Below are positions 1 to 64,000 of a stretch of DNA of 64,000 nucleotides, one piece after another. The notes below the pieces were generated by a model. The model was not told where the DNA came from. It did not search any database and was given only the letters and a program-made list of their open reading frames with translations. Position numbers and translations under genes: made by a program. The first letter of the stretch is position 1. Every line of letters begins with the position of its first letter. The stretch is from Vicinamibacteria bacterium (GTDB lineage Bacteria > Acidobacteriota > Vicinamibacteria > Marinacidobacterales > Marinacidobacteraceae), in contig OY821641.1 in assembly GCA_963555995.3 (NCBI GenBank), positions 96,001 through 160,000 of the forward strand. The letters run 5' to 3'.

Positions 1-1524
1 TCGGGCGGACTCTTCGAGCGGCTCGCGGACTGGCGGACCGACACCGGCGGCGAAACGCTCGCCGGGTGGCTGCTCCGGTCCGCGCCGCCGGAAGAGGTCG
101 CCGGCCGTCAGCTCGCCATCCGGGAACTCGGCGCCCGGATCGAGATCCAGGAGACGCTCGCGGCCACCGGCGCTCTCGAGCCGTGGCCGACGACCCGGTC
201 TTCGGTGGTGCTCGACTGGCTGGCCCCGGACGGCGGGACCGGCGACGAGCCCGGCGGACCCGCGTCCGGGAAGGAGGAGACCTCCGCCGCACCTTCCGGC
301 CGAAGGCCCGAATTGCTGCTCGCGGTGCTGGCCGTCCTGCTGAGCGCGACCATGCTGGGGGGGCTGCTTCGCTGGATCACGGCGGGGGAGGCGTCCTTCT
401 TTCTGGCCGCGGTGTCCCTCTCGGCGGCCTGGGGCCTCTGGCTCCGGTCGCAGGTACGGGAGCAGGAGACCGTCCTGCGGCTGATGGAATCGGAGATCGC
501 GGGCATCCGGCAGATCGCGCTCACCGTCACCTCCGAGGGGTTCGAGTCGCCCCTGCTGCGGGGACTCGCGGAGCGCCTCGCGCGCGCCGAGGCGGCGCTC
601 GCCAAGCTGGAACGGCTGCAGGTCCGCCTGTCCGCGCGCCGCAATCTGCTCTTCGCGCCGATCGCCGCCATGCTGTTCTGGGGCACGCATCACCGCTGGG
701 CCATCGAGCGGTGGCGCCGCCGTCACCAGCGCGAGGCGCGGGGCTGGGTGCGGGCCGCGGGGGAGTTCGACGCCCTGCTGGCGCTCGCGCAGTACTGCAT
801 CGAGCGCCCCGGACACGTCTTTCCCGAGTTCGACGACGAGCCGGGTTTCGAAGCGCGCGGCCTCGGTCATCCGCTGATCCCGGAAGCGCGCCTGCAGCGG
901 AACGACGTTCGCCTGGGCCGCGGGGAAGCCGACGTGCTCATCGTCACCGGCTCCAACATGTCGGGGAAGAGCACCCTGCTGCGGACCATCGGCGTCAACT
1001 TCGTCCTGGCCCGGATGGGCGCGCCGACCGCCGCGACGGCGTTCCGCCTCGGGCCGCTCGCCCTGGGAGCCTCGATCGCCGTCCACGATTCGCTCCAGGA
1101 CGGCGTTTCCCGTTTCCTCGCGGAACTGCTGGCGCTCAAGGCGGTGCTGAACACCGGCTCGAGGGAGGAGCCGCTGCTCTTCCTGCTGGACGAGGTCCTG
1201 CAGGGGACGAACTCGGACGACCGCCGCGCCGCGGTCGCCGCGCTCCTGCGCGAGCTGGGCCGGCGATCCGCCGTCGGCGTGATGACGACGCACGACCTGA
1301 CGCTCACCGAGCTGGCTCACGAACTGCCGGGCCGCGTCCGCAACATGCACTTCACCGAGCGGGTGGTGGACGGCGCCATGGAGTTCGACTATCAGCTCCG
1401 GGACGGAGTCCTCGCGCGCGGCAACGCGCTCGATCTCATGCGGATCCTCGACCTGCCGGCGCCCGAGGGGGAGCGGGCCGATTTCACCTCGCTCCCGGCC
1501 CCCGGACCCGGACGGGAGAACTGA
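1..1524 (+). CDS. MutS-related (domain V) ATPase with N-terminal membrane segments, 5'-partial
   Basis: Frame 1 open from base 1. Walker A TGSNMSGKST, SLQDGVSRFLAE, LLDEVLQGTNS and TTHD motifs of the MutS ATPase domain, preceded by hydrophobic segments. Confidence 0.85.
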   Translation, partial: SGGLFERLADWRTDTGGETLAGWLLRSAPPEEVAGRQLAIRELGARIEIQETLAATGALEPWPTTRSSVVLDWLAPDGGTGDEPGGPASGKEETSAAPSGRRPELLLAVLAVLLSATMLGGLLRWITAGEASFFLAAVSLSAAWGLWLRSQVREQETVLRLMESEIAGIRQIALTVTSEGFESPLLRGLAERLARAEAALAKLERLQVRLSARRNLLFAPIAAMLFWGTHHRWAIERWRRRHQREARGWVRAAGEFDALLALAQYCIERPGHVFPEFDDEPGFEARGLGHPLIPEARLQRNDVRLGRGEADVLIVTGSNMSGKSTLLRTIGVNFVLARMGAPTAATAFRLGPLALGASIAVHDSLQDGVSRFLAELLALKAVLNTGSREEPLLFLLDEVLQGTNSDDRRAAVAALLRELGRRSAVGVMTTHDLTLTELAHELPGRVRNMHFTERVVDGAMEFDYQLRDGVLARGNALDLMRILDLPAPEGERADFTSLPAPGPGREN

Positions 1525-1538
1525 CGGGGAGCGCCGCC

Positions 1539-2564
1539 ATGAGTGCGCGAGAACCCCCGCCCGGCCGCCGGGACGAAGAGTTCCACCAGACCCTCCGCCC
1601 GCGGGACTTCGGGGAGTACGTGGGCCAGGCCGCCGTCCTCGAACAACTCGAGATCAGCGTGGGCGCCGCGCGGGGCCGGGGCGAAGCCCTCGACCACGTG
1701 CTGCTCCACGGACCGCCCGGCCTCGGCAAGACTTCGCTCGCCGCGGTGCTCGCCCGCGAACTCGAAGTCCCCATGCACACCTCCGCGGGGCCGCTCGTGC
1801 CGCGCACCGGCGACATGGTGGCGCTGCTGAACGCGCTGGCGCGGAACGAGATCCTGTTCATTGACGAGATCCACCGGCTCGCTCCCGCGGTTGCGGAGGT
1901 CCTCTATCCGGCCATGGAGGACCACTACGTGGACATCATGGTCGGCGAGAAACTGGGCGCCCACAGCCTGCGCATTGACCTGCCGCCCTTCACGCTGGTG
2001 GGGGCGACCACCCGCGCCGATCTGCTGACCGGCCCGCTGCGGGACCGCTTCCCGCTCGTCCACCAGCTCGAGTTCTATTCCGTCGAGGAGGTGGAGCGGG
2101 TCCTTTCGCGCGCCGCGCGGGTGCTTGGCGTGCACCTGGAACCGGACGCCGGACGGGAGATCGCCTCGCGGGCCCGGGGGACGCCGCGGGTGGCCAACAA
2201 CCTGCTGCGGCGGGTGCGCGACTACGCGGAGGTGCGCGGCGACGGGACGATCCGCCGGGAGACGGCGCTCGCGCTGCTGGAGATCGCCCAGGTGGACGAA
2301 GCGGGGCTCGACCGTTTCGACCGCAAGATCCTCGAGAGCCTGCTCGACAACTTCTCCGGCGGGCCGGTGGGGGTGGCCAACCTGGCCGCGACGCTCGGGA
2401 TGGACAACCGCACGCTCGAAGAGGTCCACGAGCCGTATCTGATTTACCGCGGCTTCCTGCGGCGGACGGCGAAGGGACGCATGATCACCGACCGGGGCGC
2501 CCGGCACCTGGGGTGCGCGGCCTCGGGGACGCTGTTTCCGGAGACGCCAGGCGCCAAAGTCTGA
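1539..2564 (+). CDS. ruvB: Holliday junction branch migration helicase RuvB
   Basis: TLRPRDFGEYVGQ, HVLLHGPPGLGKT, LFIDEIHRL, GATTR, RGTPRVAN, HEPYL. ATG at 1539; the upstream part of track ORF 66..2564 is spurious. Confidence 0.95.
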   Translation: MSAREPPPGRRDEEFHQTLRPRDFGEYVGQAAVLEQLEISVGAARGRGEALDHVLLHGPPGLGKTSLAAVLARELEVPMHTSAGPLVPRTGDMVALLNALARNEILFIDEIHRLAPAVAEVLYPAMEDHYVDIMVGEKLGAHSLRIDLPPFTLVGATTRADLLTGPLRDRFPLVHQLEFYSVEEVERVLSRAARVLGVHLEPDAGREIASRARGTPRVANNLLRRVRDYAEVRGDGTIRRETALALLEIAQVDEAGLDRFDRKILESLLDNFSGGPVGVANLAATLGMDNRTLEEVHEPYLIYRGFLRRTAKGRMITDRGARHLGCAASGTLFPETPGAKV

Positions 2565-2590
2565 TCCCGGCGGACACGGCCGATCGAAGT

Positions 2591-3652
2591 TTGCGGACTT
2601 CCGATTTCGCGTACGAGCTGCCGCCGGAACTCATTGCGCAAGCGCCGCCCGCGGCTCGGAGCGACGCCCGCCTGCTCCATCTCGACGCCGGCGGCCGGAC
2701 GGCGCACCTGGGGTTCCCGGATCTTCCGTCGCTGCTGCGGCCGGACGACCTGCTGGTCCGGAACGTCACCCGGGTGATTCCCGCCCGCGTGCCGGCCCGG
2801 AAGGAGGCGGGCGGCGGGCGCGTCGAGGTGTTCGTCCTCCCGGAGGGTGAAGGGCCGGGGGACCTTTTCCGGGCGCTCACCCGGCCGGCGCTTCGACCGG
2901 GCGTCCGTCTCCTCGCCGGCGAAGGGGACCGGGTCCGGCTGGAGGTGGGAACGGACCTCGGCGGGGGACAGCGCCAGATCCGCATCGTTTCCGGCGCGGC
3001 CGGGATTCTCGACCTTGCCGAGCGGGCGGGCCGGACGCCCCTGCCGCCGTACATCCGCCGCGGTCCCAAGGGTTCGGAAGGACCGGACGGCACGGACCGG
3101 GAGCGGTATCAAACGGTCTATGCGCGATTCCCCGGCTCGGTAGCGGCCCCGACCGCCGGTCTCCACTTCGACCCCGAGATGTTCGGCCGGCTGCGGGAGA
3201 TCGGGGTCCGGATCGTGGACCTGGTCCTTCACGTCGGCTACGGGACCTTCGCCCCGGTGCGCGTCGAGGACCCGCGCGACCACCAACTGGCGGCCGAGAG
3301 GTTCTTCGTTCCCGATGCGACCCGGCGGGCGGTCCTCGCCCAGTTGGCCGAGGGCCGCCGCGTGGTGGCGGTCGGGACGACCACCGTCCGCGTGCTGGAG
3401 ACCCCGGGGGTTCTCGAAGGCGAGGGGATCGCCGGGGCGACCTCGCTGCTGATCCTTCCGGGCCACCGCTTCCGGGTGGTCTCCGCGATGCTGACCAACT
3501 TCCATCTGCCCGGCAGTTCGCTCCTCATGCTGGTTGCGGCCCTCGGCGGCGCCGACGCGGTCCTCGCCGCCTACCGCGAAGCGGTCCGCCAGCAATACCG
3601 CTTCTACTCCTACGGCGACGCCATGTTCGTGGAGGGCGCCGTGAGGACCTGA
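2591..3652 (+). CDS. queA: tRNA preQ1(34) S-adenosylmethionine ribosyltransferase-isomerase
   Basis: SDFAYELPPELIAQ, PLPPYIRR, YQTVYA, AAPTAGLHF, TNFHLPGSSL, YRFYSYGDAM. TTG start at 2591 inferred. Confidence 0.95.
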   Translation: MRTSDFAYELPPELIAQAPPAARSDARLLHLDAGGRTAHLGFPDLPSLLRPDDLLVRNVTRVIPARVPARKEAGGGRVEVFVLPEGEGPGDLFRALTRPALRPGVRLLAGEGDRVRLEVGTDLGGGQRQIRIVSGAAGILDLAERAGRTPLPPYIRRGPKGSEGPDGTDRERYQTVYARFPGSVAAPTAGLHFDPEMFGRLREIGVRIVDLVLHVGYGTFAPVRVEDPRDHQLAAERFFVPDATRRAVLAQLAEGRRVVAVGTTTVRVLETPGVLEGEGIAGATSLLILPGHRFRVVSAMLTNFHLPGSSLLMLVAALGGADAVLAAYREAVRQQYRFYSYGDAMFVEGAVRT

Positions 3653-3704
3653 CGTCCCGGGCTCCTTAGAATGCCCGACCCATGAAACAGCGCCGCGTCG
3701 GGCA

Positions 3705-3754
3705 GGGAGCGCCGGTCTTCAGACCGGCACCGCCAGCCGGAGGCTGGCGAAACT
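3705..3754 (+). repeat. REP-like palindromic unit
   Basis: GGGAGCGCCGGTC-TTCA-GACCGGCA followed by CGCCAGCC-GGA-GGCTGGCG hairpin. Confidence 0.8.
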
Positions 3755-3797
3755 CGGGAACCCGGCCTATTGGCTGGACAGCGAGGAGATCCAGCCG

Positions 3798-4199
3798 ATG
3801 AACCGCCGACACGTCGGAAGCGGCGTCCCGTGGGAAACCGAGTTCGGCTACTCCCGCGCCACCCGGATTGGCGACCGCATCCTGGTCTCCGGAACGACCG
3901 CGACCGGGCCGGACGGGCCGGTGGCGGTCGGCGATCCGGCGGGACAGACGCGCTACGCGATCGGGAAGGTCCGGACCGCGATCGAGTCCCTCGGCGGCAC
4001 CCTGGAAGAGGTCGTCCGCACCCGGATTCACGTGAAGCCCGGGACCGACTGGGAGGCGGTGGCCAGGGTCCACGGGGAGTTCTTCGGGTCCATCCGGCCC
4101 GCCTGCACGCTGACCTACGCGGACCTCATCGGCGAGGAGTACCTCGTCGAGATCGAAGTCGAGGCGGTGGTCGGCGCCGGTGCTGCGGAGGGCGCATGA
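3798..4199 (+). CDS. RidA/YjgF/YER057c/UK114 family protein
   Basis: SGVPWETEFGYSRA, ILVSGTT, VVRTRI, IRPACT, LVEIEVEA. GAGGAG RBS upstream. Confidence 0.9.
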   Translation: MNRRHVGSGVPWETEFGYSRATRIGDRILVSGTTATGPDGPVAVGDPAGQTRYAIGKVRTAIESLGGTLEEVVRTRIHVKPGTDWEAVARVHGEFFGSIRPACTLTYADLIGEEYLVEIEVEAVVGAGAAEGA

Positions 4200-7100
4200 A
4201 GATCCACCTGTCGCTGACGGGCGCCCTGCTCCTGCTCGTCACTCCGGCCCTCCCCGCCGCGGGCCAGGGACCGGTGCAGCGCGCCGAGGTCCCCGACGGA
4301 TTCGAGGTGCCCGCGCGGGTCCTCGGGGACCTCGACTTCCGGATGGTGGGACCGTCGCGCGGCGGGCGGGTGACCACGGTGACGGGCATTCCCGACCAGC
4401 CGCACGTCTTCTACATGGGTTCGACCGGTGGCGGCGTCTGGAAGACCGAGAACGCCGGCGTTTCGTGGACGAACCTGTCGGACGAGGAATTCGCCGTCGG
4501 CTCCATCGGCGCGGTGGCGGTCGCTCCCTCGGACCCGAACGTCGTTTACGTGGGAACCGGCTCCGCCTGCCCGCGCGGCAACATCTCCGTGGGCAACGGG
4601 GTCTATCGCAGCACCGACGCCGGACGCTCCTGGACCCACGTGGGCCTCGAGGCTGCCGGCCTCATCGGCCGGATCGTCGTGGACCCGGACGACCCGGACC
4701 GGGCCTTCGTCGCCGTGCTCGGGCAGATCTTCGGCCGCTCGCCCGAGCGGGGGGTCTATCTGACGGAGGACGGCGGGAAGACCTGGACGGCGTCGCTCCA
4801 GGTTTCCGACGCGACCGGCGCCGTGGAACTCGCGATGAACCCGTCGAACCCGCGGGAACTCTTCGCCGCCATGTGGCAGGCCGAGCGGAAACCCTGGACG
4901 CTCATTGACGGCGGTCCCGAGGGGGGCCTCTACCGCACGCAGGATGGCGGCGAAACCTGGGAACGGCTCGGCGGCGGGCTGCCGGAAGCCTCCGAGGAAA
5001 ACCCGGTCGGCCGCATCGGCGTGTCCATCGCCGCGTCGGAACCGCGCCGGGTGTACGCGCTCGTCACCGCCGCCGAGGAGCGGGGCGGCCTCTACCGGAG
5101 CGAAGACGGCGGAGACACCTGGACGCGGGTGAACGGGGACCGCCGGTTGCGGGGCCGCGGCTGGTACTACAGCCACGTGGTCGCCGACCCGACGGACCCG
5201 GACACGGTCTACGTCCTCAACGCTCCCTTCCTGAAGTCGGTGGACGCCGGCAAGTCCTTCCGGACGGCGCGCGTCCCCCACGGAGACAACCACGACCTGT
5301 GGATCAACCCGAACGACTCCCGGATCATGGTGGAGGCGAACGACGGGGGCGCCACGGTGACCCTCGACGGGGGCGAGAACTGGTCGTCCATCCACAACCA
5401 GCCCACCGCCGAGTTTTACAGGCTTACCGTGGACGACGAGTTCCCCCGGCGGCTCTACGGCGCGCAGCAGGACAACTCGACGATCAGCGTGCCGTCCTGG
5501 ACCGACAGCGGCCTCTCGCCCGAAGCCCACTGGTGGGACGTCGCCGGCGGCGAGAGCGGGCACATCGCGGTGACCCCCGGCCGGCCCGAACTCACCTACG
5601 CGGGCAACTACATCGGCCAGATTGATCGGCAGGACCGCGACGAGGCCGGCGCGCGGAACGTGGTCGTCTATCCCGAACTCGCCGACGGGACCGCGCCGCG
5701 CGACCTCCAGTACCGCTTTCAGTGGAACGCGCCCATCGTCGTTTCCCGGCACGACCCGGAGGTCGTCTTCCACACGTCCAACTACGTCCATCGAACCACC
5801 GACGGCGGCCTCTCGTGGACGACCATCTCGCCCGACCTGACGGTGGGCGATCCGGAGAAGGGCGCCCTGCCGGGCAATCCGGTGCAGCACGACCACACCG
5901 GCGTCGAGGTGTACGGAACGATCTTCGCCCTGGGCGAGTCTCCCCTCGCGTCCGGCGTGATCTGGGCCGGCGCCGACGACGGCCTGGTCCACCTGACGCG
6001 GGACGGCGGCGCGTCCTGGACCGAAGTGACCCCGCCGGGCATGCCGGCCGGCGGCACCGTGAACAGCCTCGACGTCTCCGCGCGGCACGACGGCGGGGTT
6101 CTCCTCGCCGTCCAGCGGTACCGCGAGAACGATTTCGAACCCTACGTCTTCCGCACCACGGACTTCGGCACGACCTGGACGCGTCTCGGAAGCGACGGGG
6201 GAATACCGCCGGGTCATCCCGTGCGCGTGGTCCGGGAGGACCCGGAAACCGAGAACGTCCTCTATCTGGGGACCGAGTTCGGGCTCTTCCTGAGCCTTGA
6301 CGGCGGAGCGCGTTTCGTTCCCTTCGGAAACCTGCCGGCCACCCCGATCACCGACCTGCAGGTGGGGGGCGACGAGCTGCTGGTCGCCACCCAGGGCCGT
6401 TCGTTCTGGGTGCTCGACGACCTCACGCCGGTGCGGGCGCTGGCGGGCCGTTCGTGGGACGCGCCGGCCCTCCTGCCGGCGGGAACGGCGGTGCGGCTGG
6501 CCACCGGCGGCAGCCGGCCCTTCCGCGGCCCGGGCGCGCCCGAGAACCGCCCGGCGGGGGCTCTCCTCCACTACTTCCTGCCCGAGGATCTCGAAGAGGG
6601 TGACGAACTTCGCCTCACGGTCACGGACGCGAACGGCGCGGTGATCCGGGAGTTCGAGCGGAAGCCGGCGCCCGGCGCCGAGCGCGAGGAGTCCGAGGAG
6701 GATCAGCCGAATCCCGACGCGGTGCTGGAACCCGAAGCCGGGCTCCAGCGGATCGCCTGGGACCTGAAATACCGGCGCCCGGAACTCCTGAAGGGCGCCG
6801 TCATGTCCATCTCCTATACCGGCGGAGCGTTCGTGATGCCGGGGCCCTACACCGCCTCGCTGTCCTTCCGGAAGGAGGGCGGCGAGGAACTCAGGGGCGA
6901 TCCCGTCCGGTTCGAGGTGCTGCGGGATCCGCGGACGGCCGTCACCGAGGACGACCTCCGCCAGCAGCACGACCTGGTGCGGCAGTCGCAGGCGCTGCTC
7001 GAACGGGTGCACGAGCGGATCGGCGCGCTCCGGGAAGCCCGCGATCAGTTCGAAGCGGTCGAAAAGCGGGCGCGGCAGGCGGATCGCTGGACCGAAGAGC

Positions 7101-7420
7101 TGGAGGAAGCGTCAGAGACCCTCCGGAAGGGTCTGACCGAGATCGAAGACGAACTCATCCAGACGAAGAACGAGGCCGGCCAGGACCCCGTCAACTTCAC
7201 TCCGAGGCTCGACAACCAGATCGCCTACCTCTACGGGCACATCGCCCGGAACTACGGCCGCCCCACCGGAGGCTCCTTCGAGCGCTTCCGGGACCTGGAA
7301 GCGCAAGCAAAGCCGATTCTGGACCGGCTCGCCACCCTCCTCGGCGCCAGCGTCGCCGACCTGAACCGCGCCCTCCAGGAAGCGGGGGTGACCGGAGCTG
7401 TTCTCGTCGGACAGCCCTGA
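4196..7420 (+). CDS. Secreted BNR/Asp-box (Vps10/sortilin-like) beta-propeller putative glycosyl hydrolase
   Basis: Signal peptide; GPSRGGRV; many SxDxGxTW Asp-box repeats; HGDNHDLWINP; C-terminal helical region. ATGA overlap with the RidA gene. Confidence 0.85.
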   Translation: MKIHLSLTGALLLLVTPALPAAGQGPVQRAEVPDGFEVPARVLGDLDFRMVGPSRGGRVTTVTGIPDQPHVFYMGSTGGGVWKTENAGVSWTNLSDEEFAVGSIGAVAVAPSDPNVVYVGTGSACPRGNISVGNGVYRSTDAGRSWTHVGLEAAGLIGRIVVDPDDPDRAFVAVLGQIFGRSPERGVYLTEDGGKTWTASLQVSDATGAVELAMNPSNPRELFAAMWQAERKPWTLIDGGPEGGLYRTQDGGETWERLGGGLPEASEENPVGRIGVSIAASEPRRVYALVTAAEERGGLYRSEDGGDTWTRVNGDRRLRGRGWYYSHVVADPTDPDTVYVLNAPFLKSVDAGKSFRTARVPHGDNHDLWINPNDSRIMVEANDGGATVTLDGGENWSSIHNQPTAEFYRLTVDDEFPRRLYGAQQDNSTISVPSWTDSGLSPEAHWWDVAGGESGHIAVTPGRPELTYAGNYIGQIDRQDRDEAGARNVVVYPELADGTAPRDLQYRFQWNAPIVVSRHDPEVVFHTSNYVHRTTDGGLSWTTISPDLTVGDPEKGALPGNPVQHDHTGVEVYGTIFALGESPLASGVIWAGADDGLVHLTRDGGASWTEVTPPGMPAGGTVNSLDVSARHDGGVLLAVQRYRENDFEPYVFRTTDFGTTWTRLGSDGGIPPGHPVRVVREDPETENVLYLGTEFGLFLSLDGGARFVPFGNLPATPITDLQVGGDELLVATQGRSFWVLDDLTPVRALAGRSWDAPALLPAGTAVRLATGGSRPFRGPGAPENRPAGALLHYFLPEDLEEGDELRLTVTDANGAVIREFERKPAPGAEREESEEDQPNPDAVLEPEAGLQRIAWDLKYRRPELLKGAVMSISYTGGAFVMPGPYTASLSFRKEGGEELRGDPVRFEVLRDPRTAVTEDDLRQQHDLVRQSQALLERVHERIGALREARDQFEAVEKRARQADRWTEELEEASETLRKGLTEIEDELIQTKNEAGQDPVNFTPRLDNQIAYLYGHIARNYGRPTGGSFERFRDLEAQAKPILDRLATLLGASVADLNRALQEAGVTGAVLVGQP

Positions 7421-7434
7421 CGGCGGAAACGGCT

Positions 7435-7558
7435 GGGACCGCCGGTCTTCAGACCGGCACGCGCGGCGCTCCGCGCCGCGCACGTCGTAACGCCAGCGGC
7501 GACGGAGGGCGTTCGGAGCGCCGGCCTCCGGTCGGCATCGCGCGGGAGCGCGAAACCC
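7435..7558 (+). repeat. REP-like cluster (two units with accessory hairpins)
   Basis: GGGACCGCCGGTCTTCAGACCGGCA + GCGCGGCGC-TCC-GCGCCGCGC; then GGAGCGCCGGCCTCCGGTCGGCA + TCGCGC-GGGA-GCGCGA-AACCC. Confidence 0.8.
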
Positions 7559-7629
7559 GCGCCGATGGCACTCTCCGCGCATCCATGCCGACGCGCGAGC
7601 GTTTCCTGGATGTTACACTGCACTACACA

Positions 7630-7648
7630 TGCACACTGTAGATGTGCA
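7630..7648. promoter_or_regulatory. Putative antitoxin operator palindrome
   Basis: TGCACA-N7-TGTGCA in an AT-richer stretch just upstream of the antitoxin ATG (7659). Confidence 0.5.
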
Positions 7649-7658
7649 ACACGGAAAC

Positions 7659-7946
7659 ATGTCCAGAATCCACGTCATCGTCAACGAGGCCGAGAAGGTC
7701 CGCTACCAGAGCCAGGCCGCCCGTGAGGGCAAGTCGCTCGGCGCCTGGCTGCGCGAGGCCGCCGCCGAAAAGATCGCCAGATCAGCTCCGCGGCGTTTCG
7801 CCTCGGTGGAGGAATTTGACGATTTCATTGCCGGGTGCCAGGTGCGGTCCGCCGCCGACGGCGGACTCGAGCGGGAACCGGACTGGGAGGAAACCAAGAA
7901 GCTCATCCTCGACGCGAAGGGCCGGGGTCTCGAGGAGTTCGTGTGA
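7659..7946 (+). CDS. Putative antitoxin (RHH-like, VapB-type)
   Basis: Small protein with N-terminal beta-strand/helix pattern (RIHVIV...AAREGKSLGAWLREAA); overlaps the PIN toxin start (GTGA). Confidence 0.75.
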   Translation: MSRIHVIVNEAEKVRYQSQAAREGKSLGAWLREAAAEKIARSAPRRFASVEEFDDFIAGCQVRSAADGGLEREPDWEETKKLILDAKGRGLEEFV

Positions 7947-8332
7947 CCTTCGTGGACACGAACGTCTTCCTGCTCGCTGCCGGCAGCCCCCACCCGCTGC
8001 AGCAGTCGGCGACGGCCGCCCTGCGCGGTAAACCCGACTTGGTTACCTCCGCGGAGGTCCTGCAGGAGATCCTCCATGTCTTCGTGCGGCGGAGGCGTCT
8101 CGATCTGTGCGACCAGGCTCTCGAGCTCACTTACCGGTCGGTAGGCGAGGTCTGGGCGATCGAGCCCGAAGACGTTGTGGGGGCGCGCTCCCTGGCGGAC
8201 CTCCACCCGCAGCTCGAATCCCGGGATCTCCTCCATCTGGCCTGCTGCCTGCGGCGGCAGGCGACCGATCTCGTCACCTTCGACCGCGGTCTCGCCGCCG
8301 CCTGGGCGCGGCGGTCGCGATCCCGGCCGTAG
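7943..8332 (+). CDS. vapC: PIN-domain VapC toxin
   Basis: FVDTNVFL, TSAEVLQEIL, RDLLHLA, VTFDRGL conserved acidic PIN residues. Confidence 0.9.
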   Translation: MTFVDTNVFLLAAGSPHPLQQSATAALRGKPDLVTSAEVLQEILHVFVRRRRLDLCDQALELTYRSVGEVWAIEPEDVVGARSLADLHPQLESRDLLHLACCLRRQATDLVTFDRGLAAAWARRSRSRP

Positions 8333-8339
8333 TACCGGG

Positions 8340-8640
8340 CTACGCGGCGCTCGGTGCGTGCGGGGGTTCGAGCCGCTTGTATTTGGCATCGCCGACGAAA
8401 CGCCAGGTTCGGCCCACGCGCCAGGCCAGATCAGGTTCCAACCGGACTCGGTGGCCCTCGTCAAGGAAGGTCGCCGGCTTCTCGGGGAAGAATCGCTCCG
8501 GAAGCCGGAGCGCTTCCCGGAGCGCACACCGCACGAATTCCTCGAACACTTTGTTCATGTCCATCAGGAATCCCGGGGCGCGAATCCGGCCCCGGCCTCT
8601 CTCGACCGTCGCGTGCCGTAGGATGATCCGTGCAAGACCG
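8340..8640 (-). pseudogene. mcrC: Fragment of McrC-family 5-methylcytosine restriction endonuclease subunit
   Basis: GFLMDMNKVFEEFV...LEPD...VGDAKYK PD-(D/E)xK core. No N-terminal part, TAG before the expected DxYQ motif, no mcrB nearby. Confidence 0.7.
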
Positions 8641-8659
8641 GCGGTCCCTCCCCGGCGTG

Positions 8660-9838
8660 TCACTCGTCGGTGGAGGCGGGGAGGTGGGCGGGGAGGCCCT
8701 CCAGCAAGCCTTCCCGATACGGGAACAGCGCCGGGGTGCCGCCGGTGTGGAGGAAGACCACCACGTCGGTATCGCTGAATTGGCCGTTGCGCGCCATGTC
8801 GAACAGACCCGTCATGGCCTTCCCGGTATAGACCGGGTCGAGGAGGATGCCTTCGGTCCGGGCGGTCAACGCGATGGTCCCCACGACGTCCTCGTTCAGG
8901 ATGCCGTAGCCCTCGCCGACGTATTCGTCGTGGACCACCACGTCGGAGGGGCCGACCTCCACGTCGAGCCCCATCGCCTCGACCGTCTCCCGGGCGATGG
9001 CGAGCACGTTCGCTTCGCTCGGGGCCTTGCTGCCGCCGGTGCTGATCCCGATGATCCGCACGTCGGGGGCGAGCATCTTGGCCCCGACCACCAGCCCGGC
9101 CTGGGTGCTGCCGGAGCCCGAGGCGTGGACCACGTGGGTAATCGTCACGCCGGCGTCCCGCGCCTGGGCGACGAGCTCCCGGAAGCAGTTCGCGTAGGCG
9201 ACCGAGCCGAGCGGCAGGTCCATCGAGCCACCCGTGCGCGAACCGCCCACGGACACCACGTAGGGGTTCCGTCCCGCCTCGCGTTCCGTCGCGGCGATCT
9301 CGTCCACCATCGCCTCCCGGTCCTCGCCCGGCTCGATGATGCGCACGTCGGCGCCCAGGATCCGGTCCAGCAGCAGGTTGCCGTCGGCGGGCGCTACCGA
9401 CTGGTCTTCCCGGCGCGCCAGGACGAGGATCGGGTCCATGCCCAGCCGCCGGGAGCCGGCGGCGGTCATCCGCGCCCAGTTGGACTGCACGCCCGCCCAG
9501 GTGATCACGCTGTCGCTCCCCTTCGCGACCGCGTCGGCGAGGATGAAGTCGAGTTTTCTCGCCTTGTTCCCGCCGAAGGCGAGGCCGGTCTGGTCGTCGC
9601 GCTTGACGAACAGGCGGGGGCCGCCGAGTTCCGCGGCGAGCGTGGGCATCTCCTCGAAGGGGGTCGGGAGGTGGGCGAGCGGGGCCTGTTCGAAGCGGCC
9701 GACGGCGTCGTCGAAGATGGTCATGGGGTCGGTGGTGTCTCCTTCCAGGTCACCGGCGCCGGTGCCGCCGCAGGCGGAAAGGCTGGCGGCGAGGAGGGAC
9801 CCACCGGCGACCATCGAGATTGAGCGGAGTGTGTTCAC
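8660..9838 (-). CDS. D-cysteine desulfhydrase/ACC deaminase family PLP enzyme with predicted lipoprotein signal
   Basis: LPTP, VKRDDQTGLAFGGNKARKL, QSNWAR, SGSGSTQAGL, LDPVYTGKA, FLHTGG. GGAGG RBS 7 nt before GTG 9838; N-terminal LSAC lipobox. Confidence 0.85.
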   Translation of the reverse strand: MNTLRSISMVAGGSLLAASLSACGGTGAGDLEGDTTDPMTIFDDAVGRFEQAPLAHLPTPFEEMPTLAAELGGPRLFVKRDDQTGLAFGGNKARKLDFILADAVAKGSDSVITWAGVQSNWARMTAAGSRRLGMDPILVLARREDQSVAPADGNLLLDRILGADVRIIEPGEDREAMVDEIAATEREAGRNPYVVSVGGSRTGGSMDLPLGSVAYANCFRELVAQARDAGVTITHVVHASGSGSTQAGLVVGAKMLAPDVRIIGISTGGSKAPSEANVLAIARETVEAMGLDVEVGPSDVVVHDEYVGEGYGILNEDVVGTIALTARTEGILLDPVYTGKAMTGLFDMARNGQFSDTDVVVFLHTGGTPALFPYREGLLEGLPAHLPASTDE

Positions 9839-10050
9839 GGGCAATCCTCCAGGACGGGCGAGTTTATGTCTGCGTGTCCCGACGGTCGTGGCTTGGAGAC
9901 TGGGGAGCGGGTAACGGCAGTGTCCACCGTCTGTGTGGGGCGAGCGGATGTCCGGTCGGCCTCGCCTATCGGAGTTGCAGCGGGTGGCGGGGCTCGCAGG
10001 CACCCCTGTCTGGGCCGGACGACGGCATTGACCCCCGATAGAATCACCTA

Positions 10051-10275
10051 ATGACCGAGTTGCTGGAAAGAGCGATTGCGAAGCTACAGACGTTGCCCGG
10101 TGATCGTCAGGACGAGGCGGCGCAGATGTTGCTGAGTCTGGTGGACGGGCCGCCCGTGGTCCGGCTCAACACGGAACAGGCTCAGGAGGTCGCTCGCCGC
10201 CTCGATACGCCGGCTCCTCGCTACTCCACCCACGAAGAGGTCACCGCCTTCTTCGGGCACAAGAGCATGCGATGA
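10051..10275 (+). CDS. Putative addiction-module antitoxin
   Basis: MTELLERAIAKLQTLP...QDEAA; ATGA overlap with the toxin. TAGAAT 6 nt before the ATG suggests a leaderless transcript. Confidence 0.7.
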   Translation: MTELLERAIAKLQTLPGDRQDEAAQMLLSLVDGPPVVRLNTEQAQEVARRLDTPAPRYSTHEEVTAFFGHKSMR

Positions 10276-10547
10276 GGCTCCGATGGCGGTTGTCCGCCAT
10301 CAGTGACCTCGCCCATATTCGCGACTACATCGCGGCCAGCAGCCCATCGGGAGCACAGGACGTCGTGGACCGCGTCCTTCGCTCGGTGGCACGTTTGCGC
10401 CTCTTCCCGCATTCAGGTCGTGTCGGTCAGGTCCACGGTACGAGGGAACTGGTCGTTCCCGGGCTCCCGTACATCGTCGTATACACCCACGATGACGAGG
10501 GTGTTGACATCGTGGCTGTTTTTCATGGCGCGCAGAAGCGTGGATGA
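10272..10547 (+). CDS. RelE/ParE family toxin
   Basis: AISDLAHIRDYIA...LRLFPHSGR...GTRELVV...PYIVVY...IVAVFHGAQ. Confidence 0.9.
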   Translation: MRLRWRLSAISDLAHIRDYIAASSPSGAQDVVDRVLRSVARLRLFPHSGRVGQVHGTRELVVPGLPYIVVYTHDDEGVDIVAVFHGAQKRG

Positions 10548-10686
10548 AATGTCAGGCGGCGGGGTTCGGCCCGCTCTCTGACTGCATCCGGCGCCTCCTA
10601 TTTCGCGGCCGGCTGAATCCGGGCATGTGTGGAATGGGGGCTCTGCGGGTTCAGGCGGTGCGCCGTGAGGGTGGATAGCGTCGCGA

Positions 10687-10737
10687 CGTGCGCGGCGCGG
10701 AGCGCCGCGCGTGCCGGTCTGGAGACCGGCGTTCCAA
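10687..10737 (-). repeat. REP-like palindromic unit
   Basis: Minus strand: GGAACGCCGGTC-TCCA-GACCGGCA + GCGCGGCGC-TCC-GCGCCGCGC. Confidence 0.8.
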
Positions 10738-10810
10738 GCCGTAGCGCCACCACGCGGGCCCGGGCCGTTCCCGCCCCTCACTAGAATTCCGGCCTCCCAG
10801 GAAGCGCTGT

Positions 10811-12418
10811 TTGGCCCGGCTCAAGTCCCATATCTCGACGGACTCCGACGAGTTCCGGGCCAACGAAGCGCATAACCGCGAACTCTGCGAGACGCTGCGG
10901 GTGCGGCTGGCCGAGGTCCGTCAGGGCGGCGGGGGCCGGGCGCGGGCCCGGCACGCCGAGCAGGGGAAGCTGTTCGTGCGGGAGCGGATCGAACGGCTCG
11001 CGGACCCCGGTTCGCCCTTCCTCGAGGTCGGCCCGCTCGCCGCGCACGACTGCTACGACGCCCCGACGCCGGCCGCCGGGCTCGTCACCGGGGTGGCCTC
11101 GGTCTCCGGCCGCCTGGTCATGGTGGTCGCGAACGACGCCACCGTGAAGGGCGGGACCTACTACCCGCTGACCGTCAAGAAGCATCTCCGCGCCCAGGAG
11201 ATCGCGGCCCGCTGCGAACTACCGTGCGTCTATCTGGTGGACAGCGGGGGCGCGTTCCTACCGCTCCAGGCCGAGGTCTTTCCCGACCGCGACCACTTCG
11301 GGCGGATCTTCCGCAACCAGGCGGTGATGAGCGCCCGCGGCATTCCGCAGCTCGCGGCGGTGATGGGCATGTGCACCGCCGGCGGCGCCTACGTCCCCGC
11401 CATGAGCGACGAGGCCGTCATCGTCGAGGGCACCGGGACCATCTACCTCGGCGGCCCGCCGCTCGTCAAGGCCGCCACCGGCGAGGTGGTGAGCCCCGAG
11501 GAACTCGGCGGCGCCCGGGTCCACACCGAACATTCCGGGGTGGCGGACCACCTCGCCGAGGACGACGACGCGGCCATCCGGATTGTGCGGGAGGCGGTCG
11601 GCAGGCTGCCGGTGGGGACCGAACGGCCCGTCCGCGACGCCGACCCCGAGCCACCCGACTACCCCGAGGACGAGATCCTCGGTATCTGGCCCCGTGACCG
11701 CCGGGTCCGGGTGGACATCCGCGAGACGCTCGCCCGGCTCCTCGACGGGAGCCGGCTCGACGAGTTCAAGGCGCGCTACGGGACCACGCTGGTGACCGGT
11801 TTCGGCCGCATCGAGGGGATCACGGTGGGGGTCGTGGCCAGCAACGGGGTCCTCTTCAGTGAGAGCGGCCTGAAGGGCGCGCACTTCGTCCAGCTCTGCG
11901 CCCGCGAGGGCCTGCCGCTGCTCTTCGTCCAGGACATCACCGGGTTCATGGTCGGGGCGCGCTACGAACGGGGCGGGATCGCCAAGGACGGCGCGAAGAT
12001 GGTGAACGCGGTCGCCACCGCCGAGGTCCCAAAGATCACGCTCATCGCGGGCGGCAGCTTCGGGGCGGGGAACTACGCGATGTGCGGGCGGGCCTATGAC
12101 CCGGCGTTCGTCTGGTCGTGGCCGGCGAGCCGCATCTCGGTGATGGGCGGCGAACAGGCCGCCTCCGTCCTGGTCCAGGTCAAGCGCGACCAGCGCGAGC
12201 GCGCCGGCGAGGAGCTGAGCGGCGCGGAGGCCGAGGAGATCGCCGCGCCCGTCCGGGAGAAGTACGAACGCGAGGGGAGCGCGTACTACGCGACCGCGCG
12301 TCTCTGGGACGACGGCATCGTGGACATGCGGAACACGCGCCGGACCCTCGCCCTGAGCCTGGCGGCGGCCGCGAACGCTCCCGTCCGGGATTCCGGGCAC
12401 GGCATCTTCCGGATGTAG
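10811..12418 (+). CDS. Methylcrotonyl-/geranyl-CoA carboxylase beta (carboxyltransferase) subunit
   Basis: [70 protein letters not shown]-terminus. Confidence 0.95.
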
Positions 12419-12438
12419 GGATCGGGAACGCCCGCATC

Positions 12439-14322
12439 GTGAAGCGCACCGTCCGGGTCGGCAACGCCGGCGGCTACTGGGGGGACGACCCGCGGGCGCT
12501 CCGCTCCCAGGTGCTGGGGCCGGAGCCTCCCGAGTTCGTGACCGCGGACTTCCTGGCCGAGATCACGATGAGCATCCTGCAGAAGCAGCGCGCCCGCGAT
12601 CCCGAGGCCGGCTATGCCCGTGACTTCGTGACCCAGCTCGCTCCGCTCCTCGGCGCCGTCCGGGAACGCGGGATCACCGTGATCACGAACGCCGGCGGGG
12701 TGAATCCCGGGGGCTGCGCCCGCGCGGTGCTCCGCGCAGCGATCGAGGCGGGAGTCGAGTTGACGGTGGCGGTGGTGGACGGCGATGACCTGACGGGCCG
12801 GCTGGACGCGCTCCTCGACGACGGAGTCGGTTTCGACAACCTGGAGACCGGCGCTCCGTTCGGACCCCGGCGAGCCGACGTCCTGTCGGCGAACGCCTAC
12901 TTCGGCGCCGAGCCGATCGTCCGGGCGCTCGCGCACTGCCCGGACGTGGTGGTCACGGGGCGCGTCACGGACACCGGAATCACCCTCGCCCCCATCCGGC
13001 ACGCCCTCGGCTGGGACCCCCGTGACTGGGACCGCATCGCGGGCGGCATCGTGGCCGGTCACCTCATCGAGTGCGGGGTGCAGGCCACCGGCGGGAACTT
13101 CACCGACTGGGAGCGGGTTCCGGGACTCGGCAACGAGGGCTTCCCGGTGGTCGAGGTCGAGGAAGACGGGGCCTTCGTGCTCACGAAGCAGCCGGGTACC
13201 GGCGGCCTGGTCTCGCCCGCGGTGGTCCGGGAACAACTGCTCTACGAGATGGGCGACCCGGAGCGTTACCTGTGCCCGGATGCGACCGTGGACTTCTCCG
13301 GTCTCACCGTGGCGGCTGCCGGGGAGGACCGGGTGCGCGTCCGGGGGGCGCGGGGCGGGCCGCCTCCCGGCGACCTCAAGGTGAGCGCGTCGGTCCGCGG
13401 GGGCTTCAGCGTCCGGGGCAGTCTGGTGGTCGGCGGCCCGGACGTGGGGCCGAAGGCGGCGGCGCTTGCGGCCGCCTTCCGGGATCGGCTCCGGGACGAC
13501 TGCGACGCGGCGAGCGTTCCGTTCCCAGCCGAGTTCCGGGCGGACGTGGTGGGCGCGGACGCCGCGCAGCGGGGGCTGGCCGATGCGGCGCGCCCCGATC
13601 CGTCGGAGGGCCTCGTCCGCTTCGCGGCGTGGAGCCCCGCCCGGGAACCGCTCCAGGTCTTCCGCAAGCTGCTTCCGAGCCTCATCCTGAGCGGCCCGGC
13701 GGGGCTCGCGGTCACCGGAGGCGCCCCGGCGATCTCCGAGGTGGTCGGCTACTGGCCCGCGCTCGTTCCCCGCGACCGGGTCGCGGCCGCGGTCCGGGTG
13801 ATCCGGGTGTCCGCCGGCGGCGCCGAAGCGGTGGTGGCCGAAGAGGAGGTTCCGTTCGCGGGACCGGCCGGGGAGACCTCGCGTCCGTCCCGCACCACAC
13901 CGGCGCCGGACTTTCCCGGGACCGGCCCCGTCGTCGAGGCGCCACTCGGCGCCGTGGCGCACGCGCGCAGCGGGGACAAGGGGGACGCCGCCAACATCGG
14001 CATCATCGGACGGAGCGCGGCCTGCTACGGCTGGCTCGCGGAGAACCTGTCCGCGGCGGTGGTGTCCGACTGGGTCCGGGAGGTGGCGGAGGGACCGGTC
14101 ACCCGCTACGAGGTGCCCGGGCTCTGGGCGCTCAACTTCATCCTGGAGCGGGCGCTCGGGGGCGGCGGGACCCGCAGCCTGCTGCTCGATCCGCAGGGGA
14201 AGACGCTGGCGCAGGGCATCCTCCGCCAGCGGGTGCGCATCCCGGCCGCGCTCCTTGCCACCATCGCTCCCGGGAACCGCCCGCTGTCTCCCGCGTTCGC
14301 CTCGCCCGCTTCCGCTCCATGA
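12439..14322 (+). CDS. Acyclic terpene utilization AtuA (DUF1446) family protein
   Basis: VGNAGGYWGD, DFLAEITM, TGRVTD, GHLIECG, QLLYEMGDP, ARSGDKGD, DPQGKTLAQ. Confidence 0.9.
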   Translation: MKRTVRVGNAGGYWGDDPRALRSQVLGPEPPEFVTADFLAEITMSILQKQRARDPEAGYARDFVTQLAPLLGAVRERGITVITNAGGVNPGGCARAVLRAAIEAGVELTVAVVDGDDLTGRLDALLDDGVGFDNLETGAPFGPRRADVLSANAYFGAEPIVRALAHCPDVVVTGRVTDTGITLAPIRHALGWDPRDWDRIAGGIVAGHLIECGVQATGGNFTDWERVPGLGNEGFPVVEVEEDGAFVLTKQPGTGGLVSPAVVREQLLYEMGDPERYLCPDATVDFSGLTVAAAGEDRVRVRGARGGPPPGDLKVSASVRGGFSVRGSLVVGGPDVGPKAAALAAAFRDRLRDDCDAASVPFPAEFRADVVGADAAQRGLADAARPDPSEGLVRFAAWSPAREPLQVFRKLLPSLILSGPAGLAVTGGAPAISEVVGYWPALVPRDRVAAAVRVIRVSAGGAEAVVAEEEVPFAGPAGETSRPSRTTPAPDFPGTGPVVEAPLGAVAHARSGDKGDAANIGIIGRSAACYGWLAENLSAAVVSDWVREVAEGPVTRYEVPGLWALNFILERALGGGGTRSLLLDPQGKTLAQGILRQRVRIPAALLATIAPGNRPLSPAFASPASAP

Positions 14323-15185
14323 GTTCTCCGAATCTGCACCTTGATTTCGAAGCGGACGGCGTCGTCCGCCTCACGCTCCGGCGGCCGGAGGCGCGGAACG
14401 CGCTGACCCCGGCGATGGTCGCCGGGATTCCGAGCCTGCTGGAGGAGCTTGCCGCGCTTCCGTCCGAGCGGTGCCGGGTGGTCGTGCTGCGGGGCGAGGG
14501 GAAGGTGTTCTGCGCCGGCGCCGACCTGAAGGCGATGCGCGCATCGGGGCAGGCGAGCGAAGCGGAGAACCGCGAGGACGCGCGGCGCTTCGCGACGCTC
14601 TTTCGGTCGGTCGCCGCGTTTCCGGCCCCGGTGGTCGCGGCGGTCCAGGGAGCGGCGCTCGGGGGCGGCTTCGGGCTCGTGGTGTGCGCGGACCACGTGG
14701 TCGCGGAGGAGACGGCCCGCTTCGGAACTCCGGAAGCGCGGCTCGGGCTCGTCCCGGCGGTCATCTCCCCCTACGTGGTGCGCCGCCTCGGCCCGGGCCG
14801 AGCCGGTCCGTACCTGCTCGGGGGCGCCGTTTCCCAGGGGCTCGGCGCGCTCGCGGCCGGAATCGCCCACGAGCTGGCGCCGGTCGGAGGGCTCGAGGAT
14901 GTGCTTCAGCAGACGCTGGGACGATTCCTCCAGAACGCTCCCCGCGCGGTGCGCGAGGCCAAGTCCCTCATGTTGCGGGAGGCGCCGCTCCCGCCGCCGG
15001 ACATCGAGGAGCTGACCATCCGCACCATCGCCGAAGCGCGGGCCTCCGAAGAAGGGCAGGCGGGAACGAAGACGTTCTTCGCGAAGGTCCCGCCGCCCTG
15101 GGCGCCCGGGAGCGCCGGTCTTCAGACCGGCACCGCCGACCGCAGGGAGGCGAAACCCGGCCGCGGCAGAACGAACCGACGTTGA
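14319..15185 (+). CDS. Enoyl-CoA hydratase/isomerase (methylglutaconyl-CoA hydratase-like)
   Basis: RPEARNAL, FCAGADL, GAALGGGFGL, PEARLGLVPAVISPYV. The C-terminal tail is encoded by a REP unit. Confidence 0.9.
   Translation: MSSPNLHLDFEADGVVRLTLRRPEARNALTPAMVAGIPSLLEELAALPSERCRVVVLRGEGKVFCAGADLKAMRASGQASEAENREDARRFATLFRSVAAFPAPVVAAVQGAALGGGFGLVVCADHVVAEETARFGTPEARLGLVPAVISPYVVRRLGPGRAGPYLLGGAVSQGLGALAAGIAHELAPVGGLEDVLQQTLGRFLQNAPRAVREAKSLMLREAPLPPPDIEELTIRTIAEARASEEGQAGTKTFFAKVPPPWAPGSAGLQTGTADRREAKPGRGRTNRR
15108..15158 (+). repeat. REP-like unit inside the 3' end of the hydratase CDS
   Basis: GGGAGCGCCGGTCTTCAGACCGGCA-CCGCCGACCGCAGGGAGGCGAAACCC. Confidence 0.8.
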
Positions 15186-15186
15186 C

Positions 15187-17139
15187 GTGCACTCGGCTCC
15201 CCCGCGGCTGCTGATCGCGAATCGCGGCGAGATCGCCCGGCGGATCCTCCGTTCCGCCCGGGCGCGCGGCTGCCGGGTGGCCGTCGTCTCGACCGCCGCC
15301 GACCGCGGGACTCCGGTGCGGGACGAGGCCGATCGGGTCTTCGAGGTTCCGGGTTTTCTGGACGGTGGCGCCATCGTCGCCGCGGCCACCGGCTGGGACG
15401 CCGGACTGCTGCATCCCGGATACGGGTTCCTCTCGGAGAGTGCGTCGTTCGCCGAAGCGGTCGAGGCGGCGGGAATCGCGTTCGTCGGTCCGACGGCGAA
15501 GAGCATGCGCCGCCTCGGCGACAAGGAGGCGGCTCGCCGGACCGCCATCGCGGCCGGGGTTCCGGTGCTGCCCTCGCTCGACTCGGAGGGGCTCGCTTCG
15601 GAACCGGATCCGGCGGCGGCCGTGGAACGCGCCGGGGTGGGTTTCCCCTGCGCCGTGAAGGCGGCGGCGGGCGGCGGCGGCATCGGCATCCGGGTGGTCC
15701 GCCGCCGCGAAGCGCTGGCCGAGGCGCTCTCGGTGGCCGCCTCCGAGGCCCGCGCGGCGTTCGGCGACGGCCGCGTCTATGTCGAGCGCTGGCTCGACCG
15801 CCCGCGTCACGTCGAGATCCAGGTCCTCGGCGACGGGCGGGGAGCGGGAATCCACCTGGGCGAGCGGGAGTGCTCCGTCCAGCGCCGGCGGCAGAAGCTC
15901 CTGGAGTGGGCTCCGGGATTCGGCATCACGGCGGATCTGCGCGCCCGGATGGGCGAAGCCGCGCTGCGGCTGGTGACCGCGAGCCGCTACCGGGGGGCGG
16001 GGACGGTCGAGTTCCTGCTCGAACCGGACGGAGCCTTCCACTTCCTTGAGGTGAATACCCGGCTCCAGGTGGAACACCCGGTCACCGAGGCGATCTACCG
16101 GGTGGATCTCGTGGATGCGCAACTGGAGATTGCCACCGGAGGATGGCCCGCCGCGCTGCCGGCTCCGGTGTCCCGGGCGGAGTCGTTCGAACCCCTCCCG
16201 CCCCGCGGGGCGGCCTTCGAAGCGCGGATCGTCGCCGAGTCGCCGCGGAACGGATTCGCGCCCAGTCCCGGACATCTCCGCCGCTACCGGGAGCCCGAGG
16301 CGGACGGTGTGAGGGTTGACTCCGGGGTCGTCGAGGGCAGTCTGGTTCCTCCCGGCTTCGACTCCCTGATGGCGAAGGTCATCGCCTCCGGCGACTCGCA
16401 CGCCGCCGCGGCGGCGCGGCTCGCCTCCGCGCTCGAAGGGACCGTGATCCACGGGGTGGAGACGAACGCTTCGCTCATGATCTCCGTGCTGCGGCACCCG
16501 GACCTGCTCGGCGAACGCGTTCACGCCGGTTGGCTGGAGGAGCGCATCGAGGAGCTCGCCGCTTCCCGGCTCGCCCCCGAGGTGACGGCGCTCCTCGGCC
16601 GCGAAGGGGTGGCGGACGCGGTGGCGGCGGCCGCCTCGCGCCGGCGGACAAGCGAGGGCGCGCGCGTCTTCCGGTCGCTCGGCCGCTCGGAGAACTTCCC
16701 CGGCATGGAACCGGGCAGCCGCCCCGGCGACGTGGTGCTGTGCGGCCCCCCGGTCCGGGAGAGCGGCGCCGGCGAGGTGTTGACGCTGGCCGCGACGGCG
16801 CTCGCCGGCGGGCGCGCACTGGCGGTCACGGTGGGCGGTGAGACGCTGACTCTGCCGCTCTCCCGCGAGGGCGGGAAAGCGGCGACCCGGGCCGGTTCCG
16901 GCGAGGTCCGGGCCCCCCTCGCCGGCCAGGTCATCCGCATCCTCAGCGCCGGCAGCAGCGTCCACGAAGGCGACGTGGTCGCCGTGATCGAGTCCATGAA
17001 GATGCACTGGGAGATCCGCGCGCCGGCGAGCGGGACCCTGGCCGACATCGGCGCGAAAGCCGGAGACGCTGTCGCCGCCGGAGCGCTGTTGGTCCGGATT
17101 GCGGAGGATGGGGTAGGCTCGGTCCCGGAATCAGGATGA
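15187..17139 (+). CDS. Biotin carboxylase/biotin carboxyl carrier (acyl-CoA carboxylase alpha subunit)
   Basis: LIANRGEIA, HPGYGFLSE, ERECSVQRRRQK, EVNTRLQVEHPVTE, biotinylation motif ESMKM. Confidence 0.95.
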   Translation: MHSAPPRLLIANRGEIARRILRSARARGCRVAVVSTAADRGTPVRDEADRVFEVPGFLDGGAIVAAATGWDAGLLHPGYGFLSESASFAEAVEAAGIAFVGPTAKSMRRLGDKEAARRTAIAAGVPVLPSLDSEGLASEPDPAAAVERAGVGFPCAVKAAAGGGGIGIRVVRRREALAEALSVAASEARAAFGDGRVYVERWLDRPRHVEIQVLGDGRGAGIHLGERECSVQRRRQKLLEWAPGFGITADLRARMGEAALRLVTASRYRGAGTVEFLLEPDGAFHFLEVNTRLQVEHPVTEAIYRVDLVDAQLEIATGGWPAALPAPVSRAESFEPLPPRGAAFEARIVAESPRNGFAPSPGHLRRYREPEADGVRVDSGVVEGSLVPPGFDSLMAKVIASGDSHAAAAARLASALEGTVIHGVETNASLMISVLRHPDLLGERVHAGWLEERIEELAASRLAPEVTALLGREGVADAVAAAASRRRTSEGARVFRSLGRSENFPGMEPGSRPGDVVLCGPPVRESGAGEVLTLAATALAGGRALAVTVGGETLTLPLSREGGKAATRAGSGEVRAPLAGQVIRILSAGSSVHEGDVVAVIESMKMHWEIRAPASGTLADIGAKAGDAVAAGALLVRIAEDGVGSVPESG

Positions 17140-17399
17140 ACCACAGAATCACCACCGGCATCGGTGAGTTCATGTCCCGTGATTGGCAGCGGGTACGTGA
17201 CTTCAAGGACGACTATTGGGCCGGGCGAATCGAAAGGTTCGGGCCTCTCGAAGGACTGCGGATCGCCGACGAGTTGCGCCGACAGGCGATCCTCGCGAAC
17301 CCGGACTGGCCGGATGCGGCGAGCCGCCGTGAAGACCTGGACTCCCACATCCGCCTGGCCGACCTGTTCGCGCTCGCCGATGCAGCCCGCCGGCCCTGA
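17136..17399 (+). CDS. Small hypothetical protein, probable partner (antitoxin-like) of the downstream nucleotidyltransferase
   Basis: 87-aa ORF overlapping both neighbours; plausible coding composition; no family recognised. Confidence 0.55.
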   Translation: MNHRITTGIGEFMSRDWQRVRDFKDDYWAGRIERFGPLEGLRIADELRRQAILANPDWPDAASRREDLDSHIRLADLFALADAARRP

Positions 17400-17949
17400 G
17401 CTGCTGGCCGCGCTGGCGGCGGTCCTGAACCGATGGGGCCGCTGGTACCTGTTCGGTGCCCAGGCGGTCGTCGCGCATGGCGTGCCCCGGCTGAGCGCTG
17501 ACGTTGATGTCACGCTGCGCCTCGCTCCCGACCAACCGGATCAGTTCGTACGCGACATGGAGGCCGCCGGATTCGCGCTTGCCATCCAGGATACGGACTT
17601 TGTTCGGGAAACGCGCGTGATGCCGTTCGTCCATACCGCCACGGCCTTCCCGCTCGATGTCGTGTTCGCCGGGTCCGGCCTCGAGGACGAGTTTCTCGAG
17701 CGGGCGAAGACGACGGACATCGGCGGCGTGCCGGTTCCGTTGATTGACGTGGCGGATCTGGTGATTTCCAAGATTCTCGCGGGTCGCCCCAAGGACATCG
17801 AGGACGCGCGGAGCCTCTGGCGTCTGCACGGACCCGCAGTGGACCACCGCCGAATCCGGCATCTGTTGCGATCCCTCGAAGCGGCGCTCGACCGGAGCGA
17901 TCTCGTAGCCAGCTTCGAGACCATGCGGCGGACTACCGCGCCGCGCTGA
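17380..17949 (+). CDS. Pol-beta-superfamily nucleotidyltransferase (AbiEii/DUF6036-like)
   Basis: FGAQAVVAHGVPRLSADVD (G..AV...R...DxD) and DLVISKILAGRPKDIED motifs. Confidence 0.8.
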   Translation: MQPAGPELLAALAAVLNRWGRWYLFGAQAVVAHGVPRLSADVDVTLRLAPDQPDQFVRDMEAAGFALAIQDTDFVRETRVMPFVHTATAFPLDVVFAGSGLEDEFLERAKTTDIGGVPVPLIDVADLVISKILAGRPKDIEDARSLWRLHGPAVDHRRIRHLLRSLEAALDRSDLVASFETMRRTTAPR

Positions 17950-17963
17950 TCCGCGGAACGGCG

Positions 17964-18006
17964 GGGAGCGCCGGTGTTCACACCGGCATCGTGGCCGAAG
18001 GCCACG
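17964..18006 (+). repeat. REP-like palindromic unit (covariant stem)
   Basis: GGGAGCGCCGGTG-TTCA-CACCGGCA + CGTGGCC-GAA-GGCCACG. Confidence 0.8.
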
Positions 18007-18111
18007 CGAAGTGTGGTGCATGTCGGTGTGAAGGGGCGCATGTGTTCGCCGCGGGCGTCCGACCGTTTTGGGTTGCACGCGCTCCCGGGAAATCATGAGA
18101 GGATGGCTCCC

Positions 18112-18369
18112 ATGACGAAGCTGGCCGACGCGCGTGTATCGCTGAGGTTGCCCGCCTCGCTGAAGGCGGAAGCGGAGCGGCAGGCGCGGCGGAATGGGGT
18201 CTCGCTTAACCAGTTCATTGCGACGGCGCTCGCCGAAAAGGTCGGTGCGCATGGCGCTGCGGCTTTCTTTGCGGAAAGAGCGCATGGCGGTTCGGCGGCG
18301 AGAGCGATCGCCTTTCTCCGCGCGGTGCCGGACACGCCACCGGACGATCAGGACGCGCGGCGTTCCTGA
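18112..18369 (+). CDS. HicB-like/RHH antitoxin-family protein (orphan)
   Basis: SLRLPASLKAEAERQARRNGVSLNQFIATALAEKV. GAGAGG RBS; no adjacent toxin recognised. Confidence 0.75.
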   Translation: MTKLADARVSLRLPASLKAEAERQARRNGVSLNQFIATALAEKVGAHGAAAFFAERAHGGSAARAIAFLRAVPDTPPDDQDARRS

Positions 18370-18454
18370 TCGTGCCGGCCCCCCCGGCGTCCTCGGGGGT
18401 GACCCAGTCTTGGATGTCGCCAGGCGACGCCGTCCTGCCTGTCGCCTGACACGG

Positions 18455-18789
18455 AAAGACCGTAGAACCCGGGGGGCCGGTCACCGGAAAGACCGTAGAA
18501 CCGGGAGTCGGTGGGCGAAAAGACCGTAGAACCCGAGGAACCGGCAGGCGGAAAGACCGTAGAACCGGGGACCGGCGGGGGAAAAGACCGTAGAACCGGG
18601 GGGCCGGTGGGCGGAAAGACCGTAGAACCGCGGAACCGGCAGGCGGAAAGACCGTAGAACCGGGAGTCGGTGGGTGAAAAGACCGTAGAACCCGAGAGAC
18701 CGGCGGACGGAAAGACCGTAGAACCGCGGAACCGGCAGGCGGAAAGACCGTAGAACTGGGGAGCCGGTGGTCGAAGAGACCGTAGAACC
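18455..18789 (+). repeat. Interspaced tandem repeat array: 11 x AAAGACCGTAGAACC with 16-18-nt variable linkers
   Basis: Cores start at 18455, 18488, 18519, 18552, 18583, 18615, 18647, 18678, 18711, 18743 (…AACT) and 18775 (AGAG…). Confidence 0.95.
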
Positions 18790-18906
18790 GGGGACAGTCC
18801 CAACAATTCGTCGGGTAGGTCCACGTCTGGCAGAAAATGCCGTGGGTGGGGATCATGCGCCGCGCCCGACCCTGCTCATTCTCCGGAATGCGTGCCGCAC
18901 CCTCGG

Positions 18907-19296
18907 CTACGACCTGCTGTGACGGCGCGGACGGGATTGGGCGCGGTGGTGGATGTAGAGCTTCTCTGCGATCCGGGACAGGTACTCGTCACGCTCCTCG
19001 TCGCTGTCGAAGCACGGGACGGCGTCGTCGTCGAAATCGTGCTCGAAGACGGTCACGGCGCGACTGAAGTCGCCGTCCGGCAGGTAGTCCGCCCGCAGCT
19101 CGCCGTGGCGCAGTCGCACGTAGCCTCGATTTTCGGCATCGTCGAGGTCCACCATGTACTGCTCGGGGCCGATGGAGGTGATGAGCCGGAACACCGCTCC
19201 CCCGAACGTCACGGCAGAGTGCTCGGCCGCCAATCGTTCGGTGAAGAACGTCGGAAGTCCCACTGGGGTGTCGGGTAGGGGTTTGTCAGGACACAT
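18907..19296 (-). CDS. Hypothetical acidic protein (PEQY...GYVRLRHG motif)
   Basis: ATG 19296 with GAAGGTGA RBS and upstream TATAAC; 129 aa with globular composition. Confidence 0.7.
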   Translation of the reverse strand: MCPDKPLPDTPVGLPTFFTERLAAEHSAVTFGGAVFRLITSIGPEQYMVDLDDAENRGYVRLRHGELRADYLPDGDFSRAVTVFEHDFDDDAVPCFDSDEERDEYLSRIAEKLYIHHRAQSRPRRHSRS

Positions 19297-19476
19297 CGGT
19301 CGGTCACCTTCAGGGGGCGGCGGGTTATAGCGCACGGGAAGATCCGCAGGGTTTGCCGTGAGAACGCTGTCCCGCGGGTCGGCCGCCAGCAGGTGATGAC
19401 GCCGCCGGCTTGGAACGCTGACCTGGCTCGCCCGAGACGGGTAGCGGCACGTCGTCCGCGTGCCTTCGGCGCGCTG

Positions 19477-19582
19477 TGCCGGCTGAAGCCGGCGTTCCAA
19501 GCCGTACGTGCCTTCTCGCCGGGCGGCGCCGCGCGCTCTGCGGCCCTGCGGGCCGCGTGCCGACCTGAAGGTCGGCGCTCCC
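19477..19582 (-). repeat. REP-like cluster
   Basis: Minus strand: GGGAGCGCCGACC-TTCA-GGTCGGCA and TGGAACGCCGGC-TTCA-GCCGGCA. Confidence 0.8.
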
Positions 19583-19632
19583 TTCCGGTAGCGCCGCTCG
19601 GTCGGTGGAGGGGCAGGCCGTAGGCTTTGCGG

Positions 19633-21039
19633 ATGGACGCGGCGGGGACCGAGCGTACCGACGAGGGTGGTCGGGGGCTGGACATCTACATTGTCCTGTC
19701 GGTGCTGATCGGGGTCGCGGCGCTCCTTACCTGGGTCATTCCGGCGGGTCGGTACGAGCGGACGGTGCTGCCGGATGGGCGGGAGGCGGTGGTGCCGGGG
19801 TCGTACCAGGTCATCGAGCGGTCGCCGGCGGGGTTCTGGGAGGTGGTGACCGCGATTCCGGACGGGTTGACCGACGCGGCGAGCGTGGTGTTCCTCGTGT
19901 TCCTGTGCGCGGGCTCGGTGGGGGTGATGCGCCGGGCCGGGATCCTGGACCTCGGGGTGAACCGGCTGACGGCGGCCACCGGGCGGCGGGTCGAACTGCT
20001 GATCCCGGCGCTCATGTTCGGCTTCGCGGCGGTCTCGGGCGTGGTGGGGATGCCGGAGCTCTCCATTGCCTACCTGCCGATCGTGACCCCGATGCTCGGA
20101 CGGCTGGGCTGCGGGCGAACGACGGCGACCGCGGTCGCGCTGCTCCCCACGACCCTCGGCGCGGCGTTCGGGGTGACGGTGCCGGCGACCGTGGGCATCG
20201 GGCACCTGCTGGCGGGGCTGCCGATGTTTTCGGGGGCCTCCTACCGGTTCGTCTTCTTCCTGATCGTGCAGGCTGCGGCGGCCGTCTTCGTGGTGCGGCG
20301 GGCGCGGCGGGAGATCGCCCGGCGCCACGAGCCCCGCGACCCGCAGGAGACCATCCCCGCTTCGTCCGGCGAAACCGAGCCGGCCGCCTTCCGGGGGCGC
20401 CAGAAGGCGGCGGGCGTGGTGGCGCTCGGGCTGTTCGTCGTGTTCGTGGTTTTGGTCCTGACGCTCGGGCTCGGGTTCGAGGAAATCGGCGGCGCCTTCG
20501 TCGCGATGGCCGTCGTCGTTTCGCTGGTGGCGGGGCGGGGGTTGAACCAGATCTGCACGGATTTCAACGACGCGTTCCGGGAGATCCTGGTCGGCGCCCT
20601 GGTCTGCGGGGTGGCCCGCGGGGTGTCGGTGGTGATGACCGAGGGGATGGTCATGGACACCGTGGTGTACGGCGCGGCGCTGCTCGTCTCCTCGCTGCCG
20701 CCCGCGCTTACCGCCGTGGGGGTGCTGTTCGGGCAGACGGTCTTCAACTTCCTCGTCCCCTCCGGGAGCGGACAGGCGCTCATCACGCTGCCCATCCTGG
20801 TGCCGGTGGCCGACCTCGCGGGGGTCACCCGGCAGGTGGTGGTGCTCGCCACCCAGTGGGGCGACGGCATCACGAACGTGATCTTCCCGACGTCCGGGTA
20901 CTTCATGGCGACGCTCGTGATGGCGCGCGTCGGACTCCTGCAGTGGATCCGCTACTACCTGCCGCTCTTCGGGATCATCCTGCTGGTCGCGACGAGCGGG
21001 CTCGTCGTCGCCCAGCACATAGAGCTCGGCCCGTTCTGA
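19633..21039 (+). CDS. YfcC family (C4-dicarboxylate anaerobic carrier-like) transporter
   Basis: LTWVIPAGRYER, FNFLVPSGSGQA, QWGDGITN...PTSG; about 12 hydrophobic segments. Confidence 0.9.
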   Translation: MDAAGTERTDEGGRGLDIYIVLSVLIGVAALLTWVIPAGRYERTVLPDGREAVVPGSYQVIERSPAGFWEVVTAIPDGLTDAASVVFLVFLCAGSVGVMRRAGILDLGVNRLTAATGRRVELLIPALMFGFAAVSGVVGMPELSIAYLPIVTPMLGRLGCGRTTATAVALLPTTLGAAFGVTVPATVGIGHLLAGLPMFSGASYRFVFFLIVQAAAAVFVVRRARREIARRHEPRDPQETIPASSGETEPAAFRGRQKAAGVVALGLFVVFVVLVLTLGLGFEEIGGAFVAMAVVVSLVAGRGLNQICTDFNDAFREILVGALVCGVARGVSVVMTEGMVMDTVVYGAALLVSSLPPALTAVGVLFGQTVFNFLVPSGSGQALITLPILVPVADLAGVTRQVVVLATQWGDGITNVIFPTSGYFMATLVMARVGLLQWIRYYLPLFGIILLVATSGLVVAQHIELGPF

Positions 21040-21046
21040 GGTCACC

Positions 21047-21538
21047 ATGCGCATCGTCAAGCTTCCCGTCGAGCCCATGACGGCCGAGTCCTTCGCCCCC
21101 TACGGCGAGGTCATCGAGGCGCGGGAACGGCCGGCCGACGGCCGCCGGTTCTTTCCGATTGATTTCCGGATCGCCGGCCGGACCACGATGGACGTCATCT
21201 GGCAACCGGTCGGGGGAAAGCGGTTCCGGATGCTGGAGCGCCACTTTGCGGTCACTCAGGCCTTCATTCCGCTCGAGGGTGCGCCCGCGGTGGTGGCGGT
21301 GGCCCCGCCCACCGATCTCGACGATGCCGAGGCCGTGCCGAAGCCGGAGGAGGTGCGCGCCTTCCTGATTGATCCGGGGAAGGGGTACGCCTACCGGACC
21401 GGAACCTGGCATTCGCTCGACCGCTTTCTGCTAGGGCCGCCGGGCGCCAGCTTCGTGATCCTGAACGTGGACCCGAATCCGACGCAGTTCGTGGACTACG
21501 GCGAGCGGTTCGGGGTGGAGTTCGAGGTGGACGCGTAG
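21047..21538 (+). CDS. Ureidoglycolate lyase (AllA) family protein
   Basis: EPMTAESFAPYGEVI, LERHFAVTQAFIP, YRTGTWH. Confidence 0.85.
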   Translation: MRIVKLPVEPMTAESFAPYGEVIEARERPADGRRFFPIDFRIAGRTTMDVIWQPVGGKRFRMLERHFAVTQAFIPLEGAPAVVAVAPPTDLDDAEAVPKPEEVRAFLIDPGKGYAYRTGTWHSLDRFLLGPPGASFVILNVDPNPTQFVDYGERFGVEFEVDA

Positions 21539-21754
21539 GGAGGCTCGAGGACCGAAGGACTGCGGCAGTGGAACGCCTGCTTGCTGCCAATCGTGGTGCT
21601 ACGATGGTGAGCAAGGAGCACGTCGCTATCGCCCGCGGTATGTGCCCAGGGTGCCTGGCTCCCCAAATGGAAAGGCGATCCGGCTTGCCGGAGGCGGAGG
21701 GTTCTCGACCTTCGCCCGTGGTCCCGCGGGGCTACCAGGCGCAGCCCCATCCGG

Positions 21755-22300
21755 TCATTCGGGGCCGCGGAATACGGTCATCGCCTCGGCCCGCAGCCTC
21801 TCGACATACTGTTCGCTGACCTCGTAGAAGGTCTTCAGGGTCAGACGCGCTCCGTCGGGGCTCCGCCGCACAACGGCGTCAAACAGTCTTCCGTCCACCT
21901 CGCCGACCAGGTTCAGGCGTCGCTCCATTTCGGCCTCTGACACCGGTTGGGCGGGCATGCGGCGTATCACCTCCCGCGGCGCGGCCAACACTTCCGACGC
22001 ACGTAGCAGGTCGCGTTTCTGGAGGCCATGCTTCCGGATCAGTTTGCGCGCCGTGCCCGCATCAAGACGCACCAGGTCGGTCTCTACGCCCATCCAGTGC
22101 TGAACGGCGGGATCCAGCACCCCCACGACGAGGCGCCCCTGCGGGTTGGCCAGAAATCCATCAACGATCGGACTCCGCAGCATGGCGCGCAGCGCGGCGT
22201 CCCGTCGCGCGTCGCGCGGCGCTGCGGGCGCGGCCGCCCGGCGCTCCTCCCGCGGTCCCGCGCGCCCGACGGTGGAGGATCGGCGCGTGCGCCGGGTCAC
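21755..22300 (-). CDS. Hypothetical protein resembling phage MuF C-terminal BECR (PBECR2-like) nuclease domain
   Basis: FLANPQG..VGVL...VRLDAGTARKLIRKH ... AVVRRSPDGARLTLKTFY pattern. GTGA overlap with the upstream gene; alternative ATG at 22183. Confidence 0.5.
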   Translation of the reverse strand: MTRRTRRSSTVGRAGPREERRAAAPAAPRDARRDAALRAMLRSPIVDGFLANPQGRLVVGVLDPAVQHWMGVETDLVRLDAGTARKLIRKHGLQKRDLLRASEVLAAPREVIRRMPAQPVSEAEMERRLNLVGEVDGRLFDAVVRRSPDGARLTLKTFYEVSEQYVERLRAEAMTVFRGPE

Positions 22301-22845
22301 CGGAGGAGGCGGCGTTCGGCGACGAGGGCGTCGAGTTCCCGGCGGAGTTCTTCCTGTTCGGCGCGGAGACGGCTCGCGTCCAGGGGGCTCCGGAGGCGGT
22401 TCGGGTTGCGTTGTGCGAAGGGCAGGCCGCTGGCCCCGATGGCGGTCAGCGACGCCTCGATGTCCAGCAGGCGCTCGAGGATCTCCGGCACCCGTTCGCC
22501 GATCTCCAGGAGGCGCGCGTCCATCGCGGCCCGCGATTCTGCGGGGGCGATGTCAACGGTGTCGTCGCCGGGTTCGACGTCCCGCGCCTCCGCCTCGGCA
22601 ACGGGAGGCTCCTCGTCGTTCGCCGGCCGCGGCGGTTCGGTGATGCCGCGCCGGTAGCCGCCGGCGAGGTCGGCATCGGTGAAGCGGGGCGCCGGGCCGT
22701 GCTGCTCCCGGCTTGCCGCGACGCGGGCTCGGTTTCGCCGGGCCGCCTCCGCAAGCGACGGTTGGTCCTGCTGCGCGGACGGTGGGGGAGCGGCGCTCCC
22801 GGCGGTTGCGGTCAGCCCGAAGGCAAAAGCAGCGGCCGCAACCAC
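22297..22845 (-). CDS. Secreted hypothetical protein (SLAEAAR...FTDADL motif, coiled-coil C-terminus)
   Basis: Signal-like N-terminus followed by QPSLAEAARR...RFTDADL; start uncertain. Confidence 0.6.
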   Translation of the reverse strand: MVAAAAFAFGLTATAGSAAPPPSAQQDQPSLAEAARRNRARVAASREQHGPAPRFTDADLAGGYRRGITEPPRPANDEEPPVAEAEARDVEPGDDTVDIAPAESRAAMDARLLEIGERVPEILERLLDIEASLTAIGASGLPFAQRNPNRLRSPLDASRLRAEQEELRRELDALVAERRLLR

Positions 22846-22855
22846 TGCGAGCGAT

Positions 22856-24076
22856 TCAGGTCTTGACCGGATTGCCGAAGCGGTCGCGCAGGACGTACGG
22901 CGGCAGGCGGTATTCCTCGCGGAACATCTGGGTGCGGACGGAACCCGTGACATGGGACGCGATGTCTCTCCCGGTGAGCAGATAGACGACAGTGGGGCAA
23001 AGGTCGCGCCGCATCACCTGCTCGGGGAACACCGCGCCCTGCCGGAAGTCGGGGCCGACCCCGAGCGTCCAGACGTTGTGGGCGTAGTAGTTCCCCTGCG
23101 AGTGATGGAGCTGTCCGTACACGTTGACCTCGTCATCGCGCCCGCATTCGGGGCGCAGCAGGATCGAGGTGGTGTCACGCAGGTACGGATCGTTCTGGAT
23201 GAAATCGTGGAGGTTGCCGATGAGCTCGTCGGTGGCCGCGATGTGCCGCCGGTACTGCTCGTAGTCGGTGTCGTAGTCCCAGAAGCCGGCGTCGGCGTGG
23301 GCGTCGTCGAGCGCGAGCATCTGGATGGTGATCAGCTTCGGCCGGAAGTCCCGGAGAAGCTGCTTCGCGATCTCGAAGCACTGCCCGTCGCCGAGCGGCA
23401 CCTCCCGGTCCACCAGCGAGGTCTTCGTGGACGCGGGTACGTCGGTCCGGCGGGACACGGCGTCGGCGAGCCAGTCCTCGAGGTCCTTCCGGGTCCGCCG
23501 GGTGTGGCCGAGTCCCGGTTCGATGTTGGCTTGCACCAGTTCCGCCGCCGACCGCGCCTGGTCGTCGTGGAACAGCTTGTTCATGGTCAGCGAGTTGGCG
23601 CCGAACTGCAGTCCCCCGTCCGGGTGGGCGCTCCAGTGCTTCCGGTCGAAGACCCAGGAGCGGTAGTAGCTGACTCCCTGGAGCATCCAGTAGTCGTTCA
23701 CCGAACCGCCGAGCTCCTTGCGGACGGTCTCGGTCCAGGTCGGATAGAGCGGATGCTCCGAGACCGTTTCCCGGCCGGTCAGCATCTCGGTGTACATGTA
23801 GCCGTGGAGGTTCGCGGTCTCCCCGAAGTCCTCGGTGAAGACGCTCCCCGCGTCCATCATCCGCGCCATGTGCGGCGCGTGCGCCCGGTCCTCGACGGTG
23901 TCCTTCTTCCGGCAGCCGTTGCCGTAGAGGATGACGACCAGGTGCTTCGTCTTGAGGCTCGCGTCGGGAACGACGGCGGCGCGTTCCGGGGTTGCGGCCA
24001 GCAGCCGATCCGCGCTGCCGAGGCCGAGGGCCGCGGCGCCGGCGGCGCCGAGAAAGTGGCGGCGGTTCATGCTCAT
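22856..24076 (-). CDS. Tat-exported alkaline-phosphatase-superfamily-like protein
   Basis: MNRRHFL twin-arginine signal; KHLVVILYGNG, DDAHAD, TDELIG, RPECGRD, HH, GVGPDF, DLCPTV pattern. ATGA overlap with the upstream gene. Confidence 0.7.
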   Translation of the reverse strand: MSMNRRHFLGAAGAAALGLGSADRLLAATPERAAVVPDASLKTKHLVVILYGNGCRKKDTVEDRAHAPHMARMMDAGSVFTEDFGETANLHGYMYTEMLTGRETVSEHPLYPTWTETVRKELGGSVNDYWMLQGVSYYRSWVFDRKHWSAHPDGGLQFGANSLTMNKLFHDDQARSAAELVQANIEPGLGHTRRTRKDLEDWLADAVSRRTDVPASTKTSLVDREVPLGDGQCFEIAKQLLRDFRPKLITIQMLALDDAHADAGFWDYDTDYEQYRRHIAATDELIGNLHDFIQNDPYLRDTTSILLRPECGRDDEVNVYGQLHHSQGNYYAHNVWTLGVGPDFRQGAVFPEQVMRRDLCPTVVYLLTGRDIASHVTGSVRTQMFREEYRLPPYVLRDRFGNPVKT

Positions 24077-25494
24077 TGTCGAGTCTTCTCCGATGCGGTC
24101 GCTTTCGCTTCGGGGAGAAAAACCACTTCGAGGCCGCGGACCTCCTCGTCCCGTACCGGATTCAGGTTCAGGTAATTCCGGGCCCGATCGGAGAGGTTCA
24201 CCCGGGACACCGTATAGACGCCGCGCTCCTGCCACTCCTCGATCTTCAGGGCGCCCCGGAAGACGTTGGGCTGCGGCACCAGCGAGGGCCGGTTCAGCGG
24301 GGGGTTCCGGCTCTCGAGTTCCACCCGGACGAGATCGGCGCCGCTCGGGCTCTGGAAGGAAACGTACACCTTGTCCACGCCGCTCAGGTTGTCCTCCACG
24401 AGCGCCGCGACGGGAATGGACTCGCTCGCCAGCGCCTCCCGCTGCGGCAGTTCCACCGCGAGCAGCACCGGCGCCTCGTCGTCGCGCATTTCGGGATTCT
24501 CGTGAACCAGAACACTCAGGTCGGCGAGCACCGGTGCGGTGGCGGCGAAGATCAGGGCGCTGTTCCGCGCCGCGTCGTAGAGCTCGACCTTCTGGACCCG
24601 CCAGAGGCCGCCCTCGTACCACTCGGGAATCGAGAAGGCCCCGAGGAAACGTCCCGGCCGCCGCGCGTCGCCGATCAGGTCCGCCCGCACGGCGCGCCTC
24701 CCCGAGGGGCTCGTGAAGACCGCCCGCGCCTGGGTCGGGCCGGCGAGGTTGTCCTCCGCGAAGGCCTCCACCCGGATCGTCTCTCCGACGCCCACTTCGG
24801 GGGTGAGGATCTCGAGCGAGCGGAGTGTCGGCGGGGTCACGTCCGCCTCCGGGTTCTCCGAGACGACGAAATAGGCCGGGCTGCCGTCCGGCGCCCGCAT
24901 CACCGGGTTGAACTCGGTGGAATACGCCTTCTTGCGCCCGTGCTCGTCGGTGATCATGGTCGAGCCGACGTTGTAGCGGCCGCCGGGGTGGTGGCGGTCC
25001 ACCTTGCCGCGCCCGAGGTAGAGGTAGAGGTCCTTCTCGTGGGGCTTGAAGTTCACGTAGATGACCGAGGCCCGGCCGTACTCCTGGCTCCAGAACTCGG
25101 CGACGAAACGCCGCCCCTTCTCGAAGGCGGGCTCCACTTTCGCGATCGCCCGCACGGTGTCCCCGGGGTCCACCGCCACGTCAATGACCCGGAACTCCGT
25201 CAGGGCGGTCGAACGATGGTCCCCGCTCAGCTCCCCCTGCGCCGTCTGGGCGCCGCGCCGGCGGTACTGGAAGACCTCGGGGACGTAGTCCTCGTCGGCG
25301 ACCCCGAGCTGGCCGGTGACGTCGGCGCTCGCGGGTTCGGTGCCCATCGTGACGTCCTCGACGATCTCGAAGGGGTACTCGGCAGCCTTCGCGCGCTGAT
25401 CCTGCTCGTCCTCGCGCGGCTGGTCCTCACGCGGTTGGGCGAGCGCCACCGGCGCACCGAGCAACGCGGCGAACACCACGGGGCGCACCGTCAT
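24073..25494 (-). CDS. Secreted hypothetical protein with two tandem Ig-like repeats
   Basis: Signal peptide ending ALA-Q; repeats D..PP/AP.L...EDNL.G......F.SPSG...F.G...I..W...G......V.L.D.ARN. Confidence 0.75.
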   Translation of the reverse strand: MTVRPVVFAALLGAPVALAQPREDQPREDEQDQRAKAAEYPFEIVEDVTMGTEPASADVTGQLGVADEDYVPEVFQYRRRGAQTAQGELSGDHRSTALTEFRVIDVAVDPGDTVRAIAKVEPAFEKGRRFVAEFWSQEYGRASVIYVNFKPHEKDLYLYLGRGKVDRHHPGGRYNVGSTMITDEHGRKKAYSTEFNPVMRAPDGSPAYFVVSENPEADVTPPTLRSLEILTPEVGVGETIRVEAFAEDNLAGPTQARAVFTSPSGRRAVRADLIGDARRPGRFLGAFSIPEWYEGGLWRVQKVELYDAARNSALIFAATAPVLADLSVLVHENPEMRDDEAPVLLAVELPQREALASESIPVAALVEDNLSGVDKVYVSFQSPSGADLVRVELESRNPPLNRPSLVPQPNVFRGALKIEEWQERGVYTVSRVNLSDRARNYLNLNPVRDEEVRGLEVVFLPEAKATASEKTRQ

Positions 25495-25604
25495 CAAGGG
25501 GATACCGAGCCGATTCGCCAATATATCATCCGCCCCCCGGCGCCCGGACTCACTCCGGAAGCGGCCGATTCTCCCGGCGCCACCCTGTCCAAGGACTGCT
25601 GCAC

Positions 25605-26912
25605 ATGCCTCTTTTTGCCCGGCGTTTCGGCCACATGGGGACCGAGAACGCGTTCAAGATCGGAGAAGACATGGCCCGCGCCCGGGCGCGCGGCGTGGAC
25701 GTCATTCCGTTCACCATCGGCGAGCCCGACTTCGACAGCGCACCGCACATCAACGAGGCGGGGATCGCCGCCATCCGCGCCGGGGACACCCACTACACGG
25801 ACCCGGCCGGGATTGCCCCGCTCCGGGAAGCGCTCGCCGCCTACGTGACCCGGACACGGGGGATCGAGGTTGCGGCGGACCGGGTCATCATCCTCCCGGG
25901 GGCCAAGCCGGCGATCGGCTACACGATGATGGCCTACGTGGACCCCGGCGACGAGGTGATCTACCCGAGCCCCGGGTTCCCGATCTACGAGTCGTGGGTG
26001 ACCTATCTCGGGGGCGTGCCGAAGCCGCTCGTGCTGCGGGAGGAGCGGGGCTTTTCCTTCACGGTGGACGACCTCGACCGGCTGCTCACCGAGCGGACGA
26101 AGGTCCTGATGCTCTGCTCGCCCTCGAACCCGACCGGCGGCGTGCTTCCCAAGAGCCTCCTCGAGGAGGTCGCCGCGCTGGTGAAGGAGCGGGGCCGCCC
26201 GGACATCCGCATCTACTCGGACGAGATCTACGAGCACATCACCTTCGACGGGTTCGAGCACACCTCGATGGCCTCCCTGCCGGGCATGGACCGCCACACG
26301 ATCATCGCGAGCGGGCACTCCAAGGGGTACGCCATGACCGGCTGGCGGCTCGGCTGGTGCGTGCTGCCCACCGCGGAGGAGGCCCTCCGGTTCAAGCAGA
26401 TCAACATCAACACGGTGAGCTGCGTTCCTCCCTTCATCCAGCAGGCCGCCCGCGAAGCGCTGGAGAACCCGAAGACCTGGGAGGTGGTGGGCTCGATGGT
26501 GGCCGAGTTCAAGCGGCGGCGCGATACCGTGGTACCGGCGCTGAACGCGATCCCCGGGATCACCTGCGCGAATCCGCTCGGGGCCTTCTACGTGTTCCCG
26601 AACATCACGGGGGTGTGCGAGTCCCTCGGGGCCACGGCGCACTTCGGGTCCCTGCCGGACACCCTGAAGGCGAGCACCAGCCCGGCGACCCTGGTCTCCC
26701 GGTTCCTCCTCTACTACCACGGGGTCGCCCTGGTGGACCGCCGCAGCTTCGGCGTGATCGGCAGCGAGGGACAGAACTTCCTGCGCCTCTCCTACGCGGC
26801 GGACATGGATTCCATCCGCGAGGGCATCCGGCGGATCGCCGCCGGGGTGGCCGACCACGACGGGTTCGCCCGCTTCCTCAACGATCAAACAGCCCTGGGA
26901 CTTGCCGCATGA
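25605..26912 (+). CDS. Class I/II PLP aminotransferase (aspartate aminotransferase-like)
   Basis: GEPDFD, SPSNPTG, SDEIYE, SKGYAMTGWRLG, GAFYVFPN. Confidence 0.93.
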   Translation: MPLFARRFGHMGTENAFKIGEDMARARARGVDVIPFTIGEPDFDSAPHINEAGIAAIRAGDTHYTDPAGIAPLREALAAYVTRTRGIEVAADRVIILPGAKPAIGYTMMAYVDPGDEVIYPSPGFPIYESWVTYLGGVPKPLVLREERGFSFTVDDLDRLLTERTKVLMLCSPSNPTGGVLPKSLLEEVAALVKERGRPDIRIYSDEIYEHITFDGFEHTSMASLPGMDRHTIIASGHSKGYAMTGWRLGWCVLPTAEEALRFKQININTVSCVPPFIQQAAREALENPKTWEVVGSMVAEFKRRRDTVVPALNAIPGITCANPLGAFYVFPNITGVCESLGATAHFGSLPDTLKASTSPATLVSRFLLYYHGVALVDRRSFGVIGSEGQNFLRLSYAADMDSIREGIRRIAAGVADHDGFARFLNDQTALGLAA

Positions 26913-27931
26913 GCCGCATCTTCGTGACCCGACCCATCCCCGAAGCCGGCCTCGCCATCCTGCGCGCCGCGGCCGAGGTGGAGGTGGCCCCCACCGCCGA
27001 CGGCGATTCGACCCCCCGGGACCAGGTCCTCGCCGGCGCCCGGAGCGCCGACGTGCACGTCTCGCTGCTGACCGAGGCGGTGGACCGGGAACTCATGGAA
27101 TCCGCGCCGCAGTTGCTCGGGGTCGCCAACTACGCCGTGGGCTTCAACAACGTGGACGTGGCGGCGGCGACCGAACTCGGAGTCCCGGTCACCAACACGC
27201 CCGGCGTCCTCACCGACACGACCGCGGACCTGGCGTGGACCCTGCTGATGTCGGTCGCGCGCCGGGTGGTTCCGGCGGACGCCTACATGCGGGGCGGCCG
27301 GTACCGGATCTGGGGGCCGTCGCTGATGCTGGGCGCCGACATCAGCCCCGGCGGCGACGAGCGCCGGAAGGTGCTCGGGGTCGTGGGGTTCGGCCGCATC
27401 GGCCAGGCGATGCACCGGCGCGCCCAGGGGTTCGACATGGACGTGCTGGCGTTCGATCCGCCGATGAAGGCGATCATCGAGGCCCGCTCCGACGTGGAGT
27501 ACGCCGAGTTCGACGACCTGCTCGCCCGCAGCGACTTCGTCACGATCCACACCGACCTCAATCCCTCGACGCATCACCTCTTCGACGCGGCGGCGTTCGC
27601 CCGGATGAAGAAGAGCGCGATCCTCATCAACAGCGCGCGCGGCCCCGTGGTCCATGAAGCGGCCCTCGTTGATGCCCTCAAGTCCGGCGAGATCGGCGGG
27701 GCGGGACTCGACGTCTTCGAGCACGAGCCGGCGTTCCACCCGGGACTCGCCGAGTGCGACAACGTGGTGATGCTCCCGCACATCGCGAGCGGGAGCGTGG
27801 CGACCCGGGACCGCATGGCCACCATGTGCGCCGAGAACGCGGTGGCCCACCTGAACCGGGAGCGCGCGCCGAACTGCGTGAACCCGGAGGTCTACGAGAC
27901 CGAGGCGTACCGGCGGCGAACTTCCCGCTGA
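26909..27931 (+). CDS. D-2-hydroxyacid dehydrogenase (glyoxylate reductase/D-glycerate dehydrogenase)
   Basis: ANYAVGFNNVD, TNTPGVLTDTTADL, GFGRIG, INSARG, LDVFEHEP, PHIAS. Confidence 0.93.
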   Translation: MSRIFVTRPIPEAGLAILRAAAEVEVAPTADGDSTPRDQVLAGARSADVHVSLLTEAVDRELMESAPQLLGVANYAVGFNNVDVAAATELGVPVTNTPGVLTDTTADLAWTLLMSVARRVVPADAYMRGGRYRIWGPSLMLGADISPGGDERRKVLGVVGFGRIGQAMHRRAQGFDMDVLAFDPPMKAIIEARSDVEYAEFDDLLARSDFVTIHTDLNPSTHHLFDAAAFARMKKSAILINSARGPVVHEAALVDALKSGEIGGAGLDVFEHEPAFHPGLAECDNVVMLPHIASGSVATRDRMATMCAENAVAHLNRERAPNCVNPEVYETEAYRRRTSR

Positions 27932-27983
27932 CCGCCCGGCGCCCCTTCGCCGCCATCGCCGCACGGATGCCTGAGGCCGGGGG

Positions 27984-29486
27984 ATGAGCCAGACCTTCGT
28001 CATCGTCGCCGTCTGCGTCTATCTGGCGGGGCTCCTGTTCCTCGGAGCGGTCGCCTCCACCCGCATCCGGAACGCGACCGACTTCGTGGTCGCGGGCCGC
28101 CGGCTCGGTCTCGGGCTCTGCACGTTCACGCTCTTTGCGACCTGGTTCGGGGGCGGCACGCTGATCGGGGCGGCGGGAGCTTCCTACGCGGGCGGCCTGA
28201 ACGCGGTGGTGGCCGATCCCTTCGGCGCCGCGCTCTGCCTGCTGCTCGCCGGCGCGTTCTACGTGCGGCTGCTCCGCCGCCTCCGCCTCCTCACGGTTCC
28301 CGACTTCTTCCGCCGCCGGTTCGGCCGGCCGGCCGAGATCCTGGCCGCGCTCTCCATCCTCCCGGCCTACATCGGCTGGGTGGGATCGCAGTTGCTGGCG
28401 GTGGGGACGGTGCTTTCCGCGATGGCGGGCCTGCCGTTCGTGGCCAGCATCCTGATCGCCGCCGCCATCGTCCTCGTCTACACGATTCTCGGCGGCATGT
28501 GGGGCGTGACCCTCACCGACTTCTTCCAGGCGCTGGTCCTGATCGCGGCGATCTGCGTGCTGCTGCCGATCGTCCTCGGAGCAGCGGGCGGAATCTCCTC
28601 CGTGCTCGACTCCCTGCCGGAGGGCCGCACCCGTTTCCTGCCGACCGGCGGCCTGCTCGAATGGCTCTTCTTCGTGCAGGCGTGGCTGCTGATCGGGCTC
28701 GGCAACCTTCCCGGCCAGGACCTCATGCAGCGGGCGCTGAGTTCGAAGAGCGAGCGCGTCGCGCAGTGGTCCGCCTACTTCGGCGGTTCGCTCTACCTGG
28801 TGGTCGGCCTGATCCCGGTGGCGCTCGGGATGATCGGTTCGGTGCTGATGCCGGGGCTTCAGAACCCGGAGGAGATCGTGCCGCGTCTCGCCATGGAGTA
28901 CCTGCCGCCGGTGGGACTCGCCCTCTTCCTGGGGGCGCTCTTCTCGGCGCTCATGAGTTCGGCCGACAGCGGGCTGCTGGCGCCGGCGAGCGTCTTCGGG
29001 CAGAACATCGTACGGAACCTGGCTCCCGACCTGAAGCCGAAGGAAGTGCTGGTCGCCGTCCGGGTCGGGGTGGTGATCTTCTGCGGGCTGGCGCTGGCGG
29101 TGGCGCTCTGGTTCCAGAGCGTCTATTCGCTCATGGTCGAGTCCTGGACGGTGATGATGGTGGGTCTTTTCGGGCCGCTCACGCTGGGGATGTACTGGAA
29201 ACGGACGAACGGGCCGGGCTGCGTGAGCGGCATCGTGGCCGGGCTGGTGGTCTGGCTGGGGCTCATCGGGGCCGAACTGGTGTCGGGCGCGGTTGATCCC
29301 GGCAACGTGACGGCGTTGCCGAACGCGCTCATCGCCACTCCCGTTTCCCTGCTGGTGACGGTCGCCGTTTCCCTGTTGACCGCGAAGAGCCACCCGCCGC
29401 GGGCGCTCACCGACCCCTCGGGAGCGCCGATCGAGGCGAAGGGCCGGCTCGGGACGCTGGGACTCCGCCCTCCGGCGTCCGCCTAG
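27984..29486 (+). CDS. Sodium:solute symporter family transporter
   Basis: DFVVAGRRLG, ATWFGGGT, GGMWGVTLTDFFQ, QDLMQRALS, SALMSSADS; multiple TM helices. Confidence 0.92.
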   Translation: MSQTFVIVAVCVYLAGLLFLGAVASTRIRNATDFVVAGRRLGLGLCTFTLFATWFGGGTLIGAAGASYAGGLNAVVADPFGAALCLLLAGAFYVRLLRRLRLLTVPDFFRRRFGRPAEILAALSILPAYIGWVGSQLLAVGTVLSAMAGLPFVASILIAAAIVLVYTILGGMWGVTLTDFFQALVLIAAICVLLPIVLGAAGGISSVLDSLPEGRTRFLPTGGLLEWLFFVQAWLLIGLGNLPGQDLMQRALSSKSERVAQWSAYFGGSLYLVVGLIPVALGMIGSVLMPGLQNPEEIVPRLAMEYLPPVGLALFLGALFSALMSSADSGLLAPASVFGQNIVRNLAPDLKPKEVLVAVRVGVVIFCGLALAVALWFQSVYSLMVESWTVMMVGLFGPLTLGMYWKRTNGPGCVSGIVAGLVVWLGLIGAELVSGAVDPGNVTALPNALIATPVSLLVTVAVSLLTAKSHPPRALTDPSGAPIEAKGRLGTLGLRPPASA

Positions 29487-29499
29487 CAGCCTGCGGCCG

Positions 29500-30144
29500 A
29501 TGGCGTCCGCGCCGCGCTGGCGGGTCGCGGTGACCGCGGCGCACCACGCGGAGGCGCTCGCCGAACTCCAGCGCGTGGTGTTTCCCACGCTGGACCCTGC
29601 GGAACGCTTCGGAGCCGATCACTACCGGCGGCACGTCGAGATCTTTCCGGAGGGCCAGTTCGTCGCCCTGACGAGCGAGGGCAGGCCGATCGCGGCGACC
29701 ACCACGCTGCGGCTGAACCTCGACCTCAGCCGTCCGCAGCACCGCTTCCCCGAGTTCCTGGGGGGACTGTTCCTGACCGCCCACGATCCGGCGGGCGAGT
29801 GGCTCTACGGCGCCGACGTCGGGGTCCATCCGGACTGGCGGCGGCAGGGGATCGCCCGGGCGCTCTACGCGGCCCGGCAAGCCACCGCCCGGAACCTCGG
29901 CCTGCGCGGCCAGATAACCGTCGGCATGCTGAACGGCTACGGGGCGGTCGCGGAGCGGATGAGCGCCGAGGACTACTACGGGCGGCTGGTGGCCGGGGAG
30001 ATCATGGACCCGACGGTCTCCGCGCAGGTGCGGATCGGGTTCCGCCCGGGCGGCCTGATCCCGGACTACGTCCAGGACCCCCGTTGCGCCGGCTACGGCG
30101 TCCTGCTGACCCTCCCCGCGGATCAGCAGGTCTCGTTCCGGTAG
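29500..30144 (+). CDS. GNAT family N-acetyltransferase
   Basis: FPEGQFVA, VGVHPDWRRQGIARALY acetyl-CoA motif, DPTVSAQ. Confidence 0.88.
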   Translation: MASAPRWRVAVTAAHHAEALAELQRVVFPTLDPAERFGADHYRRHVEIFPEGQFVALTSEGRPIAATTTLRLNLDLSRPQHRFPEFLGGLFLTAHDPAGEWLYGADVGVHPDWRRQGIARALYAARQATARNLGLRGQITVGMLNGYGAVAERMSAEDYYGRLVAGEIMDPTVSAQVRIGFRPGGLIPDYVQDPRCAGYGVLLTLPADQQVSFR

Positions 30145-30164
30145 CGAGGCGTCCGGCCCGCCTC

Positions 30165-30416
30165 GGTGCGCCAGCCTCCGGCTGGCATCGCGCGGAAGCG
30201 CGAAACCCGCGCTGATGACGCTCCGCCCCGTGAACGTGGAGCCCACGTTCGCCTCGCTTCGGGCGGCGTGGGCGCCGTTCCCGGTTGGGATCACGCCATG
30301 TCGGTTGGTGGCGATGTGCGTTTCGCCTCCCTGCGGTCGGCGATGCCGGCCGGAGGCCGGCGCTCCGAGCCGACGCGTCCTCCGCGCGGCGGGTGCCGGC
30401 TGAAGCCGGCGTTCCA
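30165..30416. repeat. REP-like cluster (three units, both orientations)
   Basis: GCGCCAGCC-TCC-GGCTGGCA+TCGCGC-GGAA-GCGCGA (+); GGAGCGCCGGCC-TCC-GGCCGGCA (-); TGGAACGCCGGC-TTCA-GCCGGCA (-). Confidence 0.8.
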
Positions 30417-30594
30417 TGCCGGGGGCGCCATGGAGGCTCCGGAGCGGTGGCGGCGCGGGGCCGTCGGTAACATTCGCGCCCTCCCGAACGTAGAGAGAAC
30501 GAACGCCTCGCCAGCCTCTCGTCCGGAGTCCCGGGCTTCCGACCGCGGCGGGAACCTTTCCCCGATGCGCCTCGTAGGCCCTTGATCCAGAACC

Positions 30595-31827
30595 ATGAAT
30601 CCTCCGAAACCTGCTGACCGGCTCGCCGAGCTCAAGATCGGCGAGGAGCAGCGCGGTTCGCGGCCCTTCGCGCTGGTGACCGCGATCATCGGCGGGGTGC
30701 TGGTGGTCGGGGGAGGGGTATCGGCCGTATTCCTGCTGGGTTCGGAGCCGGAGGTGCTCGCGGTCCGCACGGCGCGGGTCCGCTCGATCTCGGTGGACGC
30801 CGGGACCACGGTGCTGAACGCGAGCGGCTACGTCACGGCGCGCCGCCAGGCCACCGTCTCTTCCAAAACCGCGGGTCAGATCACCGAGATCGCCATCGAG
30901 GAGGGCATGGAGGTGGCCGCGGGCCAGGTGCTCGCCCGTCTCGACTCTTCGAACCTGGAGCGGACCCTCCGCCTCGCGGAAGCGCAGACCGCGGCGTCCG
31001 GAAAGGCGGTCCTCGAGGTGGAGGCCCAGCTTGCCGAAGCGCGCCTCCGCCAGGAGCGGACCCGGCGCCTCGTCGAGCAGCAGGTCGCCGGGCAGGCGGA
31101 CCTCGACCAGGTCAACGGCGAAGTCGCCACCCTCGAGGCGCGGGTCGCGCGCCAGCGCGAGGACATCCGCGTCTCGGAGCGGCAGGTGGAGGTCATCCGC
31201 CAGCAGATGGAGGACATGGTGATCCGGGCGCCCTTCGACGGCGTCATCACCGCCAAGAATGCCCAGCCCGGCGAGATGATGTCCCCCATCGCCGGGGGCG
31301 CCGGGTTCACCCGGACCGGGATCGGCACCATCGTGGACATGACCTCGCTGGAGATCGAGGTGGACGTCAACGAGGCGTACATCAACCGGGTGTCGCCGGA
31401 CCAGCCGGTGGACGCCGTCCTCGACTCCTACGACGACTGGACGATCCCGGCGCGGGTGATCGCGATCATCCCGACCGCCGACCGCGACCGGGCCACGGTG
31501 CGGGTGCGGATCGGGTTCGAGGAGCTCGACCCCCGGATCCTGCCGGACATGGGCGTCAAGGTGAGTTTCCGGTCCGCCGAAGCGGAGCCGGAGGAGGCCC
31601 CGGAGGGTCTGCTGGTCGAGGCGGCGGCGGTGTTCCCGGACACCGGCCGGGACCTCGTCTATCTGGTCCGTGACGGGCGGGTCCAGCGCCGCGCCGTGCG
31701 GCTCGGGGACCGGCGCGGGTCCGATGTGTTCGTCCTCTCCGGACTGGTGGAGGGCGACCGGGTCGTCGTGGAGGGTCTCGAAGGCCTCGAGGACGGCGCG
31801 GAAGTAACGGAAGCGGCGGCCCCGTAA
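30595..31827 (+). CDS. Efflux membrane fusion (MacA-like periplasmic adaptor) protein
   Basis: N-terminal TM, LNASGYVTARR, coiled-coil hairpin, IRAPFDG, EVDVNEAYI. Confidence 0.92.
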   Translation: MNPPKPADRLAELKIGEEQRGSRPFALVTAIIGGVLVVGGGVSAVFLLGSEPEVLAVRTARVRSISVDAGTTVLNASGYVTARRQATVSSKTAGQITEIAIEEGMEVAAGQVLARLDSSNLERTLRLAEAQTAASGKAVLEVEAQLAEARLRQERTRRLVEQQVAGQADLDQVNGEVATLEARVARQREDIRVSERQVEVIRQQMEDMVIRAPFDGVITAKNAQPGEMMSPIAGGAGFTRTGIGTIVDMTSLEIEVDVNEAYINRVSPDQPVDAVLDSYDDWTIPARVIAIIPTADRDRATVRVRIGFEELDPRILPDMGVKVSFRSAEAEPEEAPEGLLVEAAAVFPDTGRDLVYLVRDGRVQRRAVRLGDRRGSDVFVLSGLVEGDRVVVEGLEGLEDGAEVTEAAAP

Positions 31828-31848
31828 GTGGGGCAGGGAGACGGTTTC

Positions 31849-32634
31849 ATGAGCGCAAGAGAACCTTCCGCATCGCAGGACGGCAACGCCGCCGGGCTGC
31901 CGGGCGCGACCATGGTGGACGTGCGGGGGGTCAGCCGGACCTTCCGGCGGGGCCGGACCCCGGTGCCGGTCCTGAAGAACCTCAGCCTGAGCATGAAGGG
32001 CGGGGAGTTCCTGGCCCTCATGGGGCCGTCGGGCTCGGGGAAATCCACCCTGCTCAACCTGATCGCGGGGCTCGACCGGCCCACGAGCGGCGAGGTGGTG
32101 GTCGGCGGTGCGGCGATCCACCGCCTCTCCGAGCGGAAGCTCGCCGCCTGGCGGGCGCGGAACATCGGCTTCGTCTTCCAGTTCTCGAACCTGCTGGGAG
32201 CGCTGAGCGCCGAGCGGAACGTGGCGGTGCCGCTGCTGCTGACCTCGTTTTCCGCCCGCGAGCGCCGCCGCCGGGTCGCCATCGCCCTCGAGATCGTCGG
32301 GCTCACGGACCGTGGCAAGCACCGCCCTCGGGAACTCTCGGGCGGCGAGCAGCAGCGGGTCGGCATCGCCCGCGCGCTGGTGAACGATCCGGCGCTCCTC
32401 GTCTGCGACGAGCCGACCGGCGACCTCGACCGCGCCACGAGCGCGGAGATCCTCGACCTGCTGGGGGCGCTGAACCGCGACCACGGCAAGACGATCCTGA
32501 TGGTGACCCACGACCCGGTGGCGGCCGAGCGGGCCTCCCGCACCCTGCACCTCGAGGACGGCCGGCTGGTGGAGTGCGGGCACGACGGGACGATCACGGT
32601 GCCCGTCCACGAACCGGCGGGAGCGGCGGTGTGA
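31849..32634 (+). CDS. ABC transporter ATP-binding protein (MacB/LolD-like)
   Basis: GPSGSGKST, LSGGEQQRV, DEPTGDLD, VTHD. Confidence 0.95.
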   Translation: MSAREPSASQDGNAAGLPGATMVDVRGVSRTFRRGRTPVPVLKNLSLSMKGGEFLALMGPSGSGKSTLLNLIAGLDRPTSGEVVVGGAAIHRLSERKLAAWRARNIGFVFQFSNLLGALSAERNVAVPLLLTSFSARERRRRVAIALEIVGLTDRGKHRPRELSGGEQQRVGIARALVNDPALLVCDEPTGDLDRATSAEILDLLGALNRDHGKTILMVTHDPVAAERASRTLHLEDGRLVECGHDGTITVPVHEPAGAAV

Positions 32635-33791
32635 GCTCGTTCACCCTCATCAGCGCGGCGCTCCGCCGGAAGAAGACGCGCACCTTCCTGACCTTCTCCT
32701 CGGTCGTCTTCGCGTTCCTGATCTTCGGGGTCCTCGCGATGCTCCAGACCGCGTTCTCGATGGGGGTGGACCTCGCCGGCGAGGACCGGCTGGTGGTGCG
32801 CCACCGGGTCTCCCTCTTCCAGTTGCTGCCGCAGTCCTACGAGGCCGACATGGAGGAGATCCCCGGGGTCATTGACGCTGTCCACATGACCTGGTTCGGC
32901 GGGGTGTACCAGGACCCCTCCAACTTCTTCATGCAGTCGCCGGTCGAGCCGGCGGAGTACCTCGACATGTATCCCGAGGTTTCGGTCCCGGAGGAGGCGA
33001 AACTCCGCTGGATCGAGACCCGGAACGGCGCCATCGTCGGGCGGGCGCTCGCCGAACGGCTCGGCTGGGAGGTCGGGGACCGGATTCCCATCCAGCCGAC
33101 GATCTGGCGGCAGGAGGGACGCGGCGACGAAGCCTGGGAATTCGAGATCGTCGGCATCTACAGCAGCGCCGTCGAGGGTTTCGACGAGACCCAGTTCCTG
33201 TTCCGCTACGACTTCTTCGACGAGACGCGCTCCTTCGGCCGGGGCCAGGTCGGGTGGTTCATGGTGCGGATCAACGATCCCGAGCGGGCGCCCGAGATCG
33301 CCGCCGCCATTGACGACGCCTTCCGCAACTCCGCCGCCGAGACCAAGAGCGAATCGGAAGGCGCGTTCGCGGCCGGGTTCGCCAACCAGGTCGGGAACCT
33401 CGGCCTCATCGTGACCTCCATTCTCGCGGCGGTCTTCTTCACCATCCTGCTGGTGGCGGGCAACACGATGGCGCAGTCGGTCCGCGAGCGCATCGGCGAG
33501 ATCGGCCTGCTGAAGGCGCTCGGCTTCACCGGCGCCCGGGTGCAGCGGCTCGTCCTGATGGAGTCGGTGACCCTGGTGACGACCGCGGGGTTCCTGGGGA
33601 TGCTCCTCGCCGTCGGACTCGAACGGGGCTTCCGGCAGGCGCTTGCCGCCTACTTCCCGGGCCTCTACCTGCGTCCCGAAGACCTGGCGCTCGGCCTCGG
33701 CATCGCGGTGGCGACGGGGCTGGTGGTCGGGATCTTCCCGGCGCGGCGGGCGATGCGCCTCGAGACGGCGCTCGCCCTGCGGCGGTTGTAG
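32631..33791 (+). CDS. FtsX-like ABC permease
   Basis: One TM, periplasmic domain, then three TMs; GNTMAQSVRERIGEIGLLKALGF. Confidence 0.92.
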   Translation: MSSFTLISAALRRKKTRTFLTFSSVVFAFLIFGVLAMLQTAFSMGVDLAGEDRLVVRHRVSLFQLLPQSYEADMEEIPGVIDAVHMTWFGGVYQDPSNFFMQSPVEPAEYLDMYPEVSVPEEAKLRWIETRNGAIVGRALAERLGWEVGDRIPIQPTIWRQEGRGDEAWEFEIVGIYSSAVEGFDETQFLFRYDFFDETRSFGRGQVGWFMVRINDPERAPEIAAAIDDAFRNSAAETKSESEGAFAAGFANQVGNLGLIVTSILAAVFFTILLVAGNTMAQSVRERIGEIGLLKALGFTGARVQRLVLMESVTLVTTAGFLGMLLAVGLERGFRQALAAYFPGLYLRPEDLALGLGIAVATGLVVGIFPARRAMRLETALALRRL

Positions 33792-33803
33792 GAGGTCGGC
33801 GCC

Positions 33804-35000
33804 ATGCGACTCGGTTCCTTCATCCGCCAGTGCCAGGCGGTGACCCGTTACAACCTGGAGACCATCTGGGAGCGCCGCGCGGTCTCGGTGGTCGCCATCT
33901 TCGGCATCGCCGGGGTCGTCGGGGTCATGGTCGCGGTGCTCTCCATGGCCGCCGGATTCCGCGCGGTGGTCACCGGGCAGGCCCGCGACGACGTGGCGGT
34001 GGTGCTGCGGACGGGGTCCACCGGGGAGACCGACAGCATCCTCACCCACCAGGACATCCAGGTCCTCTGGGAGGCCCCGGGGGTGGCGCGGGGCCCGGAC
34101 GGCCCGCTCGTCTCGCCCGAGCTCTTCGTCATCATTGACCGCAAGAAGATCGGCGCCGGCACCGACGCGAACGTGCCGCTGCGCGGGGTGGACGCCGCCG
34201 CCTTCCCCCTGCGGGAGCAGTTCGAGATCGTGGAGGGCCGGAACTTCGAGCCGGGCCGCAACGAGGTCATCGTGGGCGACGGCGCGGCCGGAGCCTTCGA
34301 GGGTCTCCTCGTCGGAGACCGGATTGACGTGGGCCGCGCCTCCTGGGAGGTGGTGGGCCGGTTCACCGCCGGCGGCGGCGTCGCCGAGTCGGAGATCTGG
34401 ACCGACAACCGCATCCTCCAGCAGATGTACCAGCGCGGCAACTCCTGGAACCTGGCGCTGGTGCGGCTCACCGATGCCGGGGACTTCGAAGGCTTCGAGC
34501 AGGCGCTCACCGACGATCCCCGGGTGAGCCTCGGCGCCCAGCGCCAGACCACCTACATGGCCGCGCAGTCGGCCCCGATCGAGACGTTCATCTCGGTGAT
34601 GGGTTGGATCATCGTCGCCATGATGTCGGCGGGCGCGGTGTTCGCGGCGCTCAACACCATGTACGCGGCGGTGTCCTCCCGCTCGCGCGAGATCGCCACG
34701 CTGCGCGCGCTCGGGTTCTCCCGGCTGCCGGTGGTCGTCTCGGTGATGATCGAGTCGCTCGTCTTCGGGCTGATCGGCGCGGCGGCCGGCGGCGCGGCCT
34801 CGTGGTTCCTGTTCGACGGCTTCCGGGCGGCGACCATCAACTGGGCTTCGTTCAGCCAGGTGGCCTTCGCCTTCGAGGTGACCCCGGAACTGCTCGTCCA
34901 GGGGACGACGCTGGCCCTCGTCATCGGGGCGATCGGCGGCTTCCTCCCCGCGGTGGGCGCCGCCCGCCGCAGCGTTGTGGGGGCGCTCCGGGAGCAGTAG
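33804..35000 (+). CDS. FtsX-like ABC permease
   Basis: NTMYAAVSSRSREIATLRALGF; same topology as the preceding permease. Confidence 0.92.
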   Translation: MRLGSFIRQCQAVTRYNLETIWERRAVSVVAIFGIAGVVGVMVAVLSMAAGFRAVVTGQARDDVAVVLRTGSTGETDSILTHQDIQVLWEAPGVARGPDGPLVSPELFVIIDRKKIGAGTDANVPLRGVDAAAFPLREQFEIVEGRNFEPGRNEVIVGDGAAGAFEGLLVGDRIDVGRASWEVVGRFTAGGGVAESEIWTDNRILQQMYQRGNSWNLALVRLTDAGDFEGFEQALTDDPRVSLGAQRQTTYMAAQSAPIETFISVMGWIIVAMMSAGAVFAALNTMYAAVSSRSREIATLRALGFSRLPVVVSVMIESLVFGLIGAAAGGAASWFLFDGFRAATINWASFSQVAFAFEVTPELLVQGTTLALVIGAIGGFLPAVGAARRSVVGALREQ

Positions 35001-35058
35001 CAGGGTCCGCACCTTTGCGGAACCGGGGACACCGCGCGACGGCTTGTCGAAGCCGCGC

Positions 35059-35109
35059 CGTGCGCAGCGCGGAGCGCCGCGCGTGCCGGTCTGGAGACCG
35101 GCGTTCCAA
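35059..35109 (-). repeat. REP-like unit between convergent genes
   Basis: Minus strand: GGAACGCCGGTC-TCCA-GACCGGCA-CGCGCGGCGCTCCGCGCTGCGCACG. Confidence 0.8.
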
Positions 35110-35148
35110 GCCGGCGGCGCTATCGGTCGGCGGTCCGGCGCTTCCCGA

Positions 35149-37269
35149 TCAGTTCAGGCCGCGCCGGCGGAGCAGGGGTTCGACCTCCGCGTCCCGGCCG
35201 CGGAAGGTGCGGAAGAGGTCCATCGCCTCGATGCTGCCGCCCTTCGAGAGCAGGGTCTCTCGGAAGTGGTCCCCGTTCTCCCGCAGGAGGCCGTCGTTCT
35301 CCCGGAACCACTCCACGGAATCCGCGTCCAGCACCTCGCTCCAGATGTAGGAGTAGTAGCCGGCGGAGTAGCCGCTGCTCCAGATGTGGGAGAAGTAGGT
35401 GGTGCGGTAGCGCGGCGGCACCGGCGCGAAGGCGATGCCGGCCTCCTCGAGCGCCGCTTCCTCGAACGCGAGCACCCCGTCCGCATCGGGGGTCTCGGAG
35501 GCGCCGAGCTGGTGCCAGGCGAGGTCGAGCAGGGTGGCGGCCAGGTACTCGGTGGTGGCGAAGCCCTGGTTGAAGGTGCGCGCCGCGAGCACCCGGTCGA
35601 GCAGGTCGCCCGGGATCGGCTCGCCGGTCTCGTGGTGGACGGCGTAGTTCCGCAGCACCTCCGGCCAGGTCGCCCACATCTCGTTCACCTGCGAGGGGTA
35701 TTCCACGAAGTCGCGGGGCACGGAGGTTCCGGCGAAGTAGGGATAGCGGACCTTCGAGAAGAGGCCGTGGAGGGCGTGCCCGAACTCGTGGAACAGGGTG
35801 ATGACCTCGTCGAAGGTCAGCAGCGTGGGCTCCCCCTCCGGGGGCTTCGGGACGTTCAGGTGGTTGGCGACCACCGGCTTGGTCGCGAGCAGGCCGGACT
35901 GGGAGACGTAGGCGTTCATCCAGGCGCCGCCGCGCTTCGAGGGCCGGGCGTAGAAGTCGCCGATGAAGAGCCCGAGCGGGGTTCCGTCCTCCTCGAACAC
36001 TTCCCAGATGCGGACGTCGGGGTGATAGACGGGCAGTTCGGGCCGCTCCTCGAAGGTCAGGCCGAAGAGCCGGTTGGCCGCGAAGAAGACCCCGTTCACC
36101 AGCACCCCGTCCATCTCGAAGTAGGGCCGGAGCTCGGACGCGTCGAAGGAGAACCGCTCGGCCCGCAGCTTCTCGGAGTAGTAGGACCAGTCCCAGGCGG
36201 CGATCTCGATGTCCTCACCTTCGGAACGGGCAAGTTCCGCCAGGTCCTCGGCTTCGCGGCGCGCGTTGGCGACCGCCCTCGGGGTGAGACCCGAAAGCCG
36301 TTCGTCCACCGCCTCGATGGTCTGCGCGGTCTGCTCCTCGAGGATGTAGGCGGCGTGGTGCGGGTAGCCGAGCAGCGCGGCGCGCTCGGCGCGGAGGGCG
36401 GCGATCCGTACCACCGCCTCCCGGTTGTCGTGCTCCCCGCCCCGGCTGCCCCGCGCGAGCGAGGTCTTCATGATCCGCTCGCGGAGCGCGCGGTCCTCGA
36501 GCGAGGAGAGGGCGGGCTGACCGCTGGTGTTCAGGAGCGCGATGACGTACGTGCCTTCGAGGTCGCGGGCCTTCGCGGCCTCGGCCGCCGCCGCGATCTC
36601 ACCTTCCGAGAGCCCGGCGAGTTCCTCGGCGGAGTCCACCACCACCGCCGAGGCGTTCACTTCGTCGAGGGTGTTCTCGCTGAAAGCCGCCGAGAGCGAG
36701 GCGAGTTCGGCGTTGATCTCCCGCATCCGGTCCTTCTCCGACTCGGAGAGCAGGGCGCCGGCGCGGCTGAAGTCCCGCCGGTACTGCTCCACGAGGCGCA
36801 CCTCTTCGGGCGAGAGGCCCAGGTTGTTCCGGGACTCGTAGAGCGACTCGACCCGGGCGAAGAGATCGTTGTTCAGGAGGATCTGGTCCGAGTGCGCCGC
36901 CAGCTTCGGCGCCATCTCGGCGCGGATGGCGTTGATCTCGTCGTTGGTGTCCGCCGAGGACAGGCTGAAGAAGACCCGCGCCACCCGGTCGAGCAGCCGG
37001 CCTGACCGTTCGATGGGCACCAGGGTGTTCTCGAAGGTGGCCGGGTCCGCGGACGACGCGATGGCGGCGATCTCCTCGAGTTGCTCGGCCATCCCGCGCT
37101 CGAACGCCGCCCGGTAGTGCCCGTCCTCGATGCGGTCGAAATGGGGCAGCCCGTAGGGCAGCGTGCTCTCGGTGAAGAACGGGTTGTCAGCCACGTCGTC
37201 CTCCGGCGGCGTGCAACCCGCCGCCAGCCACAGGGCCGCCGCGGCGGCCGCAACAAAGCGATTGTTCAT
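35149..37269 (-). CDS. dcp: M3 family metallopeptidase (peptidyl-dipeptidase Dcp), predicted lipoprotein
   Basis: FHEFGHALHG zinc motif, KRGGAWM, RDFVEYPSQVNE, GYSAGYYSYIWSEVLDAD; LAAGC lipobox. Confidence 0.92.
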   Translation of the reverse strand: MNNRFVAAAAAALWLAAGCTPPEDDVADNPFFTESTLPYGLPHFDRIEDGHYRAAFERGMAEQLEEIAAIASSADPATFENTLVPIERSGRLLDRVARVFFSLSSADTNDEINAIRAEMAPKLAAHSDQILLNNDLFARVESLYESRNNLGLSPEEVRLVEQYRRDFSRAGALLSESEKDRMREINAELASLSAAFSENTLDEVNASAVVVDSAEELAGLSEGEIAAAAEAAKARDLEGTYVIALLNTSGQPALSSLEDRALRERIMKTSLARGSRGGEHDNREAVVRIAALRAERAALLGYPHHAAYILEEQTAQTIEAVDERLSGLTPRAVANARREAEDLAELARSEGEDIEIAAWDWSYYSEKLRAERFSFDASELRPYFEMDGVLVNGVFFAANRLFGLTFEERPELPVYHPDVRIWEVFEEDGTPLGLFIGDFYARPSKRGGAWMNAYVSQSGLLATKPVVANHLNVPKPPEGEPTLLTFDEVITLFHEFGHALHGLFSKVRYPYFAGTSVPRDFVEYPSQVNEMWATWPEVLRNYAVHHETGEPIPGDLLDRVLAARTFNQGFATTEYLAATLLDLAWHQLGASETPDADGVLAFEEAALEEAGIAFAPVPPRYRTTYFSHIWSSGYSAGYYSYIWSEVLDADSVEWFRENDGLLRENGDHFRETLLSKGGSIEAMDLFRTFRGRDAEVEPLLRRRGLN

Positions 37270-37351
37270 GATGGGAACTCCCGTCGGCGGCGCCGGCGAA
37301 TCGGGTCCCGCCGGGCTTCCGCAGGTCGCAATTCTGTCGCGGCCGGCGCTG

Positions 37352-39646
37352 CTACCGCCGGTAGGACTGGGCGCGGCGGACCTCGCGTTCGGCCTCGGCC
37401 ATCCGGCCCTGCCGGTTGTACACGTCGGCGAGCACGTAGTGGCCGAGGGGCGCCTGGTCCGGTTCGGGTTCGAGGGAGAGGCCGCGGAGGGCCGATTCCT
37501 CCGCCTCCGCCAGTGCGCCCCGGTCGAGGAGCGCCTTGGACAGGTAGAGATACCCGACTCCGAAGTCGGGGTTGTGCTCGACGGCGGCCCGGAACGACGC
37601 CTCCATCCGCTCCGGATCTCCCATCGCCCCGTAGAGCTTGGCGACGTTGAAGTGGGACCGGAAGTCCCGCGGCGCCATCTCCAGCCGGGTCTCGTAGGCA
37701 TTGATGGCGCCGGAGCCGTCGCCGCGTTCCTCGAAGAGCAGCGCCAGGTTGTACCAGGCGTCCGAGAGCTGGTCGTCCATCTCCAGCGCGAGGCGCAGTT
37801 CGGCCTCGGCTTCGTCGAGGCGGCCGAGGCTCAGCAGGCATTCGCCCTTCAGGTTGCGCGCCGGCGCCCGCTCCTCGCCGGTGGCCTCGAGCCCGGCCAG
37901 CACTTCGAGGGCCTCCTCGTATTCCCCCTCGGCGGCGTGGATCTCCGCCAGGTGGTAGTGGGCCTTGTTGTCGTTGGGGTCCAGTTCCAGCAGGCGCCGG
38001 TAGCCGGCGGCGGCTTCGTCATACCGCTCCGCCAGCCGGTAGGCGTCCGCGAGCCCCAGGATCGCGGACTTGTATTCGGGATCGAGCGCCAGCGCTTCCC
38101 GGTAGGCGCCGATCGCCCCGTCCCAGTCCTCCCGCTTGACGTGGAGGTTGCCGAGGATCAGGTGCGCTTCCAGGATGCCGGGATCTTCGGCGAGCACGCG
38201 CTGCACCTTGGCCATCGCGTCCTCGATCCGGTCCTCGGTGGAGTCGGTGCCGGCCTCCTTCAGCAGGTTGTAGAGGACGATCTTGTCCTTGGGGTCGGCG
38301 AGCTCCTCGCCTTCCTCCACCCGGACGCGCGACGAGCCGCCCAGGTAGCCGAGCGCGGCGAGCTGGGCCCGCGTCTCCTCGTCCAGGGTCTCGGGGGCCT
38401 CTTCGTCGGCTCCTTCCTTCTCGAACTCGGCCACCACTCGGTCGAGCCGCGCCTGGAGCTGGCGAACCTGTCCCGGCCGTTCGGGGGCGAGGTTCCGTGT
38501 TTCGCCCGGATCATCGAGTACCTCGAAGAGTTCCGGACGCGGTGCCGCGATGAAGTGGAGCAGGCCGTTCCGGAGGGCGCGGAGCGGAGCCCAGCCGTAG
38601 TGGTTCCGGGGGTAGAAGCTCTCCGAGTACGCCCAGAGGCCCAGGTCGGTCTCCGTTCCGTCGGCGAGCGGCACGAGGCTCGCCCCCTGCACGTCGCCGG
38701 GGACCGGCACTCCCACCAGGTCGAGGACGGTCGGCATCAGGTCAATCCCGCGCACCTGCGCGGGGACGCGCAGGCCGCGGCCGATCTGGCGGTAGGGCGC
38801 CCGGAGCAGGAAGGGCACCTGCATCGCGGCGTCGTAGATGAAAAAGCCGTGCGCCCCCTCCCGGTGCCGGCCGAGGCTCTCGCCGTGGTCCCCGATCAGG
38901 ACGAGCAGCGTGTCCTCCGCGAGTTCGTTCGCGTCCAGCCAGTCCAGAAGCTGCCCGACCAGGGAATCGGTGAACAGCACTTCCGCGTCGTAGGAGGCTT
39001 CCGGGTAGCCGCGGACCCGGGACGCCCAGGGCTCCGGCGCCTCGTAGGGCCAGTGCGGGTCGTAGAGGTGGATCCAGGAGAAGAACCGTTCCTCCTTCAC
39101 CCCGTCCATCCAGTCGAGCGCCGCCTCGAGGACCTCGTCCCCGGGGCGCTGCACGCTGTCGAGGCTGATCCGCTCGAACTCGCGGAAGTTGAAGTCATCG
39201 AAGTAGCGGTCGAACCCCTGGTCGAGCCCCCAGCGCGAGTCCACGACGAAGGCGGCGACGAACGCGCCGGTCCGGTACCCCGCCGCGCGCAGCGCTTCGG
39301 CGAGCGTCTCGGAGTCCTCCCGGACGTAGTAGCCGCCGTTGTCCCGCACTCCGTTGAACATCGGGTAGGTCCCGGTGAACATGGAGGTGTGCGAGGGCAG
39401 GGTGAGCGGCACGGTGGCGGTCGCCTGCTCGAAGAGGACGCCCTCCGCCGCCACCCGGCCGAAGGCGGGCGTTTCGATCCGGTCGTTGCCGTACTGGGTC
39501 AGGTGCCGCGCCGACAGGGTGTCGAGAGTGACCACCACCACGTTCAGGGGCCGAATGGGATCGGTCCCCCCGGGAAGCCCGGAACACGCGCCCAGGGACA
39601 GGGCAAGGCCCACCGCCCCCAACCTCAGCACGGAACGTGAACTCAT
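37352..39646 (-). CDS. Sulfatase-like hydrolase with C-terminal TPR repeats, predicted lipoprotein
   Basis: NVVVVTLDTL, PLTLPSHTSMFTG, HLYDPHWPY, GDHGESLG, HGFFIY, LAALGYL, then TPRs; LGAC lipobox. Confidence 0.9.
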   Translation of the reverse strand: MSSRSVLRLGAVGLALSLGACSGLPGGTDPIRPLNVVVVTLDTLSARHLTQYGNDRIETPAFGRVAAEGVLFEQATATVPLTLPSHTSMFTGTYPMFNGVRDNGGYYVREDSETLAEALRAAGYRTGAFVAAFVVDSRWGLDQGFDRYFDDFNFREFERISLDSVQRPGDEVLEAALDWMDGVKEERFFSWIHLYDPHWPYEAPEPWASRVRGYPEASYDAEVLFTDSLVGQLLDWLDANELAEDTLLVLIGDHGESLGRHREGAHGFFIYDAAMQVPFLLRAPYRQIGRGLRVPAQVRGIDLMPTVLDLVGVPVPGDVQGASLVPLADGTETDLGLWAYSESFYPRNHYGWAPLRALRNGLLHFIAAPRPELFEVLDDPGETRNLAPERPGQVRQLQARLDRVVAEFEKEGADEEAPETLDEETRAQLAALGYLGGSSRVRVEEGEELADPKDKIVLYNLLKEAGTDSTEDRIEDAMAKVQRVLAEDPGILEAHLILGNLHVKREDWDGAIGAYREALALDPEYKSAILGLADAYRLAERYDEAAAGYRRLLELDPNDNKAHYHLAEIHAAEGEYEEALEVLAGLEATGEERAPARNLKGECLLSLGRLDEAEAELRLALEMDDQLSDAWYNLALLFEERGDGSGAINAYETRLEMAPRDFRSHFNVAKLYGAMGDPERMEASFRAAVEHNPDFGVGYLYLSKALLDRGALAEAEESALRGLSLEPEPDQAPLGHYVLADVYNRQGRMAEAEREVRRAQSYRR

Positions 39647-39690
39647 CGAGGCCAGATTATCGCCCCGGTGAGGCCGGGTAAGCTCCCTCA

Positions 39691-39930
39691 GTGAAACCTG
39701 TTCGGATCCGGTTCCCGGAAGATCTCCTCGAACGACTTGATGCCGACGAGGACGTTCAGCGGCTCGGCCGTTCCGAGGTCGTTCGGCGCCTCGTCGAGGC
39801 GTACCTCCGCCGTCGCGACGAAAAAACGATCGCAGAGGAATACGCCCGCGGCTATGGACCGGATTTCCCACCGATCGAGGAGGAACTCGAAGGTTGGACG
39901 GACGCGGCCGCCGCGTGGCGCGAACCGTAA
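39691..39930 (+). CDS. RHH/CopG family protein (orphan antitoxin-like)
   Basis: MKPVRIRFPEDLLERLD...GRSEVVRRLVEAYL...YARGY; no toxin follows. Confidence 0.75.
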   Translation: MKPVRIRFPEDLLERLDADEDVQRLGRSEVVRRLVEAYLRRRDEKTIAEEYARGYGPDFPPIEEELEGWTDAAAAWREP

Positions 39931-39977
39931 GACACGAAGACGCCTGACTGCATCATGTCGGTGCTCCGGACCGCCTC

Positions 39978-40021
39978 GGAGCGCCAGCCTCCGGCTGGCA
40001 TCGCGCGGGAGCGCGAAACCC
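39978..40021 (+). repeat. REP-like unit
   Basis: GGAGCGCCAGCC-TCC-GGCTGGCA-TCGCGC-GGGA-GCGCGA-AACCC. Confidence 0.8.
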
Positions 40022-40075
40022 TCATGATCGGTCCTCCGGCACACCCCGTCGGGCATGAAAACAGCGAAGACGGCT

Positions 40076-40280
40076 GGGAGCGCCGCTCTTCAGAGCGGCA
40101 CAGCGGGCCGAAGGCCCGCGGATGTCGTGTCGCTGCTTGCGCTGATGAACCGAGAGCGGAGCGCCACCGCGCCAGCCCGCGTCGTGCCGTGCGCTGCGCT
40201 CTCGCGCAGCGCGTGCCGGTCTGAAGACCGGCGCTCCCAGCCGGCGGCGCAACCCACGCTGGTTGACCCTTCGCCCGGAC
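40076..40280 (+). mobile_element. ~205-bp composite REP doublet (REPIN/BIME/MITE-like), copy 1
   Basis: Two inverted REP units around a conserved spacer; colinear with the reverse complement of 51655-51860. Confidence 0.75.
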
Positions 40281-40367
40281 TGCACTTTCACGGCCAACCC
40301 GCGCTGATGGCCCTCCTCCCCGTGAACGGGGCCTGCCTGACGGCGGAGGGTGAGCGGGGCCGCACGG

Positions 40368-40775
40368 TCAGTCGGCCGGCGCGGGCAGCAGCTCGAACCC
40401 CTGTTCCGCGAAGTCGGCGTCGAGAGCGAGCGCGCGGTGGATGCCGCGCCGCCGCATCAGCTCGAAGCTCGTGCAGTCCACGAAGGAGAGCCTCCGCCGG
40501 CCCGCGGCCAGAAACGCCGCGGTCGCGACTTCGTGCTCTTCGGGAGAAAGGAAAACCATTTCGATCAGGGGGAAGATGGCGTCGTGGGCAGTGCGCGCCG
40601 CCTTCATCCCAAGCCGGCGCTGTGCGACCGCGAAGGATTCCACGACGACGTAGTTCGAGGTCACGAACCGCCCCGAACCAGCGAGCGACTCCCAGGCGGC
40701 CACCACGGCATCGTGCCGCGGGTCGTCCTCGTCGAGCAGCCCCACAACCGCCGAGGTGTCCACGAACACGCTCAT
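40368..40775 (-). CDS. vapC: PIN-domain VapC toxin
   Basis: VFVDTSA, TSNYVVVES, LSFVDCTSFELM, ALDADFAEQGF. Confidence 0.92.
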   Translation of the reverse strand: MSVFVDTSAVVGLLDEDDPRHDAVVAAWESLAGSGRFVTSNYVVVESFAVAQRRLGMKAARTAHDAIFPLIEMVFLSPEEHEVATAAFLAAGRRRLSFVDCTSFELMRRRGIHRALALDADFAEQGFELLPAPAD

Positions 40776-41020
40776 GGGTCGAAATCCTCGGCGAGGTAGT
40801 GATCGTGGTTCTCGGCAAGATCGGGGAGTCCGGAACGGAAGCTCCCGAAGGCGGCGCGCGCCCGCTGCAACAGCTCGTCCCGGTCCGGTTCCCGCCGCTC
40901 GGCCAGCGACCGGTCCACCGCGTCCCGCACGACGGCGGCCACGGATTGACCGTTGGACGCGGCCCGCTGGCGCAACGCCCGCGCCTGTTCCCCGGTGAAC
41001 TGAATCTGCATGCGAACCAT
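40772..41020 (-). CDS. RHH/CopG antitoxin (VapB-type)
   Basis: MVRMQIQFT...SVAAVVRDAVD...DLAENHDHYL; ATGA overlap with vapC. Confidence 0.85.
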   Translation of the reverse strand: MVRMQIQFTGEQARALRQRAASNGQSVAAVVRDAVDRSLAERREPDRDELLQRARAAFGSFRSGLPDLAENHDHYLAEDFDP

Positions 41021-41053
41021 GCCATCATGATAGCGAATCTGCCATCATGGTGC
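41021..41053. promoter_or_regulatory. Putative RHH operator (tandem GCCATCATG(A/G)T boxes)
   Basis: GCCATCATGAT at 41021 and GCCATCATGGT at 41041, 20 nt apart, directly upstream of the antitoxin start. Confidence 0.55.
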
Positions 41054-41077
41054 CCATCAACCATCGGGCCAGGCCGT

Positions 41078-41106
41078 TTGACACGTTGGCCCCAAGTTCA
41101 TACGGT
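41078..41106 (+). promoter_or_regulatory. Putative sigma70 promoter of the TonB-dependent receptor gene
   Basis: TTGACA-N17-TACGGT. Confidence 0.6.
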
Positions 41107-41178
41107 TCGGGGTTGGATTCGCCCCGGTTCCCGGGGCTGATCCCCAGTTCCATCCAGCTTCCCTTGGGGGGTCCATAG

Positions 41179-44010
41179 ATGATCAACACCCGCAAGCTGA
41201 TCGGAGGCCTGCTGGCGCTCGGACTCGTCCTCGGCACCGCCTCCGCGTTCGGCCAGATCACCGGCACGATCCTGGGCACGGTCTCCGACGACCAGGGGCT
41301 CGTGCTTCCCGGCGCGACCGTGAGCGTCGCCTCGGAACAGCTTCCCGGCGGTCCCCGGATGGCGGTAACGAACGCCGCCGGGCAATACCGCTTTCCGAAC
41401 CTGCCTCCGGGCGATTACACCCTCACGGTGGAACTGCCGGGTTTCGGCACGTACATCGAGGAGGGGATGCAGGTCCTGGTGGGCGGCACCGTGGAGCGGG
41501 CGGTCTCGCTCGGCCTCGCCACGGTCGCCGAGACGGTGACCGTCACCGGTGAGACCCCGGTGGTGGACACCCGCAAGTCCGGCGTGTCCACGAACTACTC
41601 GAGCGAATACATGGAGAACACGCCGCTCCGCCGGTTCAGCTTCTTCGACTTCACGAAGTCCGCTCCCGGCATGTCGGCCACCAACCCCACGAGCGGCACG
41701 AGCAGCCGGGTCTCCGCCTTCGGCTCGGGCGTGGACGAGAACAAGTACCTGATGGACGGCGTGGACTTCACCGCGCCGGTGTCGGGCGCCGCCTGGCCTT
41801 GGCCGGCGACCGACCTGATCGAGGAGATGGAGATCGTTTCCCTCGGCGCCTCGGCCGAGCACGGGAGCGCGGCGGGGGCCGTCTTCAACGTGGTGACCAA
41901 GCAGGGGACGAACGACTTCACGTTTACCGGCGCGGCTTACAAGCAGCACAGCTCCCTGACCACCCAGCCCATCAAGCTCAACGCCGACGGCGACGAGGAC
42001 CCGAGCGGCTGGGGATACAACCGGGACCGCTACGACGACTACACCATCCATGGCGGAGGCCCGATCATTCGGGACCGGGCGTGGCTGTACGGGAACTACC
42101 AGTACCTGCAGGACTGGGACACCCAGCCGGGCGCCGATCCCGCAAACCCCCGCAAGTTCGGCGCGCATCGCATGTTCTGGAAGCTGACGGCGGACCTGAC
42201 CCCGAACGTCAAGTTCATGCACACCTACCACGACGACATCTGGGTCATTCCCGCCACCCCGTCGGTGACGCGGCCCTTTTCGACGATCGCCACCTACAGC
42301 GGCAAGAACCCCTCGGTAACGTTCGGGCGGATCACCCACATCCTCAGCGCCGAGACCTTCTATGAAGTCGGAGTGTCGGGTTTCTACTCTCCGCGCGACC
42401 TCAGCGAATCGAACAACCCGGGTGTCCCCAACACCCTCGACATCGACAACGGATTCCACTACGGCGGTTACGCCTGGTACGACATCTTCAAGCAGGCGCG
42501 CACCGACATCAAGGCGAAGGTCAGCCACTTCGCGAGCGACTGGATGGGCGCGGACCACGACTTCAAGTTCGGCGTCGTGTACACCGACGGCTCACACAGT
42601 TCGCATGGAGGCTACGTTCCTGGCCCCAACTACCCGGGCGGCGTCCGGTACTACATCAACGGCGACGGGAGTCCCTACGGGATCATCACCGGAACGACCT
42701 ACAACATCGGGGGGCAGTTCAAGGAGACGTCGGCATACGTCGAGGACGTCATCAACGTCGGGAACCGCGTCACCGTGTCCGCGGGAGTGCGGTTCGAGTC
42801 GGTGCAGGGCCTCAGCCAGGACGTGTCCGACCTGCTGGTGAATGACCTCGTCGCGCTCACCTTCGACGAGCGGGGAACGGTTGCCGGCGCCGGGGAGCAG
42901 TTCAGTTGGACCAACGTGGGCCCGAGGCTCGGCTTCAACATCCGGCTCGACGAAGACGCAAGGACCGTCCTGCGCGGCAACTGGGGACGCTTCTACCGGA
43001 CCGCCATTACCGGCGAGTTGAGCGGCATCCATCCCGGGCAGGGAAGCCAGCAGGAGTTCTACTGGAATGAGGAGACCGGGCGCTACGACATCGAGGGACC
43101 GAAGTACGAGGCGAGCACCGACTTCGGGTACGACTCCAACTCCCGATCTCCGGTCACCGATCAACTGTCGATCGGCTTCGATCGGGAACTCGGAACCAGC
43201 CTGGCCTTCAACTTCACCTACGTCCGGAAGGACCAGAACGATCTGCTGGGCTGGAACGTGGACAACGCCACCTACACGACCGTCCCGCACACCTTCGGCA
43301 ACGGCCAGACGCTCGACGTCTATCCCATCACCTCGGATCCCAACCAGCGCTTCTACCGTCTGAGCAACGTGGACTGCTCGGGCGTGTCCTATCGCTGCGA
43401 TCCGATGTACATGGACTACAACGGCTTGGTGTTCGGCCTCGAAAAGCGGATGTCCGACAACTGGCAGGCCCAGATCAACTATGTCTGGTCGAAGGCCTAC
43501 GGGCTCCTGCCCTCGAGCGGGTTCGGGGCGGCGTCCAGCCAGACCACCCGGGTGTACGGCAGTTCGCTGGCCCGGGACCCGAACCAGTTCATCAACGCCG
43601 AGGGCCACCTGTTGAACGACCGGACCCACACGTTCCGGATCACGGGGACGCTGATGCTTCCCTACGACATCCTGTTCGGCTGGAACTACGCCTACTTCAA
43701 CGGCAAGCCTTGGGCGACGCGCGACCGGGTCGAGCGTGACGTCCTGCCGCAGGGCGGCCGCAGCATCTATCTCGAGAGCCCGGGCGCGCAGCGACTCGAA
43801 GACCAGAACCTGCTGGACTTCCGGATTTCGACTTCGGTGTTCCTCGCCGACAGGACCCGGTTCGAGGTGTTCGTGGACGCGCTGAACCTCCTGAACTCGA
43901 CGTCAACCGAGGACGTAGCGTCCCAGACTTGGGACTCCAGCGTGTTCGGCATCGGCGAGCGCTGGGTGGATCCTCGCCGGCTTATGGTGGGCGTCAAGAT
44001 CACCTACTGA
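41179..44010 (+). CDS. TonB-dependent receptor with N-terminal carboxypeptidase regulatory-like domain (Oar-like)
   Basis: Signal peptide, GTVSDDQGLVLPGATV...ETVTVTG, plug region, beta-barrel ending PRRLMVGVKITY. Confidence 0.92.
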   Translation: MINTRKLIGGLLALGLVLGTASAFGQITGTILGTVSDDQGLVLPGATVSVASEQLPGGPRMAVTNAAGQYRFPNLPPGDYTLTVELPGFGTYIEEGMQVLVGGTVERAVSLGLATVAETVTVTGETPVVDTRKSGVSTNYSSEYMENTPLRRFSFFDFTKSAPGMSATNPTSGTSSRVSAFGSGVDENKYLMDGVDFTAPVSGAAWPWPATDLIEEMEIVSLGASAEHGSAAGAVFNVVTKQGTNDFTFTGAAYKQHSSLTTQPIKLNADGDEDPSGWGYNRDRYDDYTIHGGGPIIRDRAWLYGNYQYLQDWDTQPGADPANPRKFGAHRMFWKLTADLTPNVKFMHTYHDDIWVIPATPSVTRPFSTIATYSGKNPSVTFGRITHILSAETFYEVGVSGFYSPRDLSESNNPGVPNTLDIDNGFHYGGYAWYDIFKQARTDIKAKVSHFASDWMGADHDFKFGVVYTDGSHSSHGGYVPGPNYPGGVRYYINGDGSPYGIITGTTYNIGGQFKETSAYVEDVINVGNRVTVSAGVRFESVQGLSQDVSDLLVNDLVALTFDERGTVAGAGEQFSWTNVGPRLGFNIRLDEDARTVLRGNWGRFYRTAITGELSGIHPGQGSQQEFYWNEETGRYDIEGPKYEASTDFGYDSNSRSPVTDQLSIGFDRELGTSLAFNFTYVRKDQNDLLGWNVDNATYTTVPHTFGNGQTLDVYPITSDPNQRFYRLSNVDCSGVSYRCDPMYMDYNGLVFGLEKRMSDNWQAQINYVWSKAYGLLPSSGFGAASSQTTRVYGSSLARDPNQFINAEGHLLNDRTHTFRITGTLMLPYDILFGWNYAYFNGKPWATRDRVERDVLPQGGRSIYLESPGAQRLEDQNLLDFRISTSVFLADRTRFEVFVDALNLLNSTSTEDVASQTWDSSVFGIGERWVDPRRLMVGVKITY

Positions 44011-44030
44011 CCTTACGGGCAGCCCACTTC

Positions 44031-44058
44031 GGGGCGGGGGCCTTCGGGCCCCCGCCCC
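44031..44058 (+). terminator. Strong hairpin (terminator or RNA-stabilising stem) after the receptor gene
   Basis: GGGGCGGGGGCC-TTCG-GGCCCCCGCCCC: 12-bp stem with C(UUCG)G loop; U-tract is weak (TTCCCTT). Confidence 0.6.
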
Positions 44059-44065
44059 TTCCCTT

Positions 44066-46264
44066 ATGGTCCCCGGCGTGAACCGGACGGGTCGGACGCT
44101 GTTGCCGCTCGCGCTGGCGTTTGCGGCACTGCCGTTCGGTACGGCCGCGGCGCAGGACGGCGAGCCCGACATCCGCAAGCAGGAAGCCGAGACGCACTTC
44201 CAGCACGGCCTCCGCATGGTGGGCCTCCGCAACAACGACCGCGCCATCGAGCTCTTCCAGTACGCCATCGCGCTGGACCCCGACCACGCCGGAGCGCACT
44301 TCTACGTCGGCCTCGCCTACATCCAGCGCGGCTACACCAGCCTGCGGCGGGCCGACCACCACCTCTCCCGCGCCATTGCGATTGACGGCTCGAACCCGAG
44401 GCAGTACCACTGGCGGGGAATCGCCCGGCTGCGGCTCGGGGACTACCCGGCGGCCACCGCCGACTTCGAGGTGGTGCTCCGCGAGACGCCGGACAGCGCT
44501 ACCACGCTGAGGGCGCTGGGGGCCGCGCTCCTCCGGATGGGCGCTCCCGGCCCGGCCGCCGCCGCCCTCCGCCAGGCGGTGGACCTCGAACCCGACCTGC
44601 TGGAGGCGCGCTGGAACCTCATGATCGCCAGCGAGCGCGCCGGCGACGATCCGGACGCGCTCCCGGAGCGCTACCGGCTCGACATCCCGGACCGCGGCGC
44701 GGCCTTTCCGTTCCGCTTCGAGGAAGTGTCCGCCGAGGTCGGGATCGAACGCTGGTCGCGCGCCCGGGGCAGCGGCTGGGCCGACTTCGACGGGGACGGA
44801 GACCTCGATCTGGTCGCCCTCGGCATCCGCGACCCGCACGCGCTCTACCGGAACCGGCTCGTGGAAGACGGCGCCGCCACCTTCACCGCCGCCGCTCTCG
44901 ACGCCGCGCTCTTCGATCCGCGCGGCGGCTGGTCGGCGCTCTTTTTCGACTACGACCGGGACGGCGATCCCGACCTCCACGTCACGCGGGACGGTTGGGA
45001 CGGTGAGGACGCGAACAGCCTCTATCGAAACGATGGCGGCCGCTTCGTGGACGTGGCGGCCGCCGCCGGGGTCGCGAGTGCGGCGGACGGGTTCACGGCG
45101 GCGGTCGCCGACGTGAACCGGGACGGCCTGCTGGACCTCTACGTGGCGAACGGGGTCGCGACCCGGGGCGGCGGCCCCAACGAACTCTTCCTGGGCGCGC
45201 CCGAGGGCCGTTTCGTCGAGCGCGGGGAGGCGATGGGGGTGGCGGACCACGGCCGCTCCGTCGGATCCGCCTTCGGGGACTACGACGGCGACGGCTGGCC
45301 CGACCTGCTGGTCGTCAACTTCTTCGACGGCCCGGTGCTCTACCGGAACCTGGAGGGCGGCGGTTTCGAGGACGTCTCGGCGCGGGCCGGCATCGCCGCT
45401 CCGCATGAAGGCTTCGTCGGGTTCTTCTTCGACTACGACAACGACGGCTGGCTGGACATTCTGGTCGTCGGCTTCACCTCCGACATGGAAACGGCCCTGA
45501 AGAGCCGGATCGAGGGAAGGGCGGTCAGCGAGGGGAGCCGCCTGGCGCTCTACCGGAACGACCGCGACGGCTCGTTCACCGACGTGACGGAGGAAGCCGG
45601 GCTCTCCTGGAACCTGGGCGCCATGGCCGCCACCTTCGGCGATTACGACAACGACGGCTGGCAAGACATCTTCATCGGCGTCGGGGCGCCGCCCATGGAG
45701 CGGTTCGAGGCGAACCGGCTGTTCCGCAACCTGGGTGACGGAACGTTCGCCGACGTCAGCGCCGCGGCCGGCGTAGACGATCTGGGGAAGGGGCACGGCG
45801 CGACGTTTGCCGACCCCGACCACGACGGCGACCTGGACCTCTTCGTCCCCATCGGGGGCGCCTTCCCGGGCGACCGCCAGCGAAGCCGCTTCTACCGGAA
45901 CCCGGCGTCCCAGCTCCCGCATCCGAACGGCTGGCTCCACATCCTGCTCCGCGCGTCAAGCCTCCATCCGGACGCGGTGGGCGCGCAGGTCGCGCTCCGG
46001 GTCACCGACGCCCCGCAGGCGCCGGTGCAACTCCAGGAGGTCGCGGTCGGCGGGGGCTTCGGGGTGACGCCGAGTCCGATCCTCGAGTTCGGCCTCGGGC
46101 AGCACCAGACGGTGGCCGAGGTCACCATCCGCTGGCCGGGCGGGGGCCATCGCGTGCTGCGGAACATCCCCGCCAACCAGCGGATTCTGGTGGTGGAGGA
46201 CGAGCCCGGCTACCAGGTGTTGGCGCAGGCGAGGTCTCCGCTTTTCGGCCGCTTCGAGCGTTAG
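44066..46264 (+). CDS. TPR + FG-GAP/VCBS repeat + ASPIC/UnbV (CRTAC1-family) secreted protein
   Basis: N-terminal TPRs, repeated DxDxDGxxDL motifs, C-terminal GAQV...FGLG....VTIRWPGG. Confidence 0.9.
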   Translation: MVPGVNRTGRTLLPLALAFAALPFGTAAAQDGEPDIRKQEAETHFQHGLRMVGLRNNDRAIELFQYAIALDPDHAGAHFYVGLAYIQRGYTSLRRADHHLSRAIAIDGSNPRQYHWRGIARLRLGDYPAATADFEVVLRETPDSATTLRALGAALLRMGAPGPAAAALRQAVDLEPDLLEARWNLMIASERAGDDPDALPERYRLDIPDRGAAFPFRFEEVSAEVGIERWSRARGSGWADFDGDGDLDLVALGIRDPHALYRNRLVEDGAATFTAAALDAALFDPRGGWSALFFDYDRDGDPDLHVTRDGWDGEDANSLYRNDGGRFVDVAAAAGVASAADGFTAAVADVNRDGLLDLYVANGVATRGGGPNELFLGAPEGRFVERGEAMGVADHGRSVGSAFGDYDGDGWPDLLVVNFFDGPVLYRNLEGGGFEDVSARAGIAAPHEGFVGFFFDYDNDGWLDILVVGFTSDMETALKSRIEGRAVSEGSRLALYRNDRDGSFTDVTEEAGLSWNLGAMAATFGDYDNDGWQDIFIGVGAPPMERFEANRLFRNLGDGTFADVSAAAGVDDLGKGHGATFADPDHDGDLDLFVPIGGAFPGDRQRSRFYRNPASQLPHPNGWLHILLRASSLHPDAVGAQVALRVTDAPQAPVQLQEVAVGGGFGVTPSPILEFGLGQHQTVAEVTIRWPGGGHRVLRNIPANQRILVVEDEPGYQVLAQARSPLFGRFER

Positions 46265-46313
46265 GTTTCGCCCGCCTGCGGCGGACGATGCCGGTCTGAA
46301 GACCGGCGCTCCC
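46265..46313 (-). repeat. REP-like unit
   Basis: Minus strand: GGGAGCGCCGGTC-TTCA-GACCGGCA-TCGTCCGCCGCAGGCGGGCGAAACC. Confidence 0.8.
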
Positions 46314-46340
46314 AAGACTCACCCTTACGATACGGGCGGC

Positions 46341-47879
46341 ATGCAGACCGTTCTGGATCGGTTGGGACTCGGGGAGGGCGCTCCCGGCGTCTGCACTGGC
46401 CCGGAGGGCTGGATTCTCACCGGCGAGCGGCCGCTCGTCTCGCTGAACCCCTCGACGGGTGAGCCCATCGCCTCGGTCGTTCCCGCGGACGCCCGGGCGG
46501 CCGAGCGGGTGGTGACCGAAGCGGCGGACGCCTTCCGCTCGTTCCGCGAGTTGCCGGCGCCGAAGCGCGGGGACCTCGTCCGCGACTTGGGGACCGCGCT
46601 GCGCGACGACAAGGAGCCGCTCGGCGACCTGATCGCGCTCGAAGCCGGAAAGATCCAGGCCGAGGGACACGGCGAGGTCCAGGAGATGATCGATGTCTGC
46701 GAGTTCGCGGTGGGGCTGTCGCGCCAGCTCTACGGGCTGACGATGGCTTCCGAACGGCCCGGCCACCGGATGTTCGAGCAGTGGCATCCGCTCGGCCCCA
46801 TCGGGGTCATCACCGCCTTCAACTTCCCCATGGCGGTCTGGTCCTGGAACGCGGCGGTCGCCGCGGTCTGCGGCGACCCGGTGATCTGGAAGCCGTCGGA
46901 GCACACCCCGCTCTGCTCGGTCGCGGTGCAGAACATCGCCAACCGGGTGATGGATGACCACGGCGTCTCCGGGGTCTTCAACCTGCTGGTGGGCGGCGGG
47001 GAACTCGGGGCCGCGCTTGCTGCCGACCGGCGGCTGCCGCTGATTTCCTTCACCGGTTCGACCCGGGTCGGCCGGAAGGTGGCCACCGAGGTCGCGGGGC
47101 GGCTGGGCCGCTGCCTCCTTGAACTCGGCGGCAACAACGCGGTGGTGGTCAGCCGGAACGCCGATCTGGACCTCGCGGTCCGGGCCATCGTGTTCGGATC
47201 CGTGGGCACCACCGGACAGCGCTGCACCACGACCCGGCGGGTGCTCGCCGACCGGGAGATCGCCGGCCCGCTGGTCGAGCGGCTCGCGGACGCCTACCGG
47301 CAGGTCCCCATCGGGGACCCCCTCGATCCGGCCACCCTCATGGGGCCGCTGATCTCGGGCGACGCCATCGAAGCGATGCAGGGCGCGCTGGAGCGCGTGG
47401 TCGCCGACGGTGGGACCGTCGTCTGCGGCGGGGGGCGGCGTCCCGACATCGGCCCGAACCATGTCGAGCCGGCCATCGTGCGAATGTCCGCCCAGACGCC
47501 GCTGGTGGCCGAAGAGACCTTCGCCCCCATCCTCTACGTCCTGGAGACCGAGTCCCTCGAACAGGCGATCGCCCTCCACAACGACGTCCCGCAGGGGCTC
47601 TCTTCGGCGATCTTCACCGACAGCCTCCGCGAGGCCGAGACGTTCCTCTCGGCGCGCGGGTCGGACTGCGGGATCGCCAACGTGAACATCGGCACCTCGG
47701 GGGCCGAGATCGGGGGGGCCTTCGGCGGCGAGAAGGACACCGGCGGCGGCCGCGAATCCGGCTCGGACGCCTGGAAGGCATACATGCGCCGCCAGACGAA
47801 CACCATCAACTGGTCGAAGGACCTGCCGCTCGCCCAGGGGATCGAGTTCGGTCCCGCCGCCGGCGAAGGAGACGCGTGA
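46341..47879 (+). CDS. ALDH7/antiquitin-family aldehyde dehydrogenase (piperideine-6-carboxylate dehydrogenase-like)
   Basis: GEVQEMIDVCEFAVGLSRQLYG, AFNFP, LELGGNN, GQRCTT, SGAEIGGAFGGEKDTGGGRESGSD, LPLAQGI. Confidence 0.93.
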   Translation: MQTVLDRLGLGEGAPGVCTGPEGWILTGERPLVSLNPSTGEPIASVVPADARAAERVVTEAADAFRSFRELPAPKRGDLVRDLGTALRDDKEPLGDLIALEAGKIQAEGHGEVQEMIDVCEFAVGLSRQLYGLTMASERPGHRMFEQWHPLGPIGVITAFNFPMAVWSWNAAVAAVCGDPVIWKPSEHTPLCSVAVQNIANRVMDDHGVSGVFNLLVGGGELGAALAADRRLPLISFTGSTRVGRKVATEVAGRLGRCLLELGGNNAVVVSRNADLDLAVRAIVFGSVGTTGQRCTTTRRVLADREIAGPLVERLADAYRQVPIGDPLDPATLMGPLISGDAIEAMQGALERVVADGGTVVCGGGRRPDIGPNHVEPAIVRMSAQTPLVAEETFAPILYVLETESLEQAIALHNDVPQGLSSAIFTDSLREAETFLSARGSDCGIANVNIGTSGAEIGGAFGGEKDTGGGRESGSDAWKAYMRRQTNTINWSKDLPLAQGIEFGPAAGEGDA

Positions 47880-48640
47880 TGCCGAGAACCTGCCTGAGGG
47901 CTCTCTTGATGGGAACTCTCCTGGGGTGCGCCGGCGAGTCGGCGGCTCCCGAACCCGAGCCGCCGGCGCCCGATGTTTCCGCCGCGGAGGAGCTGATCGC
48001 CAGATCCATCGCCTATCACGATCCGTCCGGGCTCTGGGACAGCGGCGAGATCGCGCTCCGGATCATGGAGTCGCGGCCGAACGGGGTCGCGCGGACGGTC
48101 GAAGTGGGGATGGCGCCCGGAAGCGGCGCGATGGAGGTGAATCGCGAGACCGACGCAGCAGTGCTGTCGTTCGCGGTGCGCGGTGAGGAAATCCTGCGGC
48201 GAGTTGTGGACGGGGACGAGGGACTTGAAGAGGCGGCCCTCGCCGAGCATGGGCTCGACGCCGAACGGGTGATGTGGCTCCGGAACTACTACCTGTTCGT
48301 CTGGGGACTCCCGATGAAGCTGCGCGATCCGGGGACCATCGTGGACCCGGAGCCGGTCCCGGACACCTACGACGGCCAGGAGGCGCTCAAGGTCCGGGTC
48401 ACCTACGACCCCGAAGTGGGCGGCGACACCTGGTACTTCTACTTCCACCCGGAAACGGCCCGGATGATCGGCTACCGCTTCTACCACGACGAGGCGGCGA
48501 ACGACGGGGAGTACATCCACCTGGCAGGGGAGATCGAGAACGGCGGACTGCGGCTCCCGGCGAAACGGCGCTGGTTCTTCCACTCGAACGAGGAGTTCCT
48601 CGGGGAGGACGAGGCCGTTTCGCTGAACGTAACGCCCTGA
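47876..48640 (+). CDS. Conserved hypothetical lipoprotein (DUF6503-like)
   Basis: LLGC lipobox; SIAYHDPSG.W, RNYYLFVWGLPMKL.DPG, GDTWYFYF, DGEYI. Confidence 0.7.
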   Translation: MMPRTCLRALLMGTLLGCAGESAAPEPEPPAPDVSAAEELIARSIAYHDPSGLWDSGEIALRIMESRPNGVARTVEVGMAPGSGAMEVNRETDAAVLSFAVRGEEILRRVVDGDEGLEEAALAEHGLDAERVMWLRNYYLFVWGLPMKLRDPGTIVDPEPVPDTYDGQEALKVRVTYDPEVGGDTWYFYFHPETARMIGYRFYHDEAANDGEYIHLAGEIENGGLRLPAKRRWFFHSNEEFLGEDEAVSLNVTP

Positions 48641-48665
48641 CGACCGGGCTCGCCGGCCAGCGGCC

Positions 48666-50207
48666 ATGACGGCGCTCGTTCTCGCTCTGCTGCTGTCGGG
48701 AGCGCCCGGGGCGGCGCAAGCCGACGCGCGCCTGCTGGCCGAGGTCAGCAGGCGGCTCGGTGACGGGGACTTCGCCTCGGTTCTCGCGGTTCTGGACGCG
48801 GCCGGGCCGGACGGGTCGCACCCGGCGTTGCTCCGCCTCCGCGCCGAGGCGTACGTGGGGCTGCTCGACTACCCGGCGGCGGTCGCCGCTCTCGAGGGTG
48901 CGCTCCCGGAACCGGAGAACCTGGCGCTCCGCGCCCGGTTGCTCGCCATCCTGGGCCGGGACGACGAGGCTCGGGCGGCGGTGTCCGAACTGCTGGAGCA
49001 CGACGGGCAACTTGCCGAGGAGGCCCGGGTGGAACTGGCGGCACAACTCCGCGAGTCCGGTCTCCTGGCGGAGTCGCGCCGCGTCCTCGGTCCACCGGCT
49101 TCGGGTGAGTCGGCAGCGGCGGTCCTGGAACGCGCGAGGCTGAGGATCGAAGAGGACGACTACGCGGGAGCCCTGCCGCTCCTCGAAGCCGTCCTTGAGG
49201 CGCCGCACGCGCCGTCCGGGGCGGCCGGTGACCTCGGCCGCGCTCTCGCGCTCCTCGACCGGCGCGACGAAGCGATTCCCTGGCTCCGCCGGGCCGTCGC
49301 GGAATCGCCGCGGGACGCTGCCCCCCGGTTCCGGCTCGGCCAGTTGCTGGCCCAGGACCCGGACCCCGCCCTCGCCGCCGAGGGGCGGCGCCTCCTCGCG
49401 GGCTACGAGGAAAGCCGGCTCCGCGCGCGCCGTCGCGACCTGTTGCTGGCGACGCTCGGTGAAGGGGGCCGGGACGAATGGGCGGAACTGCTGGGGCTGC
49501 TGCTCGACGGCGGGGACCTCCCGGAGGCGACGCGGGTGGCGCAGGCGGCCTCGGTCCGGTATCCGGCGGAGCCGGTGTTCGCCATCGGGCAGGCGCGGGT
49601 GCAGTTGCTGTCCGGAGATCCCGGCGCGGCTGCGGGCGTGCTCGCCCCGCTTGTGCCCGGGCCCGGCGAACCGCTGGAAGGAGCCTCGCTGAGCGCGGCT
49701 CGCTGGCTTGCGGACGCGCGGCTGCGCGGAGGCGATCCGGCCGCCGCGGCGGCTCTCTTCGACCGCGTTCTGGCGGTGGGCGGCGACGCGGTTTCCCCCC
49801 GGATTCGCGCCGCCGCCGCCACCGCGTTCGCGATGAGCGGAAACCCGGAACGGGCGCTTGTCCTCTTCGACCAGGTGCTCGACCGCACCGCCGGCCCGGC
49901 GCGCGCCGGACCGCTGGCGGACAGCGCGCTGGTGCTGGAGATGCTGGGACGTGCGGCGGACGCCGAATCCCGTTACCGGGAATCCCTGGAAGCCGATCCG
50001 GCCAACACCGCGGCGTCCCTCGGCCTCGGCGAACTCCTGCTGCGGGCCGGAAGGAACGGAGAAGCCGCCGCCGTGGTTCAGGCCGCCCTCGAACACGCGC
50101 CCGATGACGCAGCGCTCCGCGAACTCCTTTCCCGGACGGCGTCACCCGGCGCTGGTCAGGGTTCGTCCGCAGGCACGCGGGCGGCGGCAAACAGCCCGGT
50201 GATCTGA
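48666..50207 (+). CDS. Secreted tetratricopeptide repeat protein
   Basis: Signal peptide; multiple Ala/Leu-rich TPR-like helices. Confidence 0.75.
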   Translation: MTALVLALLLSGAPGAAQADARLLAEVSRRLGDGDFASVLAVLDAAGPDGSHPALLRLRAEAYVGLLDYPAAVAALEGALPEPENLALRARLLAILGRDDEARAAVSELLEHDGQLAEEARVELAAQLRESGLLAESRRVLGPPASGESAAAVLERARLRIEEDDYAGALPLLEAVLEAPHAPSGAAGDLGRALALLDRRDEAIPWLRRAVAESPRDAAPRFRLGQLLAQDPDPALAAEGRRLLAGYEESRLRARRRDLLLATLGEGGRDEWAELLGLLLDGGDLPEATRVAQAASVRYPAEPVFAIGQARVQLLSGDPGAAAGVLAPLVPGPGEPLEGASLSAARWLADARLRGGDPAAAAALFDRVLAVGGDAVSPRIRAAAATAFAMSGNPERALVLFDQVLDRTAGPARAGPLADSALVLEMLGRAADAESRYRESLEADPANTAASLGLGELLLRAGRNGEAAAVVQAALEHAPDDAALRELLSRTASPGAGQGSSAGTRAAANSPVI

Positions 50208-51553
50208 TCCCACGCCTCCGCGCCGAGAACCAGCGTCCGGTCGTCGCCGGCCCGGAGCGCCCGCACCTCGCCGCTCGCGGAGACGGTCAGGCGGACCGTC
50301 TCGGGTTCGGTCTCCCTGGTTTCACCGCTCTCCTCGACTTCTTCCGTGACCGCGATGGTCCAGGCGGCGCCGTCTCCGAGAAGGCTCGCTTCGCCCACGT
50401 TCCCGGCCTCGGTGGAGTTCAGCTCGTAGAGCAGGTCCTCGACCGCCACCGTGTCCACGACGACCGGCGCGGCGTCGCCGCGCTCCATCGTCCATTCCCG
50501 GCCTTCCTCTCCCTCCCGGCGGTGGAACGCCGTCTCGCCGTCAGGGGTCACGAATTGGAGAGCGACGGTCCGGAAGGCCGCGAACCGGAACAGGTCCAGG
50601 GACCGAACGCTCGCTAGGTCGGTCTCGGCCGCGTCCCGGAGCGCCTCGAAGAGCGGTTTCCGGACGACGAAGATCAGTGGGTCCGCCCCCAGCCGGGCGA
50701 AGACGCCGGGCGGCGTCCGGCTCTCGCCGCCGAAAAGGAGGGTCCGGGAGATGGCCTCTTCCCGCGGCCCGACGGCGAGGTCCAGTTCCGCCGTGAGCCG
50801 GGGCGAAGCCAGACCGAAGGGATCCGCTTCCCCTCCGTCCGGTTCCCGCGCTACGCCGGCCATCTCCGCGTCGAGGAGACGCGATGCGAACTGCGAGGCC
50901 TCATACGGGTCCGCGGCGAAGCGGTAGGGGCGGAGGATGTTCCAGACGCCTTCTTCACGGGCGATCTCCACCGTGGTTGCTCCCCCGGCGGTGACCCGGA
51001 GGCGCCGCGCCGCCGGCATGTCCAGCCGGAACACCCGCTTGTCCCGGAGGTCCCAGGCGCTGCGGTCGAAGTTGTCGCGGGCAAAGACGGACGTCACCAG
51101 CACTCGCTCGCCGAGCTGGAGGTAGCGGTTTCCGGCCGCCGGGGTCTCGTCGCCGAAGCGGGCGGTGAGGGGATCGCCGTCCGACTCCCGGAACACCCGT
51201 ACCGCGAGTCCGGACGGATCGAGCCCGAATCCGGCGAGGTCCGCCTCGCCCACCCCCTCGATCTCCCGCTCGAAACGCAGCGAGGCGACGTTCTGCAGGA
51301 AGAGGTCCACCTCGCCGGAGTCGGCGGCCGACCGCGGGCCGTCGCCTTCCGCGACCACGAACCCTTCGCCGTCCCGGGTCAGGCGGACGGTCGGTTCGTC
51401 GGGGCGTTCGATCTCGACGGCCCGGATCGCGGCCTCATCCAGACCGAAGACCGGGTGTCCGCCGTCTTCGGCGCCGTCGTCGCGCTCGAACAGGACGATC
51501 CAGCCGGCGACCGCTAGCGCGGCCAGGAGCGCGAGGAGCGTCGTCCGGCGCAT
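50156..51553 (-). CDS. DUF4340 domain protein (Gld-type ABC accessory)
   Basis: N-terminal TM; repeated FGL..P and LRD..F motifs; position at the end of a GldA/F/G-like operon. Confidence 0.8.
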   Translation of the reverse strand: MRRTTLLALLAALAVAGWIVLFERDDGAEDGGHPVFGLDEAAIRAVEIERPDEPTVRLTRDGEGFVVAEGDGPRSAADSGEVDLFLQNVASLRFEREIEGVGEADLAGFGLDPSGLAVRVFRESDGDPLTARFGDETPAAGNRYLQLGERVLVTSVFARDNFDRSAWDLRDKRVFRLDMPAARRLRVTAGGATTVEIAREEGVWNILRPYRFAADPYEASQFASRLLDAEMAGVAREPDGGEADPFGLASPRLTAELDLAVGPREEAISRTLLFGGESRTPPGVFARLGADPLIFVVRKPLFEALRDAAETDLASVRSLDLFRFAAFRTVALQFVTPDGETAFHRREGEEGREWTMERGDAAPVVVDTVAVEDLLYELNSTEAGNVGEASLLGDGAAWTIAVTEEVEESGETRETEPETVRLTVSASGEVRALRAGDDRTLVLGAEAWDQITGLFAAARVPADEP

Positions 51554-51597
51554 GGAGCCTCCGCGTCAGAGCGCCTCTCGGCAGGGGTCGTTCGTCC

Positions 51598-51641
51598 GGG
51601 TTTCGCGCTCCCGCGCGATGCCAGCCGGAAGCTGGCGCTCC
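51598..51641 (-). repeat. REP-like unit
   Basis: Minus strand: GGAGCGCCAGCTTCCGGCTGGCATCGCGCGGGAGCGCGAAACCC. Confidence 0.8.
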
Positions 51642-51654
51642 GACGCGGACCGGC

Positions 51655-51860
51655 GTCCGGGGGAAGGGTCATCCCAGCGAAATTGCGCCGCCGGCCGGGA
51701 GCGCCGGTCTTCAGACCGGCACGCGCTGCGCGACAGCGCAGCGCACGGCACGACGCGGACCGGGGCGGCGGCGCTCTGCTCCCGGTTCATCATCGCAGAC
51801 AGCGATACGACATCCGCGGGCCTTCCGGCCCGCTGTGCCGCTCTGAAGAGCGGCGCTCCC
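51655..51860 (-). mobile_element. ~205-bp composite REP doublet (REPIN/BIME/MITE-like), copy 2
   Basis: Reverse complement aligns end-to-end with 40076-40280. Confidence 0.75.
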
Positions 51861-51864
51861 GGCA

Positions 51865-53415
51865 TCACCGGCGCGACCACCAGACGGTGACGCCCCAGAT
51901 CAGGAAGAACCCGGGCAGGAACACCAGGCTCAACAGCACCACGTTCCGAACCTGCGCCGACGTCATGGTGATCCGCCGGTCCTCGGCCGCGCGGGGGCGG
52001 ATCGCGATCAGGTCCTCGTCCTCGGTGAGCCAGTTCACCATGTTGAGGAACAGATCGGCGTTGCCGAGCGGCGCGAGCGCGAGGTTGTTCCCGATGAAGT
52101 CGGAGTCCCCGACGATGACCAGGTGGCCCTCCGGGGCTTCGGCAGGTTCCTCGTCCGGCTCTCCGTCAGGATCGGCCTCCGGATCCAGTTCCGCCGCGGC
52201 CTCCGGTGGATCCGGTTCCCCCGCACCCGCTTCCTCCGCCGGACCCTGCGGATCGCCCGTCGGGACGTGGACCGCGTAGGCGAGCCGCAGCGGTCCGGCC
52301 CGCTCGTTCTCCCCGGCGGCGACTTCGCCGGTCTCCAGCTCGCCGGGATCGGTTTCCCCCCAGGCGACGTCGGAACTCAGAACCAGTTCCGAGAGCCGCA
52401 TCCCCCGGGGAAGCTCGTCGGGCGGGGTGGCGATGAGGCTCTGCGCGAGCGGGAAGACGGTGGCCGCGTTCACGAAGCCGCGGGTAATCGGATGGAACCC
52501 GTAGGAGGCGGCGAGCGGGACCTCCACCCCGAAGCCGAAGAGTTGACCCACCCCGCTGGCGTCAATCACCACGTCCCCGGCCGGAGTCGCCCCGAATTCC
52601 GAGGCCAGTCCGGTGAGCTCCTCCCTTTCGTCGGGGGTTCCCGGCGGGTCCGGCGGATCGAGCAGCAGCATGGCCTTCCCGCCCGCCCGGACGTGAGCGG
52701 CGAGGGCCGCGGCCTCGGCCACCAGGAGATCGAGCCGGGGACCGGCGACGATCACGACGGCCGCATCCTCGGGAATCCGGACCTCCCCGTCCTCGACGTG
52801 CTCGAGCAGCGCCAGCTCGGCAACCTCGTAGTTGGACTCCTCGAGCCGTGACCCGATGGCGGAGAGACCGCCGGCGCCCGTCTCCTCGAGCGACCGCTCC
52901 TGGTGCCCGGTCGTGAAATAGACCTTCTTCGTCTCGCCCTTGAGGATCTTCACGATGGCGTTCGTGATGTCCTGCTCCTGGGGCGCCGTGACGCGTTCCT
53001 GCCGTTCGCCGCTCTCCACGACCACCGTGCCGAAGGGAATGCCGGCTTCGGCGGTCGCCTGGTAGGCCCGCGCGCGGGCGGGTTCGGCCTCTTGGTCAAT
53101 GACCTCCCAGCCGACCCGGCCGCTTCGGTCGGCGTAGCGCTCAAAGAGTTCGACGGTGCGTCCGGCGGCGCGCGGCTGATCGAGCACCACAAGCCGGATG
53201 TCGCGGTCGAGCTCCTCGAGAATGCGGACCGTCTGCGGGGAAAGGCTGAACTGCCCGCCGGCGGTGAGGTCCCAGGTGACGTTGCGTCGGTTCGCCACGT
53301 AGTTGACGCCCACCAGCACGCCTAGGAGCAGGAGCGCCGTCACTCCCAGGTTCGCCCCTTCGCGGGCGCCCCGCCGCCCGAGCGCCGCGCGCAGCCGCCC
53401 GAGACCGGCGCTCAT
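51865..53415 (-). CDS. GldG-like ABC-type uncharacterized transport auxiliary protein
   Basis: WDLT.GGQFSLSPQT, VYFTTGHQER, VGDSDF, NADLFLNMVNWL, C-terminal TM. Confidence 0.88.
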   Translation of the reverse strand: MSAGLGRLRAALGRRGAREGANLGVTALLLLGVLVGVNYVANRRNVTWDLTAGGQFSLSPQTVRILEELDRDIRLVVLDQPRAAGRTVELFERYADRSGRVGWEVIDQEAEPARARAYQATAEAGIPFGTVVVESGERQERVTAPQEQDITNAIVKILKGETKKVYFTTGHQERSLEETGAGGLSAIGSRLEESNYEVAELALLEHVEDGEVRIPEDAAVVIVAGPRLDLLVAEAAALAAHVRAGGKAMLLLDPPDPPGTPDEREELTGLASEFGATPAGDVVIDASGVGQLFGFGVEVPLAASYGFHPITRGFVNAATVFPLAQSLIATPPDELPRGMRLSELVLSSDVAWGETDPGELETGEVAAGENERAGPLRLAYAVHVPTGDPQGPAEEAGAGEPDPPEAAAELDPEADPDGEPDEEPAEAPEGHLVIVGDSDFIGNNLALAPLGNADLFLNMVNWLTEDEDLIAIRPRAAEDRRITMTSAQVRNVVLLSLVFLPGFFLIWGVTVWWSRR

Positions 53416-54182
53416 CCGCGCCACCTCCGGGAACGCACCGACTCGCGGGCGAGGTAGAGCCAGAACGCGGCGAACGACAGGTAGAACACGAGATCGCGCG
53501 TCGCGATCACCCCGCGCGCGAATCCCTCCATGTGTCCGGTCACCGACAGGTAGGCCAGGACGCGCCCGAGGTCACCGCCGCGGGCGCCGGCGAACTCCAC
53601 CAGCCAGAGGACGAGCAGGGCTCCGAAGGTCAGCAGCCCCGCCACGATCTGGTTCCGCGTGAGGCTCGAGAAGAACAGGCCGAGCGCCAGCAGGCCGGCC
53701 CCGAGCAGCGCCAGGCCCAGCCAGGCGGCGAGGACGGGCGCGATCCCGGGCCGGGAGAACCAGAACAGGACCCCCACGTGGAGTCCGGTCAGCGCCAGCA
53801 TGCCGCCGTAGAGGGCGAACGCGGCGAGGAACTTGCCGATCACGATCTGGCCGTCGGTGATCGGCGCCGTGAGCAGCAGCTCCATGGTGCCCGAGCGGAT
53901 CTCCTCGGACACCGTGCGCATGGAGAGCAGCGGCAGCAGGAAGAGCACCAGGATCGCGGTGCTCGCCATCAGCCAGCGGATCAGATCGGTGTTCACGTTG
54001 AGCGTCCCGCCGCTGAAGCCGCCCATCTGGCTCATCCGCATCCCGGCTTCGACGAAGCTCTGGAGGTAGTCGGCGAAGAAGTACCCGTAGAGGAAGGCGA
54101 ACGCGCCGAAGAGGACGTAGGCCACCGGCGAAGCCAGGGCGGCGGCGATCTCGCGCCGGGCGATGGTCAGCGCGTTCCTCAT
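53412..54182 (-). CDS. ABC-2 type permease (GldF-like)
   Basis: IARRE...SPVAY, PLLSMR...EEIRSGTMELLLTAP, GKFLAA, SSLTRNQIVA. Confidence 0.9.
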   Translation of the reverse strand: MRNALTIARREIAAALASPVAYVLFGAFAFLYGYFFADYLQSFVEAGMRMSQMGGFSGGTLNVNTDLIRWLMASTAILVLFLLPLLSMRTVSEEIRSGTMELLLTAPITDGQIVIGKFLAAFALYGGMLALTGLHVGVLFWFSRPGIAPVLAAWLGLALLGAGLLALGLFFSSLTRNQIVAGLLTFGALLVLWLVEFAGARGGDLGRVLAYLSVTGHMEGFARGVIATRDLVFYLSFAAFWLYLARESVRSRRWRG

Positions 54183-55195
54183 GGGTCTTCCCCGGTCGCC
54201 CCGGACCGGCCCCTGCCGTCGCCGGTCCCGTTGGCCTCCGCCTCCTCGGTGGTGAGCGCGAGAAACACATCCTCGAGGCTGGCGCCGCCCCGGCGCAGGC
54301 CGTAGAGCGGACATCCCGCTTCGAGCAGCGCGCGGGCCAGGTCGGTGGAGATCTCCCGGTCTCCGGCCGCCTCCACCTGCAGGACCTGGGTCCGCTCCGC
54401 CGTCTCCGGTCCCGCCTCCACCCGCGCGACCCCGGGGACGGCCCGGAGCGCGGCCTCCGCCGCGTCCGCCGGCGGCGCCGTTTCGATTTCCCAGGTGCCG
54501 CGGCCGCTCCGCGCGGCGCCGAGCCGCGCCACCAGGCTCTCGGGAGTGTCTTCGGCGCGCAGCCGGCCGCCGGCGATGATGACCACCCGGTCGCAGGTGA
54601 CGGCGACTTCGGGAAGGATGTGCGTGGAGAGCACCACGGTCCGTTCGCCCGCCAGGGTGCGGATCAGCTTGCGCGTCTCGTGGATCTGCTTGGGATCGAG
54701 GCCGGCGGTCGGCTCGTCGAGGACCAGCAGCTCGGGTTCGTGGACGAGCGCCTGCGCGAGGCCCACCCGCTGGCGGTAGCCGCGGCTCAGCTTCCCGATG
54801 ATGTGCTCGCGGGCCTCCCCGAGCGCGCAGCGCTCGATCGCGCGCGCCACGGCCGGCCCGATCCCGGTTCGCGGGACGCCCCGGAGGCGCGCCGCGAACT
54901 CCAGGAAGCCCGTGACCTCCATTTCGGGGTAGAGCGGCGGGTTCTCCGGCAGATATCCGATCCGCCGCCGGACCTCGAGCGGGGACTCCGCGATGTCCAG
55001 GCCGCCGACCAGCACCCGGCCTTCGCTCGGCGGCATGAACCCGGTGATGACCCGCATGGTGGTCGTCTTCCCGGCGCCGTTCGGCCCCAGGAAGCCGAGG
55101 ACCTCGCCCTTCGCGACGCCGAAGCTGAGGTCCTCCACCGCGAGCGTTCGCCCGTAGCGCTTGGACACGCGGTCCACCTGTACGAGGGGTTCCAC
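54179..55195 (-). CDS. ABC transporter ATP-binding protein (GldA-like)
   Basis: GPNGAGKTT, LSRGYRQRVGLAQAL, LDEPTAGLDP, STHIL, SLEDVFL. Confidence 0.95.
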   Translation of the reverse strand: MEPLVQVDRVSKRYGRTLAVEDLSFGVAKGEVLGFLGPNGAGKTTTMRVITGFMPPSEGRVLVGGLDIAESPLEVRRRIGYLPENPPLYPEMEVTGFLEFAARLRGVPRTGIGPAVARAIERCALGEAREHIIGKLSRGYRQRVGLAQALVHEPELLVLDEPTAGLDPKQIHETRKLIRTLAGERTVVLSTHILPEVAVTCDRVVIIAGGRLRAEDTPESLVARLGAARSGRGTWEIETAPPADAAEAALRAVPGVARVEAGPETAERTQVLQVEAAGDREISTDLARALLEAGCPLYGLRRGGASLEDVFLALTTEEAEANGTGDGRGRSGATGEDP

Positions 55196-55348
55196 GGCTG
55201 TTTGGAGGGAGCGGATCTCGATGACGTTCTGTACTCCCGGGCGCCGAGCGCCGGGTCGGCTGATCCGCCCGGCTCGGCAGTCTATACTGGCTGGACGGCT
55301 CTCCCAGCCGTGGGCGGCGAGGCATCGCTCGCCCGGTCAGCGTCCTCC

Positions 55349-55398
55349 GTTTTCGCCCGCCGGAGGCGGGCGATGCCGGCCTGAAGGCCGGCGCTCCC
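55349..55398 (-). repeat. REP-like unit
   Basis: Minus strand: GGGAGCGCCGGCC-TTCA-GGCCGGCA + CGCCCGCC-TCC-GGCGGGCG. Confidence 0.8.
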
Positions 55399-55405
55399 GA
55401 CTGCC

Positions 55406-56056
55406 ATGCGTTTTCGCCGCCTGCTTCTCCCGTCCGGTGTTGGCCTAGGCTTGCTGCTGGCGGGCTTGCTCCCGGTCACGATCGCGGCTCCCGGCTGCGT
55501 CAACCAGGAGGACAACGCGACCGCCTCGCGGATGCGGCTGACCGAGCTCGTCGCCTACTGGGCGGTGCGCGGCCGGGATTCCGAGGGCAACAACTACATC
55601 CGGCCGGCGGTCCGTTTCCGGGTCACGAACACCAACCCGGAACCGGTCGAGTACGTCCAGGTGATGTCCGTCTTCCGCCGGGAGTCGGCGCCGGACGAGG
55701 CCTGGGGCACCGGCTACGTCCACTCGGTCGCGGAGGAGGCGCTCGCTCCGGGCGAAGCGAGCGGGGAACACACCCTGCGGGCGGATTCCAACTACCTGTC
55801 GCAGGGCGCGCCGGAGCGGATGTTCGAGAACGAACTCTGGGAGGACGTGGAGGTCGAGATGTTCGTGCGGGTGGGCGCCTCCTCGTGGATCTCGCAGGGG
55901 AAGACCGTGGCGCTCCGCCGGCTCGGACCGCCCGGCGTCGAGAAGTACCTCGAGCCGATCGAGGACGAGCCGATCTACGGCGTCGCCCCGGGGCCGGACG
56001 ACGTGCCGGAGCCCGAACCGGAGCCGTCGCCGGAAGACCCTTCGGAGCGGCCGTAG
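55406..56056 (+). CDS. Hypothetical exported protein/lipoprotein
   Basis: Basic N-terminus, hydrophobic stretch, APGC; beta-rich body; Pro/Glu tail. Confidence 0.7.
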   Translation: MRFRRLLLPSGVGLGLLLAGLLPVTIAAPGCVNQEDNATASRMRLTELVAYWAVRGRDSEGNNYIRPAVRFRVTNTNPEPVEYVQVMSVFRRESAPDEAWGTGYVHSVAEEALAPGEASGEHTLRADSNYLSQGAPERMFENELWEDVEVEMFVRVGASSWISQGKTVALRRLGPPGVEKYLEPIEDEPIYGVAPGPDDVPEPEPEPSPEDPSERP

Positions 56057-56071
56057 CGGACCGCGCCGGCG

Positions 56072-57205
56072 TCAGCGCGCGCCGGATCCGCCGAAGCGCC
56101 GCTCGTGGTCCCAGGTGGCGAAGCGGTCGGTCATGCCGGCGATGTAGTCGCAGACCACCCGCTCGTGGGAGGACCTCCCGATGCGCTCCTGGAAGTGGGA
56201 GGGCAGATCGCCCGGCGTTTCCAGGTAGTGCCGGAAGAGGTCGGGTAGCCGCCGGGTCTCCGCTTCGGTGGTCTCCGCCACGCGCGGGTGGCGGTAGAGG
56301 CGCTCATGGAGGATCGCCTTGAGTTCGCGGAGTTCGCCGTCGCGGCGCGCGGGAAGCCCGACGACGAGTGACCCGGACGGGGGCGCTTCCGGGTCGCTTC
56401 CGTGGGGTTCCTCGATGCCGGCTTCCCGGATGCGCCGCTCCGTCTCGCCGGCGAGCGCGGTGACGAGGTCGGCGATCACCCCGCGAAGCAGGGTGCGGAC
56501 CCTGACGCGCCCGTAGGGCTGTCCCTCTCCGAAGGACCCCGGCCAGTGCCGCCGGAAGATCGCCGCTTCCTCCAGGTCCGGGACGCCGATCAGCCCCGAG
56601 GAGAGGCCGTCCTCCATGTCGTGGGCGCTGTAGGCGATCTCGTCGGCGATGTCCGCGACCTGCGCCTCGAGGGGCGGCGGCCCGAGGCCCCGGAGGTCCT
56701 CCGGAACGAAACCCGTCCGGCTCGAGTGGGCGAAGATCCCGTGCCGCGACTCGCGGGTCAGGTTGAGGCCCGGAAAGTCCGGATAGGCGCGTTCGAGCTC
56801 GTCCACGATGCGGAAGGACTGGATGTTGTGTTCGAACCCGCCGTGGTCCCGCATCAGGCGGTCCAGCACCTCTTCTCCCGCGTGGCCGAAGGGGGTGTGG
56901 CCGAGGTCGTGGGCGAGGGCGACCGCCTCCGTGAGGTCTTCGTTGAGGCGGAGCGTGCGGGCGATCGTGCGGGCGATCTGCGCGACCTCGAGGGTGTGGG
57001 TGAGCCGGGTCCGGTAGTGGTCGCCCTCGTGGTTGATGAAGACCTGGGTCTTGTACTGGAGTCGGCGGAAGGCGCTCGAATGGATGATCCGGTCCCGGTC
57101 CCGCTGGTAGGCCGTCCGAAACCGGTCGGGGTCCTCCGGCCAGCGCCGTCCGGCGCTCGAGGCGCTGCGGCAGGCGGCGGGGCGGAGGCCCCTTTCTGCC
57201 TCCAC
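56072..57205 (-). CDS. dgt: Deoxyguanosinetriphosphate triphosphohydrolase (HD family)
   Basis: RTAYQRDRDRIIHSSAFRRLQYKTQVF, RTRLTHTLEV, AHDLGHTPFGHAGE, DYIAGMTDRFA. Confidence 0.95.
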   Translation of the reverse strand: MEAERGLRPAACRSASSAGRRWPEDPDRFRTAYQRDRDRIIHSSAFRRLQYKTQVFINHEGDHYRTRLTHTLEVAQIARTIARTLRLNEDLTEAVALAHDLGHTPFGHAGEEVLDRLMRDHGGFEHNIQSFRIVDELERAYPDFPGLNLTRESRHGIFAHSSRTGFVPEDLRGLGPPPLEAQVADIADEIAYSAHDMEDGLSSGLIGVPDLEEAAIFRRHWPGSFGEGQPYGRVRVRTLLRGVIADLVTALAGETERRIREAGIEEPHGSDPEAPPSGSLVVGLPARRDGELRELKAILHERLYRHPRVAETTEAETRRLPDLFRHYLETPGDLPSHFQERIGRSSHERVVCDYIAGMTDRFATWDHERRFGGSGAR

Positions 57206-57214
57206 CCGGTCCGC

Positions 57215-58162
57215 CTAACCCGGCGCGTAGTAGCCGAGCTTGGTCCGTACCCGGAGGTCCGGGCGGTTGGTCTGCACCACGATGCGCCGCCAGGCGCCGT
57301 CCTGCCGGGGGTTGTTGGAGATGTAGCCGACGTTGTACTGGCTCTTGAGTTCCTCGGCGATCCGGGCGTACACCGAGTCCAGTTCGGCCAGCTCGGCGGG
57401 GAAGAACCACTGGCCGCCGGTCTCTTCGGCCAGGTTCTTGAGGACGTGTTCGGCCTCGGAGAAGCGCCTGCCGCGCCGGCGCGCGGTGTTCTGGAGCGAG
57501 ATGGAGTAGATGACGACGTCGGTGTCCTTGGTCAGGTCGAGCACCTGTTCGAAGGTGACGAGCGAGCTGGTGTCCCGGCCGTCGGAGAGCAGGATGATGG
57601 CCTGCCGACGGGCCTCCATCCGCTGGCGTTCGAGCGAGCGGAGCGAGATGTACATGGCGTTGTGCAGCTTGGTGGTGCCGCCCGCCTGGGTCATCCGGAT
57701 GGCGTGCTCGAGTTCGCCGTGGTCGTTCGTGAACTTCTGCAGGATGTTGGCGTTGCTGCCGAACTCGACCACCTGCGCCACGTCCTCGATTCGCAGCGTC
57801 TCGGTGAACCGGACCGCCGCCTCCTGGGCGAAGTTCATCTTGTCCACCATGCTTGCCGAGGTGTCGAGCAGCAGCACCATGCGGATCGGCAGGTCCTCGC
57901 GCGAGAACGCCTCGATTTCCTGCAGGATGCCGTCCTCATAGACCGAGAAGTCCTCCTCGATGAGGTCGGTGATGAACCGCTCGCGAGCGTCGGTGACGGT
58001 GACGTTGAGCGAGATCAGGTCCACCGTGACCCGGAACTGGTAGGCCTGCTGGACGAGGGGACCGGCGGCCGCGGTCAGGCCGCCGAGGACGAGGGTGAGG
58101 GCGCCGGCGGCGACCACTCCCCGCCATCCCCGAAAGGACCGGCGGGCGGCGCGGAATTCCAT
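57215..58162 (-). CDS. VWA domain protein (acidobacterial VWFA-related type)
   Basis: FRVTVDLISLNVTVTD, MIDAS DTSASM, T.L..A, LSDGRDTSS, LAEETGG, QYNVGY...DGAWRRI.V...VRTKLGYYAP. Confidence 0.92.
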   Translation of the reverse strand: MEFRAARRSFRGWRGVVAAGALTLVLGGLTAAAGPLVQQAYQFRVTVDLISLNVTVTDARERFITDLIEEDFSVYEDGILQEIEAFSREDLPIRMVLLLDTSASMVDKMNFAQEAAVRFTETLRIEDVAQVVEFGSNANILQKFTNDHGELEHAIRMTQAGGTTKLHNAMYISLRSLERQRMEARRQAIILLSDGRDTSSLVTFEQVLDLTKDTDVVIYSISLQNTARRRGRRFSEAEHVLKNLAEETGGQWFFPAELAELDSVYARIAEELKSQYNVGYISNNPRQDGAWRRIVVQTNRPDLRVRTKLGYYAPG

Positions 58163-58255
58163 GAGCAACCCGCTATTCTGACGCAATTCCCGCGCCCTCC
58201 CCGTGCTCCTCCTCCCTTTTCCGGGCTTGCCGGAAAGCCGCCAAACCGGGTGACG

Positions 58256-58801
58256 GTGTCCAACCACTCCGGGCCCGCCGCCGGCGCCGCGTCCTCCGGC
58301 CCGACCGCCGCGATCCTGACCGCGAGCGACGGGTGCGCGGCCGGGGTGGTCCCCGATCGTTCCGGGGTCGTCGCCCGAGGGATCCTCGAGGAGCTCGGGT
58401 TTCGCATCGCCGATGCGGCGATCGTGCCCGACGAAGTGGACGCCATCCGGGAACGGGTGGGCGCCTGGGCGGCGTCCGGGATTCGCCTGGTGCTGACGAC
58501 CGGCGGCACCGGGCTCGGCCCCCGGGACCGCACGCCGGAAGCGGTCGCGCCGCTTCTCGACCGCGAGCTCCCGGGTTACGGCGAACTGCTGCGGTCCGAG
58601 GGTCTCCGGGACACGCCGATGGCGGTCCTCTCCCGGAGCCTCGCGGGGAGCATCGGCGCCACCCTGGTGATCGTCCTGCCGGGGAGCCCGCGGGCCGTCG
58701 AAGGCGGGCTCCGGACGCTGGCTCCGACGATCCCCCACGCGCTGCAACTGCTGGCCGGAGACACCGCGCATTCGCGTTCCGTAAGCGCCCGTAACGATTG
58801 A
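58256..58801 (+). CDS. MogA/MoaB family molybdenum cofactor biosynthesis protein
   Basis: LTASD, DRSG, VPDE, TTGGTGLGPRDRTPEA, LSRSLAG, LPGSPRAV; start approximate. Confidence 0.9.
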   Translation: MSNHSGPAAGAASSGPTAAILTASDGCAAGVVPDRSGVVARGILEELGFRIADAAIVPDEVDAIRERVGAWAASGIRLVLTTGGTGLGPRDRTPEAVAPLLDRELPGYGELLRSEGLRDTPMAVLSRSLAGSIGATLVIVLPGSPRAVEGGLRTLAPTIPHALQLLAGDTAHSRSVSARND

Positions 58802-58860
58802 TATACTTGGCCAATTCCACCGCGCCGCACCCGGCTTGAGGCGGTGGGCGGACTCCGAAA

Positions 58861-59193
58861 ATGACCCCCGAAGAACTGCAACTGCACGAGGCGAACCTGC
58901 TGGCGAAAAAGGCCGCCATCGAGAAGCTCGTGCACACGCGCACCTTCTCGCGGACCCCGCCGCACGGAGATGACGGGGACCGCTCCATGGTCGCGAACGA
59001 CGACGAGATCGTGATCCAGCTTCAGCAGAACGACGCCAAGCTGCTCCGCGCCATAGACAAGGCGCTCGCCCGGATCAAAACCGGCGAATTCGGCATCTGT
59101 TCCGACTGCGACGAGGAGATCCCGCGCCTCCGGCTGGAGGCGGTCCCCTGGACGCGCGTCTGCGTCCCCTGCAAGGAACGCCAGTACTCCTGA
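58861..59193 (+). CDS. TraR/DksA family C4 zinc-finger protein
   Basis: DDGDRS coiled-coil tip, IDKALARI, CSDC...RLEAVPW...CVPC. Confidence 0.9.
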   Translation: MTPEELQLHEANLLAKKAAIEKLVHTRTFSRTPPHGDDGDRSMVANDDEIVIQLQQNDAKLLRAIDKALARIKTGEFGICSDCDEEIPRLRLEAVPWTRVCVPCKERQYS

Positions 59194-59212
59194 ACCCCGG
59201 CACTGCCGGCCC

Positions 59213-59260
59213 GGAACGCCGGTCTCCAGACCGGCACGCGCGGTGCTCCGCACCGCGCAC
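59213..59260 (+). repeat. REP-like unit
   Basis: GGAACGCCGGTC-TCCA-GACCGGCA + GCGCGGTGC-TCC-GCACCGCGC. Confidence 0.8.
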
Positions 59261-59352
59261 GGCCCAAACCCCCTACCGAAAGGGTGGCTCCAGCCTCGGC
59301 GCGGGGCTCAAGAGCGCCGATAGCGCCGTCGGCTTGGTACGCTGACCCGCGT

Positions 59353-60144
59353 ATGGATCTCGGAATCACCGGCCGCGCCGCGGTCGTGGCCGCCGGCAGC
59401 CAGGGCCTCGGCCGCGCCGTCGCCGAAGCGCTGGCCGCGGAAGGAGCCCGCATCGCTATCGGAGCGCGGGGCCGGGATGCGCTCGACCGCACCGCCGCGG
59501 AGATCCGCGACCGTCACGGGGTGGAAGTCCTCGCCCATCAGGTGGACGTCGGCGATCCGGATGCCGCGTTCGGGTTCGTCCGGGCGGCGGAGGAGCGCTT
59601 CGGGCAGGTGGACATCCTGGTGACGAACGCCGGAGGCCCGCCCCCGACCCGGCTCAAGGACACGACGCCCCAGCAGTGGCGCGACGCGCTCGAAGCGAAC
59701 CTGCTCTCCTGCGTGAACCTGGTGCGGGCGGCCCTGCCGGGCATGATCTCGCGCCGCTGGGGACGGGTTCTCGCCATCGCGTCGGTCTCGGTGAAGCAGC
59801 CGGTCCCGGACATCATCCTCTCCAACACCGCGCGGTCCGGGATCGCCGGGTTCATGAAGTCGCTCGCCAACGAGGCCGCGCCCCACGGAGTGCTCGCCAA
59901 CGTGCTCTGTCCGGGATACACGCGCACGGCCCGGCTCGTCGAGCTGGCCGACCACCTTGCGGAGAAGCGCGGGTGCACGGTGGATGAGGTGTACGCCGAC
60001 TGGTCGAAGGACATTCCGCTCGGACGGGTCGGGGAACCGGAGGAGTTCGCCGCCGCGGCCGCCTTCCTCGTCTCCGAGCGCGCCAGTTACATCACGGGGA
60101 CGGTGCTCGCCGTGGACGGCGGCCACGTCAAGAGCGTGACCTGA
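59353..60144 (+). CDS. SDR family oxidoreductase
   Basis: AAGSQGLG, VTNAGGPP, LSNTARSG, IPLGRVGEPEEFA, ASYITG...VDGG. Confidence 0.92.
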   Translation: MDLGITGRAAVVAAGSQGLGRAVAEALAAEGARIAIGARGRDALDRTAAEIRDRHGVEVLAHQVDVGDPDAAFGFVRAAEERFGQVDILVTNAGGPPPTRLKDTTPQQWRDALEANLLSCVNLVRAALPGMISRRWGRVLAIASVSVKQPVPDIILSNTARSGIAGFMKSLANEAAPHGVLANVLCPGYTRTARLVELADHLAEKRGCTVDEVYADWSKDIPLGRVGEPEEFAAAAAFLVSERASYITGTVLAVDGGHVKSVT

Positions 60145-60251
60145 GTCGCCCCGGTGTCCGCGATTCCGTCCTGTTTCCAACGACGGACGGGCTGTTGCAG
60201 AAAATCCCCACTCGGTGGGGAAAAACTGTACTTACCGAAAGATCACGCCAT

Positions 60252-60344
60252 TCAAGCGCAGGTGGGCCCGGACCCCATGAGGCGGGCGACGGCAGCCCAG
60301 GCCGCGTCGTAGTCGCGTTCGTTCCTGATGGGCCTGATCTTCAT
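60252..60344 (-). pseudogene. Truncated HigA-like antitoxin N-terminus (30 codons)
   Basis: MKIRPIRNERDYDAA...RLM resembles HigA N-termini; it stops before the HTH. Confidence 0.6.
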
Positions 60345-60589
60345 CGGACAGTCGTCGCCGGAGTTGGAGGGCTCGCGTCTCTTGGCGGCAGGTCGCCTTC
60401 CTCCAAGGCGGAAGCCAACGGCAGACGGCCGAAGGAGGGGACGCTCCGGAGCCGTTCCCATTCGGCGACCCCGAGGAGGACGGCGCGCGGTTGCCCGCGG
60501 CGGGTGATGACGGCGGCCTCTCCGTGCGCCGCGCTCTCGACGAGAGCGGACAACGTGGCCTTGGCTTCGCGCAACGAAACCGTTCGCAT
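60341..60589 (-). CDS. Phd/YefM family antitoxin
   Basis: VSLREAKATLSALVESAAHGEAAVITRRGQPRAVL; GGGAG RBS. Confidence 0.88.
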   Translation of the reverse strand: MRTVSLREAKATLSALVESAAHGEAAVITRRGQPRAVLLGVAEWERLRSVPSFGRLPLASALEEGDLPPRDASPPTPATTVR

Positions 60590-60703
60590 CCGATCTCCCG
60601 ACAGAACCACGGTGGTCATCGTAGCGGTCCGCGGAGGTCGGGTCACCGTTCGCCGTGATGCAGCGGGACAGGAGCGCCATCGCGCGGGTCAGCGTCGCGC
60701 GAC

Positions 60704-60815
60704 GCGCTGCGCTCCGCGCAGCGCGTGCCGGTCTGAAGACCGGCGCTCCCGGTCGGCAGCGCCATCAGGGCGGGTTTCACGCTCCCGCGTGATGCCGACC
60801 GGAGGTCGGCGCTCC
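60704..60815 (-). repeat. REP-like cluster (two units)
   Basis: Minus strand: GGAGCGCCGACC-TCC-GGTCGGCA-TCACGC-GGGA-GCGTGA-AACCC and GGGAGCGCCGGTC-TTCA-GACCGGCA + GCGCTGCGC-GGA-GCGCAGCGC. Confidence 0.8.
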
Positions 60816-60894
60816 GAGCCGGCGGCGCCATCACGACGGTTGTTTCTGTGCCCGCGGAGACCTTGACGCGCCACAGGACCGGCGGTTCCCCACG

Positions 60895-60923
60895 TTGACC
60901 TAAAGGCCCCGATCCGGTACCTT
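60895..60923 (+). promoter_or_regulatory. Putative sigma70 promoter upstream of nuoL
   Basis: TTGACC-N17-TACCTT. Confidence 0.5.
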
Positions 60924-60970
60924 CCGCGCGCCGTCCGTTCCCCCGTTTCAGGAGTGCTCAGTAGCCCGTT

Positions 60971-62995
60971 TTGAACTCCCTGCTCTGGCTCATTCCGGTC
61001 CTTCCCGGGGTGGGCGCCGCGATCAACGGTCTCTTCGGGAAACGCCTCGGCAAGCGGCTCAGCGGCCTGCTCGCCTGCGGGTCGGTCGCCGCCTCCTTCC
61101 TGATCGCGCTGGGGTTCTTCTTCACGGTCTTCCTCGCCGAGGGCGGCGCGTCGGCCCGCGTGGAGCAGTCCCTCTTCTCCTGGATCCCGAGCATGGGGGT
61201 GGACTGGGCCTACCGCCTCGACTCGCTCTCGATGCTGATGACCCTGGTGGTTACCGGGATCGGGCTGCTGATCCACATCTACTCGCTCGGCTACATGAGC
61301 CACGACGCGGGCTTCAGCCGGTTCTTCTCCTACCTGAACCTGTTCACCTTCTTCATGCTGAACCTGGTGCTGGGCGCGAACATGCTGCTCCTGTTCATCG
61401 GCTGGGAGGGGGTGGGGCTCTGTTCCTACCTGCTGATCGGGTTCTGGTTCGAGCGGCCGGCGGCGGCGGCCGCGGGGAAGAAGGCGTTCATCGTGAACCG
61501 GATCGGGGACGCCGGCTTCATCATGGCGGTGTTCCTGACCTTCGTCACCTTCGGGACGCTCGACTTCTACGGGGTGATGGGGCAGATCTCCGCTTCGGAG
61601 ATGCACGGCGGGGTGCTGACCGCGATCGGGGTGCTGCTCTTCGTCGGCGCCGCCGGCAAGTCCGCGCAGATTCCCCTCTACGTCTGGCTGCCGGACGCGA
61701 TGGAGGGGCCGACCCCGGTCTCGGCGCTGATCCACGCGGCGACCATGGTCACCGCAGGTGTCTACATGGTGGCTCGCAGCGGCGTCCTCTTCTCGCACGC
61801 TCCGGCGGCGATGGCGCTGGTCGCCACGATCGGAGCCCTGACCGCGATCTTCGCGGCCTCCATCGCGCTCTTCCAGAACGACATCAAGAAGGTCCTCGCC
61901 TACTCCACTGTCTCCCAGCTCGGCTACATGTTCCTGGGCGCCGGGGTCGGGGCCTTCGCGGCGGCGATCTTCCACCTGATGACCCACGCCTTCTTCAAGG
62001 CGTGCCTCTTCCTCGGCTCGGGCAGCGTCATCCACACCATGGAGCACGCCGAGCACGCTTCCGGCGGGCATCGCCACTACACCGAGATGCAGGACATGCG
62101 GAACATGGGCGGCCTCCTGCGCCACATGCCCCGGACCGCGTGGACCTTCATGATCGCCACCGTGGCCATCGCGGGCATCCCGCCGCTCGCCGGGTTCTTC
62201 AGCAAGGACGAGATCCTCTGGAAGACCTTCGAGGGCGGCCACTTCGCCCTTTGGGCGCTCGCGGCGGCGGCCGCCGCGATGACCGCGTTCTACATGAGCC
62301 GGCAGGTCATCATGACCTTCTGGGGCGACTTCCGGGGCGGCGCGGCGATGGAGAAGCACCTCCACGAGTCGGCGCCCTCGATGACCGTCCCGCTGATCAT
62401 CCTCGCGGCGGGCTCGGTGGTCGCCGGCTTCGTGGGCGTCCCCGCGGCGCTCGGCGGAGCAAACCGGATCGAGCACTTCCTCGAGCCGGCCATCTATGCC
62501 GGCGGTCACGGCCCGGCCCCGATCCCCCACGCCTCCTACGCGGTGGAGTACGCCCTGATGGGACTCTCGGTGGCGCTGGCCGCCGCGGGGATCTTCTACG
62601 CCTACCGCCGCTACTGGACCGGACCGACGCGCGACTCGGCGCTCGCCGGGAGCCGCGCCTACCGGACGCTGCTCAACAAGTACTACGTGGACGAGATCTA
62701 CGACGCGACCGCCGTCTCCGGCACGGTGCGCGGCGGCGAGGGCCTCTACCGCTTCGACCAGAAGGTGGTGGACGGAGCCGTGAACGGCTCCGCGTCGCTC
62801 ACCCGGCTCTCCGGGGACCTTTCCGACCTGAGCGACCAGAACCTCGTGGACCGGGCGGTCAACCTGGTCGCCGAGATCCTGGCCGCCGCTTCCACGCGGT
62901 TCCGGCGGCTCCAGACCGGGCTGTTCCAGAACTACGCCCTGCTCATGCTGTTCGCCGTGGTCCTGCTCGCCGGGGCCCTCACCCTCTGGAGTTAG
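60971..62995 (+). CDS. nuoL: NADH-quinone oxidoreductase subunit L
   Basis: GWEGVGLCSYLLIGFW, NRIGD, GKSAQIPLYVWLPDAMEGPTPVSALIHAATMV, THAFFKA; TTG start. Confidence 0.96.
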   Translation: MNSLLWLIPVLPGVGAAINGLFGKRLGKRLSGLLACGSVAASFLIALGFFFTVFLAEGGASARVEQSLFSWIPSMGVDWAYRLDSLSMLMTLVVTGIGLLIHIYSLGYMSHDAGFSRFFSYLNLFTFFMLNLVLGANMLLLFIGWEGVGLCSYLLIGFWFERPAAAAAGKKAFIVNRIGDAGFIMAVFLTFVTFGTLDFYGVMGQISASEMHGGVLTAIGVLLFVGAAGKSAQIPLYVWLPDAMEGPTPVSALIHAATMVTAGVYMVARSGVLFSHAPAAMALVATIGALTAIFAASIALFQNDIKKVLAYSTVSQLGYMFLGAGVGAFAAAIFHLMTHAFFKACLFLGSGSVIHTMEHAEHASGGHRHYTEMQDMRNMGGLLRHMPRTAWTFMIATVAIAGIPPLAGFFSKDEILWKTFEGGHFALWALAAAAAAMTAFYMSRQVIMTFWGDFRGGAAMEKHLHESAPSMTVPLIILAAGSVVAGFVGVPAALGGANRIEHFLEPAIYAGGHGPAPIPHASYAVEYALMGLSVALAAAGIFYAYRRYWTGPTRDSALAGSRAYRTLLNKYYVDEIYDATAVSGTVRGGEGLYRFDQKVVDGAVNGSASLTRLSGDLSDLSDQNLVDRAVNLVAEILAAASTRFRRLQTGLFQNYALLMLFAVVLLAGALTLWS

Positions 62996-63030
62996 CAGCC
63001 CGACCGCGCGGTTAGCTCCACACAAGCCGA

Positions 63031-64000
63031 ATGTTCGAGAACAACCCCTTCAACTTCCCGATCCTGTCGCTGGTGGTCTTCTTCCCGGCGATCGCGGCGC
63101 TCTTCATCCTGTTCTTCGTCAAGAAGACCGACGAGGACCGGGTCCGCTGGCTCGCGAACGGCGCGGCGCTGATCGGGTTCCTGATCTCGCTGCCGCTGTG
63201 GTTCGCCTTCGACGCCGCCGGGCCGCAGTTCCAGTTCGGCGAGCGCTACGAGTGGATCCCGAGCATCGGCGTCGAATACAACCTCGGCCTCGACGGCATC
63301 AGCCTGCTGCTGGTCCTGATGACCACGCTGCTCGGCTTCATCGCCATCCTGTCGTCCTGGAAGGCGGTCACCGAGCGGGTCAAGCAGTACTACGTCTTCC
63401 TGCTGCTGCTCCAGACCGGAATGCTCGGCGTCTTCGTGGCGCTCGACTTCTTCCTGTTCTACGTGTTCTGGGAAGTGATGCTGGTCCCGATGTACTTCCT
63501 GATCGGGGTCTGGGGTGGCCCGAGGAAGCTCTACGCGGCCATCAAGTTCTTCCTCTACACGCTGGTGGGCAGCGTCCTGATGCTGCTCGGCATCCTGGCG
63601 CTCTACTTCGCCCACCACGGGGCGACCGGCGAATACACCTTCGACCTGCTCCGCCTCATGGAGACCTCCTACGCGTCGGGTCTCCAGTTCTGGGTGTTCC
63701 TCGCCTTCTTCATCGGGTTCGCGATCAAGGTCCCGATGTTCCCGTTCCACACCTGGCTGCCGGACGCCCACGTCGAGGCGCCCACCGCCGGTTCGGTCAT
63801 TCTGGCCGGGGTGCTGCTGAAGATGGGGACCTACGGCTTCGTGCGGTTTTCGATCCCGCTCCTGCCGGAGGCGAGCCGCGAGGCGGTGTGGTGGGTCGCC
63901 ACCCTCGCGATCATCGGGATCATCTACGGGGCGCTCGTCGCGCTGGTCCAGAAGGACTGGAAGAGCCTCGTGGCCTACAGCTCGGTGAGCCACCTCGGTT
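63031..64000 (+). CDS. nuoM: NADH-quinone oxidoreductase subunit M (3'-partial)
   Basis: Own translation from ATG 63031: GLDGISLLLV, FYVFWEVMLVPMYFLIG, KVPMFPFHTWLPDAHVEAPTAGSVILAGVLLKMG, AYSSVSHLG; runs off the window. Confidence 0.95.
   Translation, partial: MFENNPFNFPILSLVVFFPAIAALFILFFVKKTDEDRVRWLANGAALIGFLISLPLWFAFDAAGPQFQFGERYEWIPSIGVEYNLGLDGISLLLVLMTTLLGFIAILSSWKAVTERVKQYYVFLLLLQTGMLGVFVALDFFLFYVFWEVMLVPMYFLIGVWGGPRKLYAAIKFFLYTLVGSVLMLLGILALYFAHHGATGEYTFDLLRLMETSYASGLQFWVFLAFFIGFAIKVPMFPFHTWLPDAHVEAPTAGSVILAGVLLKMGTYGFVRFSIPLLPEASREAVWWVATLAIIGIIYGALVALVQKDWKSLVAYSSVSHLG

Follow-up and report, generated by a model that had tools for sequence, protein, structure and literature searches.

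What is the row of eleven short, evenly spaced repeats that lies among small accessory genes in the chromosome of a Vicinamibacteria bacterium, and with what, if anything, does it work? The window, meaning the whole stretch of 64,000 nucleotides that was analysed, comes from a 3.8-Mb genome that is 93% complete (G000), and the features on which the answer depends are these:

17136 to 17949, plus strand: small ORF and DUF6036 nucleotidyltransferase, a synteny marker common to the relatives G008 and G015
18112 to 18369, plus strand: small HicB-family gene (Pfam PF05534), left of the IS end
18391 to 18451, minus strand: solo degenerate IS21-like terminal repeat, its outer end abutting the first array unit
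18452 to 18790, plus strand: phased array of 11 cores AAAGACCGTAGAACC, mean period 32 bp, with variable, GC-rich linkers
18791 to 18856, minus strand: 5' end of an unrelated gene, some 21 codons long and truncated at the right edge of the array
18882 to 18926, plus strand: 3' remnant of a RES-domain gene, 91% identical over 45 nt to L227:4100-4144
19627 to 21039, plus strand: DcuC-family transporter, a synteny marker for the locus

The cores (18455 to 18789) start at 18455, 18488, 18519, 18552, 18583, 18615, 18647, 18678, 18711, 18743 and 18775; nine are exact and two carry one mismatch, compared with a chance expectation of 0.6 at up to three mismatches, and a count of 11 was reached by 0 of 100 shuffles. 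An earlier, sequence-only reading of this DNA had the periods (33, 31, 33, 31, 32, 32, 31, 33, 32, 32) and linker lengths (16 to 18 nt) right, as well as the identity of linkers 6 and 9 and the single-base difference between linkers 2 and 7. The search of the bacterium's own genome that it had suggested was run at up to two mismatches, and no second site was found in the 3.8 Mb of G000. Across units 1 to 10 the mean pairwise difference was 0.013 in the core and 0.415 in the linker, and the run of 14 invariant core columns was matched by 0 of 100,000 column shuffles; for the core, this contrast does speak against a neutral minisatellite, as the earlier reading had argued. The period had been said to break any reading frame; two stop-free minus-strand frames do cross the array (18215-18856 and 18348-18824), both of which were read as shadow frames that switch between the repeat frames. 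The window array is a genuine, non-coding row of short direct repeats placed three helix turns apart. A promoter scan gave no signal above shuffles. None of the RNA runs listed contains the stretch, which is no evidence either way on its expression. The public sequencing runs X1 to X3, possibly the source sample of the window, covered 30 of 30 bins; none of the public-run contigs covers the entire array, so that the copy count of 11 depends on the assembly.

Two hairpins that had been described as bounding the array turned out not to be part of it, the left one lying inside the IS21-like terminal repeat and the right one being the junction with the truncated minus-strand gene. The IS21-like end is of a type with eight copies in the genome, and one copy precedes an istA-like reading frame in L012. 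The gene fragment shares 14 of 21 residues with the start of an ORF in locus L003 of G020.

Within the array, the YCGG motif was present in 10 of 10 linkers, as claimed, and from it the earlier reading had drawn short hairpins on the plus strand, proposing, among other options, an array of structured RNA of the type III antitoxin, TIGR or CsrB kind, or a single-stranded DNA hairpin substrate of a HUH/RAYT enzyme. Hairpins of 4 to 5 bp can indeed be drawn in most units on the plus strand, but they fold no better than shuffled sequence: the whole-array fold had a z of -0.40 on the plus and +0.41 on the minus strand, 11 to 171 of 200 linker shuffles folded as well as the individual units, and the minus strand folded better in 4 of 11 units. 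The hairpin was also lost in the orthologous G008 linker, which has CCAA instead of YCGG, and the invariant part of the unit is mostly unpaired. CCGG is its own reverse complement and is frequent at 70% G+C. For a processed ncRNA there was neither a folding excess nor an Rfam match above noise (one match over 17000-20000 at E values up to 5, at chance level). A CsrA gene, the counterpart of a CsrB-like sponge, was not found in the 93%-complete G000 and no Rfam match pointed to such a sponge; a Nop-domain gene (PF01798), as a TIGR-like array would have, was not found there either, in a search whose control was positive in 4 of 14 cases and whose Pfam model may miss divergent Tas proteins. No ToxN-type endoribonuclease gene adjoins the array, whose neighbours are the HicB-like gene, the gene fragment and an ORF, and the sole Y1 transposase lies 637 kb away, adjoining a different repeat. 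A structured RNA or HUH/RAYT substrate is accordingly a highly improbable account of the array, and the option among those first listed that the evidence favours is that of iteron-like sites phased at about three helical turns. Two further candidates were rejected: REP/BIME elements with a RAYT (a single locus, a hairpin that is not conserved, and Y1_Tnp at C1:751513 beside another repeat), and a CRISPR array, the 16-18 nt linkers being related by duplication and, as the earlier reading had noted, no cas gene matching among the 14 window ORFs scanned.

A candidate protein partner came from the same locus in relatives. Among 28 family genomes, exact paired cores were found in G000 and G008 only, and at this locus G015 has two copies with mismatches. 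In G008, where dcuC, the nucleotidyltransferase pair and the RES gene (intact there, by RES match) served to recognise the locus, two cores 32 bp apart and in the orientation of the window array lie 30-80 nt upstream of a gene for a 372-aa winged-helix paralog with the helix VGAANLTKRHL. The start of this gene is where the truncated fragment stands in the window, and its C-terminal tail resembles that of the window's HicB-family gene. The island upstream of dcuC (window 17136-19626 compared with L227 and L261) has been reshuffled, with a different block order in G008 and a partial deletion in G015. In runs X1 and X3, three contig records (287 nt, 133 nt and 290 nt) bridge one or more cores into the start of a G008-type gene, and records of the same depths (7.4 and 19.7) connect the HicB end to a core; we infer that the core-gene and HicB-core records of equal depth are one record. 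The gene-bearing contigs of these runs, from minor strains, differ from G000, which has no orthologue of the G008 gene (best winged-helix identity 52%, to another paralog). Since the partner gene is missing from the G000 locus, the window array is an orphan. G008 has the gene with two cores but lacks dispersed arrays, and G000 has 11 cores without the gene. The window array is probably a recent relic.

Searching G000 with the Fic-like_C model gave three sub-cutoff matches, each adjoining an array, and extension by tblastn brought the number of paralogs to six, all of which (6/6) flank an array with its own core. The paralogs are proteins of about 350 aa with basic amphipathic N-terminal helices, a proline linker and a C-terminal winged helix. 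A profile of this winged helix gave 80 matches in 22 of the 28 family genomes (6 of 28 had no such gene), from which 67 loci with a full-length domain were kept and partial domains left out. A phased array (at least three copies nearby) was present at 54 of the 67 loci (45 upstream, 12 downstream, 3 both), whereas random positions had one in 49 of 3000 cases and other accessory-gene loci, all over 3 kb away from any paralog, in 9 of 69; the phase set was picked after the arrays had been seen and was applied alike to the controls, and the accessory-gene control is generous because its queries came partly from array-bearing loci. The 13 loci that fail the rule include that of G008 itself, with only two copies. 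Neighbouring genes vary (toxin-antitoxin, restriction-modification, DUF4143, housekeeping), with no constant neighbour. Trypsin_2-like genes lie downstream of several paralogs of the 'MH..SL' clade (L202, L204, L206, L215), and at L175:7136-11347 genes for an ADP-ribosylglycohydrolase, DarT and a UvrD-like protein stand in a row between two phased arrays, adjoining an IS21. A motif resembling an IHF site occurs between array and gene start at 7 of 63 loci (L202, L206, L210, L222, L223, L231, L238) and in 22 of 5000 random windows; it is absent from 18300-19000 of the window. A tblastn search of plasmids with the partner domain gave no match, and the literature searched contained neither a pairing of winged-helix relatives with their own motifs nor an account of the family.

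The window array is one of a class. Intergenic arrays are numerous in G000, their periods lying near 21, 32, 53 or 65 bp, and eight core patterns form 32 clusters (at least two copies each) that are scattered over the chromosome and favour neither origin nor terminus nor one strand (13 of 32 on the leading strand). Family-wide, core spacings peak at 20-22 bp (85) and 31-33 bp (307). By inspection, the cores follow a common scaffold of three bases, GAC, CAC or GCN, three bases, and usually AGC TC, into which the window core fits as AAA GAC CGT AGA ACC. The six core families of G000 that have a paralog (the TTGACC family was assigned to its own partly by inference) have 2-10 loci, and the two families without a paralog have one locus each. 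For the other orphan arrays, synteny with genes of relatives was weak and the matches are possibly to multi-copy genes. An array of about 67 units with a 61-bp period at G000:C1:1462147-1466199 is CRISPR-array-like and presumably belongs to type I-E. Of the eight IS21-like ends of one type, four lie within 250 nt of arrays, which make up 0.5% of the genome; the arrays adjoined by IS21-like ends are at 114452, 183776, 2591409 and 3309487 of G000:C1, with further cases at L181:2480-2490 and near 11950 in L175, and two complete IS21 elements likewise terminate at an array or close to one. Phased arrays may be targets of IS21 or be moved by it.

A scan of viral contigs for paired cores gave 0 matches, and the five loci returned from metagenome contigs were rejected, all being unrelated coding or 14-mer repeats. 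Three copies of a second core, ACCGTAGAA, were found at 118 or more loci in GTDB; among the matches listed most were microsatellites or coding repeats, and 14 were inspected closely. At L126 (636 nt) and L137 (1079 nt), 14-15 ACCGTAGAA cores form AT-rich arrays outside coding sequence, with linkers that vary and core spacings of 32-34, 44 and 53-55 bp. In rumen Bacteroidales (L047, L054, L057, L060 and some 30 similar loci) ACCGTAGAA belongs to a dispersed 11-bp repeat element, sometimes in inverted pairs.

Whether core and helix correspond can be followed across the family. Cores, of about 15 types, track the clades of a winged-helix tree built on 86 columns, in which many forks are weak; such a match is expected without any recognition because a gene and its adjacent array are co-inherited. 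More telling cases are few, with one or two independent switches of helix and core only: L206, which falls inside the 'MHQHSL' clade, has the helix KDRSNL and the core GACCCC, not GCCCCA, with unchanged linkers. Paired copies of one core family occur in 1 of 28 genomes, the sole genome with its paralog, at seven loci, six of them unlinked. The TATCGACCGGA core family is present in 7 of 7 genomes with its paralog and missing from 15 without it, and arrays of this family were also found in six fragmented genomes in which the paralog was not detected. At L226 and L260 broken genes stand behind the array of another clade, and L176 and L207 share the text of the helix while their cores differ.

The winged-helix profile matched 2367 representatives at E values up to 0.001, and many of the best 150 matches outside the family carry 7-residue repeats just before the winged helix; five were confirmed as AlbA_2 and/or HATPase_c_4 proteins. 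At the DNA level the same repeats are 21-nt repeats with an array-like scaffold inside coding sequence. They were noted in proteins of the AlbA_2/HATPase_c_4 type, namely P0032, P0034, P0087, P0110, P0133 and P0156 and those at L160, L262, L263 and L265-L268, and the type of repeat varies with the helix of the winged helix. In a sample of the phylum, 4 of 300 other genomes matched, all four with this intragenic-repeat type. Judging from these sequences, the intragenic repeats are possibly self-binding sites. In the AlbA_2/HATPase_c_4-type gene at L160, ACCGTAGAA recurs at 22- and 11-nt spacing, so that here it is not a peptide repeat. D-R repeats and an [NK]LxxRH helix occurred together in 15 of 17 cases, compared with 4 of 21 others (38 proteins passing the repeat filter), in a post hoc test on related sequences in which a few family proteins passed the filter. 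Read in that frame, the window core gives K-D-R, and the partner helix is ANLTKRHL. The literature searched offered no account of AlbA/RecG-C intragenic repeats as binding sites. Upstream of Rep_3 initiators, at three checked loci (L085, L091, L072), the 9-bp ACCGTAGAA core is likewise arrayed at 21/22 bp, a known setting in which it could plausibly serve as a winged-helix site. Iterons of ACCGTAGAA with this spacing were seen at L085, L091, L132, L134 and L072, and a ParA gene adjoins L085; these would be uncharacterised replicons.

In the AlphaFold2 model of the partner protein, three long N-terminal helices (residues 23-150, pLDDT 56-79) are followed by a disordered proline linker and a winged helix at 252-331 (pLDDT >90). 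The N-terminal 140 residues are tryptophan-rich and amphipathic, with a median hydrophobic moment of 0.80 and a net charge of +17, and no transmembrane segment was predicted in 36 of 36 scored proteins (36 of 63 aligned proteins, those with the anchor motif). Foldseek and a PDB profile search returned generic winged helices only, none with an E value under 0.001, the best related PDB entry being the C-terminus of a Fic protein. An Atlas search with the N-terminal region gave no usable match, and no toxin family or fold match was found for the protein.

Taken from sequence, the window array, a row of direct repeats on double-stranded DNA, is likely a platform with many binding sites for a lineage-specific winged-helix protein, orphaned by the absence of that protein's gene. 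The best-founded step, which we hold with good confidence, is that the C-terminal winged helix would read the core over about 13 bp and that arrays would become loaded in this way. At a spacing of 21 or 32 bp, neighbouring copies would face the same side of the helix and many proteins could load next to one another; loading on the linked array could in addition titrate or repress expression of the gene itself. Only tentatively do we suggest that the basic, Trp-rich amphipathic helices of the N-terminus would lie on the inner membrane and that loaded arrays would tether several chromosomal sites there. After loss of the gene the window array would be a relic, unless one of the six paralogs cross-binds. 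The lack of origin, terminus or strand bias, the 6 of 28 genomes without the gene and the lack of a constant neighbour argue against an essential segregation role.

The same protein could instead be a toxin on a DNA leash, its amphipathic N-terminus being a membrane-damaging effector that is harmless while the winged helix sits on arrays and is released by array loss or phage-driven degradation (addiction or abortive infection), with the window array as a left-over antidote. The genes do lie among toxin-antitoxin, restriction-modification and other accessory genes, specificities diversify fast, array loci are more numerous where the genome has the paralog (2-10, against one each for the two families without), and arrays outlast genes, yet most genes retain an array. 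We nevertheless consider this unlikely, as there was no toxin family or fold match and no transmembrane segment, 13 of the 67 genes have no array under the rule, and G008 has two cores only.

Slippage offers another origin: a short operator beside the gene may have been amplified and then spread by recombination and IS21, copy number and orphan being unselected, which would make the array a neutral minisatellite. The duplication-related linkers (6 and 9 identical, 2 and 7 nearly so), the varying copy number (2 in G008, 11 here, with one contig looping back 95 nt), the four of eight IS21-like ends that lie no more than 250 nt from an array, the abutting of arrays of different cores in broken genes and the mismatches in both G015 copies are what such a history would leave. 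It would not account for a core that stays near-invariant while linkers drift, or for two- or three-turn spacing kept across families, and the core would still have to be a protein site; we regard wholly neutral amplification as improbable. Lastly, the arrays could be origins of a degenerate iteron replicon or integrative element, with the winged-helix protein as initiator or recombination accessory. This is suggested by the ACCGTAGAA core upstream of Rep_3 genes elsewhere and by the frequency of the IHF-like motif (7/63 loci compared with 22/5000 random windows), a motif that the window lacks over 18300-19000. It is very unlikely given that G000 has no Rep3 and the protein a single winged helix, that no ATPase, helicase or integrase is a constant neighbour, that there was no plasmid match, and that the three viral-contig matches were weak, the two inspected being of the intragenic-repeat type.

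If the array is a binding platform of the winged-helix family, an unexplained repeat becomes one entry in a natural library of protein-DNA pairs, with about 15 core types set against clades, and the concordant switch of helix and core at L206 is directly testable. Hundreds of Schlafen/AlbA-RecG-C proteins end in this domain and their 7-residue repeats may be DNA sites; were this true, intragenic DNA sites would be a general mechanism of self-recognition. More speculatively, and with the odds against it as a whole, the family may be a fast-diversifying set of membrane-active winged-helix proteins descended from Schlafen/AlbA-RecG-C self-site proteins, with a readable helix-to-base code that assigns every member a phased array of its own and with arrays that spread round the genome as DNA antidotes or chromosomal anchors. 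Should the N-terminus anchor DNA to the membrane or be a leashed toxin, this would be an undescribed chromosome-organising or defence module.

Several known systems share parts of this arrangement. Proteins with SLFN_AlbA_2 and HATPase_c_4 (RecG-C) domains have a homologous C-terminal Fic-like_C winged helix (in the partner it falls below the Pfam curated cut-off). Their N-terminus is enzymatic and their repeats lie in coding sequence, whereas the family described here has a helical N-terminus and non-coding repeats, upstream or dispersed; neither the G008 partner nor any of the six G000 paralogs has an AlbA_2 or HATPase_c_4 domain. Rep_3-family iteron replicons (F RepE, pPS10 RepA, R6K pi) likewise have direct repeats with a fixed core and whole-turn phasing beside a winged-helix gene. 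Their initiators carry Rep3_N and Rep3_C, whereas the G008 partner has a sub-cutoff Fic-like_C match only, one winged helix and an amphipathic N-terminus, and the setting here is chromosomal (a 3.8-Mb contig), with several paralogs and many dispersed arrays per genome. In the tandem-repeat plasmid centromeres parC/ParR and sopC/SopB, a direct-repeat array is loaded by many copies of one protein, as is proposed here; unlike in ParABS and ParMRC, no ParA or ParM NTPase was found among the annotated neighbours (genes within about 1.5-2.5 kb). As to the membrane, RacA/ram and Noc/NBS are DNA-membrane anchors in which a DNA-binding domain is joined to an amphipathic membrane part. RicO, with its site ricS, combines a sequence-specific DNA-binding domain with an amphipathic membrane-binding part (bioRxiv 10.64898/2026.03.06.710092). 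In all three, the sites are dispersed single motifs with a positional bias and a role in segregation or division; by comparison, the arrays described here are in tandem, show no origin bias and go with a patchy, multi-paralog family whose membrane helix is a predicted one.
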